Source: Octopus vulgaris
Lineage: Eukaryota
Length of the DNA stretch: 64,000 bases
Reading direction: 5' to 3'
Assembly (NCBI GenBank): GCA_951406725.2
Contig: OX597814.1
Span: 215,264,001 to 215,328,000 of the forward strand
The position numbers and the translations under genes are program-made. Positions 1 to 64,000 of the stretch are shown here, piece after piece (positions within the stretch are counted from its first letter, which is position 1; the number at the start of each line of letters is the position of its first letter). Below the pieces are notes generated by a model that worked only from the letters and a program-made list of their open reading frames with translations, searched no databases and had not been told where the DNA came from.

Positions 1-180
1 TTCAATGTTGCCTTGTGGCTAACCATTTCACTTCGCAACCGCATCGTTCCATGTTCAAGAGTAAGAAAAGACTGATTTCTAAATTAGCTTCATGTCTGAC
101 AAACATCTGTGTAAAATTTGGTGGATGGAAACTATGCCGAAGCCCGTCACGCGCGTATATATGTATGTACGTAGATACAT

Positions 181-217
<37 letters not shown>

Positions 218-499
218 AATATACATACACTCACATATATTTGCGTGTGTATATCGGCATGGAGCAAACAAAATCGGTGCGGCGGACAAAAATACTTTGC
301 AGTATCTAGTTACAACCTCGTTATCCGTCTTTGTATCATTGGATTGCATTTCACATCTTCAGTAAAACAGTATTAGACAAATTACTAGAATTGATATAAT
401 CAACTAAAACTCTTCCAAGCATTGCTCCAGTATGACCACACTGAAATGACTGAAACCCTTAAAAGAATAACAGAACAGACTATATATATATATATATAT

Positions 500-620
500 C
501 TTAATAGTAATAGTATGACAACAGAATAACTGAAGAGATGCCGGAGCAGATTTCTGCCCCGACATCCGAAACTCGGAGTTTTATTATGGCAACCGAATAA
601 TTGTCACATATCATTTTACA

Positions 621-623
<3 letters not shown>
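500..623 (+). mobile_element. Short (TA)n-embedded element carrying a hammerhead ribozyme (retrozyme/Penelope pLTR-like)
   Basis: Bounded by (TA)n runs at 481-499 and 624-656. Outer inverted ends tatgacaa (514-521) / ttgtcacata (601-610). Contains the hammerhead fold listed next. Confidence 0.6.
525..585 (+). ncRNA. Minimal type-I hammerhead ribozyme motif
   Basis: Stem I aataa (525-529)/ttatt (581-585). Core CTGAAGA 530-536. Stem II gatgccggagcag/ctgccccgacatc. GAAA 568-571. Self-complementary stem III ACTC-G-GAGT. GUU site at 578-580. Confidence 0.65.
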
Positions 624-656
<33 letters not shown>

Positions 657-657
<1 letters not shown>

Positions 658-1023
658 CATTATATAAAAGGGCTTAGTAAAATAAATTAATTTGCCGCAT
701 ACTGAACTTATTAGAAATAGCAGCTAAAAATCTTTTTTTAAAACTATTTCTAATACTTAAAGAAAATCTCTCTCATATAGTGTTTGCTTAACTCAACTCA
801 CGAAAGTTTGGGGGTAAAGACATCAAAAAATCAAATGCAAAGGTTTTTGATTTTTTGATGTCTTTACCCCCAAACTTTCGTGAGTTGAGTTAAGCAAACA
901 CTATATGAGAGAGATTTTCTTTAAGTATTAGAAATAGTTTTAAAAAAGTTTTTTAGCTGCTATTTCTAATAAGTTCAGTATGCGGCAAAGTAATTTATTT
1001 TACTAAGCCCTTTTATATAATGT
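657..1023. repeat. Near-perfect long inverted repeat (arms about 179 bp, 10-nt loop)
   Basis: 657-835 is the reverse complement of 846-1023 with only a few mismatches. Loop tgcaaaggtt. Unit flanked by (TA)n at 624-656 and about 1118-1143. Confidence 0.95.
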
Positions 1024-1149
1024 AATAATTTGAATTCGCCTTAAATGGTCCCTTTGCATACTGAACACTTGGTGAAATTGATTAATAATTAATTAATTTT
1101 ACCCTCAATTGTTGAAATTATATATATATATATATATATATATTTAAGT

Positions 1150-1368
1150 TAGTTATGGCCGGTCTATAGATCTACCCTGGGTTTCACGTCCATAAAGGAC
1201 TCAGCTTCACGAGGTTTATTCAGACCCTAATGGCCGGCGGCCCATAACCGCTCTTCAAAGTGGATGGAGGTTATTGGTCATCGGCGATTAGGGTCCGTAG
1301 AAACGCCGTAAAGCTAAGTGCTTTATGGATGCGAAGTCCAGAGTTACCACATAGGCCGGCCATAATTA
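1150..1368. repeat. Imperfect ungapped inverted repeat (rod-like hairpin, about 100-bp arms)
   Basis: tagttatggccggtctat...cccataacc pairs with ggttattggtc...ataggccggccataatta. Scattered substitutions, essentially no indels. Confidence 0.85.
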
Positions 1369-1441
1369 TCTTTACCTATTTCCTTTACTGCGCTATAACT
1401 TAGGGAATGTGCTTTTCTTTCGGATTTATGATTTACTGACG

Positions 1442-1482
<41 letters not shown>

Positions 1483-1519
1483 GTAGATCTTCCGGACATT
1501 ATTGTTTCGATCCTAGGAT

Positions 1520-1737
1520 TCGTAGGACTGGTTATTTGATTTCTATGGCGAATAAGTCACCGGGATCGCAATAAGCCCTGAACGGAATGCAAGCTCGATC
1601 CAGGGTTACTATTTTTTAGCAGAGTGGTTTGGAGCAACGTGAAATGATTTTTTACTCAAGGACACCATACGCCATTGGAAATGCCACGATTGCAATCTCC
1701 TGATTGTAACACCCCTAACCACTAGGCCACACACCTT
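1520..1737 (-). mobile_element. Degenerate family-C tRNA-headed SINE
   Basis: ggagcaacgtgaaatga...ctcaaggacac...ccctaaccactaggccac matches the copies at 3630-3822 and 53458-53800. Confidence 0.6.
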
Positions 1738-2823
1738 TGCATCAGAAGTATGTAGGTAAATTATCATTCGGCTTTTATTGATCATCGCAAACGGTTATTG
1801 TAGCGTGATGTAGGAAAATTAGCATTTCGTATGAGACTTCTCATGTATCACCAAATATATTTATTCTAGCAAACACAGTTTAACGAAGAATTCTTTTCTC
1901 TCCATTCTCATAGATTGCTTCTCTGCAGAACTACTATTATAAAATGTTTACGTTGCAAATATTTACAAAGTTTTGTGTTTAACAACACACAGCCGCTTTA
2001 ACCACACCCGCTAAATTACTATCTATTCAATGCTTTCACTTCATGATGAGTAAATTCAATTACAAGTCTTTTGGATGACCTTCAATTACACACCAGTAAT
2101 TATTCTCATTTTCCTCATAATTTGATTGATTGCGATGCCGAACTACCTTAAATAATAATCCATTCAGGTTAAATCATGGAAAAATATCAGTATCTTCTTA
2201 ACTAATAGGAAGACTGGGGCAATACAACTAAATACTTTCCGCATATTTCGTATGATGAAAAAAACAGCAGAAGTTAACAATACTCTTCTTTACATATTAC
2301 CACACCCCCACATAACAAAATGCTACAGCTCACATGAAATGCCCTACTATGAATGACTTTTCCTCTCAGTTTATTTTCTACTTCTTTCACTTCAAGTATC
2401 TAAGCTTGAAAACGGATAAAAACTTCCGAACTGCATTCGCTAGAAGCATCAACTAATCTTTTGTGCTTTATGTCACATTCTATCTATTCACCACCTGTTG
2501 CCAAGAAGAAAATTCTTGTTTCAAGCGAACTTTATATATATTTATTTTTTCACCAGTATTGTAATTATTATTATGCATGACAAAAAGTAGTTATTGATAT
2601 ATTGAGGAAAACAACTTGAGATACGTCTAGCTCGTATATTTTCTTTCGCTGTTAAAATATTTCTGTTGTTTTAAGTGAATGCAGCTGATGTTTCTATGTA
2701 CTTGAACTGAATGAAGCCAGTTAGAATTCCATCGTATTTAAATTTGTTTTATTTTATTCAACGTTGCTTCTCTTGTTGGGAACACTCCTCATTAAAAACT
2801 AATTGTTATGCTTATGATGCCCT

Positions 2824-2970
2824 CACACAAGCACACACACACACAAACACATACACATACACGCACACACACACACACACAAACACACACACATACACTT
2901 ACACACACGCGCGCATACACACATGCAAACACATACACTCGCACACACACACAAACACACACACAACATA
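2824..2970. repeat. (CA)n-rich microsatellite
   Basis: Direct inspection. Confidence 0.95.
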
Positions 2971-3627
2971 CGCATGCATCCATGCTAACACATATATTTG
3001 AAATTTGTAAAAGTGGTGATTATACAATGTCTGCATATATAACACTTTACATGAGAGACAAATTACGCATAAACAAGAAACAAATCGATAAATTTTTACT
3101 TTCCTGGGGAGTTTTAAAAGTCTTTTTAACATAATCTAAACATATAAATGCGAAGACACAATTCGCTGCTAAACCTAAGACAGAGTTTATAAATATAAAT
3201 AAGCTGTGTTTATTACGCAACTTTTAATGCTGTTGTGAGATATTTTGATGGTTTTGTCAGAAGGAAAATGCACTGGCCCTTGGTCTTCACAGCCTCTCTG
3301 AAGCTTGTGAGATCGATGCAGTTCATATTCATCAAGACCAGTGGTTCTCATTGAGGGTTCATATGATCCTCTGAGATCTAAATTGGGGATCCACAGTAGT
3401 ATTTAAAGGGTGCATGAAAAAGTCTTGCATAAGATATATTCATTGGAAGAAACGGTTTGGCTTCTTTTTCTAATGTTTTACATAGTTTAACATGTTTCTG
3501 GCCTCTGAAACATGTTCTCTTAGAGAGTGCTTTTGCAAACCTACACAACTGAATAAATGAAAAACAAAATAAGAATTTTGAAAGTACCTATAAAACTAAT
3601 TTTTAAACGTCACCCTTTTCAAGCCTA

Positions 3628-3822
3628 GCCAGGGTCATGAGTCCGATTTCCCGGTTTCTGTGGCGTATGTGTTCCCCAGCTGGACGGGACGCCAGTCCAT
3701 CGCAGCGTTACTCATTTTTGCCAGCTGAGTGGACTGGAGCAACGTGAAATGAAGTGTTTTGCTCAATAACATAATCTTACGATCATGATGCTGACACCCT
3801 AACCACTAAGCCGCGCGCCTCT
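3628..3822 (-). mobile_element. Family-C SINE with V-SINE-like tail
   Basis: Minus strand reads tRNA-like head ggcgcgcggcttagtggttagggtg, then ttgctccagtccactcagctgg and gcgatggactggcgtcccgtccag, which resembles the V-SINE domain. Confidence 0.7.
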
Positions 3823-3899
3823 ACAGTTTTTAAACACTGAATGGCTATGGCTAGATTTTATGGCTGAATGGCTAGATTTTAAATAGTAATCAAAGGGGT

Positions 3900-4710
3900 T
3901 CATATATGAAAAGAGAATGAGGAGCACTGATCTAGACCAGCTGCAGGCTGCCGACTGCGGGTAAAATGTTGACAGAGAATTCCAGATGGCTGACGCCATG
4001 AGGAGGAAGAATAAGGCAAGATAATTTGAACAAGGGTTGGGGAGCAAGAATATAGTGACGATGATGAATAGAGGCGAATGTGTGGAATGAGCTTGACTGC
4101 AGGTTGTAAGCGACCACCAAGTTTGAAGCTTATGTCTGAGGCTTATGGATTGAAGCGTATTGGTTAGCTACTCCATACCAACCAGTCGGGTTGCCTTTTT
4201 TTTTAATGCGATATTGTATGTCCGTGTGTGTGGCAGCAAGTGTACTAGATGCACGAGTAGTATTCTTTTGTGGGTCTGGTCTCACTTCAGTTTTGTAATA
4301 GTCAAGAAATGTTGGGATCTAAAATATTTTCTGACTCTGAAAATGAAGGCTAATTTATCGGATGTAACTTTAGTTATTTTATGAATGTGATATCACCAAG
4401 AGAGATTATCGAAGATTTTATATGACCTAGAAACTGTAGTAATTAGAAGATGATTTTAATGACATGTTGTCTACGGCTGGTGACGGTGAGGTACAGTATT
4501 ATGTCTTTGATGTGTCTACTGATTGTACATTGTTAAAGAAGACAAGATTGACGTTTTTATTGACGAAATATTGATTGGAAGTTTAGGGAGGAATGAAAGT
4601 TGTTATGGTCCACATAAGATTAGCTTTGTTAAAGTAACAGTAAATAGGTTGACCTTAGTGGGAATTGGACCAACTGTACTACGTGTTCAAAGATCTGGAT
4701 AAATCTTGAT
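3900..4710 (-). pseudogene. Decayed CR1/L2-group LINE ORF2 C-terminal fragment
   Basis: Broken minus-strand frames give KTEVRP..EYYSCI, KKKATRLVGME*LTNTLQS and SAIWNSL. These resemble the RP.LEY, Q..ATRL and WNSLP motifs of CR1/L2 RT C-termini. Confidence 0.5.
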
Positions 4711-4939
4711 TCTTTAATTAGAATCCCCAGGCATTCTTTATCGAAGGCTTTGTGGCATTCTTTATCGAAGGTTTTGGTAAAGCAATCTGTTTTATTTGAT
4801 TTGGAATCTCTCTGAAAGGCCAGAGTGTATTCCAAACATTTGTTTTAATTAACCGTAGAATGTAAAAGGCAAAGTTGACACCTATTCAATTTGAATCCAG
4901 TGTCATGAGATAGACAAGTGGTGATGTCTTACTCCTAGG
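4711..4939 (+). repeat. Local duplication of 5983-6106 joined to 6370-6457
   Basis: Near-identical blocks: tctttaattagaatccccaggc, ggcattctttatcgaaggttttgg...gtgtattccaa and accgtagaatg...cttactcc. Confidence 0.9.
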
Positions 4940-6105
4940 GCAGTGGCTTTGTTCGTTTGAAGTTATTGGAGGTACTTTCGCACACGGCGTTTATTTTTAC
5001 GTATTGGTGGTGAACGTAACGGAGTGGAGAGTGGAAGATTTTGTCTTGTGTGCGTGGTGTGTGAAATTCAGTTACTACTGGGCGGGGGAGGTTCAGCAGA
5101 AGTACTACATACGGAGTCACGGTGTTTGAGAAATAGAAAGACAGGTGATTGTGTCAAGTTGGCTAAGATCGGCTATTTTGTGAAGCTAGTGGGCCAGTTG
5201 GCTGTAGATTGTATGTGTATAAAGTTAGTGTTTCAAGTGATAATTTTAAAGTTTCTGCAGTAGTGTGTAAAAGCTGTTCAACATTTTACAGGTGATGCTT
5301 TTAGGCTTGTCTTTCGCTCGTACATCTGCAACACAGATATGGTTGAAAACGATTTGAGAGTTTGGAGTTAGAGTTTTCGTTGTGGAAGAGATGAGCGGGA
5401 ACATACCTTAGAAGTGGTTTTCACTAATCTATGTACCAGTTTCTGATGGGTTAGGAGTAAAGAACTATTGCTGGCAGATATCGGCTAAGAATAGGTAGTA
5501 GGAAGTGTTACTTGATAATGGCCAAAATATTCCGTTTCTACACCACACCGTTGGTTCTGGGAGGAGTATGGGAGCCCAAAAATAGTTGTGGATAATAACT
5601 GGATATTGAGATTGAGTTCAGCGTAGTCACATAGATATCCTGAAAGCGCTCCCCCCTCCCCTCCACACACACACACACATGCGCACACAAACATGTATAT
5701 AAATATGCATAGTCTTTCGGTCTTTCACGATGGCGAACAATTAACACCTATTCATATGATAGATAACGTTATCTCAACTTTTGTGTTGTTTATTTTAAAG
5801 AACTTTTTATTATTTGAAAAGAGAGAGAAAAAGAACACGAATGAGTTGTTGGTTATCAAGTAAATATTTCTTGTGTTGTCACAATGTCAGAGATTTATAG
5901 AACAGAGAAAAGATCGTGACTTTAATGCCTTTCTCATATGTTGGGGCTACACAAGTGAATCCCATCATAAATCGAAACTGTTTCTTTAATTAGAATCCCC
6001 AGGCGCTCATCTCAACTATTCTGTGGCATTCTTTATCGAAGGTTTTGGTAAAGCAATCTGTTTTATTTGATTTGGAATCTCTCTGAAAGGCCAGAGTGTA
6101 TTCCA

Positions 6106-6369
6106 ATCATCATCATCATTGTTCGACCGTGGTCGAGACTTTCATAGTCTTTTCAAATGGCTAATAATGTGTGCGCGCGCCACTACTACACACATTGGAA
6201 AGCATTGTACAACCAAGTACTAAAGAAGATCTTTCCTCCTCCATGAAACAAAGCTGTTCCCGCTGGACGTCAACCCAGTATTTCTAAGCTACGGACCCAG
6301 TGATTTATTGTAAGGTTATCTCCCTAGATAGATTGCCTTCACTACGGCTAAGGAGCCCTTGTATTATAC
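6106..6369 (-). mobile_element. RTE-related short retroposon fragment with (GAT)n tail
   Basis: Begins with (ATC)n on +. Contains ggttatctccctagatagattgccttcactacggctaaggagccc, resembling RTE-associated SINE bodies. Confidence 0.45.
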
Positions 6370-7779
6370 ACCGTAGAATGTAAAAGGCAAAGTCGACACC
6401 TATCCAATTTGAATCCAGTGTCATGAGATAGACAAGTGGTGATGTCTTACTCCCAGGTCAACTCGTTCAACACGTGGCCAAGCAATGGTTCTTCTTATAA
6501 TGTAGGTTGTGCAGCTTTAAGTATCTTGCTGTCCTAAAAGTAGTTTACTTTTGATTTCCCTTTCATCTTAGCAAATATTTTACAGGAAATGGTCAATACT
6601 GGTTTTCGGTTTGTTTATCGCAGCGCAAAGAAGTCTCATAATTATATTCTAGAATGAATTATTTCGAGGTAATTGGCAAAATGAAGAAAGTATCAGCTTA
6701 CCAGAGATGGAAAAGTTGTTTTGTGGTTGCACTGTGCCCGTGATCAAGGTACTTAACTCATGCTTGTTCAATCCAACTAACATTTAAGCGGAGGCTCTTA
6801 CTGCATTAATCAGCCGTGGAGCTGTATAATTAAGAAGTATTTCATTGACATGCAGTGTTGAATTCTAATCCTATGGCGAGTAGGCTTGGAGATGTATTTT
6901 TAAAAAAATGATCAGGATTTTGTACGCATTAAAGTGTGCATTTAAGAAGATAATTACGTCTCCATTCGTGACACTTTAGCTTAGTAAATATTCATTGATA
7001 GATCGAATAATAAATTGTTATAGATAAAAGCAAGTTCAAATCTAAGTGAAGTAAATGAGAAATATTGGGCTGTCTGATAGATTTGTTCAATTTTTTTACT
7101 TGTCACTCCATCGTCATATTTCTGAAAGGAATTGATTTTTACTTTAATTTCAAAAACGATAAACAAAAGTCGTAAATAAAATAGTGTGGAGGAAATACCC
7201 CAAAGAACGAAGGAATTTATTTCATAAGCCAAAACCAACCACCACATTTTTAGCAAATTTTACGCTAATTTTCAGGCAAGTGAATAACAATAATGATATT
7301 CTTGCAAGATTTAAGGTGGCTATAAGATAGTTGCTCTAATAGTACTGTGAATTGATTTTTTATGTTAGCTTTAAGCTTCTGTTATCACGAAGTGAGTAAA
7401 TGAGATGGTGTGACATTCGTGCTTTAACTAAAGGGCATTATCTGTGTAAATGAAGAGAAATTGAAACCGAGAGAAGACATTGATTACATTATGAATTGTT
7501 CTCATTTTTCAGCAGCAGACTTCTTCGTATAATAGAGACAGAGTAAGTACGGAAATCTCAAAACCACCACAATCACTACTACTGCTACTACTGTTGCTGA
7601 TTTACGTGGAATTCGTTGACGTAGATAGATGCACAGATGCAGTAATCCAGACACATCATGTCCCCACTTAGTCCAGTCTCGTATTTTGCCATGAAGTGAA
7701 ATATCGCATGCGGTAACTGTTCTTTTCTTAACTGTTCCCTACACCCGGGTATTACTATATATTTATTTGGTAGTTGCCA

Positions 7780-8190
7780 TAGGCGCAGGAGTGGCTGTGT
7801 GGTAAGTAGCTTGCTAACCAGCCACATGGTTCCAGGTTCAGTCCCACTGCGTGGCATCTTGGGCAAGTGTCTTCTGCTATAGCCCCGGGCCGACCAATGC
7901 CTTGTGAGTGGATTTGGTAGACGGAAACTGAAAGAAGCCTGTCGTATATATGTATATATATATGTATGTGTCGGCTTGTGTGTCTGTGTTTGTCCCCCTA
8001 GCATTGCTTGACAACTGATGCTGGTGTGTTTACGTCCCCGTCACTTAGCGGTTCGGCAAAAGAGACTGATAGAATAAGTACTGGGCTTACAAAGAATAAG
8101 TCCCGGGGTCGATTTGCTCGACTTAAGGCGGTGCTCCAGCATGGCCGCAGTCAAATGACTGAAACAAGTAAAAGAGTAAAAGAGTAAAGA
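7780..8190 (+). mobile_element. Family-B tRNA-headed SINE (CORE/V-like domain, CR1/L2-derived tail), full length
   Basis: A-box tggctgtgtgg, B-box ggttcagtccc, then tggcatcttgggcaagtgtctt, internal TA/TG tract, and tail gtgctccagcatggccgcagtcaaatgactgaaacaagtaaaagag. Confidence 0.9.
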
Positions 8191-8254
8191 GAAAGAGTAA
8201 GGGGAACAAGGTGGACGGGTCTGAGAATGACAAGCTGCTGTTCTGTCATTGGTT

Positions 8255-8462
8255 TTGAGAATAAACAAAACTGGATCTCCTCCTGTCAAAAGTTCCGGAT
8301 GAGCCTACCTGACGGTAGGAAACGCAGATGAGGGGTAGCAGCGTCACACTCCCTCATTCATCATGTTACATATCAGCGGAGGTTTCAAGTAGGGAAGACG
8401 TAGTAAAGCCAACGGCGGTGCTCCAGCATAGCCGCTGCTCTCGAGCTGAGACTAGTTATAGA
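8255..8462 (+). mobile_element. CR1/L2 LINE 3' end fragment (same family as 15447-15950)
   Basis: Encodes KLDLLLSKVPDEP. Matches the reverse complement of 15560-15645. Ends in ggtgctccagcatagccgc tail. Confidence 0.7.
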
Positions 8463-8729
8463 GTTTTAAGGAGTGATATGTTTTTGAGTTTCTATAGATT
8501 ACGTTGTAATGATAGTATAAGTATAGTGTTGTAGCATATGGGAAGGTGTGGCTCTTTATATCTGGGTGTCTGGGGATGGGAAATTCTACAGAGGTAGCCA
8601 CTATATCGTTTGAAATTTGTTGCAGGAACAAACTGTACCCCTCATATAGTAAAATCAGGAATTTTTATTATATGCTTTATTGTTTATAGTATGCCTTTAC
8701 TAGTCGCATGAGTATATATAAATATATAT

Positions 8730-9204
8730 GGCGGCGAGCTGGCAGAAACGTTAGCGCGCCGGGCGAAATGCTTAGCAGTATTTCGTTCGGTGACCTGGCA
8801 GAAACGTTAACACGCCGGTCCAAATGCCTAGCGGTATTTCATCTGCCGTTACGTTGTGAGTTCAAATTCCGTCGAGGTCGACTTTGCCTTTCATCCTTTC
8901 GGGGTCGATAAATTAAGTACCAGTTACGCACTGGGGTCGATATAATCGACTTAATACCTATGTCTGTCCTTGTTTGTCCCCTCTATGTTTAGCCCCTTGT
9001 GGGTAATAAAGAAATAGAAATAGGTATTTCGTCTGCGTTACGTTCTGAGTTCAAATTCCGCCGAGGTCGACTTTACCTTTTATCCTCTCGGGGTCGATAA
9101 ATAAAGTACCAGTTTCGCACTGGGTCGATGTAATCGACTTAATCCGTTTGTCTGTCCTTGTTTGTCCCCTCTGTGTTTAGCCCCTTCTGGGTAGTAAAGG
9201 AATA
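8730..9204 (+). mobile_element. Family-A MetaSINE-like element, duplicated head plus tandem second body
   Basis: Head ggcggcgagctggcagaaacgttagc. Meta-like domain gcctttcatcctttcggggtcgataaattaagtaccag occurs twice. Second unit restarts at ggtatttc 9023. tatatataaatatatat on both flanks (probable TSD). Confidence 0.9.
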
Positions 9205-9246
9205 TATATATAAATATATATATATTGTGGTATCGACTGTGAATTG

Positions 9247-9560
9247 ACGTGTCCTAGTGGTTTGAGTATTCGGTTCATGATCGTAAGGCCGTGAGTTCGA
9301 TTCCTGGCGGAGCACTGAGTAAGACGCTTTATTTCACGTTGCTCCAGTTCCCTTATCTGGCAAAAATGAGTAGTACCTGTATTTCAAAGGGTCAGTTTTG
9401 TCACATTCTGTATCACGCTGGATCCCCCTGAGAACTACATTAAGGGCACGTGTGTTTGTGGAGTGCTCAGCCACCTGCACGTTAATTTCACGAGAAGACT
9501 GTTCCGTTGATCGGATCAACTGGAACACTCATCGTTGTAACCAACGGATTACCAGTGCCA
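9247..9560 (+). mobile_element. Family-C SINE with alternative tail
   Basis: Head tcctagtggtt...gtgagttcgattcc and atttcacgttgctccagt. Tail gtggagtgctcagccacctgcacgttaatttc...gatcggatcaactggaac, also seen decayed near 29550-29650. Confidence 0.75.
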
Positions 9561-11182
9561 ATATAGTACTTAAAGTGTTTTATGCTGGTATTGTACGGAT
9601 ATACAGCAAAATGGTTACTCTAAGCTACTGCTGTTGTTAACAGCTAGACATTTTCAAATATAGCAATTCGTTTTATTGTCCTTATCTCGTTGAAATGACA
9701 GAATGAATAATTTTGTTTAACTTCAGTCTCCAAAGTGTTTTACAGTAAAGTATGGATGTTAAAACAAATCATTACCCCAATAAGTCAACATCTGTATACA
9801 GTGAATTGATAAGACTTTAGTCTCTTGTCTTACAAACCATTACTTGATATTCAGTTACACTATTAGAATATTTTGGCACGATATCATCTTCTTACCCAAA
9901 ACGCTAAATTCAACTTGTCATAACTTTGCTTAATTAGAATATTAAAAAAAAAACCTTAAGTTATGGCATCTGTTTAATACACGCTTCAACTATTAGAAAA
10001 TGATGAATATTTATGTACGAAGACATTCTCTCAAGACTATCTCTGACCAACCATTCTGGGTGTGTATTTTTTTAACATTAGTAAAATGTTGCGGATAAAC
10101 AGAGGAGTAAAATATACGATTATATTATATTTATGCCTTTCTGAAGGCATATGTCCTGCTATAAAGCAGCACTCAATCAACCAATCTGCATAAGTATTAA
10201 AAAAGCTTCAAGACACATCTCACTAACTGTGAGAATAAATAGCTTGCATTAGCAGTTATTTACCAATATGGCTTGTAGGAAACTAAAAAGTGGCAAAAGC
10301 AAACGGCTAACCATAGCTTCGGTAATTCTTTTATAATTCTGTCGTAACCAGCACCAGTTGCATTCTTCCTGAGCAACTACTAGCTCATTCTATTTCTGGA
10401 AAAAAAATATTACATATTTCTTCGTTGCATTTGAACTAAAATGTCAACGGGAAAATATTTAATTCAGTTCGAGAATAAGAATTACTCATGTCTTTAACCA
10501 TTTGAGAATACAACCAATTAAAATGTAGAATCTTTTTTCAGAAAGGTTGTACAGTAAAAGTAACAAATTCCTTTGCGCTTTCGAATCTAACTAAGTTAGT
10601 CTGGTAGCTTATAATTAATCAGTGCCATTGTACACTGAACTTCTTGTAAAAGAACCCACATCCCGCCACAAAAAAAAAAAGAAAAAAGAAAATACCACTG
10701 AAGTAGGTCGAGTAAGTTGGTTATTAGATATTACTTTTATTTGAGTTTGTACTTCATCTAAGAACTACTTTGAAGATTCTGCTTTCTTTTTAATTTTTTT
10801 TTTTCATTTACCTAACATCAACAAGTAGCTTCCTTCTGTAAGAGACTCTTGATTTTACTGTATTGTTATCCTGTATTACTAAAGGGTGACTCAAATGACG
10901 TCTGAGGAAATAGTATTCGCAAGTAATCATGTCTTATTCATGAAAATTTAACTTATTATCGTTGATTAATTTCATTACTATCTGTTGGCAACATTTTCAG
11001 ATAATTATTAGTCTAGAGATTAATACTGGTTATATGTTGAAAAGAAAAATATATATATATATATATGATTACAACATTAAAATGAATTACAGAATAAAGT
11101 ATGAAGGAACCAGACGAGAATACACAGACACATACTATCGTGAAATAAATTAGGGTTAAAAAGTAACATACTGACACGAGAC

Positions 11183-11221
<39 letters not shown>

Positions 11222-11749
11222 AGGAGAGAGATAGAGCGACACACAGAGACGCATGCGAGATCAGCCCCAACTTTTCAGCTGATCAGGGAGAGAAGAAGCC
11301 ATCTTCTTCCCTCCAGATTTAAAAGAGCTTCTTCATGCGAGACAAGGACGGGGCTACAAAGGAAACTTCACTTTCCCGAGGTTGTCCTAACATCTTTGGT
11401 ACCTAATGGACTCATATGGTGAGAGGAGGCAAAGAAGATAACTGACTGAACTGACAGTCTCGCGTGAAAATGGATGTGTGGAGGCTTTGGAGAAGAAAAC
11501 CACCTAGTAACAGGATTTGATCCACCAATATAGGATAACAGGTTGATAGTTCTAGCGAGTACCATTCGAGGACGGTGCTGAGGTTTACATATCAGACTGT
11601 GTGGAAAATGCTGACTGTTCTTTGAGTGGCAGAAGACAAAAAAGAAAGACAGCTGCTAGCAAGATGGAGGTCAGAGGAAGAACATTTTGCTGGCTCGGAA
11701 ACAAATGAAGGGAGATGAGCTGGAGGTCAAAAGAGGACGGGTATTGATT

Positions 11750-12080
11750 GGCCATTAATGTTGACGCGTCGATTGGACTACGTTTCGGTTGAGAGTTGAA
11801 ACACACAATGAAAGTTGGACAATTATTTAATGATGTTGATGCGGTGAAAATGGCTGTAAAGAAGTGGGTACAATAATGCACGACTGAATTTTTTTTAAAG
11901 AGGGTTTACTAGTTAGGTTCAAGGACAGGGCAAACTCATCGCTTGTGTTGAAAACCATGTTCATTAGTATCCTTGTATTGAGAAAAGATTACTTTACTAA
12001 CGCGTGCAATTTCAGCGGCCTCTGTCAGTTAATATAAAAGATATGCCCACTTTTGCATTGCTTTCGAGACAACCCTCGTA
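11750..12080 (+). pseudogene. mariner transposase C-terminal relic with right TIR
   Basis: Frameshifted DY.FG.LKHTMK..FNDVDAVKMAVKKWV..TTEFF..G. Ends gacaaccctcgta, a mariner-type TIR followed by TA. Confidence 0.65.
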
Positions 12081-12720
12081 TATATCATTTTTTCTCTGCC
12101 CAAGCTGCAATACGGTTAAAGTAAAAAGTATCAGTTCATTAGATATGGATTTATTTATCTATTTATTTATCTATTCAATCACATCTAACAATAATTATTA
12201 CAAGTGAGTTCACATCCTCAGAAATTTTAAGTCGCAGGATCTTCACTTAATAATGAGGGGCCCCAGTTCGTTGGGTTAGCCTCATGGTTACTGTTGACTA
12301 GAGTGCTATTACTCGATGTTTGAACAATATTTTCGGAAAGTATGGATATGAAGGTGAAGAAAATTGGCATCAGTCATAGTTAAAAGTACCATGTATCGGA
12401 TTTTTCTAACTTTAGAGTGAAACTCTATACAACGGTTGGTATCTTAATTTAAATGTTAGATTTTTTTCGAAACCGACCGTCTCTTCATAGGATTGGTTAG
12501 GAAAAAGCAAAATGCATATGTAAAAATACATACTACATGTGCTTACAAGTGCTTACGAATAGTATTTTATAAACTACACACACACAGATACACACATAGA
12601 AACATGTAATTTGTGTTGTTGCTTGTGTGTGTGTGTGTGGGGGGGGGCTTATACTTTTTATATATTCCCCTATGAAACGTTTTTACGTTTATGTAGGCAT
12701 AATCATACTATAAAGATTCA

Positions 12721-12956
12721 AAGGCGGCGAGGTGACAGAAACGTTAGCGCGCTGGGCAAAATGCTTAGCTGTATTTCGTCTGCCTTTACGTTTCTGAGTT
12801 CAAATTCCGCCGAGGTCGACTTTGCCTTTCATCTTCTCGGGGTCGATAAATAAAGTACTAGTTACGCACTGGGGTCGATGTAATCGACTCTAATCACTTT
12901 GTCTGTCTTTGTTTGTCCTCTTTATGTTTAGCCCCTTGTGGGCAATAAAGAAATAT
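12721..12956 (+). mobile_element. Family-A MetaSINE-like element with 22-bp TSD
   Basis: Family consensus. TSD ataatcatactata(a/c)agattca at 12699-12720 and 12957-12978. Confidence 0.92.
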
Positions 12957-13522
12957 ATAATCATACTATACAGATTCATTTTGGTGAAAACCTAATCTGA
13001 TTGAGCAACAGTTTGGACTTTCGTAAGTTCGATTCTCTTTGGAATCTTCTCAAGTTTAGTGTAGCAGCATCAGCGACTCAGGTTTATAGTATTATAAGGT
13101 TTCAACTACATGCAGAATACGATGTCGCTTTCATAAGAAAAACACAAACAAACTGAAACTGTTTAAATTCAAATGGTAGTGATTATGTAAAATTATGCTC
13201 ATACATATGTACTTATTTCCAGACGCACATGGTGCTCCAGCATGGCCACAGTCAAACGACTGAAACGAATAAAATAATACATATATACCTTTTTTCCATA
13301 CACACATATCTGCAGTCAGTCGTCGCGCCTATGGCTGTTCATAGTTCTGGCATGACTTCATAAGCTTTCTCCATACCGGTCGGTTTTCTCGCTTGTGTTT
13401 GCCGTTTAATACGGCCAATTCCTTTCTACTTCACGTTCTTTTTTGCTATATCTTTGAATCTCAGTCGAGGTCTTCCATGGTTTCTTTTCTCCAAACACAC
13501 ATACTCAAACATATATATATAT

Positions 13523-13908
13523 TCCTTTATTCTTTTACTTGTTTCAGTCATTTGACTGCGGCCATGTTAGAGTACCGCATTTAGTCGACCAAATCGATCC
13601 CAGGACTTATTCTTTGTAAGCGTAGTACTTATTCTATCGCCTCTTTTGCCAAACCGCTAAGTTACGGGGACGTAAGCACACCAACATCGGTTGTCAAGCG
13701 ATGATTGGGGACAAACACAGACACACACACACACACACACACATATAGGATAGGCTTCTTTCAGTTTCTGTCTACCAACTTAACTCACAAGGCTCTGGTC
13801 GGCCCGAGGCTATAATAAAAGACACTTGTCCAAGGTGTATGGAGTGGAACTGAACCCAGAACCACGTGGTTGGGAAGCAAGCTTCTAACCACACACCCAC
13901 TCCTGTGC

Positions 13909-13910
<2 letters not shown>
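13523..13910 (-). mobile_element. Family-B SINE, full length
   Basis: Reverse complement of the 7780-8190 family. Confidence 0.9.
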
Positions 13911-13959
<49 letters not shown>

Positions 13960-14034
13960 AATAAATATTAGGGAATAAATCCAAATTTACAGGGAAAAAT
14001 CAGATTTAAGATTGAATCCAATTTTATAGTAAAT

Positions 14035-14228
14035 TATTATATTATATTAAATTAGAGACAAAACCACTATTATGCAAATCAAACAAAGAAAGACTTAAGC
14101 CAATACATAAAATAATTTATATAAATTAAAATTTAACAATTATAATTTATATAAATAATTTTATTTATTGGCTTAAGTCTTTCTTTGTTTGATTTGCATA
14201 ATAGTGGTTTTGTCTCTAATTTAATTTA

Positions 14229-14236
<8 letters not shown>
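14035..14236. repeat. Near-perfect inverted repeat (arms about 94 bp) between (TA)n runs
   Basis: 14035-14128 is the reverse complement of 14143-14236 (ttaaattagagacaaaaccactattatgcaaatc... / ...gatttgcataatagtggttttgtctctaatttaa). Confidence 0.93.
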
Positions 14237-14291
<55 letters not shown>

Positions 14292-14367
14292 CACGTATGC
14301 ATATGCATATGTATATGTTGTCTGTTGATAGCTAGACCACGATATGTTTCAGTAGTTGATTTCTCTA

Positions 14368-14585
14368 TACGAAGGGGTGCTGAGGGGTTCCCGGTTTTGG
14401 GTAAAAGAAAATACTGGACGATCAGTTAATGATTTTATTCAACATATTCCCCTCTCAGATTCTCACACTTATTGCAGCGGTCCTTCAGTTTTTCTAAGCT
14501 CTGTAAAAGAACTCGAATGGTTGGGCCCCCAGCCAGGCCTTTCCCGAAACCCTCAAAGCCAATAACTTTTCAGCAACTCCTCGTA
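14368..14585. mobile_element. mariner-derived MITE
   Basis: TIRs tacgaaggggtgctga / tcagcaactcctcgta with terminal TA. Internal ttttattcaacatattcccct is typical of mariner MITEs. Confidence 0.8.
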
Positions 14586-14890
14586 CATAATGCCTATCAA
14601 TGTGTATTCTGTACTGTAATATTTTTGCGCATAATCATACATACAATGAAGCATAATACACATACACACACCACACACACACACCACATTCCCAAACGCA
14701 CGCATATAGTTTGTATTTGCAAGTATTTCCACTTTCGAAATAACTTTACGGAGAAATTAAAATGAATTCATGGGGTGGAGTAAGTTTATTGGGGATATTA
14801 GGTTAGATTGTATCACATTTCATTATTCAGACTGTCATGCCTGAAGGCACTCCTTACATAGCTCAAATACATTTGAAAGATAAAGCAAAG

Positions 14891-14976
<86 letters not shown>

Positions 14977-14981
<5 letters not shown>

Positions 14982-15365
14982 CTCCTTGTCCTGTCTTTTA
15001 CTGTTTTTATTTCTATTGTTTTTACTGTCCTGTTCTTCTTACCACTTTTACCCCTCCGCAAAAAATCCCAAATTTTATTTAATTTGCATTGCGGGAAGGA
15101 TTGTTTCACAGAAGTCGCGTCTTGTCCTTACCTTCGAAACGCGGAGTAGACGAATCAGGGACAACTGAAGAAGGGGGAATATTCCTTGTGATGTATATCT
15201 TGTACTCTGTTTTTTCGTTGTTTGAAAAAAAGTTCGTTTCCATGTTTTTGTTTTTATGTTTCCGTTTCTCATTGTGTTCAACGTTTTTTGGTGTCCTGTA
15301 CCCATATATGCATGTATATATACATATAGATGTAGGTATGTACATATATGTATGTATATATGCAT
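14977..15365 (+). mobile_element. Microsatellite-flanked interspersed repeat (related copies at 56040-56450 and, inverted, 59640-59897)
   Basis: High similarity to 56100-56450 (aaaaatcccaaattttatttaatttgc...gggacaactgaagaaggg...tgtcctgtacccatatatgcatg). Contains split hammerhead-like motifs cgaaacgcggagta and ctgaagaagg. Confidence 0.8.
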
Positions 15366-15385
15366 ATGTTTATATATTATTTATG

Positions 15386-15426
<41 letters not shown>

Positions 15427-15446
15427 AACATTTGTGCATATTGAAA

Positions 15447-15950
15447 TTTTTTTTACTGTTTCAGCACGAGAGTTGCGGCCATGCTGGGGCACAGTATGTG
15501 CTTTGCCACACTTTTACTAAACTTTTTCTGATATGTGACATTTGGTGAATGAGGAAGGTTGATGATACTGCCCTCATCTACGTTTCTTGCTGTGAGGTAG
15601 GTTCATCCGGGACTCTTGACAGGAGATTCAGTTTTGTTTTGAAGATGCCGACACTCACCCCATATAGATCTCTCTGGTTTTGTAAGAAGATATTGAATAG
15701 CTGTGGGCCTCTGAAGCCCAGGCTGTTGCAGTATCTGGTCCCGTATCATGATGGCAATGTTGTGAATTTTGGTACTATATATACAGTGGCGCCCCATTTT
15801 GCTGATTGTGTAACTTACAATGCCAAAGTTTGGTACAAGTTCTAGGATTTTCCAGATGTATATAACTGGGTATCTTTCCCGCCATTGTTCTAGGGAGTAG
15901 ATTCTTAGCTTTTTCAATCTCTCACAGTAGCTGAAACGGAGAGATCTTTA
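15447..15950 (-). pseudogene. CR1/L2-group LINE 3' end (ORF2 C-terminus plus 3' tail)
   Basis: SYCERLKKLRIYSLEQWRERYPVIYIWKILELVPNFGI matches the Y.ERL..L.L.SLE.RR motif. Tail gtgccccagcatggccgcaactctcgtgctgaaacagtaaaaaaa. Confidence 0.85.
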
Positions 15951-16300
15951 GAATTATTGTATTCTCGTTAGCGCCGTTGAAGACTAGAATACGGGATTAC
16001 ACGCAAGTTAACAGGGCATCTTTTTGAGGTATTACTTAACCACAAGTGAAGTTCCAGTCCTATGGAGGCACGTTTTCACTGCGAAACTTACCCACCATGA
16101 ATATGGAGATTGTTTTCAGTAGTTCAACATTTACCTTTATCTTTGGCTGGTTGCTTATATTTCTGGATTAACGAGAGCTTCTAAAAGAATTTAATTTACT
16201 GCGGCTGTACATATAATTTCTCTACTTAAGAAGTTATCTTATAATAAAAGATATGCAAGGAAAGCTGCGGGATCAGTAGGCGTGAAGAAAGAAAGAAAGA

Positions 16301-16343
<43 letters not shown>

Positions 16344-17021
16344 GGATTAGAAGAGTAAAGAAAGGAAGTGGAAAGAATATCTTATGTAAGACAAGAATAC
16401 AGAAATAAACAAAGAAGAAAAAAAGCAAGAAGGGGATGAGAAGGGATGAGATGTCTATAAGAAGACTAATCAGTAATTTAAGGGAAATTAAGATTAGGAC
16501 GAAGTGATAGCGATGCGAACAAGGCATAGTTTCAAGAAATTAACATTTGATTAATGGTTAGAGTATTCAGGTGGTTTAGGAAGTAGAGTACATCATCATC
16601 AATTTTATGTGAGGGCGTAGGAGAAGAAAGAAGAAACCAACAAGTTCATACAGCCCTGGATTTTCTTTTCGACTTTTCTACGACGGCCTCTCATTCTTTA
16701 AAATAGCAATCTACATTCTACCAACAAGCGCAGACAGTACATGCCTCTTTTCTTGTCATCGTCCCTGTATATGCTACTCCTCATTTAAATTCCACACGAA
16801 ATACATTTCCAATAATTTTTATCCAGAGCTGAAAGATACTTATGTTTTTCCTGTAAAGATTGATCCACAGAAGTTCGAATTTAGCATCAACCGTATTGCT
16901 CTCAAATGCTTAAGTGATCCTACTACAAAGGTCATGGCCATTGGCCCACATCTTATACTGATATATTAAAAGTAATGTGTTTGTGTGTGTGTGTGTAGAG
17001 AGAGAGAGGGAGAGAGAGAGA

Positions 17022-17069
<48 letters not shown>

Positions 17070-18725
17070 GAGAGAGCATGCAATTTTTCTTTGCAGTAAT
17101 TTCAGCAAGTTCCCTGAAGTTTTAACGCATTATATGCCTAAATATAAGAATTAAATGAAAATTATTTATATTACATATGTCGCCTTAACATTCAAATATA
17201 AAGCATGAAAATTGGGCAATTATATTGTCAATGGTGGACATGAATCCTTTGTTCTTACTTCTTAGTTATGTCGATTCCTCATCACTTACAGTTTAAACAG
17301 AGTACTTCTACGTGGGCACTTGACAGAAATATCAGCAAAAAATCTCTCTCATATCTTTCTGTCTCTAAAAAAGTGAACCATGAATAATGTCAATGAAAGA
17401 TGGGATGGTCACTGCAGGAACAGCTTGTAGGATCATTATTGAGTGTTTTTGTTGCTGATGTTATTGTTTATTAATTGAAACACCTGGAAATGTCTTCGAA
17501 ATGCGCATTACGTTGTCATCCTTAATTCACGATAAACGCAACAAAAATGTTTCTGGGGGTGTCAGCTGGAGTTATTTCTTCCATTTTCCAAGAAAACAAT
17601 TGCATTCAGATAACAAGAACAATTCGAAGAAGAACAAAACCTTATAGCAAGATTTAGCTTTCTCGAGCTCAGAAATTTTATCATAGCGTATCTTTGTTGT
17701 ACAAATATTCCTTGCTGCTTGCCTGAAAGTTTCGAACGTAACATTGTTCTGTAGCACAATATTTGCCTGAAGGAATTCTTGGTAGTGCTAAAAAAATTTT
17801 ATTATAATTTCTGCTTACAGTGTCTGTTAATATCTGTCTCCACTGTGTAGACAGGATACTCAATATTCTATTTGTTGCTAGGTAATATCAGAGCAGAGGG
17901 AAGTGCATTAGGAGTATTGTTACAACATTTGATATAATACTTTGCTGTATTTAATTAAGGCTTTTTACATTCTGTTTTCCAATTTAACCAAGATCAGCTT
18001 TGCATTTTATCCTTCCTGGGGTTATTTATAAAGAAGTACAAGTCAAGTATTAGGGTCGTTTTAATCAACTATACCTCGCCTTCATAATTTGTGAACATGT
18101 ACGGATAATAGAAGTAAATATTGCTAGTGACATAAGAAGCAATGGCAATGACATACGCAGCAGAATTTATAGTTTTATGGGTTTAGGTACTCTTAATCTC
18201 ATTAGCGTTGTATCGATAAAAATACGAGGCATCTGGGTGTTCAAAAGTGTGAGTATATGGCAAATAAAAACTCTATGTTTCATTCTTTGCAGTAATAATC
18301 CTTTCTACTATAGGCACAGGCCCTGAAACTTTCGTGTGTGGGTGCTAGTGTTTAACTGGTACTTATTTTATTAACCTCGAAAGGATGAAATGCAAAGTCG
18401 ACCAATAATTTTATGTAAACAGTTTTAAAACAAAAATTATTGCTTTTGTAGCAGTATAAATAGTTGTAATCCCAGATCATTCTTGATCAAGCGGACCTAC
18501 TACACTTTCGCAGTCGCCGAACGACAACGTACAAGCCACAGTATCATAACTCAAGATATACCATACTGTCATATTTGTTGAAGATCGAACAGCATATTCT
18601 GGCAATCAGTGGTTATTTGCATAGGATACAGTAGGAAAATCTGGTCATGCTGTATTTTCTTCTGTGTAGTCTATTTCTGTATACTTGTTAACTTCAAATT
18701 AGCTCTGAGTGAGTATGCCTATGAT

Positions 18726-18914
18726 AGTTAAGTTAAGTTAATTTTTGGGCTCAAAAAGCAAAAAGCAAGGTCATGTAGGGGGACATGGAGTTATGTACAG
18801 GGTGGTGTTCATGCAAAGAGTTCAGGCCATTTCTGGTCAAGAGAGACTTTGAACGGAGCGGTCGTCGGCATCTTCACTATCTCGTCCGGCAGCTTATTCC
18901 ACGGATCCGCAACG
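18726..18914 (-). mobile_element. 5'-truncated CR1-type LINE 3' end with (TAACT)n tail
   Basis: Minus frame VADPWNKLPDEIVKMPTTAPFKVSLDQKWPELFA* carries the WNxLP motif. agttaagttaagtta tail on +. Confidence 0.8.
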
Positions 18915-20435
18915 AAAAACTTTCAGTCGTGACCATCCAGTATTTTTTCTAGGCATCGTGTATATAACACTAGATTATCTAGTATGTCTGTCCGTTCGTT
19001 AAGATATTAGGGTATGTTTTAAGGAAGATTTAACTAGTGTCCAGTTATTTTTTATATGGTTTTTTAATATGTTTATCTGGTGTAAGGATTATGTATTTAG
19101 AAAGGTGCTTAAGTAGAATTCTGTGATGCAGGTGTACTTGTTTGTTTGTAGGCGATTGCGCATATAGTAGTTTGGAGGTTAGACTGCAAGGATGAGAGCT
19201 TACAGCAACAAGAAACTATGTCCCTGGCATGCAGAAAATTTCTTTCATGTTCTGTACTTTTGTTTAATCGTGAAGCTTGCCTACGTGCAGTTGTGTGCAG
19301 CTTGTTATGCGTCTGTGCTGTTTGAATTTGTGAAGATTAATAGTTGAAGGACTGTGATGTATCGAAGGCATTGTAGTTTTTATAATAATATTGTTGTGTT
19401 TCGGGTGGTACTTGTGATGATTTTGAGCTTTCTATGTTTGTACATCATTATGCATTGAACACGACAGAGGCATTCTATATAATTCCTAGTATTTTTGTAT
19501 TCAATGTAAGTACTATGTTGTTGAATGTGTCAACTATTTGTTATTGATGTACTCTTGTGTTCCTGGTTAGAAAGGAAATGGTAAATTGGCAGCTGCTGCA
19601 TTATGTATATTGTAATGGAGAACAGGTATCGAGTGGTTTAATGAGAGTTTGGAGAAGTCATGAAGTTGTGTCTGGAGAATGGTGCAAAAATGTGACTGTG
19701 ATACCATTTGTACATGAAGTTTTGTTTATACTTTGAAGAATGCAGTGCGATGCAGACACAACTTAACAAGGGATCGCGCGAGGAAGGGTATAGGTTTATA
19801 AATAATGAATATGAGAATATATATTTGCAGTAATCCATTCGGAAATTACAGATTATAGATTATAAATTATAGGTAACATGGGTTTCGTGATTGGAGAGGT
19901 TGCGTGTTACCCAGTCTTCTGCGCTGTTTCGTAAGAAGATATTCAGTATTCATGAAATGGAGTAAAAAAAACTTTTTGATAACAATGGCATTGGAATTGG
20001 TTTTCGTGTGCGTATGCGTGGGAACGTTATTACTTTTGAAACCAACAGGAATTGTAAGCTTTGTAAATAATGTGATTGAATGAAGTTGTTTTCTTTTTGC
20101 TCACTGTTTCTCGTGGAGGAGGCAGCGCCTATGACCCTTGTAAGCCCCCGCTTCTCCACGAGACTAGTGAAACTGATGTTGTGGATATTCTGTTTAAAGT
20201 ATTAGAACTCAGCACCTACAGGAATACATACTCGAGAGGAGATTCCAGAAGAAAAATGTCCTGGGAATGCAGGACTGAAGGTAAATAATAAATGCGGAGC
20301 CAGGAAGGTTGGAGACAACAAGGAGAATAAGTGGAGCAAAGGCAAAAGGTTTAGCAGTACCTGAGTGAAGGAGGCACAAGACCAGTTAACTCAGAGGAGC
20401 AGAGGCCATTACGAAAGTTGTGTGTGTATGTGTAT

Positions 20436-20509
<74 letters not shown>

Positions 20510-21199
20510 CGGGATGGATGGATGGATGGATGGAGGGAAGAGAAAGCTAGTATGTGAGTTACAGGTGGAATGTGTTTATGAGACTGAACGACATTAATAT
20601 TCGGCGAGGAAAAGGTACGACTTAATGTTTCTTGAAGCAAATATTTGTAAATATTTTTGAAGGAAGCCGTAGAGGAGTGATAAATTTGTGTAATGATGCC
20701 TTAGGCGGGACTCTGTTGGGCTTTAGAGTTGTGATTATTTTTGCTTAGTTTCTAAATTCTGATGATTCAACAACATCGGTACTGTAAATTACTGTTGTGT
20801 TCCTGTTGTCGCTGTTAGTGAAGCCTATGCCAGCCCTGATCGATGGTTGGTCTGGTTTTAAATTATTTTATGGCCTGCACAAAATATATCAAAGTCATAA
20901 ATATTGAAATTATTAATGCACAAGATGAAAAGCTTTCAGCTGCGGTGACCCCGCCTTTTTGTATCATATTACACATTTTCACTGCAGCAACTTAACACAT
21001 TACCAAACATCACATATGCACGAATCTTAAATGCAAAAAGCACATTCTGGTGCAAAAATAATATGGATTATCACTAGCGGAGACATTGTCTTGTGTATTT
21101 CTCCTTCTGCTAAAACTCCCTATGTGTAATTTGGCTGAGATTTAGTTGCTATTTTTTTAGGTCAAGCTTTTTCTAGTGAGCTGCTTTGTCTGTTAGTGG

Positions 21200-22600
21200 T
21201 ACGAAAGATTGGAGATATTGTTGAGTGTATTAATCCCTTGAGACCTTGGGTGATACAGGTGCATATTTGTTGGATGGAGTAGGTTACCGGTCGTCGATAA
21301 TTTGTTTCGCTGGTGTCGAATCGAAGAAAGAGGTAGAAGTTACGTTTGTGTAGGAAGTACGTACTTTGCGGTTTTGTTCTCATGCATTTTGTGTTTTGTA
21401 TGGTTTTAGTGGCTGACGTTTGAGAAATCTTTATATATAAAAGTGAAGTTGTGTGTCTGTCTGTCTCCTACGATTTAGATTCCTAACTACTCCCACATTT
21501 TGCGGTGCAGTTTAACCAAAACCGGGTATCTTATAGTCGTGATTCATATCTAGCCCTTCTGGGTCTACGATGAGTCTACGATTTAAAAAAAAAATTACCA
21601 TCATTTTTTTCCCATTTTAATGCATTTTTTCGCTATTATATAAGGGAAGTAACTCTCTAAAAATGTCTACGATGAGTCAACGATTTAAAAAAAAATTTAC
21701 CATCATTTTTTTTCCATTTTTAATGCATTTTTTTGCTATTTTTTTGGCTATAACTCTCTAAAAATGCTTATATAGTTATTTCCCTTACAAACCCGAGCAA
21801 CGCCGGGCGATACTGCTAGTATTTAGTAAAGGTGTTTTCTTGCTTTTAGAGTGTAACTGTTATATGAAATTGTTCACGTGGCGTTTGATAAACTGTAGCC
21901 ATTATAAGTATTGTTCTTTCACAATTTATTTCGAGGTTTACATTAGTTACAAATACTTGCCAGTTTTCTGTTTCATTTTTTTCTATGGTTTATTTTCTTT
22001 GTTATTTCTTTGTTTGGACGCTTCATGCTGAGTTGTATTTTGCTGTGTGTAGTGTTGGTGTGATGTGTTTAGATATTCGTAAGCTTTTGTAACGTTAGCT
22101 ATTTCAGCTCTGTAATTAAGCTTACTTTTTTTTATGTTTCCCTTTGGGCGATGCTACTTGGAAGCACCTATAATTGTTGAAAGTGTGCATTTCAGTGGCT
22201 ACGCTGGTGATTATAGTGCTTTTGAATTCTGCGAACGCTGATTCAGTTTGTTTGCAGAAGTGTGTGTTGTAGAACTGTTTTTTTTTTTAAATTTGTGATG
22301 TGATTTTTATATTTTGTTACTTACGTGTGAATGTGTTGTTATAATAGTTTATAAGTAGAGGGAGGAAAGTTGGGGGATTTCTGCTACATGGTTGTTGCAT
22401 TACCTAAATACATCCAACGGAATGTGATGCCTAGGGAATTGTAATTATCTTACTGTTATCTTAGCGACTTATATGTTATAGGTGTTGCTGGTTGTGATGC
22501 TATTTTATCTTCGCTGGTGATACCTGTGTAATCTTTGTACCAGAATAAGTTTTGTGCATTGAAGTTTCATGCAAAGAAGGTGTTTACTAATATTTTAAAC
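21200..22600 (-). pseudogene. Possible highly decayed retroelement coding sequence (Penelope-like?), interrupted by the Helitron
   Basis: Strong T/G strand skew on +. Minus fragments KCMRTKP.. and SIQQICTCITQG loosely recall the Cys-rich region before Penelope GIY-YIG. Weak. Confidence 0.25.
21428..21819 (+). mobile_element. Non-autonomous Helitron with internal ~100-bp tandem duplication
   Basis: 5' TC after A. 3' hairpin cccgagcaacgccggg then CTAG before T. gtctacgatgagtc...aaaaatg repeated at about 21563 and 21665. Confidence 0.88.
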
Positions 22601-23438
22601 ATTTGTAGCGAGGATGTGTAATATGATAGGACGATGGTGATGACGGAAGTGCTGTATATGTCGCAAGATCAACTGAGGATGAACATGAGGACTCTTCGTT
22701 GACTCTTCGAATGACAAAGAAGATATCCACCTTACGGAAAGGGAAAATAAAAGCTACTAAAAACACCTGGTATCCATGGAATTGGAATTAGAGAGAATTT
22801 ATGAGTCTCATCAACGTCAATCATTGTTTTCCCCTAACTTGGCTGAAGTTGTGTAAACGCTTACTGACATGCTCTAGGAAAGACAGAAAAGAAAAGGAAA
22901 GAAAAAATCAACCTATCACCCTCATTTTACTGTGATAGCCCTATTAGTAAATAAAGTTCTTTTGTGCTGTTCAGGTGTTGCATTGCATGTCAGAAAGTAA
23001 AAGTATCACCACGCCAAGTTACAATTGGGCACTTTTGCTTTGCCCAATGCGAAGGTTCGACGACACACATGAATTACGTTGTCGGGGTCACCGACGCTAT
23101 CAAATCTTTCCGGATAAAGAAAAGATATGGTGTCCGAGCATGATGAATTCGCAAAGCCAGCTTGTTTCACTTATCTAATTCTACTCAACAATGTAGGTCT
23201 ATTTGTGGTTAGCCTTTGCTGCAGCTTGAGTAACCACAGTAGAAGTAGGAACAGTCTTACATCGGTCATATAAGGACGATTATAGCATTTACCAGTCAGT
23301 TACATAACCAGCCATAGCTAATTGCTAGAAGACAGCAGCGAAACAATTAGTGCGCAAACTGACTCTTACCCGCAACTTACCACGTTTCACTGGCTTGTTA
23401 GTAACCAGCAATCACAGCTCAACATGATTCTAGCAGCT

Positions 23439-23670
23439 AAGGCGGCGAGCTGGCGGAACCGTTAGCACGCCGGGCGATATGCATAGCCGTATTTCGTCTG
23501 CCGTTACGTTCTGAGTTCAAATTCCGCCGAGGTCGACTTTGCCTTTCATCCTTTCGGGGTCGATAAATTAAGTACCAGTTACGCACTGGAGTCGATGTAA
23601 TCGATTTAATCCGTTTGTCTGTCCTTGTTTGTCCCCTTTATGTGTAGCCCTTTGTGGGTAGTAAAGAAAC
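23439..23670 (+). mobile_element. Family-A MetaSINE-like element with 17-bp TSD
   Basis: Family consensus. TSD acat(g/a)attctag(c/t)agct at 23422-23438 and 23671-23687. Confidence 0.92.
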
Positions 23671-23870
23671 ACATAATTCTAGTAGCTTTCTCAAGAGCCG
23701 ACGAACTCAGCGGTTTATTTCTTCGACTGTGACGAGTGAGGTTACAACAGCTATTACTTTGCTGAACACTAGAACAGCAGCAGGTTAACATTTGCTCCTC
23801 TCAATAACGGATATGTAGGCCAGCTCAGAGATGATCTTCAACAACAGATTTGCATGTTCCTCCCACCTTT

Positions 23871-23883
23871 ACACACACACACG

Positions 23884-23980
<97 letters not shown>
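23871..23980. repeat. (CA)n microsatellite
   Basis: Direct inspection. Confidence 0.97.
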
Positions 23981-25435
23981 ATTCAAGCGCGCACGAACAC
24001 ACTACATTAACAAACTCTGTAGAATGCTGTATTCATTTCTGCAATTAATAACATTTCAGATTATTTATTTTTACATTTCTGACTTCGAAATTGGAGTTCA
24101 TATTATATGGGACATTAATTTTATTGTTGTCGATCAAGCTTGTCATAGTTAACTTAATTCATTAGCAAGAAGGATATATACTTTCATATAATGAGATTAT
24201 TAAAGAACAAAACTATCTCCATAATTTATTGTGTTGGTGGAATTTTATATTTTGTACAAGTGTATTATTGACTATTTGTTGCTGTGTATCTTGGATGAAC
24301 TCTAGTGATTATGTATGTTGTTTAAATTCAGTCTAGGGCTGCAGGCTGCAGGCGGAGAAAGAGGAAATGGCAGTAACCCCGTATTTTTTTGTTACGCTTC
24401 GATGTGGTTTTGGAATTCATTTATGCGAAATTTTATGCTAAATGTTGTCTGTATATATGTGCTTGGGTATATTGTTAGGGTGCCCTTACTTTTCGAAGTA
24501 TTTTGCTGTTTCATTCAAAGCCGTCATTTTTACAGCCACCATGATTCATTCATTTGGTTTTAGTTGATAATGTCAAGTGTTTTTGAGGGAAATTTAGCTG
24601 TTATTTCTTGTAGGTCAAACGAATATGCAAAGGCTCCATTTTTTGAGGTGACAGTCTATAATATTTATAATAGATATATAGATACATAATTCTAGAATTA
24701 GCGATACAATTTTATAATGATTTATGTATCAGCGTTTGTTTAAATATATACTGAATTCTTACCGCTTGAAGCAGATGTATTTATCAACGCTTCATCGAAT
24801 GGAAGAGGTATTTGTGTCCGAAATTTACTCATAAAGAGAAAAAGCTAATTCTTATTAGCCTTTTCTAATTACACTGCTATTGTCTAATGGAGAGAAATTC
24901 TCCCAAACATATACAGCTACCTAAATATTTCATTATTATATTCATAATGAACCCCTGCCAAATATGTTTTTCCCGAGAAAAACAGTTCAATAAAGAAATG
25001 AATAGAAATGAAAAAGGAGAATTACTAAAGCATTTCGCCTTCATTAATACATATGTTTTCTAGAATTACATTATAAATATATAATTCCTTTCTTTCAGAC
25101 TGTAGCTTGTAATTCAAGGGATACATGGCTGCTATAACTAGCAATGGAATTCCCACATAGAGATTGCTTCTTTGGGTCGAATACGTTTATGTTTTTCAGA
25201 TTTTTAGTCACCAAAATATGTTTTTTTTTTATGTTATATTAGATAAAGTGGTTGTTTGATTATTGTAAGTTTATGAAGGTGACACTATATATATATATTC
25301 ATACATACACACGCACACACATATTTAGTCAATTAAGAAAAAAAAAGAGAAAAAGGAAAAAACAAAAACAAACGAATGTGTAGACGTAGCAAAGCAATGT
25401 ATTAATAAAACGCTCAGAGAAAGAAAAGTGTAGTA

Positions 25436-25470
25436 GTTTTACGTTTCGAGCAAAGCTCTTCTTCTGAAAC
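25436..25470 (-). ncRNA. Variant minimal hammerhead motif in a Penelope-like short element
   Basis: Minus strand: gttt CAGAAGA A GAGC ttt GCTC GAAA CG TA aaac. Stem I gttt/aaac, core U4>A variant. Flanks homologous to 50320-50490. Confidence 0.5.
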
Positions 25471-25599
25471 AAGAAAAACCCGAAAGTCCAAGAGGAGGGA
25501 GGAAAAACCTCGCCAACAATCACGTGCGGTTACATTCTTGAAATGACTGGAAGTAGAGAAAGTACTCTTTGAGATAGGAGAGTGTGAAAATGGTCAAAG

Positions 25600-26327
25600 T
25601 GTGTGTGTGTGTACGTATGGAGGCCTGTGTGTCTGGTTGTAACTGCGTGTGTGTGTGTCTCTGTGTGTGTGTGCATGTGTGTGGTAGCGTGTGTGCGTGT
25701 GATGGTAACTTTGTGTATGCGTGTGTGGTGTCTCTGATATTAACTGTGTGTGTGTGTGTGTGTAAGTGTGTGTGTGCGTAGTCTGTGTGTGTGGTAGGAT
25801 CTGAGTGCGTGTGTGTTAACGTCGTTCTCAGAGATCAGTAGCTATAGTGACAGCTGTGTGAATGGGTGTGGCAGAGAGAGAGAGAGAGAGTGTGTGTGTG
25901 TGTTTGCACGTGCGCGTAGATGGGAGGGTCAATAGTGAAGCAGAGGCAGTCTGAAGAGGGTGTATGTGTGGCTGGGTGGGTGTGGCTGTGAGAATAGGTA
26001 GGTGTGGCTGTGTGAATGGGTGTGTGTGTGTGATGGCATGTGTACGTAGACGGAGTGGGAATGTGTATATGTGTGAGTGCTTATGTGTATGGGTGTGTGT
26101 GTCTGTATCTCCCTCTCTGTGTCACTCCTCTCTCTCTCTCGCTGTATATGTGTGTCCATGTGTTCGTGTGGGTATGTGTGTGTGTCCTTGTGTGTGCTTA
26201 TGTGCGTGCATGTGTGTGTGTGTGCGTACGCGTGTGTGCGTGTGTGTGCATGTACATGTGTGTGCGTGTGCACATATGTATAGGCGCGTGTGTGTCTCTC
26301 TTTGTGACTCTGTCTCTCTCGCTGTGT

Positions 26328-26364
<37 letters not shown>

Positions 26365-26381
26365 TGTGTGTGTGTACGTGT
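25600..26381. repeat. Long degenerate (TG)n/(TC)n compound microsatellite field
   Basis: Direct inspection. Accounts for the 143-177 aa spurious ORFs. Confidence 0.92.
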
Positions 26382-28034
26382 GGAGATGCGTATAAAATCA
26401 CCGCTGAGTCTGTTCGAAACACACCTGGGAGGCGTTTTCTGATAAACGAACTCGTATTTCACAAACCAAAGTTTTTAACAATCTGTCATACCATTATTCA
26501 CTTCCACGCCATTTTATTTTCCACTATTATTGAAAACACTATATTAAAATCAAATTGGTTTAGCTGCTGTTGAATAAATTGCCCATAGTTAATATTTGAA
26601 ATGAGTAAATCGATTTGGCAGAAGCCAATACCAAATTCTTTTAAACATTATAACTACAATTACTTCAAAAGTCTGCAGACAATCACTGATGTGCATTTAT
26701 CATCTCTGGCGTTGAAAATAAAGAAAACAAAACCATTTTTGCGTTAATTCTATCAATTTACTCAGCAAACAACGACTGTCTGCTATAAGTTATTTATTCG
26801 AGAGTTGGAAATAGAAATTATCTTCTCGAACAATTTCACTTATCATCATGTTGTTTCATCTGTTGCCATGACTAATTTAATCCCATGCTCGTTCTACGCC
26901 ATTTAATTTCCTGTAAAAAATTCCAGCTTGTATACTTTTTTTTTTCCTATTGTAAATCCCTTCACTGAATAGGAAATTTCGCCAACGAATCAATTCAGTC
27001 TAAATATTGTAATTCAATGTCCATAGTTTCCTTATTTTTTGTATTTGTTTTTGAAAATTACCAAAATATTTCCTTATAAATTACTATAATACAAGCACTA
27101 TCAGTTAATTTTAATATTCTGTGGCCTCGTTCAGATAAGTTTTGATTGTTTAGAAAGCAAACTAGTTTTGGATGATCCTCGATCGATAGTACATCGAAAC
27201 TTATAGTTGAATCTTTGTATATGGTGATGGATAATAGAGTAATATGCATAATTTACAAACGAATGGCGCTGTTTATGTCATTTGTTGAAGCAGGCTTACA
27301 TTAAAATTTATATTAATTTCGATCAAAATACTTTGACGAACAATTGTGATCAATTATAAACGAAGCATTTTTCTACGACTCATTAGAATGACACTTTTCT
27401 CTGGGGGAACAGTTTAATGTGTTATGGTCAGTGAGTGTGACTGGTGACATGTAGTGTAAGAGCTTTGAATTACAAATATGACTGGATTGCTTTTCGTTAC
27501 TCAAACTTTGTGATTAGCAACGTAACTCGACTCTCATACTGCAAGCTAGCATATGCAAGTTATGAAACTGTCAGATATTTAAGAATATATGTTCTAATTC
27601 TGAAGCTAACAGATCATAAATATAAATGATGCAACACAGGCAATGTCAGGGAGCCAAAATTATAAGAACTATCATATTGTAATGTAATTCTCACAAGAGA
27701 AAATGTTCTCAAAATTATCTGACATTGCAATCTAACTCAATGTTACTTAGAAACAAAATTCTTACAAATTCCTTTAAAACTGCAGTCACAGCAAAATTAC
27801 AGAAAAAAAATTACTTTGCTCAAATAAGTCTCTTGGATACACAATATTCTGCGCATATTTTCCAACAATTCGCAACAAAATACATATAATAGATATTAGT
27901 ATTTAAATTAACTTATAATCATAAATTTGATCGATAAAATAGTAAGCATCGTCGGCCCAGCATCATAGAAACATCATCATTGAGCAATATAAGAAGCATC
28001 ATGATAAGAAGCTATAACGATATGACTAACCAAA

Positions 28035-28210
28035 ATCCTCTATGTGGTCGTTCGACCTGCTTGAAGCAGCAGCCAAATCTCCCTTAGAATAAAACAGTAT
28101 CATCGTAAAAAGAAAATTAGATATTCATCCAGTATACTGTACTCTTGGTAACATTATATTCTAAGGACTGATCGAATGATCAGTAGGCTGCCTAATCCGG
28201 ACAGATTTGA
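28035..28210. mobile_element. Old dispersed repeat (family D; related decayed copies near 38520-38710, 43490-43800, 57555-57700, 62650-62720)
   Basis: Recurrent motif gacctgctagaaatagcagccaaatctccc or its reverse complement. Confidence 0.6.
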
Positions 28211-29124
28211 ACCAATCAACGCGACAATAACGACCAAGAGCAAACGAGGAAACCTCTCCGCTGGTACTCAACATCTTAGGGGACAAATCTCTCCCAAATC
28301 CTACACTACTAATTTAAAAGAGAAAATACACCTTGAATAATAATCTCTAGATATTCTAAAGAAAGACAGGATAGGAACAAATAGGACGTATGTATATCTT
28401 CAGTCAGAGTCAATCAGAAACTAATGCAGAACATCATCAATCTTGAAAATAGGTTTACCCCAATTAGATAAGAACATAGATATTGAGAATATGTTGGAAT
28501 TGCTAGATGTTATGTACTGGCCTTTACTGAAGGTGTTATTAGTGTGACTAACTGGTGATATGACAGATTCTTTTGTGGAGCGTTGTAGTTCGCTTGAAGC
28601 ATTGATATATAGAAGAAGGTAAAAAGAGAAAATTGAAAGCTTCTGACAATGCGGAAACTTTAATAAAACCTTTATATTTCAGGCGCAGAGTCCCATCTTA
28701 AGAGGAAAATAACAGTTTGAGAAAAGTCCAATTATGTTGGCTCCGTTCATGCTTAGTAATAAACATAAACGTTTCTTACTTTGGCATAAAGCCATAAATT
28801 TTTAGAGTAGAAAGCCATAAATTTATAGGTTAGAATATATTTGTGTGAATCTCCCCAGTATATAAGAGGTACTTATATCGGCATACTCTTTGAAAGGTAA
28901 GCAGACTTTGAAGGACATCTGCTCAAGCGTAGTGGTTCAAATTTTTTTTTTTAAATCATAAAGCATTAATTCTAGCATAAACACAGACATAGTTGGAGGA
29001 TTAAGGCATCCGCATTGCAATCACGAAGTCTCAGGTTCGATCCTACTGTGTGGCATCTTGCACTACTCTCCGCACAAGCCTTGTTAATAAAATTAAATGG
29101 AAGTCAGTTTGGTGTAGTGTATCT

Positions 29125-29493
29125 TTTATCTTATCTTTTACTTATTTCAATCATTAGACTGCAGCCATGCTCAGGTCAAGCGTTCAAGAATTTCAGTTGA
29201 AGCCTGGTCCTTATTCTATCGACCTCTCTTGCCAAACTGCTAAGTTACATGGACGTGAGTACACCAACACCGGTTGTCAATCGGTAGTGGGTGGACAAAC
29301 ACAGACACACAAACATAAATACATATGCATATACGACGGGCTTCTTTCAGTTTCCGACTATCAAATCCACTCACAAGGCTTTGGTCGGCCCGATGCTAAA
29401 ATAGAAGACATTTGTTCAAGGTTCCACATAGTGGAACCGAACTCGGAGGGAGCCATGTGGTTGGGAAGTAAGCTGTTTACCACACAGCCACGC
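29125..29493 (-). mobile_element. Family-B SINE, preceded by a + strand head fragment at about 28995-29110
   Basis: Reverse complement of the family-B consensus. Confidence 0.85.
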
Positions 29494-29663
29494 TTGTAAA
29501 TCCAAGTTCTTGCCTTATTTAATCTTGATCTGTCAGAAATTACTTGAAGAGTACACATGTCTATGGTATACTCAACCACTTACACGTTAATTTAAGAATT
29601 AATTCAGTGATAGTTCAATTGATCGAACAACCGAATGTTAATCGTCGATGTATTAATTCCTGT

Positions 29664-30229
29664 TTGGCGGCGAGCTGGCAGAACCGTTAGCATGCCGGTC
29701 GAAATGCTTAGCGGTATTTCGTTTGCCGCTACGTTCTGAGTTCAAATTCTGCCGAGGTCGACTTTGCCTTTCATCCTTTCGGGGTCGATAAATTAAGTAC
29801 CAGTTACGCACTGGGGTCGATATAATCGACTTAATCCGTTTGTCTGTCCTCTCTGTGTTTAGCCCCTTGTGGATAATAAAGAAATAGGTATTTCGTCTGC
29901 CGCTACGTTCTGAGTTCAAATTCCGCCGAGGTCGACTTTGCCTTTCATCCTTTCGGGGTCGATAAATTAAGTACCAGTTACGCACTGGGGTCGATCTAAT
30001 CGAGTTAATCCGTTTGTCTGTCCTTGTTTGTTCCCTCTATGTTTAGCCCCTTGTGGGTAGTAAATAAATAGGTATTTCGTCTGCCATTACGTTCTGAGTT
30101 CAAATTTCGCCGAGGTCGACTTTGCCTTTCATCCTTTCGGGGTCGATTAAATAAGTACCAGTTACGCACTGGGGTCGATGTAATCGACTTAATCCGTTTG
30201 CCTGTCCTTGTTTGTCCCCTCTGTGTTTA
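29664..30229 (+). mobile_element. Family-A MetaSINE-like trimer inside one 13-bp TSD
   Basis: One head, then bodies starting ggtatttcg at 29713, 29887 and 30071. TSD tattaattcctgt at 29651-29663 and 30230-30242. Confidence 0.93.
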
Positions 30230-31084
30230 TATTAATTCCTGTCATAACTTTTCTGCCTAACATAATACAGAAAAAATTTTGCAATGATATCGAATGCCCT
30301 TTTCTATCACCTCTGCCTCTTAACTCACGTCAAGGTAATACCAGTTCTTCTCTCAGTTACGGGGTAGGGATGCCGCCCACTCGGGGAAATACTGACTGAA
30401 ATTGTGTTATCAGTATGAGAATGTATATAAATACGAGCGAGAACACTTTCAGCTCAACGTTTCCTCCTCCAATTAGGTTAGCACGAAATTTACATGAGCA
30501 GTTTAGTTGCTTATTCCTTATCATCCCCTTCAGTAAAACAACATAGAATCTGAGCTGTGTTTATATGCCAACGCTTTCATCAAAATGAAAGCATCAATGC
30601 GCGTACAAAAAAAACAAAAGCAGAGAAAAAGAAAAAAGAAACAAGAGATGCACATACTGCAGACGAGAGTATCCGTCCTTGCACTTACTTTTCTCCACGT
30701 TTTTCTACGTGTTTATGCATAATAGCCCACACAGGTCCTATATTTAAATGCGTAGTGTCATATATCCAAATATTGCGCCAATAAGCACAGGCCGTATCAT
30801 GCTTGCAATGTTTTCCTTTCTTCTATATTACTCTTGTTTTCCAACTCCTCTCTTTAACAGCGCGTGAGAGAAAGAGAGAGAAAGAACGAAAAAGCAGGTG
30901 AATGAGAATGAGAGAGAGAGAGAGAGAGAGAGAGAAGAATAGGGTGTAGCGGATAGAGATGATGCTGAAAACACAATAAGCATGCAAGTAATGGAGGAAC
31001 AGTGAACAACGTGTATGCGTATACTTGAGTATCTGTCTGTATGTATGTATATATGACTGTATGTTATATATATATATATATATA

Positions 31085-31237
31085 AAGGGGAAGAATTCAC
31101 AACCCCCCCAAAAAAGACGAAGACAGGTGGTGTAGACAACAAACAGATGTAATAGTTTAACGCTCTTCCACAGAAAGGAAGACAGAAAGAAACAAGGAGC
31201 GAAAATAAAGAATGTGTAGTGGCTAGCGATCTATCAT
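31085..31237 (-). mobile_element. (TA)n-embedded short element (50297-50490 family) with 39-bp internal deletion
   Basis: aaaagacgaagacaggtggtgta...tgtgtagtggcta..atctatcat matches 50320-50481. The segment between two cgctc direct repeats is missing. Confidence 0.85.
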
Positions 31238-31356
31238 ATATATATATATTTCGTATATGTATATACATATATATATATATATATATATAAGTATATATAT
31301 ATTTCGTATATGTATATACATGTATATATAAATATATATATTTCGTATGCATGTCG

Positions 31357-31407
<51 letters not shown>

Positions 31408-31438
31408 CTCAAAATAAGCAGCAGGATATCCAGAGGTG

Positions 31439-31526
31439 ATGCAGTACGACCGTTTCAAGCAGCTCCATTTAATTGAACGATGCAATCATTACATCAACTG
31501 AAATGCAGAGCTATCCTCAGCTGCAT
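31439..31526 (-). ncRNA. Type-I hammerhead ribozyme with extended stem II
   Basis: Minus strand: atgcag CTGAGGA tagctc..cattt..agttga / tcaatt aaatg gagctg ctt GAAA CGGTCG TA ctgcat. 6-bp stem I, GUA site, followed by tail tgcttattttgag. Confidence 0.75.
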
Positions 31527-31906
31527 AAATAAATAAAAAGAATTAATTTAATCAGACGGACACATTTGTATAATTTTACTTAAATTCTGTAAGAAGGTAA
31601 GAAGACAAAGCCCATGCTGTTCTCACTTCAGCTTAGAAGCTGCTAAGACATCAGGAAAAAGGAAACTTGTTAGGGTTCTAGCTTGTCACTGATTTTTAGG
31701 GTCGGTTTTGATTTATAGTCCTAGTTTATCAAATCTTTGTATATCAAAATCTAAGACAAGCTGAAGTGAAAATAGCACTGACTTTGTCTGTCTTCTGGAT
31801 TTCTTGTTGCTTATTTTGATATTATTGATCTTATTTTAAAATTGTACGGATAATACCGCACTGATTTTTGGTGTCTCAACCTAAGTATCTAATTCATCTG
31901 AATCTC

Positions 31907-31996
<90 letters not shown>

Positions 31997-32185
31997 ACAA
32001 ACACACACACAAACACACACACAGACATACACACAGACACACACACACATATTTCGTATATGTATATGCATATATATATGCCGTATACATATATATATAT
32101 GTCATATATATATATATATATATATCATATACATATATATATACATATGTCATATACATATATATATATACATATACAAATGTCG

Positions 32186-32218
<33 letters not shown>

Positions 32219-33417
32219 TTCTTTGTGTGTCTTTGTTCCTCCCCATTGCTTGACAAACCGTGCCGGTGCGTTTGCTTTCCAGAAACTTCGCGTTTTAGCT
32301 ACTTATTTTGATATCAGCAGATAATGATTAAAAAATAGAGGACGTCGTTTTACATATGCGCTTGTACGCAATGGGGAGTACAAATGTAAATGCTCTTATG
32401 AATGAAAGTTTGGTAATTGCGTTTATTTCTGCCACGCGACGCTTATGTGATCAGCGTGTTGTCTATCGAAAGAGTGCTCTTTGGTATAAGTAAATGCCGG
32501 TGAAATCATTTCAAACCTTTCCGATTTCCCTTCTCAAAACGGATAGGACTTGTGCAACAATTTGACATATCAGTTATTGTCACCTAGGAAGAGGATTATT
32601 TTATGCTCAAGGAAGAGCGTGTATTAGATAGAAATTGTTGAAATACATATGTAGGAAATTGTGGAGAATGGTATTCTCTGTACTTGGATTTAGTTAGTAT
32701 GGGTCAAAAACTCAGCCCCCTTTTTAAATGTAAAAAGTCTGAAAATTTGTCATATTAAACATTCATTTCTTATTCATTTGAACCAAAGAATTTATCGAGA
32801 AAAAATTTGACGATAAAGTTAGACGTTTAAAAATCGAAAAACTATCTATTTTTAGTCAATAATAAACCTTCGTTGTAGCAAACGGTATCAACTTTAAGAT
32901 TGTACCCTGCGTGACCTGTTCACTGTAGGTTTCTAAACAAAGATGAGTACCTTATAAAGTCATGTTTTTATTTTTTTATATATTTTTGTTATATTAATGT
33001 ATTTGTCTGCATGTTTGGGTAAGTTTTTACAAGTTCATCTACATAAGCAGCTATTTGCGATAACGACAGGTCCCTTATCGCAAATAGTGGATCTAGTTTG
33101 TTTCATTCACAAAATCTGCAGTTTTTAAAAGGGAGTAAAATAATCTGAAAGTTGTTATACTGATGCAGTTTTCCACGCTTATTCCTGTGAAGCCATGAAC
33201 TTCTGGAGAAAAAAAATTGACAAAAACATTACAGACGATTAAAAATCGAAAAAACCCCCACAAAAACTGCCAATTTTTAGCCAATAATGAGACAGAAATT
33301 ATCTGCGTTGTAGCGGCATCAACTTCGCGGTGTCAACTTTAAGGTTGTACCCTGTGAAATTTATACTTTAGCATCCAACTCGAATACTATGTAACACATA
33401 AAGCATCAATTTTCAAA

Positions 33418-33456
<39 letters not shown>

Positions 33457-34569
33457 CAAACCTCTGTGTGTGTATGTTTGCTAGTGTCTGTTTTGTTTTA
33501 GCTTTTGTTTACTTATACACATCAGCAAATGAGTCAATGCCACACTCTCTGCGTGGTTATTCAATTTGCTTGAAATAACACCCAAATCTTCCTCATATTA
33601 TATTTTTGTTAGTATTAAGGAAAGGGGGAAAATGTTTATTCCTCCATCATTACGATTAAAATTAATATTTTTGATTTTGTTCGGTTCTATGAATTTAATT
33701 TTTTTTTAAATGCTTCTGTCCATTGCTTGATACAAAAAAAGAGAAGAAAAAAAAAAAGAAATTGAAAAATCCTGACCAAAACAGAAATTCTAACTTAAAA
33801 AAGAGAAAGAAAAGGTTCTGTTTTCCAAAGCCGAAAGATGTGTTTTTAGTTGTGGTGTAATATTATAATTAAAACAAATTAAAAATTTCCATTTCGGAAC
33901 ATAAGACTTACCACATTATCTGGTGTATGGCCGCAGTTCAAATCGGTGCAAAACCTAAAGCAAATGTGTGTGTGTGTGTGTGTGGTTGGGGCCTTTAATA
34001 GCCCGGGGTCAATTTAACTTCAATCGCAGAAAGGAATTCAAAGCGACAGCACACGCAATCGTATACATAGAAACACACACAAACACATACCTATCAGCTA
34101 CTCCAAAATTCTGACCACCAATCTTTATATATTTGCACACAACCACACACATACACATTCAGCTTTTTCTTTTTATTCATTGCTTTTTTTCTTCTTTTAG
34201 TCATCTGTCACTATTCATCTGTTTTAGCTCTTGTTTTTGTTTTGGGAGTTTCTCTCCAGCGACATCACTAATTGGTACCAGGAATTTACTTGGTGTCGCC
34301 AAAGTGGGGAAAGTGTTTTTTAAGTTTTTGAAAATTTGAAACAAAATGGCATGGTTTTTGTTAAACTGACTGTCGCAGAGGTGTGAAAATATGGCTACTA
34401 CTCGCTCATTTCAAATTAAACTTACCAAAGTTGAGGGTCTTCCAGCGCCCCCAAGTCTCTTAACACGCCCTAGCGCCCCTGTGCCATATGGCCCCCGTTG
34501 ATAACCTTTGCTTTAGGTCATATTAAGTAAAATGCTGTTGTTTGTATTGTCTTAAATGTCACGACATCC

Positions 34570-34965
34570 TTTATCTTTATCTTTTGTTTTAGTGATTGGA
34601 CAACAGTCATGCTAGGGCAACACTTTGATGATATTAGTCGTACAAATCGACACCAATACTTATTTTTAAAGCCTGGTACTTATTCTATCGGTCTCTGATG
34701 AACTACTAATCTACGGGGACGCAAACAAGCTAACAGTGATTGATAAGTGGGGATGGGTGGGAAAACACAAAAACGCGCGCGCACACATACATAATATATA
34801 CACGTATATACATCGGACTTCCACTTAGTCTCCGTCTACTAAAAATTAACTCACATGACATTAGTCAATCTTGGTCTGTAGTAGAAGACACAGTCCCACC
34901 ATGCAGTGGGACTGTACCCGTAACCATATGGTTACAAGGCGAAATTCTTAATCCCGCAATCATGC
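34570..34965 (-). mobile_element. Old family-B SINE
   Basis: Diverged reverse-complement match (ggtacttattctatcggtctc, gtagaagacac, cagtgggactg). Confidence 0.75.
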
Positions 34966-35371
34966 CCGTCCATATACAAAATAATGAAATTAATAGAAGT
35001 TTTCAAAATATGCATTAAATTAAAATGGAATTAAATGAAAACAAATCCCTGTTCAGTATATTTGCAATAAATATATTTAAACAATTAAAATAATAAATTT
35101 TAACTGTTAATCAATTACTGGTTTATCAAGTTGATTAATTCCATATTTGGTAGTCTGAGATTCTTAGAACGATATTCAACCAATAATCAGTATTATGAGC
35201 ATTCATGATATTTAATGATAAATATTGATAAATATTCAATGTACACTCTCTATCTTTCCTCACAAACCCACACATACAAAACTATACACATGCATCTCTA
35301 CACACATATATTTCTGCACGTATATGTCATTATAACAATCCCTCTCTCTTTCTTTCTCTGTCTCTCTCTTT

Positions 35372-35373
<2 letters not shown>

Positions 35374-35465
<92 letters not shown>
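35374..35465. repeat. (TA)n microsatellite
   Basis: Direct inspection. Confidence 0.97.
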
Positions 35466-35468
<3 letters not shown>

Positions 35469-36130
35469 GAAGCTCAAAGTAATACTGCATCACTATAAGT
35501 TTTCAAACGCACTGTTTATACACGCACGCATGGACGTATATATATCAGACGCTAAAAGTGCTAAAAATTTCATGATAACAAATATGGTGTTATTTTAATT
35601 CCATCCTTGCCGCACACTATCTGCCACTGACACTATACATTTAACTTTATAATTACTATTAATAATTTCCCGCCTCTGCCTTCGTTTCCTACTACTAACA
35701 CGTTTCTATATTTTCCTTTCCCATTTCTACTATTTCAAATGCTGCCTTGTAGGTAGGATTTGTTTTCATTATAAGGCAGAATTTAGCAAACGGAGTGTTT
35801 ACAGTACCGGGGACTTAACATAAATCTTCATTTTGTATAAATGCAGGTATAATTTACGGAGTATATATATATATATATTCCATCTGCAAATTATGACATT
35901 TAGGATTATTACGTAACCCCGAGCTCCCTGAAACAGCTGTCGAGTTAAGAAATTATGTATTTTCTTAATTGTGTTCCGTATGTTTTGTGCTTTATCTATA
36001 TATATGTGTGTGTATATGTGTATATGTGTGTGTATGTGTGTGTGTCTGTATGTGAGAAGATTAATTGTGTTTATCTACATTATTAGCTGTCTGTCTGTCT
36101 GTCTGCCATCTCTTTCCCCCTCTCTCTCCT

Positions 36131-36167
<37 letters not shown>

Positions 36168-36454
36168 CGCATCAGAGTATCGATAGATTTATATATTTCC
36201 TACGTAAAATGTTGCCACTTTGCATTGAATAGTGAAATGTTACACTTTGTTTTTGTCAGAGACTAATTATTCGTACATGCCATTGTGGATACTTAAAAAA
36301 TGAGTTAGAGTGCGATATAAACATAGAATTGTCAACATATTCTAACGCTAAACAATTTGATGGTAGTTATGGAAATTGAACAAAAAGTGAATATTTTTTT
36401 ACAAACACATTGCAATGCAATTTTGAAAACATTGAAAACTTAATATGCAATTAT

Positions 36455-36459
36455 CATAT

Positions 36460-36513
<54 letters not shown>

Positions 36514-36654
36514 ATATATATGTATGTATGTATATATATATATATAAATATATATATAGATATATAGATATATATAATATATATTTATATATATATGTAT
36601 GTATGTATTTATGTATGTATTATATATATATATATGTAGCTATATATATATATA

Positions 36655-36685
<31 letters not shown>

Positions 36686-36822
36686 ATAAACATTTGTATA
36701 TATATACGCATATATATATGCATACATGTACATCTATCTATCTATATGTATGTATATAGATACACATACACACACACACGCGCACATATATATATACATA
36801 TATACATATATGTATTTATATA
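36455..36822. repeat. Degenerate (TA)n/(TATG)n field
   Basis: Direct inspection. Confidence 0.92.
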
Positions 36823-37451
36823 GGCAGATACCTGTACTTACATATACATTCTTAGTCTCGTGTTTGTATAAATATTGAGAGACTAACGTTTTGGTCATGT
36901 ATCAAGAATCTGTTGAATACGCCTACTGAGCGATTAGTTCTTATTTCAATGCAAACTCCAAACGTAAGCAACACCCACACTATTAGTAGGAGTAGAAAGA
37001 ATTAGAAAAGTAGTAGACATCGAGATACTAAGTGAGAGTATACATTCATACAAGATAACTCGACATTTTTTCAGTGACCAAGCAACGAATATGATTATTA
37101 TTAGTATGTCTCGAAAATCTGATATCACTTTTTGGGGTACTAAAAGGATGAATTTTGATCCGATTATGATTTCTTTTGATTTGCAATAAACTCATATTCC
37201 TCTTAATTTTCTGAAGCAAATTGAATTTTGGTTAACCCCCAAACCCGCCCTGATACCTGACTGTTCTGTGATTCTACGATTTCTAGATGCATAGTGTGTT
37301 CGGGATCACACTATCCACTGTGTTTTGCTTTTGTAAAACACTAGGTTGTAATTTAAAGGACATGTCGTCACTGTTTTCTCTAAGACGAGTGACTGCTATT
37401 GATTGCGCTTTACTGGAATTTAAACCTAGAGACATTAAGCTTTATAATATA

Positions 37452-37864
37452 CTAGCAGCTAAGCCTGGTTTCACCCCGTCTGTTTGGATGATGTGGCTGT
37501 GATCGTTTTCGGTTAGGCAGAATCTATAACAGTGTTTCTAAACCTTATCATTTCGGGTCCCCTGTTTCGATTGGAGCCTCCAGCTGTATGAATATTTCCT
37601 GGCTCCCCTACCCCAGTCAGAAAATAGCTTCAGGAGTTGAAAAGAACGAATTTGTACGTAGTCTGGGGGAATTCCATTAGAAAAGGCTTTAATCAATTTT
37701 CTCGGTAACTATGGGGGCTAGGAAAAAATACAAACCGCATTCCCATCTGTGCACCCGTCTCCATATGTGTGCAATTTTTCACGTGAATCCACCCAGCTGT
37801 TTGGCCGTGAACCTCAAGACAAGAAAGAATACAACGATCGCCCATGTCCAATTTATATTATAGA
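37452..37864 (-). mobile_element. Non-autonomous Helitron
   Basis: Minus strand starts A|TCTATAATATAAA and ends ...ggggtgaaaccagg (hairpin) cttagctgCTAG|T. Confidence 0.75.
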
Positions 37865-38749
37865 TAATACCACGAAAGTCTCTCCGCTATATTCCTCTTT
37901 AGAGAAAGCAAAATACTTGAAGGTTTTAAAAGACTAATGATGATGATTAATTAGGACGACGTCGTCCATAGCCACAACGACGGCAATACTGGTAATGATG
38001 AATGATGATGACGCCAACGACGGTTGTCAATTGGAAGTTTGATCGACATCAAACAAATATACTTTATCGTTGCTAGGAGAACGTTAGCTCGATGAAAGTT
38101 CCTAAAACGATTGCAGGCTTTCCTTGATAATTCTATGCTAATAAAATCCGCTGAAAGTATACGATTTGCAGTTCATGCCTTTTCATTAGTTTTGTGTATA
38201 TATATGATATTTGCTAGTAATACAAGAATAAAATCCTTTTATATCCATTATCAGTTTTACATTAACTGATAATTTGTCTCAGAAAATTGTTTCTCTGATA
38301 TAGTTCTTTGTAAGTGGACCAGAACACGCATGGATTTTCATTTACCAGAGGAGTAAATGTTTAACTTCATTGTTCTCTGCTAATCTTTAATCAGATAGAA
38401 CTTTGCTGATGTTCAGGTGATATAGAACCGTCGTTAATTTCTAACTCGACATCGGTATTTTGAGTCACATATCTCCAAATTGTTATTATGATATCACAAA
38501 GAACATTGAGTGAACAAGGGTGCCTTTAAGAGTTCGCTGGACTTTCTAAATGCCTAATAGTAAAATGTCTCTCAAATCACGCAGCTTACTGCCTTAAACG
38601 GAGAATAACACATTAGATAATGTAATTTAATAGGTAATATAAATGAGGGGAAACTTTCGGTTGTAAAACCTTTTGTCATCGGTTTACTCAACCAGGGCTG
38701 ATATCAGGCAGTCCCGATACGGGACCTGAGGAAAGCGCCTTTTATTGAG

Positions 38750-39060
38750 GTTCCAGGTCAACCAGCGCCAGAGAGAATTTGGTTGACGGAAACTGAAAGT
38801 TCGTTCTGTGTGTGAGTGTGTGTGTGTGTGTGTTTGTGTATGTGTGTGTGTAAGCGAGTGCATATGTATATGAGTATGTGTCTACGTTTGCATTCGTCCA
38901 CCACTGCTTAGTGACCGCTGTTGGTTTGTTTACCTACCCGAAAATTAGCGGTTCGGCAAGAGAACCGATAGAGTAAGTGCCAAACTTAAAACATATGTAC
39001 AAGGGACGATTTGTTATACCAACCCTACAAGGTGGCATTCCAGCATGAGAGCAAGTAAAG
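38750..39060 (+). mobile_element. Old 5'-truncated family-B SINE
   Basis: gacggaaactgaaag, ttagcggttcggcaagagaaccgatagagtaagt, ggtggcattccagcatg. Confidence 0.7.
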
Positions 39061-39124
39061 GGGGTACAATGAACAACAATGATATTGCTGTACAAATTTA
39101 CAGAAGACAATTTGAGAATATTCT

Positions 39125-39498
39125 CTCTCTTTTACTTGTTTCAATCATATGGCTGCGGCCATGCTGGAGCACCGCCTTTAGTCGAGCAACTCGATCCCGG
39201 GACTTATTCTTTGTAAGCCCAGTACTATCGGTCTCTTTTTCCGAACCGCTAAGTGACGGGGACGTAAACACACCAGCATCGGTTATCAAGCAATGCTAGG
39301 GGGACAAACACAGACACACAAACATATATACATATATACGACAGGCTTCTTTCAGTTTCCATCTACCAAAGCCACTCACAAGGCATTGGTCGGCCCGGTG
39401 CTATAGCAGAAGACACTTGCCCAAGATGCCACGCAGTGGGACTGAACCCGGAACCATGTGGTTGGTTAGCAAGCTACTTACCACACAGCCACTCCTGT
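39125..39498 (-). mobile_element. Young family-B SINE
   Basis: Near-identical reverse complement of 7780-8190. Confidence 0.92.
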
Positions 39499-40021
39499 CA
39501 TGAATTATTTCAACAGGAAGAAAAGAATCTTTAATAATGCACCAACGACATCACTAGTTAACATTAGGAAGTCATTATTGGCACTTAAAACAGATTTATT
39601 TTAATTTCAACGCCCTTACATTTAAATTTGATTAAATCATTTGTTTTTCAGCTATAATCTCCTGCAGATTCACTTTCTGCATGTAATCCAATTAGTCGTG
39701 TCTTTCTTTTTTCTTTGGTTCACACCAAGGAAGCTAACTCATATCTAATAACACAGTCTGCCTTTCTCATCAACTAAAATCCATAAAATTTATAAATTTG
39801 TTTAATGTACTGGTAATAAGTGCAGTAGAATAAAATAAACGTTCCAAGCAAGGCAGTTCCGCCACATAGCTTCGATTAATGCTCTCAACTTTCTTAATTC
39901 ATTTACATGTTCAAAGTACATGGAGAACATACAAATGTCAGAGCATATCATTTTATATTCCTGATATTTTTAATGTAGCAAATTCAATAGAGATGTTAGT
40001 TCTTAATATCTAAGTCGTAGA

Positions 40022-40246
40022 AGGCGGCGGGCTGGCAGATTCGTTAGTACGCAGGGCGAAATGCTTAGCGGCATTTCGTCCATCTTTCGTCTGACTTCAA
40101 AATCCGCGGAGGTCGACTTTGCCTTTCATTCTTTCGAGGTCGATAAAAAATAAGTACCAGTTGAGTCTAGGGGTCGATGTAATCGACTTGATTCCCCCTC
40201 GCCCCACCTCGAAATTGCTGGCCTTGTGCCAAAGTTAAAATCAATA
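40022..40246 (+). mobile_element. Family-A MetaSINE-like variant with a different tail; older copy at about 40485-40700
   Basis: Head and Meta-like domain present. Tail cccc..gaaattgctggccttgtgccaaag replaces the gtttgtcccctctgtgtttagcccc tail. Confidence 0.8.
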
Positions 40247-41997
40247 AGTGAGTCGGCCACCCAGTTTCGATTCTTGCTCGCAATTTCTTTTTCTCGTCGT
40301 AAGTACCTCATGAGCACCGCAAATCTTTACTTCCCCTTTCTGGAGGAAACAGTTGGCAATATGTCTGTGATCTCTAATAGATCATTATGTTTAGTAAAAT
40401 TTAATTCTCTTTCCTTCTAAAAGTTGGTTAGAAATGATACAGATGTATAGAATTAAGAGTTATTGTATTATCGCCTCTGATGCTCGTAAGCTGGCAAAAT
40501 CGTCAGCATATTGGACGACCATACAGCTTTTATTCCGACTCCTGTCTTTCTGAGTTTAAATCCCGCTGGGATCAACTTTAGTTTTATTCTTTCTGATGTC
40601 GATAAGATAAAGAACGGGTCATGTACATGGTATCGACTAATCATCTCCTCACAGAAAATTATTTGGACAGTGTCTTGTTTGGTGGCATACACTTTGGAGC
40701 TCCCTACCGCTCACATACATCTAAACATAGCAACCAATATCCTAGTTAAATCACATCTTACCTTATTAAAATTAAAGGAAGAAAACAATGAATAATGATG
40801 TCCTAATCGTATAAAGAAGACTAAATGGTCTCGGATGGAATGCTTTTAATCATATACCAGGTCAGACAGAATGAACTGAGACTAAGCAACAAAACTAACA
40901 ACTGAAATTACACAGTCAGCCCTGCACTACACATTTTCACCATACTCCGTAAAGAGTGGTATTTCCACCTGATGTTACAATAGCTAACTTCTTTTGCGAG
41001 ACTATTTATCAAGAAATATTTCCCATCAAGCTATGTACAAAAATAATAATATTCATTCTAGAAAGAAACCGTATTTTTTATGCAATCAGTTAATATTTTT
41101 ATGGGGAAATTAATTCCGTACTTATTAGACGGTAATTGTCAAAAAATGTCTGCTTATTTTGGCAATAGTCGAAACTGTTCATTGTTTTGAGCATTAAATA
41201 TCGATTAGTTATTTACAAATATTTAAAAAGTTGCCCGTTCCACATATGCAAATAGTTATTCAGCTTTAATAGTCATGCTTGATAAACAGTGCTTTTGATT
41301 TCCCGCCGTTAGCATTGACATCACACTGCGATTGTAGTAAATATCCTTTGTAGAGATGCTACTTTACTAAAACATGTTTCGTTTAATTTTATATATACAT
41401 ATTCTATTTATATTTCAGTTTAAAGTCATAACTAATAATATTTACAGCGTTAAAGGGTCCGCATCTTATACTTCCCGATGAGTACAGTTTGTCTATCAAT
41501 ATCTGAAACAATTTTGCTTGCTAATATTGATTCTGCCAAGTAACAAGAGAAAAATACTGGACTAATGTTTTGTTTTACTGTCATAGTAGCGTCTATTTAG
41601 CGTTGATAAATTTTCATGTGCTGGATACTTTTCGTTAAAGGTCTAAAAAGGTTGAAATTTAATGAAAAAAGAAAGTTTATTGAGTACAGTTTAACCATGA
41701 AATGAACCTAAACAAAGCAGAATTTGGATTTTCCTAATAATCCTTAGAAACCTGACCAGAGAGTTGCCATAACCTTAAGCATTGTGCCTATTCTAGACCC
41801 AGCTCTCTTGCTTCGTCATGATTTTCTTATAATAAACATTTGCAACTGGCCATGCTGTTATAGTCTAAATGAGAGGCCACATCAGTATGGCCGTATATAC
41901 GTCTGTCACTCCACGGTCTTTTACATTCTTTACTTGCATAAATAATTGCATTACTTTTTTTCTACGTTTTTTGAGATTTGTATCATCCTTTTTTAAA

Positions 41998-43080
41998 ATG
42001 AGCAAACCAAGTTTAGTGAAGGTCTGTCTGTATTCGGTAGAATTTTAGAAGTTTGGGTTTATTCCCGCCTTGCATGATGAACGCACACCATTTTGTTTAA
42101 CGTATCATCAGACATTTGACTAATGAGTCAATGAAGGGAGGTTGGCTGGAAGCACAATTGAGAGTAAACCATTTCAATCATGTCAGTTCAAATTTGAAAC
42201 TCACAATTGTACTCTTGAAGCTAGCTACAAAGGTTTTAAAAAATCACATTATTGGAGAAGAATTGATTAAACCAGGTATCTCAGTATTTTTAAAGCTGTG
42301 TTACAAAAGAATGATAAAGATGATATGGCCATGCCGCTGAATAATACTGTCTGCAGCAGAATTGATGACGTGGAGAATGATGTTGAAGAACAGGTAACTA
42401 AGAAACTGAAATTATTGAAATTCTCAATACAAATGGAAGTATCTACCTTAAGGGACAGTGTTGCCCTGTTATTGGCATATGTGAGGTATATTAACCAAAA
42501 GGAGTTTCAGGAAGGGATGTTGTTCTGTAAATCATTAGAACCGACCGTTACTGCAGTTGATATCTACTGCAAACTAAAAAAAGATATTGGGATTCAAACA
42601 AAATACCCAAAGGAAACGTTCTGTCATATGCTGCAGTTGGGGCACCTGCTAAGAAGGGCAAGAAAACAGGACGCTAAAAGCTGATGAACGCTAAAAATCC
42701 AAATATGTTGACTGTACATTCATTTCTACTCCGAGCACAAGGCTCGAAAGATGGGTCCAGTCGATTAGATTAACCCCAGTGCACAACTGGTACTTAATTT
42801 ATCGACCTCGACAGGACGAAAGGCAAAGTCGACCTCGGTGGAATTTGAACTCAGAACGTAAAAATAGACGAAATACAACTAAGCATTTCGCCCGGCGTGC
42901 TAACACTTCTGCCAGCTCGCCACCTTATGTTGACTGTATATTGCGTTATCTACCGAGAAAACTTGATTGCCAAGAAAATTTCCCTTGTTCTTGACGAGGT
43001 TTTGCAATCTGTGATCAAGTGTGTTAACACTATCACTTCAAACGTCAAATCTGCTTCGAGCCAAGAGAAGCAGATTTGAA
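41998..43080 (+). pseudogene. hAT (Buster/Charlie, ZBED5/ZBED8-like) transposase relic
   Basis: KFGFIP..PFC..LTNESMK, HIIGEELIKP, PLNNTVCSRIDD, FSIQMEVST..ALLLAYVRYI..EGMLFCKSL, GAPA, and LTV(H/Y)CVIYRENL. Multiple frameshifts and stops. Confidence 0.88.
42721..42925 (-). mobile_element. Family-A SINE inserted into the hAT transposase with 17-bp TSD
   Basis: TSD tatgttgactgta(c/t)att at 42704-42720 and 42926-42942. Reverse-complement family-A head and Meta-like domain. Confidence 0.92.
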
Positions 43081-45576
43081 ATTACAAAACGTGGTGATTG
43101 ACGGCTGGAGCTAACAAAGCTGTCTCCTTGAACCAAGGAAATCTGCCATAGTCGTCAAGCAGATTCTCATTAAAGGGATTCAGTTTTTTCTTAGTCAATA
43201 ATGTACTTTTGTTTGTATTCGGTAGTTAATAAAAGAGTTACCAGTTGATACTTTTGTAAAATCAACCACCAGTGGGGCATACATTTTTCTGGAAAATTAT
43301 AGTGGGACTTGGGAGAAATTAGGTAGTGTATCTGCTAGAAATAACATCCACATCTCTCAAACATCGGATTATGCAATCCCAGATACACTTCAACGTGATG
43401 GTCAAGGCTGGAAAATGGAATACCTTTGTTTATAGGTTTGCTCACACGTGGTTCATTTGAGATAGATGGAAATTTTCTTTTTTCTTTTGAGGATGTCTCT
43501 ACACAGCCACCTGATCTGCTAGAAGTAGCGGCTAAATCACTCGCATATTAATCTGCATCGTCTTAAATTTGGGAAGAACACATCAGATTATGCAGTTCTA
43601 GACACTCTTAAAAATCTGACATAGGCAGGGCTGGAATACTTTTGATCATAGATTTGCTCAATTATAGATGACGTAGGACTAAAAAAATAAATTTTGCTAA
43701 CAACGATGTCTCTATATTGTCGTCTGGTCTGCTAGAAATAGCAGTCAAATCTTCAAATCTTAGCCGTGTCTTAAAAGATATACCCAGTGATGTTGTCCTT
43801 AATGTGTATAACATTGGGTAGTTATAGCTGGAACGTCTTCGATCTTAAGTCTTCTCGATCTGGGATGACCAGGAGAAAGAAACAGGAAACAACAGCTTCT
43901 TTTCTGCGTTTTTCTGAATTTTCGTACAATATCTTTTGCCATAAAATAATATGAAAACAACGGAAATATTCAAAAAATAAAGCGACTGCGTCATTTATTA
44001 TGCTTCTTTTCACGGCCTTCTTCAAATTTAGAAGGATGAACAATATTTCAATTTTGTCCAGATATTCCAATATTGATAGCAAAGCAATGCCTTTGGAAAT
44101 AGATTCTGTAAATTTTCTCTGTTAATTTTAAATTTGATTTTTCTTTTTTATTCGGGTTTTCAAATTAATATTACCCAAAAAGATATAATATTGTGGCAAA
44201 TACCGTAACCTCCAAAGCTTTCGTAGCAATATTGTGTGTGCAAGGCTAACGAAATTTATGGATGACATTTTTCTCGAAGCAGATCAATCGTAAAATGAGA
44301 TTGCATGGATAGAAACAAACGAGATAGATAGCCATTTGACAGTTACTTCATGGTTATAACAAACGTAAGTTAGTTTTACGCATGATCTCCATTGACAGTT
44401 TAGTGGAGTGGGCCATCCACGGTTTAATTCTTTGTAGCCGACAAGTCAACATAATACTCAGCTCTTATGACCCTGCTTCTTGTAGCGTGGGGTTAACAGA
44501 AAATAGAACGGATTTGTTTCAAATACCTGCTCATTTATCTGCTAGTAGTCCAAATCTTTCTTTAATGTTTAAATCATATCTGAGAATGTCCTCAAAATAT
44601 GATAAATATGTGTAATCACATAAAAAGGAAATCACAATGACAGACAAAATTAAATTTTGCACCATTTTCGGATTAATAAAAATGGCCACCGCATAAAATC
44701 ATTATTGATCAGTCATTTTGCATTAGAAATCTGGAATTCTCCATTTCTTTTGGATAATGTGAAGGATTGCGCTATTCAATGACGTTTGTACACGTCAATA
44801 CCTCTTCTAGCAATACTGCGGTGGTTCTGAAAAAGCAAAAACAACACGTATGAAAACAAGTGATATGAAATATAAATGATGAAAATGGCATGTTTATTTT
44901 CGCGTGGTAATGCATACGTGAATGCGTAGCCAACACGTTTCTATATTTTTTCGGCAACCAATCAAATTTTCATGTGATGTGGACCACTTACATTTCGACG
45001 AGGTCACGAATGTTTTTACTTATTTATTGTTTTATCTTTGAAAAAATTTCTTTGGCTGTGTAGTTTAATGTTCGTTTCGCATTCGGTTTCAATTTCATTG
45101 CGCGGCACTTTAGGCCGACTAATATTTTCTTCGGGACTTTGTTGGAGGAAATTTTGTGGAAGACCATCCTATCAGTGTGTCTTTTTGCATCTTTGTGTTT
45201 GTGTTTCAGCGTTTGACATCAAGTGTTGGCTTGATTAGGTTGCGTAACATAGAGCTTCAACAAAACGAGTCCGATATAACAAGTACCACACGTTAAAAAT
45301 AATAAATATTGTGTTTCGATTGACTAAATCTTGTGAAGACTCAGTCAAATTACTGAAGCGAGTGAAAGAATGAAAGAATGTATGTGTGTGTGCATGTGTG
45401 TGTGTATATGTGTGTGTGCGTTTGAATGTCAGTGTTAGAGTTTACGCCGGTGTTTTGTTTTCTCCCCTAATTTAGCGATATGATAAACTAAGACAGATAA
45501 ACCCATTTACCAGACAAGTACAAAGGTCGATATCATCGATAAAAATTCCTTTCAGTTATCATCCACAGGATCGTAG

Positions 45577-45619
<43 letters not shown>

Positions 45620-46319
45620 GTTACACACACACACACACATTCAGATGCGCGCATGCACAAACACACATTGCTGTTCTGGGTGTACGCGAATGTTTATAAG
45701 TAGCTTTTTTGTGTCTATTCAAGTATCTTGAACGACGGTTCAGCTATAAATACTGTTTTGAGTAAACGACTCCCGATAGTCCCAGAGATACCTAGACCGA
45801 CTAGAGATCACCTCCCCTTCATCTGTCGTCGCTAAGGTATCACCCTACCCACATAACGCAGCTGATTAACTAACGGACGTTATTTTCTAACGGACGTTAT
45901 TTTCTAATGTAGAAGTCATTCCTGCACTCCATGTTTCAAGCAGTGTTGTCGCTGACGCATCAAACACCACATTTCGTTGTCTACGCAACATTAATATCCA
46001 TGTGGAATGTTGAATCTGTCATTAGTGACTTTATCACTACAACCATGTGACCTGAACAGACCAGTTGGAGTACAGGTTTCTTAATAAGAAAAAAGCCATC
46101 TTGTTTTTTCTCCATTGTACGTCCATGTCTAAGGAGGTAGTTGGGTTTTTCATGTTCACGAAACGTTAAGTAACATGACAAGCTAACCTGTGAGTAACTA
46201 CAAATAAATACAAGTGTACCTATTTACTGAATGCTATTTCTGTTCGTTTCTTTACCCATTCGTCTTTCTCTCTGTCTCTCTTTCTCTATTTCTCTGTCTT
46301 TGTCTCTCTATCTCTCTTT

Positions 46320-46385
<66 letters not shown>

Positions 46386-48065
46386 TCGGCTTCTGTCTTT
46401 GCCTGTAAGTCTGTTTATCTCTCTATCTCTCTCTATATATACATATATACATATATGTATGTATATCTACACATGTGTGTATATGTGTGTTTGTGTGTGT
46501 GTTTATGTATGTAGGTGCATACTTTGTGTGTATTCCAAAAGTTGTATTATTTGAAACTTTATTTGAAGTTGTATTCACTTGTTGCTTACGCCCCATTTTG
46601 AAATAACCTATACCCTACCCAAATATCGTCACACCTCACCTTGGGAAATATTTGTCTATATAAAGTGCTGCTATTCATTAGATACGCATATTGATTTGCT
46701 AGCAGAGTAATTGCTAGTTGATTGAGAATTAATTCCAATTAATACACCTGTCAAATAAATCGGTACATCTGAGGTCGAGTTTATAGAATGTCACGAAATT
46801 CAGTTTACTCTTTCTTTGCTGCGAATTGTTAAAGGGATTGCTATGTATTCAATACACCGAGACTCGTAAAAGTTTATTGAAGAAATGGCAGTAATGATGC
46901 CAGTGTTAGTGAAGCAACAAAATGAGTTTCAGTCGATAATAGAAAAAATTGTTGAAACCAATTTTGGAACATCAAAATAATGCGCGTAGCTTTCACAACA
47001 GAAGACTCTGTGTCCAAATAATGTCGGGGCCACCAATGTAGAAAACTTAGATTCAATCAATGAAGAAAATATGTACTACAGAATAATTGAAAAAATCATT
47101 TCAGTGTATAAAACATGCTGAATACGAACATGTTATTTAACAAGCAGTTATTTAATTGTGACTACACAATGTTTGGGGAAATGTGTAGATTTAAAACTGC
47201 TGCTATTTCGCCAAGATGTTCTGCTGAGAGAAGCAATGTAAATCGAAAGCAGCGCCATATTCTTGAATACGTAGCATTCTTTTATGAACAGTATCGCACA
47301 TAAAAAGGATCATGCTCTCTTGACGATAGCCCTTACTATATCTACAACACTATATATAATAAGGTTTGAGTTTTCCCATAGAAGAAGCCTGTATGGAAAA
47401 AGCTGTCGCTCGTTAGATACACGTGTTAATATAGAAGAGAACTAATCACCGATTGATTTAAAATTTATTCAATGAATACTGCTGCGAAGCATAAAAACGC
47501 GTTCGAAATGTACCTCACGCTTCTCCTGGAGAAATTCATAACACTAGGGTGCAATAATTTCTGAAAAATTTGTTACAGTTCCTTAAAGGGATGTTAATTT
47601 AACATAACTGTAAATTAGACCACTGTGTACTAATTAATACACATCTGATTTATAAGCTTTAAGTTTTTTTTCTTTTTAGAAACTGGCCGATTTTTAATTT
47701 TTTCAAGTTGTATGGGCTGTGTAATTTTTGAAAGTGTTTCACTTTTTCCTCGACATATGCAGGTGAGACCTTTATGTTGAATTTTTTTTTCGTATGGAGG
47801 AGGCAAACAGCATATCTCTTTCAATGATATCCATATAAACTTCGAAAAGCAATATCGCAGCGACATCAGATCTCTCTGCTTTTCTCTCTTTTTTACTTCT
47901 CTTCTGCTTTTCTCTTTCTCTCCATCTGCCTTCTTGATTTACGCCTTAAAATCACAGAAGAGAAATTCAAAACACCGTTCAGAGTAAAGTTACCCGAAGA
48001 AGGTGTATTTATTATGCAGGATAGATCCAGTACACAAACTACTACTATGAACGGAATGAAATGTC

Positions 48066-48134
<69 letters not shown>

Positions 48135-48570
48135 CAAATGTTGCGAAGCAGGGAATCGAATCGCCTTTCCTAAGTGAGCTCCAAAGGATATTAAAAAGCA
48201 ACTGCTATCAAGCATCTTTAACCAAGCATTGCACGAGCATTAAGTTCTCAAAGACATTTTAAAATCGTTAACGCTCGTAGTTGCTTTTTAAACTGTCGCA
48301 CATTGATGCTTTGATGTTAGAAACTCTGCTGCAATCATCCAGGGATTTGTAAGAAAAGGTAGATATGCAGCTAAGCTCTCTGAGCATTACCCAAGAAAAA
48401 TTCTGTCTAGGAATCGACCCACACACGACAGCAAAGCGGATTATGCGTGCGAAGTGTTGTTCACAAATTGCACGTTTAGTAGAAAACAAGTGGAAGAGAA
48501 TTATAATCAGAATACCACGGTTAACATCAAAGATACTGAATGGAATAATGGAAATTAAAGGATTAAGGAG

Positions 48571-48585
48571 ACTACTACTACTTCA

Positions 48586-48641
<56 letters not shown>

Positions 48642-48691
48642 CACTACTACTACTACTGCTGCTGCTGCTACTACTGCTACTACTACTGCTG

Positions 48692-48754
<63 letters not shown>
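48571..48754. repeat. (CTA)n/(CTG)n trinucleotide microsatellite
   Basis: Direct inspection. Source of the poly-Leu and poly-Val ORFs. Confidence 0.97.
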
Positions 48755-48755
<1 letters not shown>

Positions 48756-49088
48756 ATCAACATGGGTAATTGGTTGAAATACTACATTATCAACATACAC
48801 ATATCGAAACCTCATCCTGCGCTATTCCCACGTACCTACCTAGATTAGAGGTATGAGCAATAATTGTTTCCATTTCAAATATAACGTAAAGGGATTAAAC
48901 ATTGCTTCCTTTGCATTTGTTTTCAGCCTTTCGTTTCGTATTCTCATTATTGTGGCTTTCTAAAACACTTTTGACAAACAAAACTTCACATAAAATATAT
49001 TACTCTATTACACACATACACACACACACACATACATACATACATACATACATACATACATACATACATACATACATACATACATACA

Positions 49089-49121
<33 letters not shown>

Positions 49122-49123
<2 letters not shown>

Positions 49124-50205
49124 TGGAACAGGAGATTGCCACAAATTACCTGGTGAACAAGAGAGATTGTGACGCTCTTTTAATCCTAAGTTGCAAGTGC
49201 ATATGTAGGCTATATCATGTTTCTGTGGAAGACATTACACATGTGATTAGCAGATGTCTTAAAATGTCGTCACAGTAGTACCTCCCTATGCGGTACGATG
49301 TTGTTGCTAAAACAATTTACAATGCCATCTGCAAAAGAAACTGTCCTGAAATAAACTTAATCACTCTATTATGGAATTCACTCATAAACACCAACTCAAG
49401 GTATACTGGTGGAATGTTCCCTTCAAAACTTCTGTCAAATGTAAGCATAACAGGCTGGATGTTGTTGTTTGGAACAGAGGGGCAAAGGTATGTACCATCA
49501 TAGAGGTCAGCTGCCTTGCAGATATAATTATATCTTTGAAAATCAAAGAAAAAGAGGACATCTATGGACAATTGTTTCAAAACCTCCAGCTTCTACATGA
49601 AGACTATGAATTCATATTTTATATCAATAATAATTGGAACACTAGGTTTTGTTAGCAAATGCTCAGAGGAGAATCTGGATAAACTGGGATTTTCAGAAAG
49701 AGAAATTGGCCTGCTGATTCGTATATTACAAGTGCAATCTGAGAGTGGGTCGGTAAAAATATGCACGACTTTTCTCAAGATCCAAAAATGATTTTGTCTG
49801 TGTTATCTATATCCTAAAGATGGAGCCTTGAATCTTTGTTGAAAACCGGCTCCCTCCTCAGTGGAAGATTTATAATAATTAAAAAGATAGAAGAGATATA
49901 CGTACGTAATGGCTGCAAACTCGTGTTCGAGTATTGCCATCGCCTGTTCGAAGGTGCCACACATGCGAAGGTTACGACCAGCTATTTTTGTGATAGGTCT
50001 TACTTTTTTTTCGAGTGATGCCAGTGCATGATGATTTTTAAATGTTTGCACAAATCCAATCCCACTCTCTGAACAGGGACAGCACAAACTCGAAAAGAAC
50101 TAGTCTACATCATCGAATATTGTCAGTGTCGTAGGTTTTCTCTCAGAGCTTCCCTTTCCCAGAGAGATAACAACAACAGAGGGGCCTCCCACTCCTAGTG
50201 AGACA
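49122..50205 (+). mobile_element. 5'-truncated R4/Dong-like non-LTR retrotransposon (CCHC knuckle plus restriction-like endonuclease, 3' UTR)
   Basis: LEQEIATNYL, CRL..VEDITHVISRC, MRYDVVAKTIY (RHD-like), WWNVP..KHNRLDVVVWN..CTIIEVSC (PD-D/ExK region), IIIGTLG. Stop at about 49791. (TACA)n upstream and (CCAA)n/(TACA)n downstream. Confidence 0.82.
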
Positions 50206-50296
50206 ACCACCAACCAACCAACCAACCAACCAACCAACCAACCATACATACATACATACATACATACATACATACATACATACATACATACATACA

Positions 50297-50490
50297 GGGA
50301 GAGTTTACGAAAAAAAAAACAAAAGACGAAGACAGGTGGTGTACAAAACAAACAGATGTATTAGTATAGCGCTCAGGAATAGAAAAAGTCTTTTACGTTT
50401 CGAGCCTACGCTCTTCTACAGAAAGGGACACCGAAAAAACAAGGAGAGAAAAAATGTGTGTAGTGGCTAACAATCTATCATGGCGAGACA
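50297..50490 (-). mobile_element. (TACA)n-embedded short element carrying a variant minimal hammerhead (50388-50429)
   Basis: Minus strand: cttt CTGTAGA A GAGC gtag GCTC GAAA CG TA aaag. Same family as 31085-31237 and related to 25360-25520. Confidence 0.7.
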
Positions 50491-53114
50491 TACATACATA
50501 CATGCGCACGCATATATATTTGAGAAGGAAAATATAGACGTTACCCAATTAATACTGCTGCTACTCGCTGCAGACTTTCCTTTTGGGTGTCACTAGCCTC
50601 TATATTATACTTTTGTAAAATGTATGCGTATATATAGATATATGAATGCAAATAAACGCATACAGTCAAAAGTACATTGACACCTAGAAGCTCAGAATTG
50701 CCAGACTACCATCATTTCTATTTATTGATTGATTTAGCTACTTACGTAGTTCTAATCATGTTTTTTTTAATACCCCAAGGTATTAAGATCAATGCGTACT
50801 TGCGGAGCAAATGAATTATAGAAGAAGAAATAACGATTCGTTTGTATAAGATAGAAATTGATTTGAAATATTAGGTGTGTATTTGTTAATGGCAATTGAG
50901 AACGAAGAATAGTTAGAAGTTAACAAACTCGTTAGCTTCGGAAATAATAGGTTGTGTTTTTCCTTTGAACGTGATCTTCCTTTGAGATTTGAGATCATTT
51001 ACTTACTGAAATCACGTTTTCTTATTTGTAGGACTGTAGTATATATCATTGATATTAGTTTCTCATCACATTTTTGGGAAAGTTTTTCTTCCTATAAATC
51101 TTCTGACCTCCCAGGCATACATACACATTATACTATATACGCGCATGCTATATAATTTGGTTTTCTTTTGTTATTTGCGTACGTGAGTGTACGACTATAT
51201 GTGGACATTTGCATGCATATGTAAGAATTATATGTACTTATGATAAGAATATGAATATTTGAGTGGGTAAGTATAGTTGAAAATACCCTGCATAATCTAA
51301 ACGTAATCTAAACAAGTGATTGGTAAAGATTTATTTCAGAAATCTATTTACTGTCTACTACAAAATAATCCATGTTTCTTAAGTAAGTCCTTATATGAGA
51401 CATTATTGCTTGTATTCTACATCACATTAAAAATATACATCCTTCATGATGTCAATCTGTTTAAGAATTTCAAAGATTCTTAGTAATATAGCAGTAAATA
51501 GGCTAAATAAGTAGTTCGTCTTTGCTGAATCGAACGGACTAATCTATATTTTATACAATGAATATCATTGATTGAATGAACGTATTATATATAACGGTCG
51601 TTGTCAACATTCTGGAGAATGTTTTCTTTGGCTCTCTACCAGGATCAACGATTCAATAATCTTCCTAATATTTTATAATTGCTAAGTATTTCCTTAGGTT
51701 GCAGTAATAATTTAGCATTCTTCTACGGTTTGATTTGTGTTAAATACATAAACACAAACATTTTTAATAAGCAATAACTATTATATAAGCAGTGTTGGTC
51801 CTACCGTTCAGTCGGTTACATTAGTCATCAAACCGTCGTATCTGTATAAATGAAAAATAGAATCTAATGGAAAATATTGATTTAAACTCTTTCAAATTAA
51901 GTATTATTTGCAAAATAGGTCTAGCTTTGGTTATCTGATTAGATAGAGCAATATATTTTTTATTTTAAAAATACTTCTCTTGAGTCTGTAATTTATTTTA
52001 CGCACTTAGTAAATTTAACATTTCGAAGCATAAATTTTCAAATCTTGCTTTTTAATAACACTTATAAATTATATATGCTATGAAAACTGCACCACCTTCT
52101 TTAAATATGTTGCTTGGCTAAGGTTTTACGAAAAACAATTTCAATTCAGTTATTTTTTTTTAAAGATCGTTATTTATAAACACACGTCTCATTCAAGCAG
52201 AACATACAATGTCCTACAAAACTGCATTAGCCAGAACGTTAGTTACATATTATGGTGCAAAAGCCGGTGCAAAAGCCTGTCCAGAATAGTAATCTGCAAT
52301 CAAAACTCATTATTGTAAGTAGAGATGTTGATCATAGCAGGCCCAACACAGCAGATGGTCATCGATCGACATTGATAATTGATTGGTTGATACAGGCGGG
52401 AGAAGCTTTGTTGCAGGAAAAAAAGTTGTATTGCAGAAACTCGCGATGTAGTGCACGCATGCGTGTGTCACTCTACTATCAGCAAATAAAGGTAACAGCC
52501 ACTCAGCTTTTACTGAAGGTTATCCAAAACACTGTTGATTAAAATAGTAGGTATAAACTGGAGTAGGATCTCAAACCCAAAGCCCACAATTTAAAGGTTA
52601 GAATCAGCATAACTAAGGGCAGCTATATATATATGCACATATATAAAACAATGGAACAAGTGAATTTTTAGAAAAAGAAAACTCATTGGTGCACTTAGTG
52701 TACAATGTCTGACATGCGTGGATGAATAGGGTATGTTGAGACATTTTATCGTGAAAACCTGCAGAACATATCCAAAACATTTCTTTAGAAACTGACCAAA
52801 GAGTCGTATTTGTATTCACTACCCAGAATAGCGTACAGAAAGTAGTTACATTTCAAATTTTAAAGCATTTAACAACGAAACACAGCAAATAATGGAGATA
52901 ACTCAACGGTATTGTTGATAGATACTTTAGTGTAGCATACTTAAACTTGCAACATGTGCTTCGGCGAAGCGGTCAAATAATATATAAATATGTTTATAGT
53001 TTCCATGAAATGACTTGGAAAATGTATGTATGTATTATGTATGTATGTATGTATGTATGTATGTATTATGTATGTATGTATGTGTGTGTATGTATGTATG
53101 TATGTATGTATGTG

Positions 53115-53330
53115 TTGATGTCAAAAGGATTTAGAATCTTCAAGAGAACGTGAAATAGTCCTTTTTTTCGGAACAGTGAAACTCGAAGCAGATAGAACTA
53201 TAAATAACAGCGTATAAGTATCGGGTTCAAAATCACTTTAGATAGAAAAAGGTCAAAGGTTGCTCGTAGGACTCAAACTCATACCTTCTGTAAAGGTGAC
53301 AGGTGTCCTACAAGTGAGCAAGAGCAATCC
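53115..53330 (-). mobile_element. Possible tRNA-headed SINE ending in (CATA)n
   Basis: Minus strand ttgctc...gagtttgagtcctacgagcaa shows acceptor-like and T-arm-like elements. Its 3' side abuts the (TATG)n run at about 53023-53113. Confidence 0.35.
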
Positions 53331-53457
53331 TTTGAATTCCTGTAATCATTTAGAAACGTTTGTTCTTACCATCGAGAATTGTATATTTTTGACATTCCAA
53401 TGAATTTTCTAAATTCTTATGACATCAATAACACCCAAAGCGGTTTCCGAACTTAAT

Positions 53458-53800
53458 AAAAGGTTAAAGATCCCCTTCGGTCACGAATGACCATAGGATT
53501 GCACCTAGAAAGTTACTTTCCGAGGCACAAGTCCAGGCAAGATTGTTTATGGAAGACCAACAGTTGTCCATGCATGCCAGCCTTCTATCCCTATGCCACT
53601 GATGTTATCCAAGGGAAAAGCAAAGGCTGATAGAGTTTGGCACCAGTGACATTGTAGCTCATTTCTACAGCTGAGTGAACTGGAACAACGTGAAAAATAA
53701 AGTGTCTTGCTCAAGAACACAACACACATCCTGGTCCAAGAGTCAAACTCACTACCTCATGATCGTGGGTCAGACTCTCTAACCACTGAGCCACGCGACT
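53458..53800 (-). mobile_element. Family-C SINE with RTE-like tail and 10-bp TSD
   Basis: TSD cgaacttaat at 53448-53457 and 53802-53811. Family-C head. Tail with ggaagaccaacagttgtccatgc resembles RTE/BovB 5' sequence. Confidence 0.8.
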
Positions 53801-54322
53801 TCGAACTTAATGTTTACACGATATTATTTATAACGTTATGTGTGTGTATGTTTGTATGTGTGCGTATGTGCATGAATCCGAAGGGAGTTATATCCCTTGC
53901 TTCTTGTTTTCAGATGGTAAACACCCCAATTTCTATTTCTTATCAGTATTCAGAACACTCCCCTGAGGTATTTTCCCTTTGTTATAATGATGATAGGCTC
54001 CATCACCACCACTCGTTATTTAGGAAGTACATTCTTCCACATGACAAGTGCTGACATAAACAGAGCTAATTGTAAAACGACAACTCTATCATTTTCGAAA
54101 TCATTACGTAACCTTAAGTTTGAACTTTAATAAAAGATGTGAAACAAATGAATCAAAATTAATATTTAATTAATCTAGACAGCTTTCCTTGAAACAAATT
54201 GATTTTTTTCCACGATTTTTTGTTTCTATAAAATACATGTAAAATTTCATAGAAAAAAGCGTTAACATTGATGTAGAGACAGATACGTTTCTATATATAG
54301 TAATTACACACAGACACACTAA

Positions 54323-54373
<51 letters not shown>

Positions 54374-54799
54374 ACACACACACAAACACACAAACACAAA
54401 CACATACACACATGTATACATATAAATACTATGTGGTATTTATCAGATTGTATAAAAGGCAAAAATCCGAACTCTTTAAATTGTATTTGTTTGTTAAGTA
54501 AAACCTATAATCAATTCTTTCTCGTTTTGACATTTTTGAACTTGAATTTTTTTTCCGATAATTTCATTGCTCAAACAAGTTAATTACTTAGAGACAAAGG
54601 TTTAAATTTGAAAGAGGAAGGGAATTAGATTGTTGGATAATTTGTATTAAATAGAAATTTCTTTCGTACAAGGACGCAAATAGACAGAAAGTTACCTTTT
54701 TACTCAACAATGTTTGCCACTTGTGTTCAGTCTCGCATGCTGGCTTAGCTCTTAATATCATTCAATCTACGAATGAATAATTGCGAATTTAATCTCATG

Positions 54800-54854
54800 A
54801 AACCACACACACACACACGCACACACATACACATACACACACGCGCGCACACAC

Positions 54855-54896
<42 letters not shown>

Positions 54897-55142
54897 GTAT
54901 ACATATATATGTGTATGTATATATCTGTATGCTTATATATGCAGAAATATATGCATGCATGTATATATATATGTATCTATATATATATATGTATATATAT
55001 ATGCATGCATATATATATATGTGTGTGTGTGTATGCATGTATATATTTGTATATATGTATATATATATGTACAAACACACATACATAATACATACATGCG
55101 TAGATACATACATTTGTACATCCATATATGTGTGTGCGTGTG
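54800..55142. repeat. Compound (CA)n/(TA)n field
   Basis: Direct inspection. Confidence 0.92.
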
Positions 55143-55398
55143 TATGGCCTAGTGGTTACGATCACGAGATCGCGATACCGGCTGGTGCGTTGTGTTATTG
55201 AACAACATACTTCATCTCACATTGCTTTGCGATCACTTAGACACTTGACGCGTGGTACAGCACGCACCTCCACAGGCAACCACCGTCAGTTTGATTTGGA
55301 GAGTTATCTAATGTACAGCGCATACAATTAGTAACTGAATAAATCATTTGAAGATGTCATTTGGCAAAAGCTGAACATTAGCACATCGTCTTCAACGT
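55140..55398 (+). mobile_element. Old family-C-like SINE
   Basis: tggcctagtggttacgatcacgagatc, ttgtgttattgaacaacatacttcatctcacattgct. Confidence 0.55.
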
Positions 55399-55498
55399 GA
55401 GAGCCTATCATATATCTTATACACACACACTCATGCACACACACACACACACACACAGATGTATACATATATGTATGTGTGTGTGTGTGTATATATAT

Positions 55499-55560
<62 letters not shown>

Positions 55561-55574
55561 TGTATATATATGCG

Positions 55575-55637
55575 TAGGAGTGGCTGTGTGGTAAATAGCT
55601 TGCTTACCAACCACATGGTTCTAGGTTCAGTCCCACG
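55575..55637 (+). mobile_element. Family-B SINE head only
   Basis: aggagtggctgtgtggtaaatagcttgcttaccaaccacatggttctaggttcagtccca, then abruptly unrelated sequence. Confidence 0.85.
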
Positions 55638-56039
55638 GAGATGTACCTGCATAGCAAGTGACCTGATCTGAGATCGTGTGCTGAAACAAAAACAATTGCA
55701 GCGTGGAAGGTGCTTATAAGCCATTTAAAAATACAAAAACCGTTTGATTCACTTCAACATTTAAATTTGGTTTGATAAAATATTTTCGTCACTTTGAGAC
55801 CACGACCTGTTCACTGACAAAATTCTGTGCTCCCACCCTTCCCTATTCTTCTCTGCCGTTCACCGTTCCCTCTCTCTCACTCCTCCTCCTCCTCGACTCT
55901 CTTCTCGCTGACACGTGACGAGATGGAATCTATCTTTCTGACTACTACCTTCGCAAAGACTAAACGTGCTTATTCTGTCTCTTCGTAAGCTCTTCTCCCT
56001 AAGCGTTCAGAATATTTTTTTCCTCGTCTTGGCTTAACA

Positions 56040-56449
56040 ACCCTCATCGTTTGTTTTTACTGTTTTGTTCTCATTGTTCTGTCTTTTACTGTTTTTAATG
56101 TTTTGTTCTCACTGTCCTGTTCTTGTTAACACTTTCACTCTCCGTAAAAAATCCCAAATTTTATTTAATTTGCTTTTCGGGAAGGACTGTTTCAACGAAG
56201 TCGCGTCTTGCACTTGCCTTCGGAACGTGGAGTAGCTGAAACAGGGACAACTGAAGAAGGGAATATTCTTTATGTTGTATGTCTCATTTCTCTGTTTTTT
56301 TCGTTGTCCGAAAAAAAAGTTCGTTTCTATGTTTTTGTTTTTTATGTTTTCGTTTCTCATTGTGTTCAACGTTTTTTTGATGTCCTGTACTCATATATGC
56401 ATGTATATATACATATATATGTATGTATGTACATATATGTATGTATATA

Positions 56450-56450
<1 letters not shown>
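56040..56450 (+). mobile_element. Second copy of the 14977-15365 repeat
   Basis: Colinear high similarity, ending in a (TA)n run. Confidence 0.85.
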
Positions 56451-56498
<48 letters not shown>

Positions 56499-56914
56499 AG
56501 TATTTATATATATATGTATATATGTATATATATACACATACGTACACATATATACATCAAATTTATAATTTTATGACTTACTTAAGCAGAAACATAACGT
56601 CTTATATATTTAAAGTTATCTTTCACAATGTCTCAGTATTTTCAATCATTAAAAACTATGTATTGACTCCAGAAATTCCATGGAGATTTTTTTCTATATC
56701 GTTGTACAAAGTAATACTCCTCTTCGAGGTAAATTGAACAGAATTATGTGAAACATCAAAAAATAATTTTCTGTTGAATATAACAGTAGTTATTATGTGT
56801 ACATTAACATTACAGGTGAATATTGTAGAACATTTTTTAATCAGTATAATGAAGTTGTTCCCAGAACCGTGGAAGAGTAATTTTGAAATTATGATCAGTA
56901 ACCAAATAACAAAA

Positions 56915-56957
<43 letters not shown>

Positions 56958-57189
56958 ATAGATAAATAAAGGAAGAAGCTAAGAAATGAACAATAAGATT
57001 ATTTGCAACATCGCGATAAGTGAATTGTGTTAGAAAACAAATCATATTAGGGATGTCATGACATAATATATAGGCGACGTCATTTGTTCTGCGCATGTAC
57101 ACACACACAAATACCACAAATATGTGGTGGATGTATGCATGTTTATGTATGTGCATATATGCATGTATCCATGTATGCACTATATACTT

Positions 57190-57226
<37 letters not shown>

Positions 57227-59291
57227 GATTTTCACAAAAACACAAGCGTGTGTTTTTAAAGCCCTTTTTAAAACGTTTTTCCTCTGAATAGCTTCACTAA
57301 ATCTTTTGAGTGTTTCAGTGCGCCTCTCCGCTATGCGCTGTATAGCCATGGCCCAGAAAATCAAGGAGAATTATTCTCTTGCCATTCCATAAAAGAGTCT
57401 AGATGATTTTCTCTTCCAATCGCTGACTCTCGATCCTTTTTTTCTGTAACTCTGTAAACAATACAGATTAATTTGTTCCGTAATATTGTCTAAGTTTAAA
57501 CCTTCTTTGGTTACCTATTACAACTTATTAGTTTCTAAACAGGAAAACTCTCTTCAACCTGTTAGAAATAAAAGCGAAATATCTGTGAAATATCGCTCGG
57601 CCATCTTAAAATTGTATGATCATAGTGTATAAAGCAGCCTGAAACTAGACGAGATGGTCACTGCGGAACGCCTTTAATCAAAGTAATTTTCGATTAGAAT
57701 TCGTTGCTCTGAGGCTAAACAACAACAAAAAGATAATGAAAATACACAGATCGGAATGTTATTGCTTCGAAACACGGAACGTGACAAATATAGCTGTTAT
57801 TAAAATGGCCGAGTGAATGGGTTAACAATTTCCTAAAGCTTTTTGTCTGATTACACTGCAGGAAGTTGCTAAATGATTGGACAGTAAATTTTATTGAGTG
57901 CACTTCAACTAACACAGCTGTTTATCTGCAGAGATTAGCATCATAATCAATGATAAATTCATTCGTGTGTCCCCTCTGCTATGCTTTAAAATCAGAGTTA
58001 GCCATCGATTCTTATGAACCCCACGGAGCTTTAGAGACAGTTTTTACAGTTTTACAAGTGAAACAAAGAACCTGAATCTAGTTCAGACGACACAGTGCAT
58101 GCACATGAATCTTGCAGCACAAAATCAATATTGTAAATAAAGAAAATAAACTATGTTGAGATGTCTATTGTTATATGAGATGGGCTTACATTGTGCTGAA
58201 CCGTTCAAATGATTAGGAAAATACAAGTTTTATGATATAGCTTTGTGAATTAGTTTTATTTTACTTATTCTTTCTCTTTCAATAAATTTCATTTATTGTC
58301 AAAATATTATAATACAGAAATATCTCTACAGACATCTTTGTACATACACAATAAATGACATATTTCACTTATTCTCTCTTAAATTATTCCTTCCAGACAA
58401 ACCGCTTGATTTCTCTCCACACGCTGAAATACATGCATATATGTATGTGTGTGCGTGTGAGAGAGAGAGAGAGAGAGAGAGAGGGAGAATGTGCGTGTGT
58501 GTGTGAGTGAGTGTGTGTGATTTAGTGTGTATATGTGAGCATGTATGTGTGAGTGTATACGTGTTGCGAGTGTGTGTGTGTGTGTATGTGCGCGTACGTG
58601 TGTACACACACACACACGCACACCCACATATACTCTTTATTGTTAAAGCTGCAAAAACATAACAAAAAAATCACAAAAAACTGCTACTCAGAGTTTTATG
58701 TTCCCGCTCGTCGGACAGTTGTGATTAAGAAGTACCAAACTGAGAAGGCTCCGCATTCACTGTATATCCCGAATCAGACGCGTTCGGCTTCCATGTGTTT
58801 TATCCAATGAGAGGCCAGTTCTCTGAGATAACAATTAGATGACACAGACGAGGCGTAAGCGACTACAACGTGAACAGGAGTTTCTAGCTTTTAAACAATA
58901 CGCGTATTCTAAGTATGTGGTATTGATAATGCTTGCATTATAGAGATGCTAAAGTTGCATAATCTGAATTTATTCTACCTGTGCAGCACCACAGCAAATC
59001 TAAACAGTTTTTACAATATCTGTGTATACGTCATGCTAAAGATTTCGATTTCGTCTCGGAAGTGACTCGAGTGCATGGAACTGGTAGGCTGCATTGGTAG
59101 CGAAATAAGTATCTGTCACTCTGCTGATCGTTCTGCGGGTTTTCTTGTCGACTACATTTCTAAAGAGATTTTCCCAGGACGATAAACATACGTCAAGTGT
59201 ATAGTATCGGATATATATACGGTCGTGCATAATTCATATATATGTATATATATGTATATATATATATATATTATATATATATATATATATA

Positions 59292-59384
59292 TAATTGGCT
59301 GATGAGTACTCAGCATTTTAAAACTGTTGTAATACTTACAACATTTAATAAAATAATGTAGTAAGAAACGATCGTACCAAATTA
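59292..59384 (+). ncRNA. Type-I hammerhead ribozyme with canonical core and palindromic stem III
   Basis: taattgg CTGATGA (59299-59305) gtact...tgttgtaa-tac-ttacaaca...agtaa GAAA (59365-59368) CGATCG TA ccaaatta. Predicted cleavage after 59376. Element 59292-59413 sits between (TA)n runs and ends tgcttattttgag. Confidence 0.8.
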
Positions 59385-59442
59385 CCAGAGTCATTATCGT
59401 TGCTTATTTTGAGTATATATATATATATACATATATATATAT

Positions 59443-59497
<55 letters not shown>

Positions 59498-59572
59498 TGC
59501 ACGGGCGAATTTGTACGTATATATTAATACTTGGAAATGGATACGTCGCGTTCAATTAAATGATAAATAATG

Positions 59573-59627
<55 letters not shown>

Positions 59628-59639
59628 TATACACACACA

Positions 59640-59897
59640 CATGCATATATGGGTACAGGACGTCACCAACGGTGCAATAACGTGAAATACGTAAACATGA
59701 GATAAAAATGGAAAGCAAGACAAGTTAACACAGAGCAAGGACCCTTCAACAGTTGTCGGCTGTCTATCTACCCCTCTTTCAAGCATACTACGACGATATG
59801 AGTCTTCAAAGACAGTTGCTTCCATAAATTCTAAAATAAAATTTAGGATTTATGAATGGTCAAAGTTGGGTACAAAAAATGACAGTAGAGACAAAGA
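59640..59897 (-). mobile_element. Diverged relative of the 14977/56040 repeat
   Basis: Reverse complement shares aaatcctaaattttattt, gacaactg..gaaggg and the end gtcctgtacccatatatgcatg. Confidence 0.7.
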
Positions 59898-59919
59898 CAC
59901 ACACACATACACATACACA

Positions 59920-60030
59920 TTGGTTGACTCGAGGCTATAGTAGAAGACTCTTGCCCAAGATGCCACGCAGTGAGACTGAACCCGGAACCATGTGGTTGGG
60001 AAGCAAACATCTTGCCACATAGCGACGCCT
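59920..60030 (-). mobile_element. Family-B SINE 5' part
   Basis: gctatagtagaagactcttgcccaagatgccacgcagtgagactgaacccggaaccatgtgg. Confidence 0.85.
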
Positions 60031-61059
60031 GACATATCAGGTCATCCCACCTAATACAACAGCTAATGCAACAATCAATGCTCAAGTCTACTGAGTAGGC
60101 TGTTTCCTTTTCAAACTGATTTGATCTACATATATATGCATATAAACAATAGCAATATGTATACTTATTGTTTTACGCAAATAAATGATACAAGCTTATT
60201 TTATTTTATTAACTTTTAGTTTACTTTATGTAATATATGTTACATAAACTGAACAAAAAATGGACAGCCCATTCATTTTGGGTGAATTTAAGTCATTTTA
60301 GACTGTTTAACTTTACGTTTCTGCCCAATTAATTTATGTTGTATGTATATTATTACTGATACTTTATTACTACTTTCTAATTTTAATTATATTTTAAAAT
60401 TATTATTTTAATTATAATGATCTAATTTTTTTGATAACAATAATATTGTGCTGCAACTTTCAAAACTGAAATAATAAATTGAAATAGTTAAAAGATTTAA
60501 AGGAATTAATTATAATATAGAAGAAACAAAAAATAATAAATATTTTTGACACTGTTAATAATTAGCAATTAAAAATCTTTTTCCTGTTTGATAATTTCTA
60601 TACATTATTGCAATTCTTAATCTTTGTTTGATCAAATGTTTTTGTCGTTTTGTTGTAATAGTAGTCAGTTACCATCTTTTTTCTGCTTTAAACTATTCAT
60701 TAGTTTTGTATGTATTTAAGATTAAGATTATAAATGATTTTAGATTTTATAAAAAGTACAACAAAATGTGTTTTAGTAAATTTTTTTAAGAAATACTTTC
60801 AAGAAATATTAGTAATTTTTTTTTAAAAGAAATACCTAATTATTTCTTTCTTTTTAAAGTTTCATATTGGTTGATATTTTTTCAATAGAGCATTTTGTTG
60901 AATTCTTTTTTTGGTTTTCAAGAAATTTTTTTCCCATAAAATTTCTTCCTTTTTTAAGATTATATTTTTTAAGCATTAAATTTTCGTCAAGAAAAAGTAA
61001 GTACCAGTACCATCGTTAGCCCGTTATCATACGGTTTACACCCACATACGGCGGTGAGG

Positions 61060-61165
61060 TGATGGTTGGATTTAATAGCTTTTTGAGTTATTTTGCACAC
61101 AGAGGGACAGACAAACCAACGGCAATGGAAACAGAACCTCCTGTCTTGATTGGAAAAGGCTGAGC
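61060..61165 (-). mobile_element. Possible Helentron-associated (DINE/HINE-like) fragment
   Basis: Minus strand ggaggttctgtttccattgccgttggtttgtctgtccctctgtgtgcaaaataactcaaaaag resembles DINE-type cores. Confidence 0.45.
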
Positions 61166-62075
61166 TGACTACGGTGTGTAGCGGGTCGCTACACGGCTTA
61201 AAAAATATTATCACTTGGCACTTATGGAAAAATGTTGGTGGGGTGGTGTATTTGCATTCTTCCAAATATCGATCAACATGGCAAATGTCTTGAATTAGTA
61301 AAAATATTTTTGTCTTTAAAAAGTATGTATTATTATGTTTGAATGAAATTACGATTCATTTGCAAAGATCTAAAAAAAATTAATGAAAGTAAAAATTTCA
61401 AAAATCGCCGATTATTCGCCATTCTATAAAAAATTTTATAAATGAAATAATTTTAAATGCAAATTCTAAAAGAAACAATATAATTTCGAAAAAAAAAACA
61501 CATTTAGAACTATTAAAAGTAAAAATTCATCTGATATTTAATCCAATATAATTTTTTTTAAATTAAAAATTTTTTTTTATTTTGTGCTTAAAAGACATTC
61601 CAAAAACATTTATGGTAGTGCCAGGGTTTCGATGTTAGTTTTTATTATATTAATATTAATCATGACTTGCCGCGGGCCGGGCCGCAGTAATAACAATGAA
61701 AATTGATAGACCTCTCACGTAACACAAAAAAGCGTAATAGGTTTGAGTGACTGAAAGAAAGTCAGAAAATGACGACGACTCAAAAATGCAAACAAAATTT
61801 TAATTAATGAATTAAACATAAAATTTTACAAATACAAATTATATATATTTGGAATCCTTGCAATACAAGGAACATGTTAATATAAGTTTCGTTCTATTGG
61901 AATGGACTATTACATGAGTTAATTCATATAAATAAATAATAGGGCTCGGGCGCGCATTTGGCATTTATAGACGAGGACGTCGCTCGAGTTTCTACATTTG
62001 TTGAGACTCGCACTCAGCTGTGCTCGTCTAATTTCTAACCGCCTAACCGCATATGCCTAAATACAAACTTACACA

Positions 62076-62173
62076 TGTATGTATGTATGTATGTATGTAT
62101 GTATGTATGTATGTATGTATGTATGTATGTATGTATGTATGTATGTATGTATGTATGTATGTATGTATGTATG

Positions 62174-62222
<49 letters not shown>

Positions 62223-62255
62223 GTATATATATATATATATATGTGTGTGTGTGCA
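62076..62255. repeat. (TATG)n(TATC)n(TA)n compound microsatellite
   Basis: Direct inspection. Confidence 0.97.
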
Positions 62256-63160
62256 TATAAGATAACCGAAATCATTTCTAAAATCGACAATTATCAATAG
62301 TTTCCAAAAGAAACAGAAAATTAAGATGTCTGTATTCACCAACAGATATATAGATACTTTATTTCCAATCTAAAAATGTTTTTCACTTTTAACCCAGACT
62401 TTGTTTATTTTCTGATAATTATTATGATAACTTAATAACACCAACTATTATGCAATCTCTCCATATTTATCTATGTGACAAGCATCACATTTCACTTGAT
62501 TTCCCCCCTGTCAGCCATTGGCATTTTCTGTTCTATGTAATAAATTGTTTGTTTATATTTGTTTGACTACTGTGTAGATGTTTTAAAGAAACTATTGATT
62601 CGTATATATCATCCAATGTATTCCATTTTGTCTTTTAATTTAGTAGAGTTTAATCTGAAGTTGGGTTGCTATTTCTAGCAGGTTCGCTATCAGATACGCG
62701 CTTTCTTATTGGCTTCCCTCGTGTCCAAGTTATACCAAGTGAGGATGATTTACACGCTCGTCTGGAAAGTTATGAAAACATTCGTTAGTTATTGCAGTGC
62801 TTTCAGGCTCATAGTTGTACCTATACACTTATTTGTGATATTTGCTTTAAGACTTATTGATTGAGCCAATAAATATCTTATTGCACTGGGTATGCCACAG
62901 CAGTATACTAGTGACGGATTAACAACATTTCTGTTAATCTTCTGTTTTATCCGGCTGAACCTCGAATTAGAATTAAAAGTTCAGTATGTATTTCTTGAGA
63001 CGATATTCTCCAAAATCATTTGTTTTTTTGAGACGTGATTAGAAATAAGCTTACAGTGATATTTTATATTCTCATGCTATATGATTTTATCCAATAATGT
63101 GAAGGTGTGTGGCTTAGTTGTTAAGGTGCTATGCTCATGATCATATAAGATTGTGAGTTC

Positions 63161-63229
63161 TACTATAGCCTCAGGCCGACCAAAGCCTTGTGAGTGAATT
63201 TGGTAGACGGAAACTGAAAGAAGGCCGTC

Positions 63230-63312
<83 letters not shown>

Positions 63313-63522
63313 GTGTGTGTGTGTGTGTGTGTGTGTCTGTGTTTGTCCCCCCAACATCGCTTGACAACCGATGCTGGTGTGTTTACGTCCCTGTAACGTA
63401 GCGGGCCGATAGAACAAGTACTAGGCTTACAAAGAATAAGTCCTGGGGTCGATTTGCTCGACCAAAGGCGGTGCTCCAGCATGGCCACAGTCAAATGACT
63501 GAAACAAGTAAAAGAGTAAAGA
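63161..63522 (+). mobile_element. 5'-truncated family-B SINE between two family-C heads
   Basis: tactatagcctcaggccgacc...ctgaaacaagtaaaagag. Flanked by a 56-bp repeat at 63105-63160 and 63523-63578. Confidence 0.88.
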
Positions 63523-63780
63523 GTGTGTGGATTTGTTGTTAAGGAACTGTTCTCATGATCATGTAAGATCGTGAGTTCACCTCCTGGTTCGTGCTTCACG
63601 CTATGACCTTGAACATGGCATTTCATTTTATGTTGCTCCAGTCTACTCAGCTAAAAACGAGTGCAAGCCAAATGCTGGTGAAGCCTTTTCAGCTGTTACA
63701 TCCAGAGTTTTCTACTGGACCAATGGTGGCAGGACCAAGTGTTTATCTGTATCCTTGCGATAACGTAAGCATCTGTACAT
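63523..63780 (+). mobile_element. Old family-C SINE
   Basis: gtgagttc..cctgg, tgaccttgaacatggcatttcattttatgttgctccagtctactcagct. Confidence 0.65.
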
Positions 63781-64000
63781 AAAAAAATTTAACGAAAACA
63801 TGAAAAATGTTACGAGGTCATTCTCGCTTACAGGTAACGGCTTTGCTTTAACTCTAAATTTGTAATGGGAAGACTGACTTGTACATTGTTAACCGCAATT
63901 TTTATAAATGATGTCACATACTTGCTACTTAGTTCATTGACAGACCAACATTAGTGCCATTACCTGATCACTTGTACCTTTCCCAGGGTTCCACTTTGTT

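What the first reader, a model, noticed from the sequence alone, without database searches (positions are those of the whole stretch)
31408..31908. Hammerhead element sharing a 3' tail with the 59.3-kb copy and showing an inverted second terminus
The minus-strand hammerhead (6-bp stem I atgcag/ctgcat, CTGAGGA, GAAACGGTCGTA) is followed by ...tgcttattttgag, the same 13-mer that ends the 59292-59413 element, although the stems are completely different. About 360 bp away on the opposite strand, 31795-31820 (tctggatttcttgttgcttattttga) repeats this tail. It is preceded by a decayed agacaag-CTGAAG...tttgtct remnant. Inverted partial termini are a known feature of Penelope insertions. The conserved tail may be the RT recognition signal (inference).
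Basis: partly seen in the sequence, partly recalled or inferred. Interest (0 to 1): 0.7.

Follow-up and report, generated by a model that had tools for sequence, protein, structure and literature searches.

The report
Two-ended Penelope retrotransposon stub with hammerhead
This is a cut-down, back-to-back double copy of the end of a very common Penelope-type jumping gene, carrying a predicted self-cutting RNA motif; the layout is already known, and the useful detail is that such pairs almost always have one short and one long end, which likely marks two fixed start points for copying.

Summary
31408-31908 is a 5'-truncated insertion of a Hydra-clade-type Penelope-like element (PLE) in (TA)n. 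The minus arm (349 nt) holds a type I hammerhead and stops at the shared 12-mer. The plus arm (151 nt) is an inverted copy that lacks the hammerhead through a ~164-nt deletion and runs 89 nt past the 12-mer. Genome-wide, the 12-mer follows a hammerhead core 3,635 times (control 0). It precedes TATATA in 4,213 matches and a longer tail in 3,212. In full-length copies the tail is the 5' UTR before the start codon. Three corrections: the 'decayed hammerhead' is a copy of internal sequence; the 13th base is junctional; and sister families with intact ORFs keep both end positions but not the 12-mer. One detail is useful. Inverted pairs carry one short and one long end in 50 of 50 short pairs and 100 of 105 pairs overall, with either arm longer. 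This fits two cDNAs primed at two fixed RNA sites (inferred). A one-sided tail and two initiation sites are published for other PLEs, and the scan has noted this layout before elsewhere in this genome.

The parts
31409..31757 (-). Minus arm: last 349 nt of the element's 3' UTR / pseudo-LTR, ending at the short end (E1)
   Evidence: Query 152-500 matches dozens of genomic copies at 83-91%; arm length
31439..31526 (-). Type I hammerhead: stem I ATGCAG/CTGCAT, core CTGAGGA and GAAA, U-U at 10.1-11.1, stem II with ~50-nt extension, palindromic stem III, predicted cut after GUA (31445/31444)
   Evidence: Sequence; covariation in 134 parsed cores; no Rfam hammerhead hit; activity untested
31409..31420 (-). 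Shared 12-mer that marks the short end; the G at 31408 is junctional
31758..31793 (+).
31794..31819 (+). Plus arm: 26 nt ending in the second 12-mer (31808-31819)
31820..31908 (+). 89-nt tail up to the long end (E2); in full-length relatives this is the 5' UTR, with the ATG about 50 nt beyond E2
31394..31407 (.). Left (TA)n flank (target microsatellite)
31909..31938 (.). Right (TA)n flank
59292..59413 (+). Single-arm 122-nt stub of a related family (B): hammerhead plus short end, between TA runs. Its 11.1 base is A, where most family copies have C.

Best explanation
This is an old, truncated insertion in a TA microsatellite made of two inverted copies of the 3' end of a Hydra-clade-type Penelope-like retrotransposon, one ending at a short fixed point and one carrying an 89-nt tail, and it was likely made when both cut strands of the target primed reverse transcription at two fixed sites of the element RNA. 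Shown: family membership, anatomy, two fixed ends, one-short/one-long pairing, and arms that share subfamily variants. Inferred: the element protein cuts both strands of (TA)n. One 3' end starts at E1 (just after the 12-mer) and the other at E2 (85-105 nt downstream in families A-C), most likely on the same RNA. Both cDNAs stop early and are joined at short microhomologies. The deletion in the plus arm arose during or after insertion. The hammerhead is the normal pseudo-LTR ribozyme and is predicted to process element transcripts; no host function is implied. Odds: about 0.95 for the identity, about 0.6 for the two-primer mechanism.
For: Family: 3,842 first-look candidates, 40 scored, 73 matches. 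Copies L061 and L062 run upstream into endonuclease and thumb remnants; the endonuclease fragment of L108 is 51% identical over 140 aa to an intact 954-aa ORF. Intact ORFs of 954 and 1,072 aa carry IRWK/IRWR, PADKTG, LYRDDA, CxCx5C, CQLC and CxH, as defined for Hydra in PMC8557442 section 11 and alike by eye to its Fig. S7 rows. Order hammerhead - E1 - tail - E2 - ATG in full-length copies. Genome counts: core+12-mer 3,635, control 0; 12-mer+TATATA 4,213, control 1 (9 of the 100 listed rows were double counts); 12-mer+tail 3,212, control 0. 163 of 179 short ends run into TA. Pairing: 50 of 50 short pairs picked only by their two 12-mers have the tail at one end (script labels 38 E1/E2, the other 12 resolved by reading the printed flanks); 100 of 105 pairs overall; 28 of 29 from coordinate lists on contig C1. 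These sets overlap. Short-end arm longer in 37, long-end arm longer in 31, equal in 22, of 90 resolved out of 100; by more than 20 nt, 22 against 17. Arms differ at common polymorphic sites 6 times against 34 expected (9 pairs) and 13 against 55 (11 pairs). Two initiation sites, cutting and extension of both strands, and a predicted dimer are reported in vitro for Poseidon_Ac (PMC11167929).
Against: No intact ORF was found for the window's own family (A); its link to the RT is through fragments and through homology with sister families. Pfam gave no RT or GIY-YIG hit for the 9 ORFs or fragments scanned, and no tree with reference PLEs was built. 5 of 105 pairs were not short/long by script. 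One (L234) has a partial tail. Two (L263, L265) face the upstream repeat of a full-length copy rather than an end. Two (L099, L182) remain short/short and may be separate insertions. Only 12 of 30 hammerhead-plus-12-mer ends had an inverted partner within 1.5 kb, so single-arm insertions are common. 13 of 20 pairs differ at one or more common polymorphic sites, and the partner was the nearest neighbour of either arm in only 17 of 35, so one RNA molecule is not proven. PMC11167929 saw no difference in start site between strands in bulk. The hammerhead alone does not fold better than shuffles (z -0.33).
Confidence: 0.75

Rival explanations
1. Fold-back or self-priming: one cDNA (or an antisense RNA) folds on itself at a small palindrome and is copied back; the tail is left by endonuclease resolution.
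For: Proposed for Adineta PLEs (PMC3846280 passages); PMC8557442 ascribes the tail to endonuclease resolution. Many short pairs centre on a palindromic GGATATCC, with ~8-nt overlap. Arms share variants.
Against: A fold-back of fixed polarity makes one class of arm always the shorter; both classes are often much longer (22 against 17 by more than 20 nt). A first strand begun at E1 holds no template for the tail.
Confidence: 0.12
2. Two RNA molecules: each subunit of a dimer copies its own RNA, one from E1 and one from E2.
For: Residual differences between arms at common polymorphic sites in 13 of 20 pairs; a scan note (e1-9539494) reports halves from different parents in another family.
Against: Differences are 4-6 times fewer than for random family pairs and are mostly C/T or G/A; arms are of the same family in 34 of 35 pairs. 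Two free RNAs give no obvious reason for strict short/long pairing.
Confidence: 0.1
3. One reading: the 13-mer itself is the RT recognition signal, and a second, decayed hammerhead marks the inverted terminus.
For: The 12-mer is kept across families A, B and C and sits at the short end.
Against: Intact families D and E end at the same aligned place with different last bases; the 13th base is junctional; the 'remnant' is internal sequence.
Confidence: 0.05
4. A purpose-built structured RNA (retrozyme or rod-like circular RNA) whose two ends pair.
For: The 501-nt strand folds better than 100 of 100 shuffles (z -4.28).
Against: That fold comes from the inverted duplication, which no other copy shares in this form. 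There is one hammerhead, no tandem unit, and the family belongs to ORF-bearing elements.
Confidence: 0.03

Closest known systems
Hydra clade of C-terminal EN+ Penelope-like elements, including Hydra-1_Obim (Craig et al. 2021, PMC8557442)
   Same: RWK-type motif, DKT, CxCx5C linker, CxxC and CxH, (TA)n target, canonical hammerhead often with U-U next to the core, inverted 5'-truncated copy (noted for Penelope-13_HM)
   Different: A different family from Hydra-1_Obim (different hammerhead and N-terminus, compared by eye). Units are about 4.6 kb rather than under 3 kb, with Asn-rich inserts and a 1-2 kb 3' UTR; stem II carries a ~50-nt extension; the tail is 85-105 nt (longer in family D) rather than 30-40.
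Poseidon_Ac of the green anole (Frangieh et al. 2024, PMC11167929)
   Same: Two internal initiation sites that delimit the genomic tail; AT-rich target; both strands cut and extended
   Different: Other clade. Its sites lie inside the ORF, here in the 5' UTR. Coupling of the two sites within one insertion was not reported in the two of four parts read.
Adineta vaga Penelope elements (Arkhipova et al. 2013, PMC3846280)
   Same: Inverted pseudo-LTRs, tail at one of the inverted repeats, microhomology-mediated internal deletions, Asn-rich ORF inserts
   Different: Low copy number, 31-bp tail, target-site duplications visible; interpreted there as self-priming.
Metazoan non-LTR retrozymes (bioRxiv 10.64898/2026.07.22.740005)
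   Same: Type I hammerhead, PLE origin
   Different: No tandem array; this is a truncated end of a coding element.

Membership tests
Hydra-clade PLE | Single ORF with RT and C-terminal GIY-YIG-type endonuclease | tested here: met
   Intact ORFs in sister families D and E; only fragments for family A. Domains read from motifs; Pfam was silent.
Hydra-clade PLE | N-terminal RWK motif | tested here: met
   IRWK in family D, IRWR in E, IRWI/IRWM in B-like copies; not available for family A
Hydra-clade PLE | DKG changed to DKT | tested here: met
   PADKTG
Hydra-clade PLE | CxCX5C linker | tested here: met
   CKCRIKSKC, CNCRIKSKC, and CNCRVKFHC in family-A-like L108
Hydra-clade PLE | CxxC and CxH around the conserved E and N; CCHH absent | tested here: met
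   CQLC/CELC and CVH/CIH/CMH; one Cys only between the IY and G core motifs, read by eye
Hydra-clade PLE | Canonical hammerhead in the pseudo-LTR | tested here: met
Hydra-clade PLE | Insertion into (TA)n | tested here: met
   163 of 179 short ends; both window flanks
Hydra-clade PLE | No CxC domain and no insertion in fingers | tested here: inconclusive
   RT region looks colinear with the Fig. S7 Hydra rows by eye; not aligned to references
Hydra-clade PLE | RT phylogenetic placement | not tested
   Reference proteins were seen only in a supplement and were not brought into the tools
Hydra-clade PLE | Usual size under 3 kb (a tendency in the paper, not a diagnostic) | tested here: not met
   About 4.6 kb between the two direct hammerheads in L277 and L282
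Type I hammerhead ribozyme | Core CUGANGA, GAAA, NUH with three stems | tested here: met
   Stem I positions 1-4 paired in 117-130 of 134 cores with A-U/G-C swaps; stem II positions 2-4 paired in 123-129 of 134; 10.1-11.1 is U-U in 71, G-C in 40, G-U in 19. Counts are sequences, not events.
Type I hammerhead ribozyme | Rfam model match | tested here: not met
   No hammerhead family among listed hits; the long stem II is the likely cause (inference)
Type I hammerhead ribozyme | Self-cleavage | not testable with these tools
   Needs an RNA assay
Non-LTR retrozyme | Tandem non-coding units, each with a hammerhead | tested here: not met
   Single hammerhead; the family continues into ORF remnants

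The most novel reading that the evidence does not exclude
PLE insertion is an obligately asymmetric twin-primed reaction: one protein dimer on one RNA starts two cDNAs at two fixed sites about 90-100 nt apart, one from each strand of the cut (TA)n target, often with a non-templated base at the short end. The 'optional' tail and the inverted repeat are then one footprint. Thousands of pairs in this genome, and sister families with intact ORFs, make this directly testable.
Probability: 0.5. Interest if true: 0.5.

Novelty: new member of a known kind. Interest (0 to 1): 0.25.

Why it matters
As a locus it is retrotransposon debris. As a population it bears on a question that PMC8557442 calls open: how PLEs form inverted structures with a tail at one end. 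Near-strict short/long pairing, free arm lengths and shared variants narrow the models and say what a single-molecule assay should show. It also adds abundant, long-form Hydra-type families, some with intact ORFs, for repeat annotation of this genome.

Tried and rejected
Rfam scans of the window and the region: only microsatellite-driven miRNA hits and weak snoRNA hits, no hammerhead. Pfam on 9 ORFs or fragments: no relevant family. PDB sequence search with the RT half: 2 non-significant hits. tblastn of the intact protein against the window: none. First arm-length estimate failed for 81 of 100 pairs because partner arms were in the library; redone. Consensus fold of the tail region: only 8 weak pairs, 2 with double changes; single folds were unremarkable in families A and B (z +0.76, +0.54) and low only in D (z -3.23), so no conserved tail structure is claimed. 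Expression: no RNA holder listed on record. Contigs of 4 runs guessed to be RNA showed no joints, so a 5' UTR intron was neither shown nor excluded. They did show TA loose ends at family D's long end in 4 of 4 runs and near its short end in 2 of 4 among the rows shown. Considered and dropped: Naiad or SECIS reading (C-terminal endonuclease, no in-frame TGA); Neptune/Nematis (DKT and CxCx5C instead); rod-like retrozyme; second hammerhead. Literature searches found no paper that counts short/long pairing; the library lacks most subscription papers.

Full report
Observation. The hammerhead-like motif, the shared 12-mer and the inverted copy are at the stated places. The 12-mer occurs 11,566 times in the 2.8-Gb own genome against 396 for the reversed control. 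It follows an exact hammerhead 3' core at 22-26 nt 3,635 times (control 0), and it is followed by TATATA in 4,213 matches (control 1; 9 of the 100 listed rows were double counts).

Anatomy. A search with the 501-nt element gave 73 matches from 40 scored of 3,842 candidates. Query 152-500 (window 31757-31409) matches copies at 83-91%. Query 1-115 matches the sequence that follows the 12-mer in many copies, on the opposite strand. So the insertion has two arms pointing outward. The minus arm is 349 nt, contains the hammerhead and stops at the 12-mer (short end, E1). The plus arm (31758-31908) starts with a copy of internal sequence 31603-31634, jumps about 164 nt at a TCT microhomology and so lacks the hammerhead, passes the 12-mer, and continues 89 nt to a second end (E2) in (TA)n. 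The 'decayed CTGAAG hammerhead' is that internal copy plus four bases of the other arm. The strong fold of the whole strand (z -4.28) reflects this duplication.

Family. Longer copies extend about 1.8 kb upstream into the C-terminal half of a PLE endonuclease and a thumb fragment. A protein search with that fragment had 27,638 first-look candidates, 150 scored. Of 20 long loci fetched, 15 showed hammerhead plus 12-mer downstream of ORF remnants; in L107 it lay far downstream and may be a separate copy. The 59-kb element belongs to family B, whose copies are 94-96% alike. A search with the ORF's N-terminus showed the order hammerhead, E1, tail, E2, about 50 nt, ATG: the tail is the 5' UTR. Sister families D and E have intact ORFs of 954 and 1,072 aa with Asn-rich inserts. 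They carry RWK/RWR, DKT, CxCx5C, CxxC and CxH, the marks of the Hydra clade in PMC8557442 (section 11; passages; supplement part 2 and look-ups). The published Hydra-1_Obim has a different hammerhead and N-terminus, compared by eye. I built no tree, and no intact ORF was found for the window's own family. Earlier scan notes call the host an octopus; I did not test that.

The shared tail. Families A, B and C share the 12-mer. D and E end at the same aligned place with other bases. Conserved in all 13 aligned sequences are a block just before E1 and several blocks within the tail. The recognition element is more likely the whole region around both ends than the 13-mer (inference, in line with PMC11167929, parts 1-2 of 4 read).

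Hammerhead. In 134 parsed cores from 323 distinct ends, stems I and II stay paired through A-U/G-C swaps between families, the base before the cut is A in 128, and stem III is usually the palindrome that would allow a dimer (the dimer model for PLE hammerheads is recalled, not read here). U-U beside the core is the commonest state and also appears in published Hydra hammerheads. Rfam does not detect it, and the isolated motif folds no better than shuffles. Activity is untested.

Pairing of ends. There are 248 genomic sites with two 12-mers back to back within 12-42 nt. In the first 50, all fetched, the tail is present at exactly one end (38 labelled E1/E2 by script, 12 resolved by reading the printed flanks). 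Among all 105 distinct inverted pairs in the loci, 100 are short/long, 3 short/short and 2 long/long; three of the five exceptions are explained. From coordinate lists on contig C1 (91 short ends after removing 9 double counts; 99 long ends after dropping 1 beyond the shared range), 28 of 29 pairs within 5 kb and 26 of 26 within 1 kb are short/long. The sets overlap, and some loci were chosen for having a short end. Either arm may be the longer. Arms are of one family in 34 of 35 pairs and closer than the family median in 33, and they differ at common polymorphic sites 6 times against 34 expected and 13 against 55. Single-arm copies are also common: 12 of 30 ends had a partner within 1.5 kb.

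Mechanism. The best fit is twin priming: both strands of the cut (TA)n target prime cDNA, one at E1 and one at E2, probably on one RNA, and the two truncated cDNAs join at short microhomologies. Fixed-polarity fold-back, proposed for Adineta elements (PMC3846280 passages), predicts one arm class always shorter, which is not seen. A two-RNA model is not excluded. All mechanistic steps are inferred from genomic footprints.

Novelty. [quoted passage not shown] It is not a retrozyme as defined in 10.64898/2026.07.22.740005 (part 1 of 5 read). Four searches found no count of short/long coupling, but the library is incomplete. Verdict: new member of a known kind, interest 0.25.

Noticed in passing
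window 524-586 (+): A second, unrelated type I hammerhead (CTGAAGA core, ACTC-G-GAGT stem III as in several published Hydra hammerheads) in a ~125-nt block between TA runs; likely the end of another PLE family.
   Followed up: partly
window 727-954: Palindrome with 109-nt arms, 97% complementary, 10-nt spacer.
   Followed up: no
window 59361-59364: The 59-kb hammerhead has A at position 11.1, where most family B copies have C; likely damaged.
   Followed up: partly
L278/L279 (G000:C2:37616000-37629999): Two full-length family D copies back to back, one ending short and one long: the same asymmetry on a 10-kb scale.
   Followed up: partly
L061:7700-8450 and L062-L065 (oriented coordinates): The family A 3' UTR contains a ~350-nt internal direct duplication at about 70% identity.
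   Followed up: no
L280:7037-7070, L285, L289, L291: A conserved pyrimidine-rich stretch ending in AG just before the ATG could be a splice acceptor of a 5' UTR intron; contigs showed no joint.
   Followed up: partly
L293:2096-4606, L295:2079-4406, L104:8459-10000: Further, more distant Hydra-type ORFs (836 and 775 aa intact) without this tail; L295 lacks the CxCx5C linker.
   Followed up: partly
window 8788-9140, 12792-12889, 23443-23669, 29668-30252, 42737-42927: Copies of a common SINE-like repeat, three in tandem at 29.7-30.3 kb.
   Followed up: no

What the first reader, a model, noticed from the sequence alone, without database searches (positions are those of the whole stretch)
59292..59413. 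Best hammerhead copy: canonical CUGAUGA core in a ~120-bp island between TA runs
The island consists almost entirely of the ribozyme plus a ~30-nt tail. It has stem I ttgg/ccaa, CTGATGA, a long AU-rich stem II capped by tgttgtaa-tac-ttacaaca, GAAA, the perfect palindrome ACGATCGT and a GUA site. The only visible defect is a G.A apposition at the base of stem II (agtaa instead of agtac).
Basis: partly seen in the sequence, partly recalled or inferred. Interest (0 to 1): 0.75.

Follow-up and report, generated by a model that had tools for sequence, protein, structure and literature searches.

The report
Clipped end of Penelope-like jumping gene
This short island is the clipped, mutated tail end of a common animal jumping gene that inserts into TA repeats; it carries a hammerhead RNA motif with an unusually long arm that is predicted to cut itself as a pair of molecules in intact relatives, while this particular copy is likely dead.

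Summary
The motif is real and sits where stated, but it is not a free-standing ribozyme island. It is the 5'-truncated 3' end of a Penelope-like retrotransposon with the protein motifs of the Hydra clade. 19 of 20 loci picked by the family's GIY-YIG endonuclease carry this sequence 0.5-1.7 kb downstream. Two loci show hammerhead-ORF-hammerhead tandems. Stems I, II and III covary across sister families. Two intact copies are predicted to cofold into a dimeric hammerhead through ACGAUCGU. This copy is decayed. It has four private substitutions, among them the G.A at the base of stem II (607 genomic copies have C, 4 have A). It has lost distal stem I, and its stems I and II are predicted unformed (p<=0.03). 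A second hammerhead in the window (31520-31445) has an intact core, so 'best copy' is doubtful. What is uncommon is the 59-nt stem II, against about 12-26 nt in published Hydra examples; 12,262 such motifs occur genome-wide against 82 control matches. The scan noted this class before on other DNA of this and another genome. Cleavage is untested.

The parts
59236..59289 (.). (TA)n target microsatellite, upstream side
   Evidence: TRF; sequence
59290..59298 (+). Remnant 5' strand of stem I (TATAATTGG); truncation point in a TATA microhomology; the family continues upstream as ...GGAAAACCTC
   Evidence: 5' extent 9 nt, second shortest of 45 hits
59299..59305 (+). Hammerhead core CUGAUGA
59306..59364 (+). 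59-nt irregular stem II; private substitutions at 59355 and 59364 each break a family pair
59325..59343 (+). Apical hairpin of stem II, kept with compensatory changes in sister families
   Evidence: helix 3: 86% of cells paired, 2 of 8 pairs changed on both sides
59365..59368 (+). Core GAAA
59368..59375 (+). Palindrome ACGAUCGU, predicted intermolecular helix III
59376..59376 (+). Predicted cleavage nucleotide (GUA)
   Evidence: position in the hammerhead consensus; cleavage untested
59377..59412 (+). 3' strand of stem I and 36-nt tail ending at the family's first 3' end-point
   Evidence: 31 of 58 hits end at +36 to +41
59413..59413 (+). Junction G, absent from the read-through element sequence
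   Evidence: G in 19 of 34 copies that stop here, in 1 of 29 that read on
59414..59493 (.). (TA)n target microsatellite, downstream side
   Evidence: TRF

Best explanation
The island is the 5'-truncated, point-mutated 3' end of a Penelope-like retrotransposon that is likely of the Hydra clade, and it carries that element's type I hammerhead, which is predicted to cleave as a dimer in intact copies and is likely inactive in this one. Shown: the sequence is the 3' terminus of an RT plus C-terminal GIY-YIG element of about 4.7 kb per unit, present in hundreds to thousands of copies, inserted in (TA)n, with variable 5' truncation and two fixed 3' end-points. Inferred mechanism: the element's protein nicks a TA repeat and primes reverse transcription inside a tandem, uncut or re-ligated RNA at a UUAUA word 36 nt past the cut site. 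Here synthesis stopped after about 123 nt and was joined to the target through TATA microhomology, and the copy then gathered four substitutions. In intact tandem transcripts two hammerheads would pair through ACGAUCGU to form helix III and cut after GUA, probably with help from the element's protein as reported for the anole element.
For: Linkage: 19 of 20 loci chosen only by the endonuclease carry the island on the same strand 0.5-1.7 kb downstream. L046 and L070 have direct hammerhead copies 4.9 and 4.7 kb apart around the ORF. Protein motifs: DKT, YRDD, CxCX5C, GIY-YIG-type VIYKC..YFGCS, CxxC..E..N..CxH in L054 and L055, matching the Hydra definition (PMC8557442 section 11) and, by eye, the Hydra alignment in its supplement. 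Structure: 92.8% of 250 cells paired, 11 of 25 pairs changed on both sides, covariation 0.413 against 0.202 shuffled (0 of 500 reach it) and 0.035-0.154 when slid; RNAalifold recovers stems I and II unprompted. Palindrome: in the first 30 genomic pattern loci the 4-mer is a perfect palindrome in 16 (GATC, AATT, ATAT, ACGT, GCGC) and a wobble palindrome in 12. Energy: self-duplex -10.0 against monomer hairpin +2.4 kcal/mol; two L009 copies cofold unconstrained into the dimeric hammerhead, 6.8 kcal/mol below two monomers. Decay: 607 against 4; stem I and stem II base pair probabilities 0.00-0.03 here against 0.34-0.87 in L009. Uncut template: 0 genomic matches of cut site followed by TATATA.
Against: No cleavage assay. 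Pfam gives no RT or GIY-YIG match for 7 protein pieces and PDB none for the one protein searched, so the RT call rests on motifs. No tree with published Hydra proteins was built. The unit (about 4.7 kb) is longer than the 'generally <3 kb' of Hydra elements, and the one own-family N-terminus I translated reads RWI, not RWK (RWK in sister loci L059-L065). The covariation alignment has only 10 sequences from about 4 families, and I drew the structure from these same sequences. The base of stem II is unpaired in many sister families (T.T in 15 of 30), and a U.U hammerhead of the axolotl cleaves (PMC7229834 section 15), so G.A alone does not prove that this copy is dead. Copies that begin at the cut site are few (5), no more than at the truncation point of this copy (6), so the genome gives no sign that cleavage shapes insertions.
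Confidence: 0.88

Rival explanations
1. The island is an independent non-autonomous ribozyme element (retrozyme or mini-element) that moves as a 120-bp unit.
For: It is bounded by TA runs on both sides and consists almost wholly of hammerhead plus tail; 6 genomic copies share this 5' junction; a retrozyme-like 430-bp tandem with another hammerhead exists in the genome (L114).
Against: 5' ends of 45 hits are scattered from 7 to 635 nt upstream of the core; 19 of 20 endonuclease loci carry the island; the island is single, not tandem; 6 copies out of many hundreds is what a TATA microhomology would give.
Confidence: 0.04
2. The family motif is no longer catalytic and is kept as a protein-binding or reverse-transcription start structure.
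For: Copies pass uncut through the site; PMC11167929 reports that hammerhead mutants do not affect insertion in vitro and found no reads ending at the cut; stem II is much longer than catalysis needs.
Against: Exact core words at the right spacing occur 12,262 times against 82 control matches; the palindrome is kept through different sequences; the anole PLE hammerhead does cleave with protein.
Confidence: 0.12
3. This copy is still active and has been co-opted, for example to cut a host transcript.
For: Its core and palindrome are intact; mismatches at the base of stem II are tolerated in other families (PMC7229834).
Against: Predicted misfolding as monomer and as dimer; no partner copy of the family's hammerhead in the window; four private substitutions in about 123 nt, two of them breaking pairs.
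Confidence: 0.03

Closest known systems
Hydra clade of C-terminal EN+ Penelope-like elements (Craig et al. 2021, PMC8557442; passages, section 11, supplement part 2 with Files S1-S2 and searched passages seen), including Hydra-1_Obim of Octopus bimaculoides
   Same: RT then GIY-YIG; DKT, CxCX5C, CxxC and CxH; (TA)n targets; type I hammerhead near the 3' end; 5'-truncated inverted copies; short tail
   Different: Another family: the Hydra-1_Obim hammerhead has a different sequence and a stem II of about 23 nt. The 26 Hydra rows of File S2 have about 12-26 nt between the core halves (counted by eye), against 59 here. The unit is about 4.7 kb with an Asn-rich insert and a long 3' UTR.
Minimal and palindromic PLE hammerheads (Cervera and de la Pena 2014, PMC4209133; parts 1-2 of 4 read, supplements not seen)
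   Same: Type I, short stem I, palindromic helix III, proposed dimer action, most copies solitary remnants of truncated PLEs
   Different: Helix II is 7-8 bp there; here it is an irregular arm of about 20 pairs with an apical hairpin
Poseidon element PAc of Anolis (Frangieh et al. 2024, PMC11167929; parts 1-2 of 4 read, supplements not seen)
   Same: Two internal RT start sites that give an optional tail; uncut RNA as template; AT-rich targets
   Different: There the start site is reported as not homologous to the target, here both 3' end-points fall on a TTATAAT word that matches (TA)n; the optional extension here is about 100 nt; the hammerhead there overlaps the ORF start
PLE-X1 hammerheads of spike mosses (File S2 of PMC8557442)
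   Same: Long stem II (about 48-53 nt), a precedent for the long arm
   Different: EN-minus plant elements that target 28S rDNA; unrelated sequence

Membership tests
Type I hammerhead ribozyme | Core CUGANGA, GAAA and NUH in type I order | tested here: met
Type I hammerhead ribozyme | Stem I closing the core | tested here: met
   4 bp (7 with a bulged A); 3 of 4 pairs change on both sides across families; distal part lost in this copy
Type I hammerhead ribozyme | Stem II stacked on the core | tested here: inconclusive
   Met for the family (p 0.85-0.87 in L009), not for this copy (p<=0.03)
Type I hammerhead ribozyme | Helix III, or a palindrome that forms it in a dimer | tested here: met
Type I hammerhead ribozyme | Loop 1-loop 2 tertiary contact | not tested
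   The long arm puts the apical loop far from the usual place; no 3D model was made
Type I hammerhead ribozyme | Self-cleavage after NUH | not testable with these tools
   No raw RNA reads were offered
Hydra-clade PLE | Single ORF with RT and C-terminal GIY-YIG | tested here: met
   L054, L055, L046 (broken copies); open 941-1091-aa frames in sister loci; by motifs, since Pfam is silent
Hydra-clade PLE | DKG changed to DKT | tested here: met
Hydra-clade PLE | RWK motif | tested here: inconclusive
   RWI in own-family L046; RWK in L059-L065, RWR in L056-L057 and L073-L074, RWA in L066-L068
Hydra-clade PLE | CxCX5C linker; CxxC and CxH around the conserved E and N | tested here: met
   CNCRIRSKC, CQLC, CIH in L054 and others
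Hydra-clade PLE | Absence of the CCHH motif in the endonuclease | not tested
   No alignment with CCHH-bearing references was made
Hydra-clade PLE | Insertion in (TA)n; canonical hammerhead near the 3' end; pLTR tandems and inverted truncated copies | tested here: met
Hydra-clade PLE | Phylogenetic placement with published Hydra RTs | not tested
   Only a by-eye comparison with the supplement's alignment
Animal non-LTR retrozyme | Short non-coding tandem repeat with no linked ORF | tested here: not met
   Single copy here; family linked to an RT-EN ORF

The most novel reading that the evidence does not exclude
Hydra-type elements of this genome carry a distinct long-armed hammerhead. The 55-63-nt stem II with its conserved apical hairpin is a docking arm for the element's own protein, or a new tertiary contact, that switches on dimeric cleavage, and TATA-paired priming with a frequent extra G at the junction records how these elements start reverse transcription.
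Probability: 0.25. Interest if true: 0.6.

Novelty: new variant of a known kind. Interest (0 to 1): 0.28.

Why it matters
The island itself is ordinary transposon debris. The family matters modestly. It shows a large radiation (at least 12,000 motifs) of long-stem-II hammerheads that Rfam did not detect here and that a short-stem pattern misses. It also supplies intact tandem elements in sister families, in which the open question of what PLE hammerheads do can be tested: deletion of the arm, the palindrome or the protein.

Tried and rejected
A pattern with a 5-35-nt stem II found nothing, because stem II is 59 nt. Rfam gave only low-complexity microRNA-type matches. Pfam and PDB were uninformative. 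No RNA holder was listed on record as RNA, and only contigs were offered. Contigs of three coded organisms and of guessed-RNA runs cover the island and mostly carry G at 59355 and C at 59364, but no contig bridged the insertion, so an empty site could not be looked for. In four guessed-RNA runs most of the unique flanks had no cover; this is no evidence on expression. Enrichment of copies that start at the cut site was looked for and not found. A degenerate hammerhead-like string at 46129-46172 (CTAAGGA core) was not pursued. Lunse et al. (PMC5785218) is not held; I know it only through passages of the review PMC6765202. Paper searches turned up no description of long-stem-II Hydra hammerheads in cephalopods. 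The bioRxiv preprint 10.64898/2026.07.22.740005 (three passages seen; supplements closed) has no mention of octopus, mollusc, stem II or helix II in its main text. Unseen supplements and Repbase or Dfam entries may hold this family.

Full report
Observation. The same descriptor finds two sites in the window and none in 200 Markov controls. Rfam does not recognise it, and a pattern limited to a 35-nt stem II misses it.

It is a repeat. The window lies in a 2.8-Gb genome, octopus-like by my inference from its size and repeats (recalled, not from a call). A search with the island gave 1623 first-look candidates; 40 were scored and 43 matches listed, the 40 full-length ones other than the window itself at 93-96% identity. 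The relatives reach further on both sides. Their 5' ends are scattered from 7 to 635 nt upstream of the core in 45 hits, the window copy being second shortest at 9 nt. Their 3' ends cluster: 31 of 58 hits end 36-41 nt past the cut site and 17 at about 139 nt (this count took only hits that run at least 17 nt past the cut). Several loci carry an inverted truncated copy in front, for example L005, L007 and L037. These are the marks of Penelope-like elements as drawn in PMC8557442 (Fig. 2 legend).

The parent element. Locus L030 carries a GIY-YIG-type frame about 1 kb upstream of the motif. That protein has 17,154 first-look candidates in the genome (150 scored). I fetched 20 of the best-scoring of these loci (the top 18 other than L030 itself and two with long open frames); 19 of the 20 have the island downstream on the same strand, L050 being the miss. 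L046 and L070 hold two direct copies 4.9 and 4.7 kb apart around the ORF, the upstream one running on through the tail into the 5' UTR and the start codon. The protein shows DKT, YRDD, CNCRIRSKC, CQLC and CIH, the Hydra-clade diagnostics of section 11 of PMC8557442, and resembles by eye the Hydra alignment in its supplement. Pfam and PDB give no support. The own-family N-terminus of L046 reads RWI, the unit is longer than usual for the clade, and no tree was built. The own-family ORFs that I saw are broken; sister families at 70-74% identity in the RT piece have open frames of 941-1091 aa.

Structure. In 10 sequences from about four families, 92.8% of 250 cells form standard pairs and 11 of 25 pairs change on both sides. 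No shuffle of 500 reached the covariation score, and slid controls fall to 24-55% paired. The structure was drawn from these sequences and they are related, so this overstates the case; RNAalifold recovers stems I and II on its own. A genome-wide exact pattern, CTGANGA-N45-70-GAAACNNNNGTAC, matches 12,262 times against 82 for the reversed control. In the first 30 such loci the free 4-mer is a perfect palindrome in 16, a wobble palindrome in 12 and neither in 2; 23 have a stem I of 4 bp or more. The palindrome cannot close as a monomer hairpin (+2.4 kcal/mol) but pairs with itself at -10.0, and two intact L009 molecules cofold without constraints into the dimeric hammerhead. This fits the dimer model of PMC4209133.

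This copy. Against 61 near-full copies it has private letters at 59355, 59364, 59396 and 59398; exact 31-mers with C at 59364 number 607 and with A 4. Stem II alone folds at -11.6 against -15.9 kcal/mol. Stem I and the base of stem II have pair probabilities of 0.00-0.03 against 0.34-0.87 in L009, and two window copies do not cofold into a hammerhead. G.A alone would not settle the matter: the position is T.T in 15 of 30 loci, and an axolotl U.U hammerhead cleaves (PMC7229834). The second hammerhead of the window, 31520-31445 on the minus strand, belongs to a sister family (2953 candidates), keeps its upstream flank and matches its relatives.

How it likely works. Shown: copies pass through the cut site intact, and none ends at it before a TA run (0 matches); five begin at it, no more than the six that begin where this copy does. 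Inferred: reverse transcription starts inside an uncut or re-ligated tandem RNA, as reported for the anole element, whose hammerhead is protein-assisted and not needed for insertion in vitro (PMC11167929). Both end-points here fall on TTATAAT, which suggests pairing with the TA target. Of 34 copies that stop at the first end-point, 19 have G where 28 of 29 read-through copies have T; 59413 is such a G, either untemplated or from the target.

Novelty and verdict. Hammerheads in Hydra elements, and a Hydra family in an octopus, are published. The long stem II is not among the 26 Hydra rows of File S2 (about 12-26 nt by my count), though spike-moss PLE-X hammerheads there reach about 50 nt. Five paper searches found no account of this variant; Repbase, Dfam and several supplements were not seen. 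Earlier notes of this scan describe the same class on other DNA. The island is a decayed fragment of a known kind of element; the family's long arm is a modest variant worth a bench test.

Noticed in passing
window 31408-31800 (minus), hammerhead 31520-31445; inverted piece 31801-31910: A second truncated element of a sister family, with an intact core, 6-bp stem I, a 57-nt stem II and the same kind of tail, also ending in a junction G before a TA run; 2953 first-look candidates genome-wide.
   Followed up: partly
window 59413; loci L002, L014-L024, L062, L065, L084, L086: A G stands between element and TA run in 19 of 34 short-tail copies of this family, where read-through copies have T (28 of 29); also seen by eye in sister families. 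Untemplated addition or target-derived.
   Followed up: partly
L114:937-1749 (G000 C1 near 15.596 Mb): 430-bp direct tandem with a long-stem-II hammerhead and a CCGCGG palindrome, flanked by TA runs; looks like a retrozyme.
   Followed up: no
L057:1100-4375, L061:1096-4050, L068:1078-3606: Sister families with open RT-EN frames of 842-1091 aa; L061 is flanked by two identical hammerheads, so it is probably young. The L068 family has A.C at the base of stem II.
   Followed up: partly
G000 C29, 29.65-29.69 Mb: RT pieces of this family recur about every 9 kb, a large tandem array or segmental duplication.
   Followed up: no
window 46129-46172 (+): Degenerate hammerhead-like string (CTAAGGA ... 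GAAAC GTTAA GTA, 5-bp stem I); may be an old remnant or chance.
   Followed up: no
window 60063-60093: 31-nt stretch found inside contigs of four guessed-RNA runs; with the loose ends it reads as a frame resembling a mariner transposase (resemblance recalled, untested).
   Followed up: no
window 29713-30229: 184-bp tandem (2.9 copies, 91% matches) of a SINE-like repeat (kind recalled, untested).
   Followed up: no
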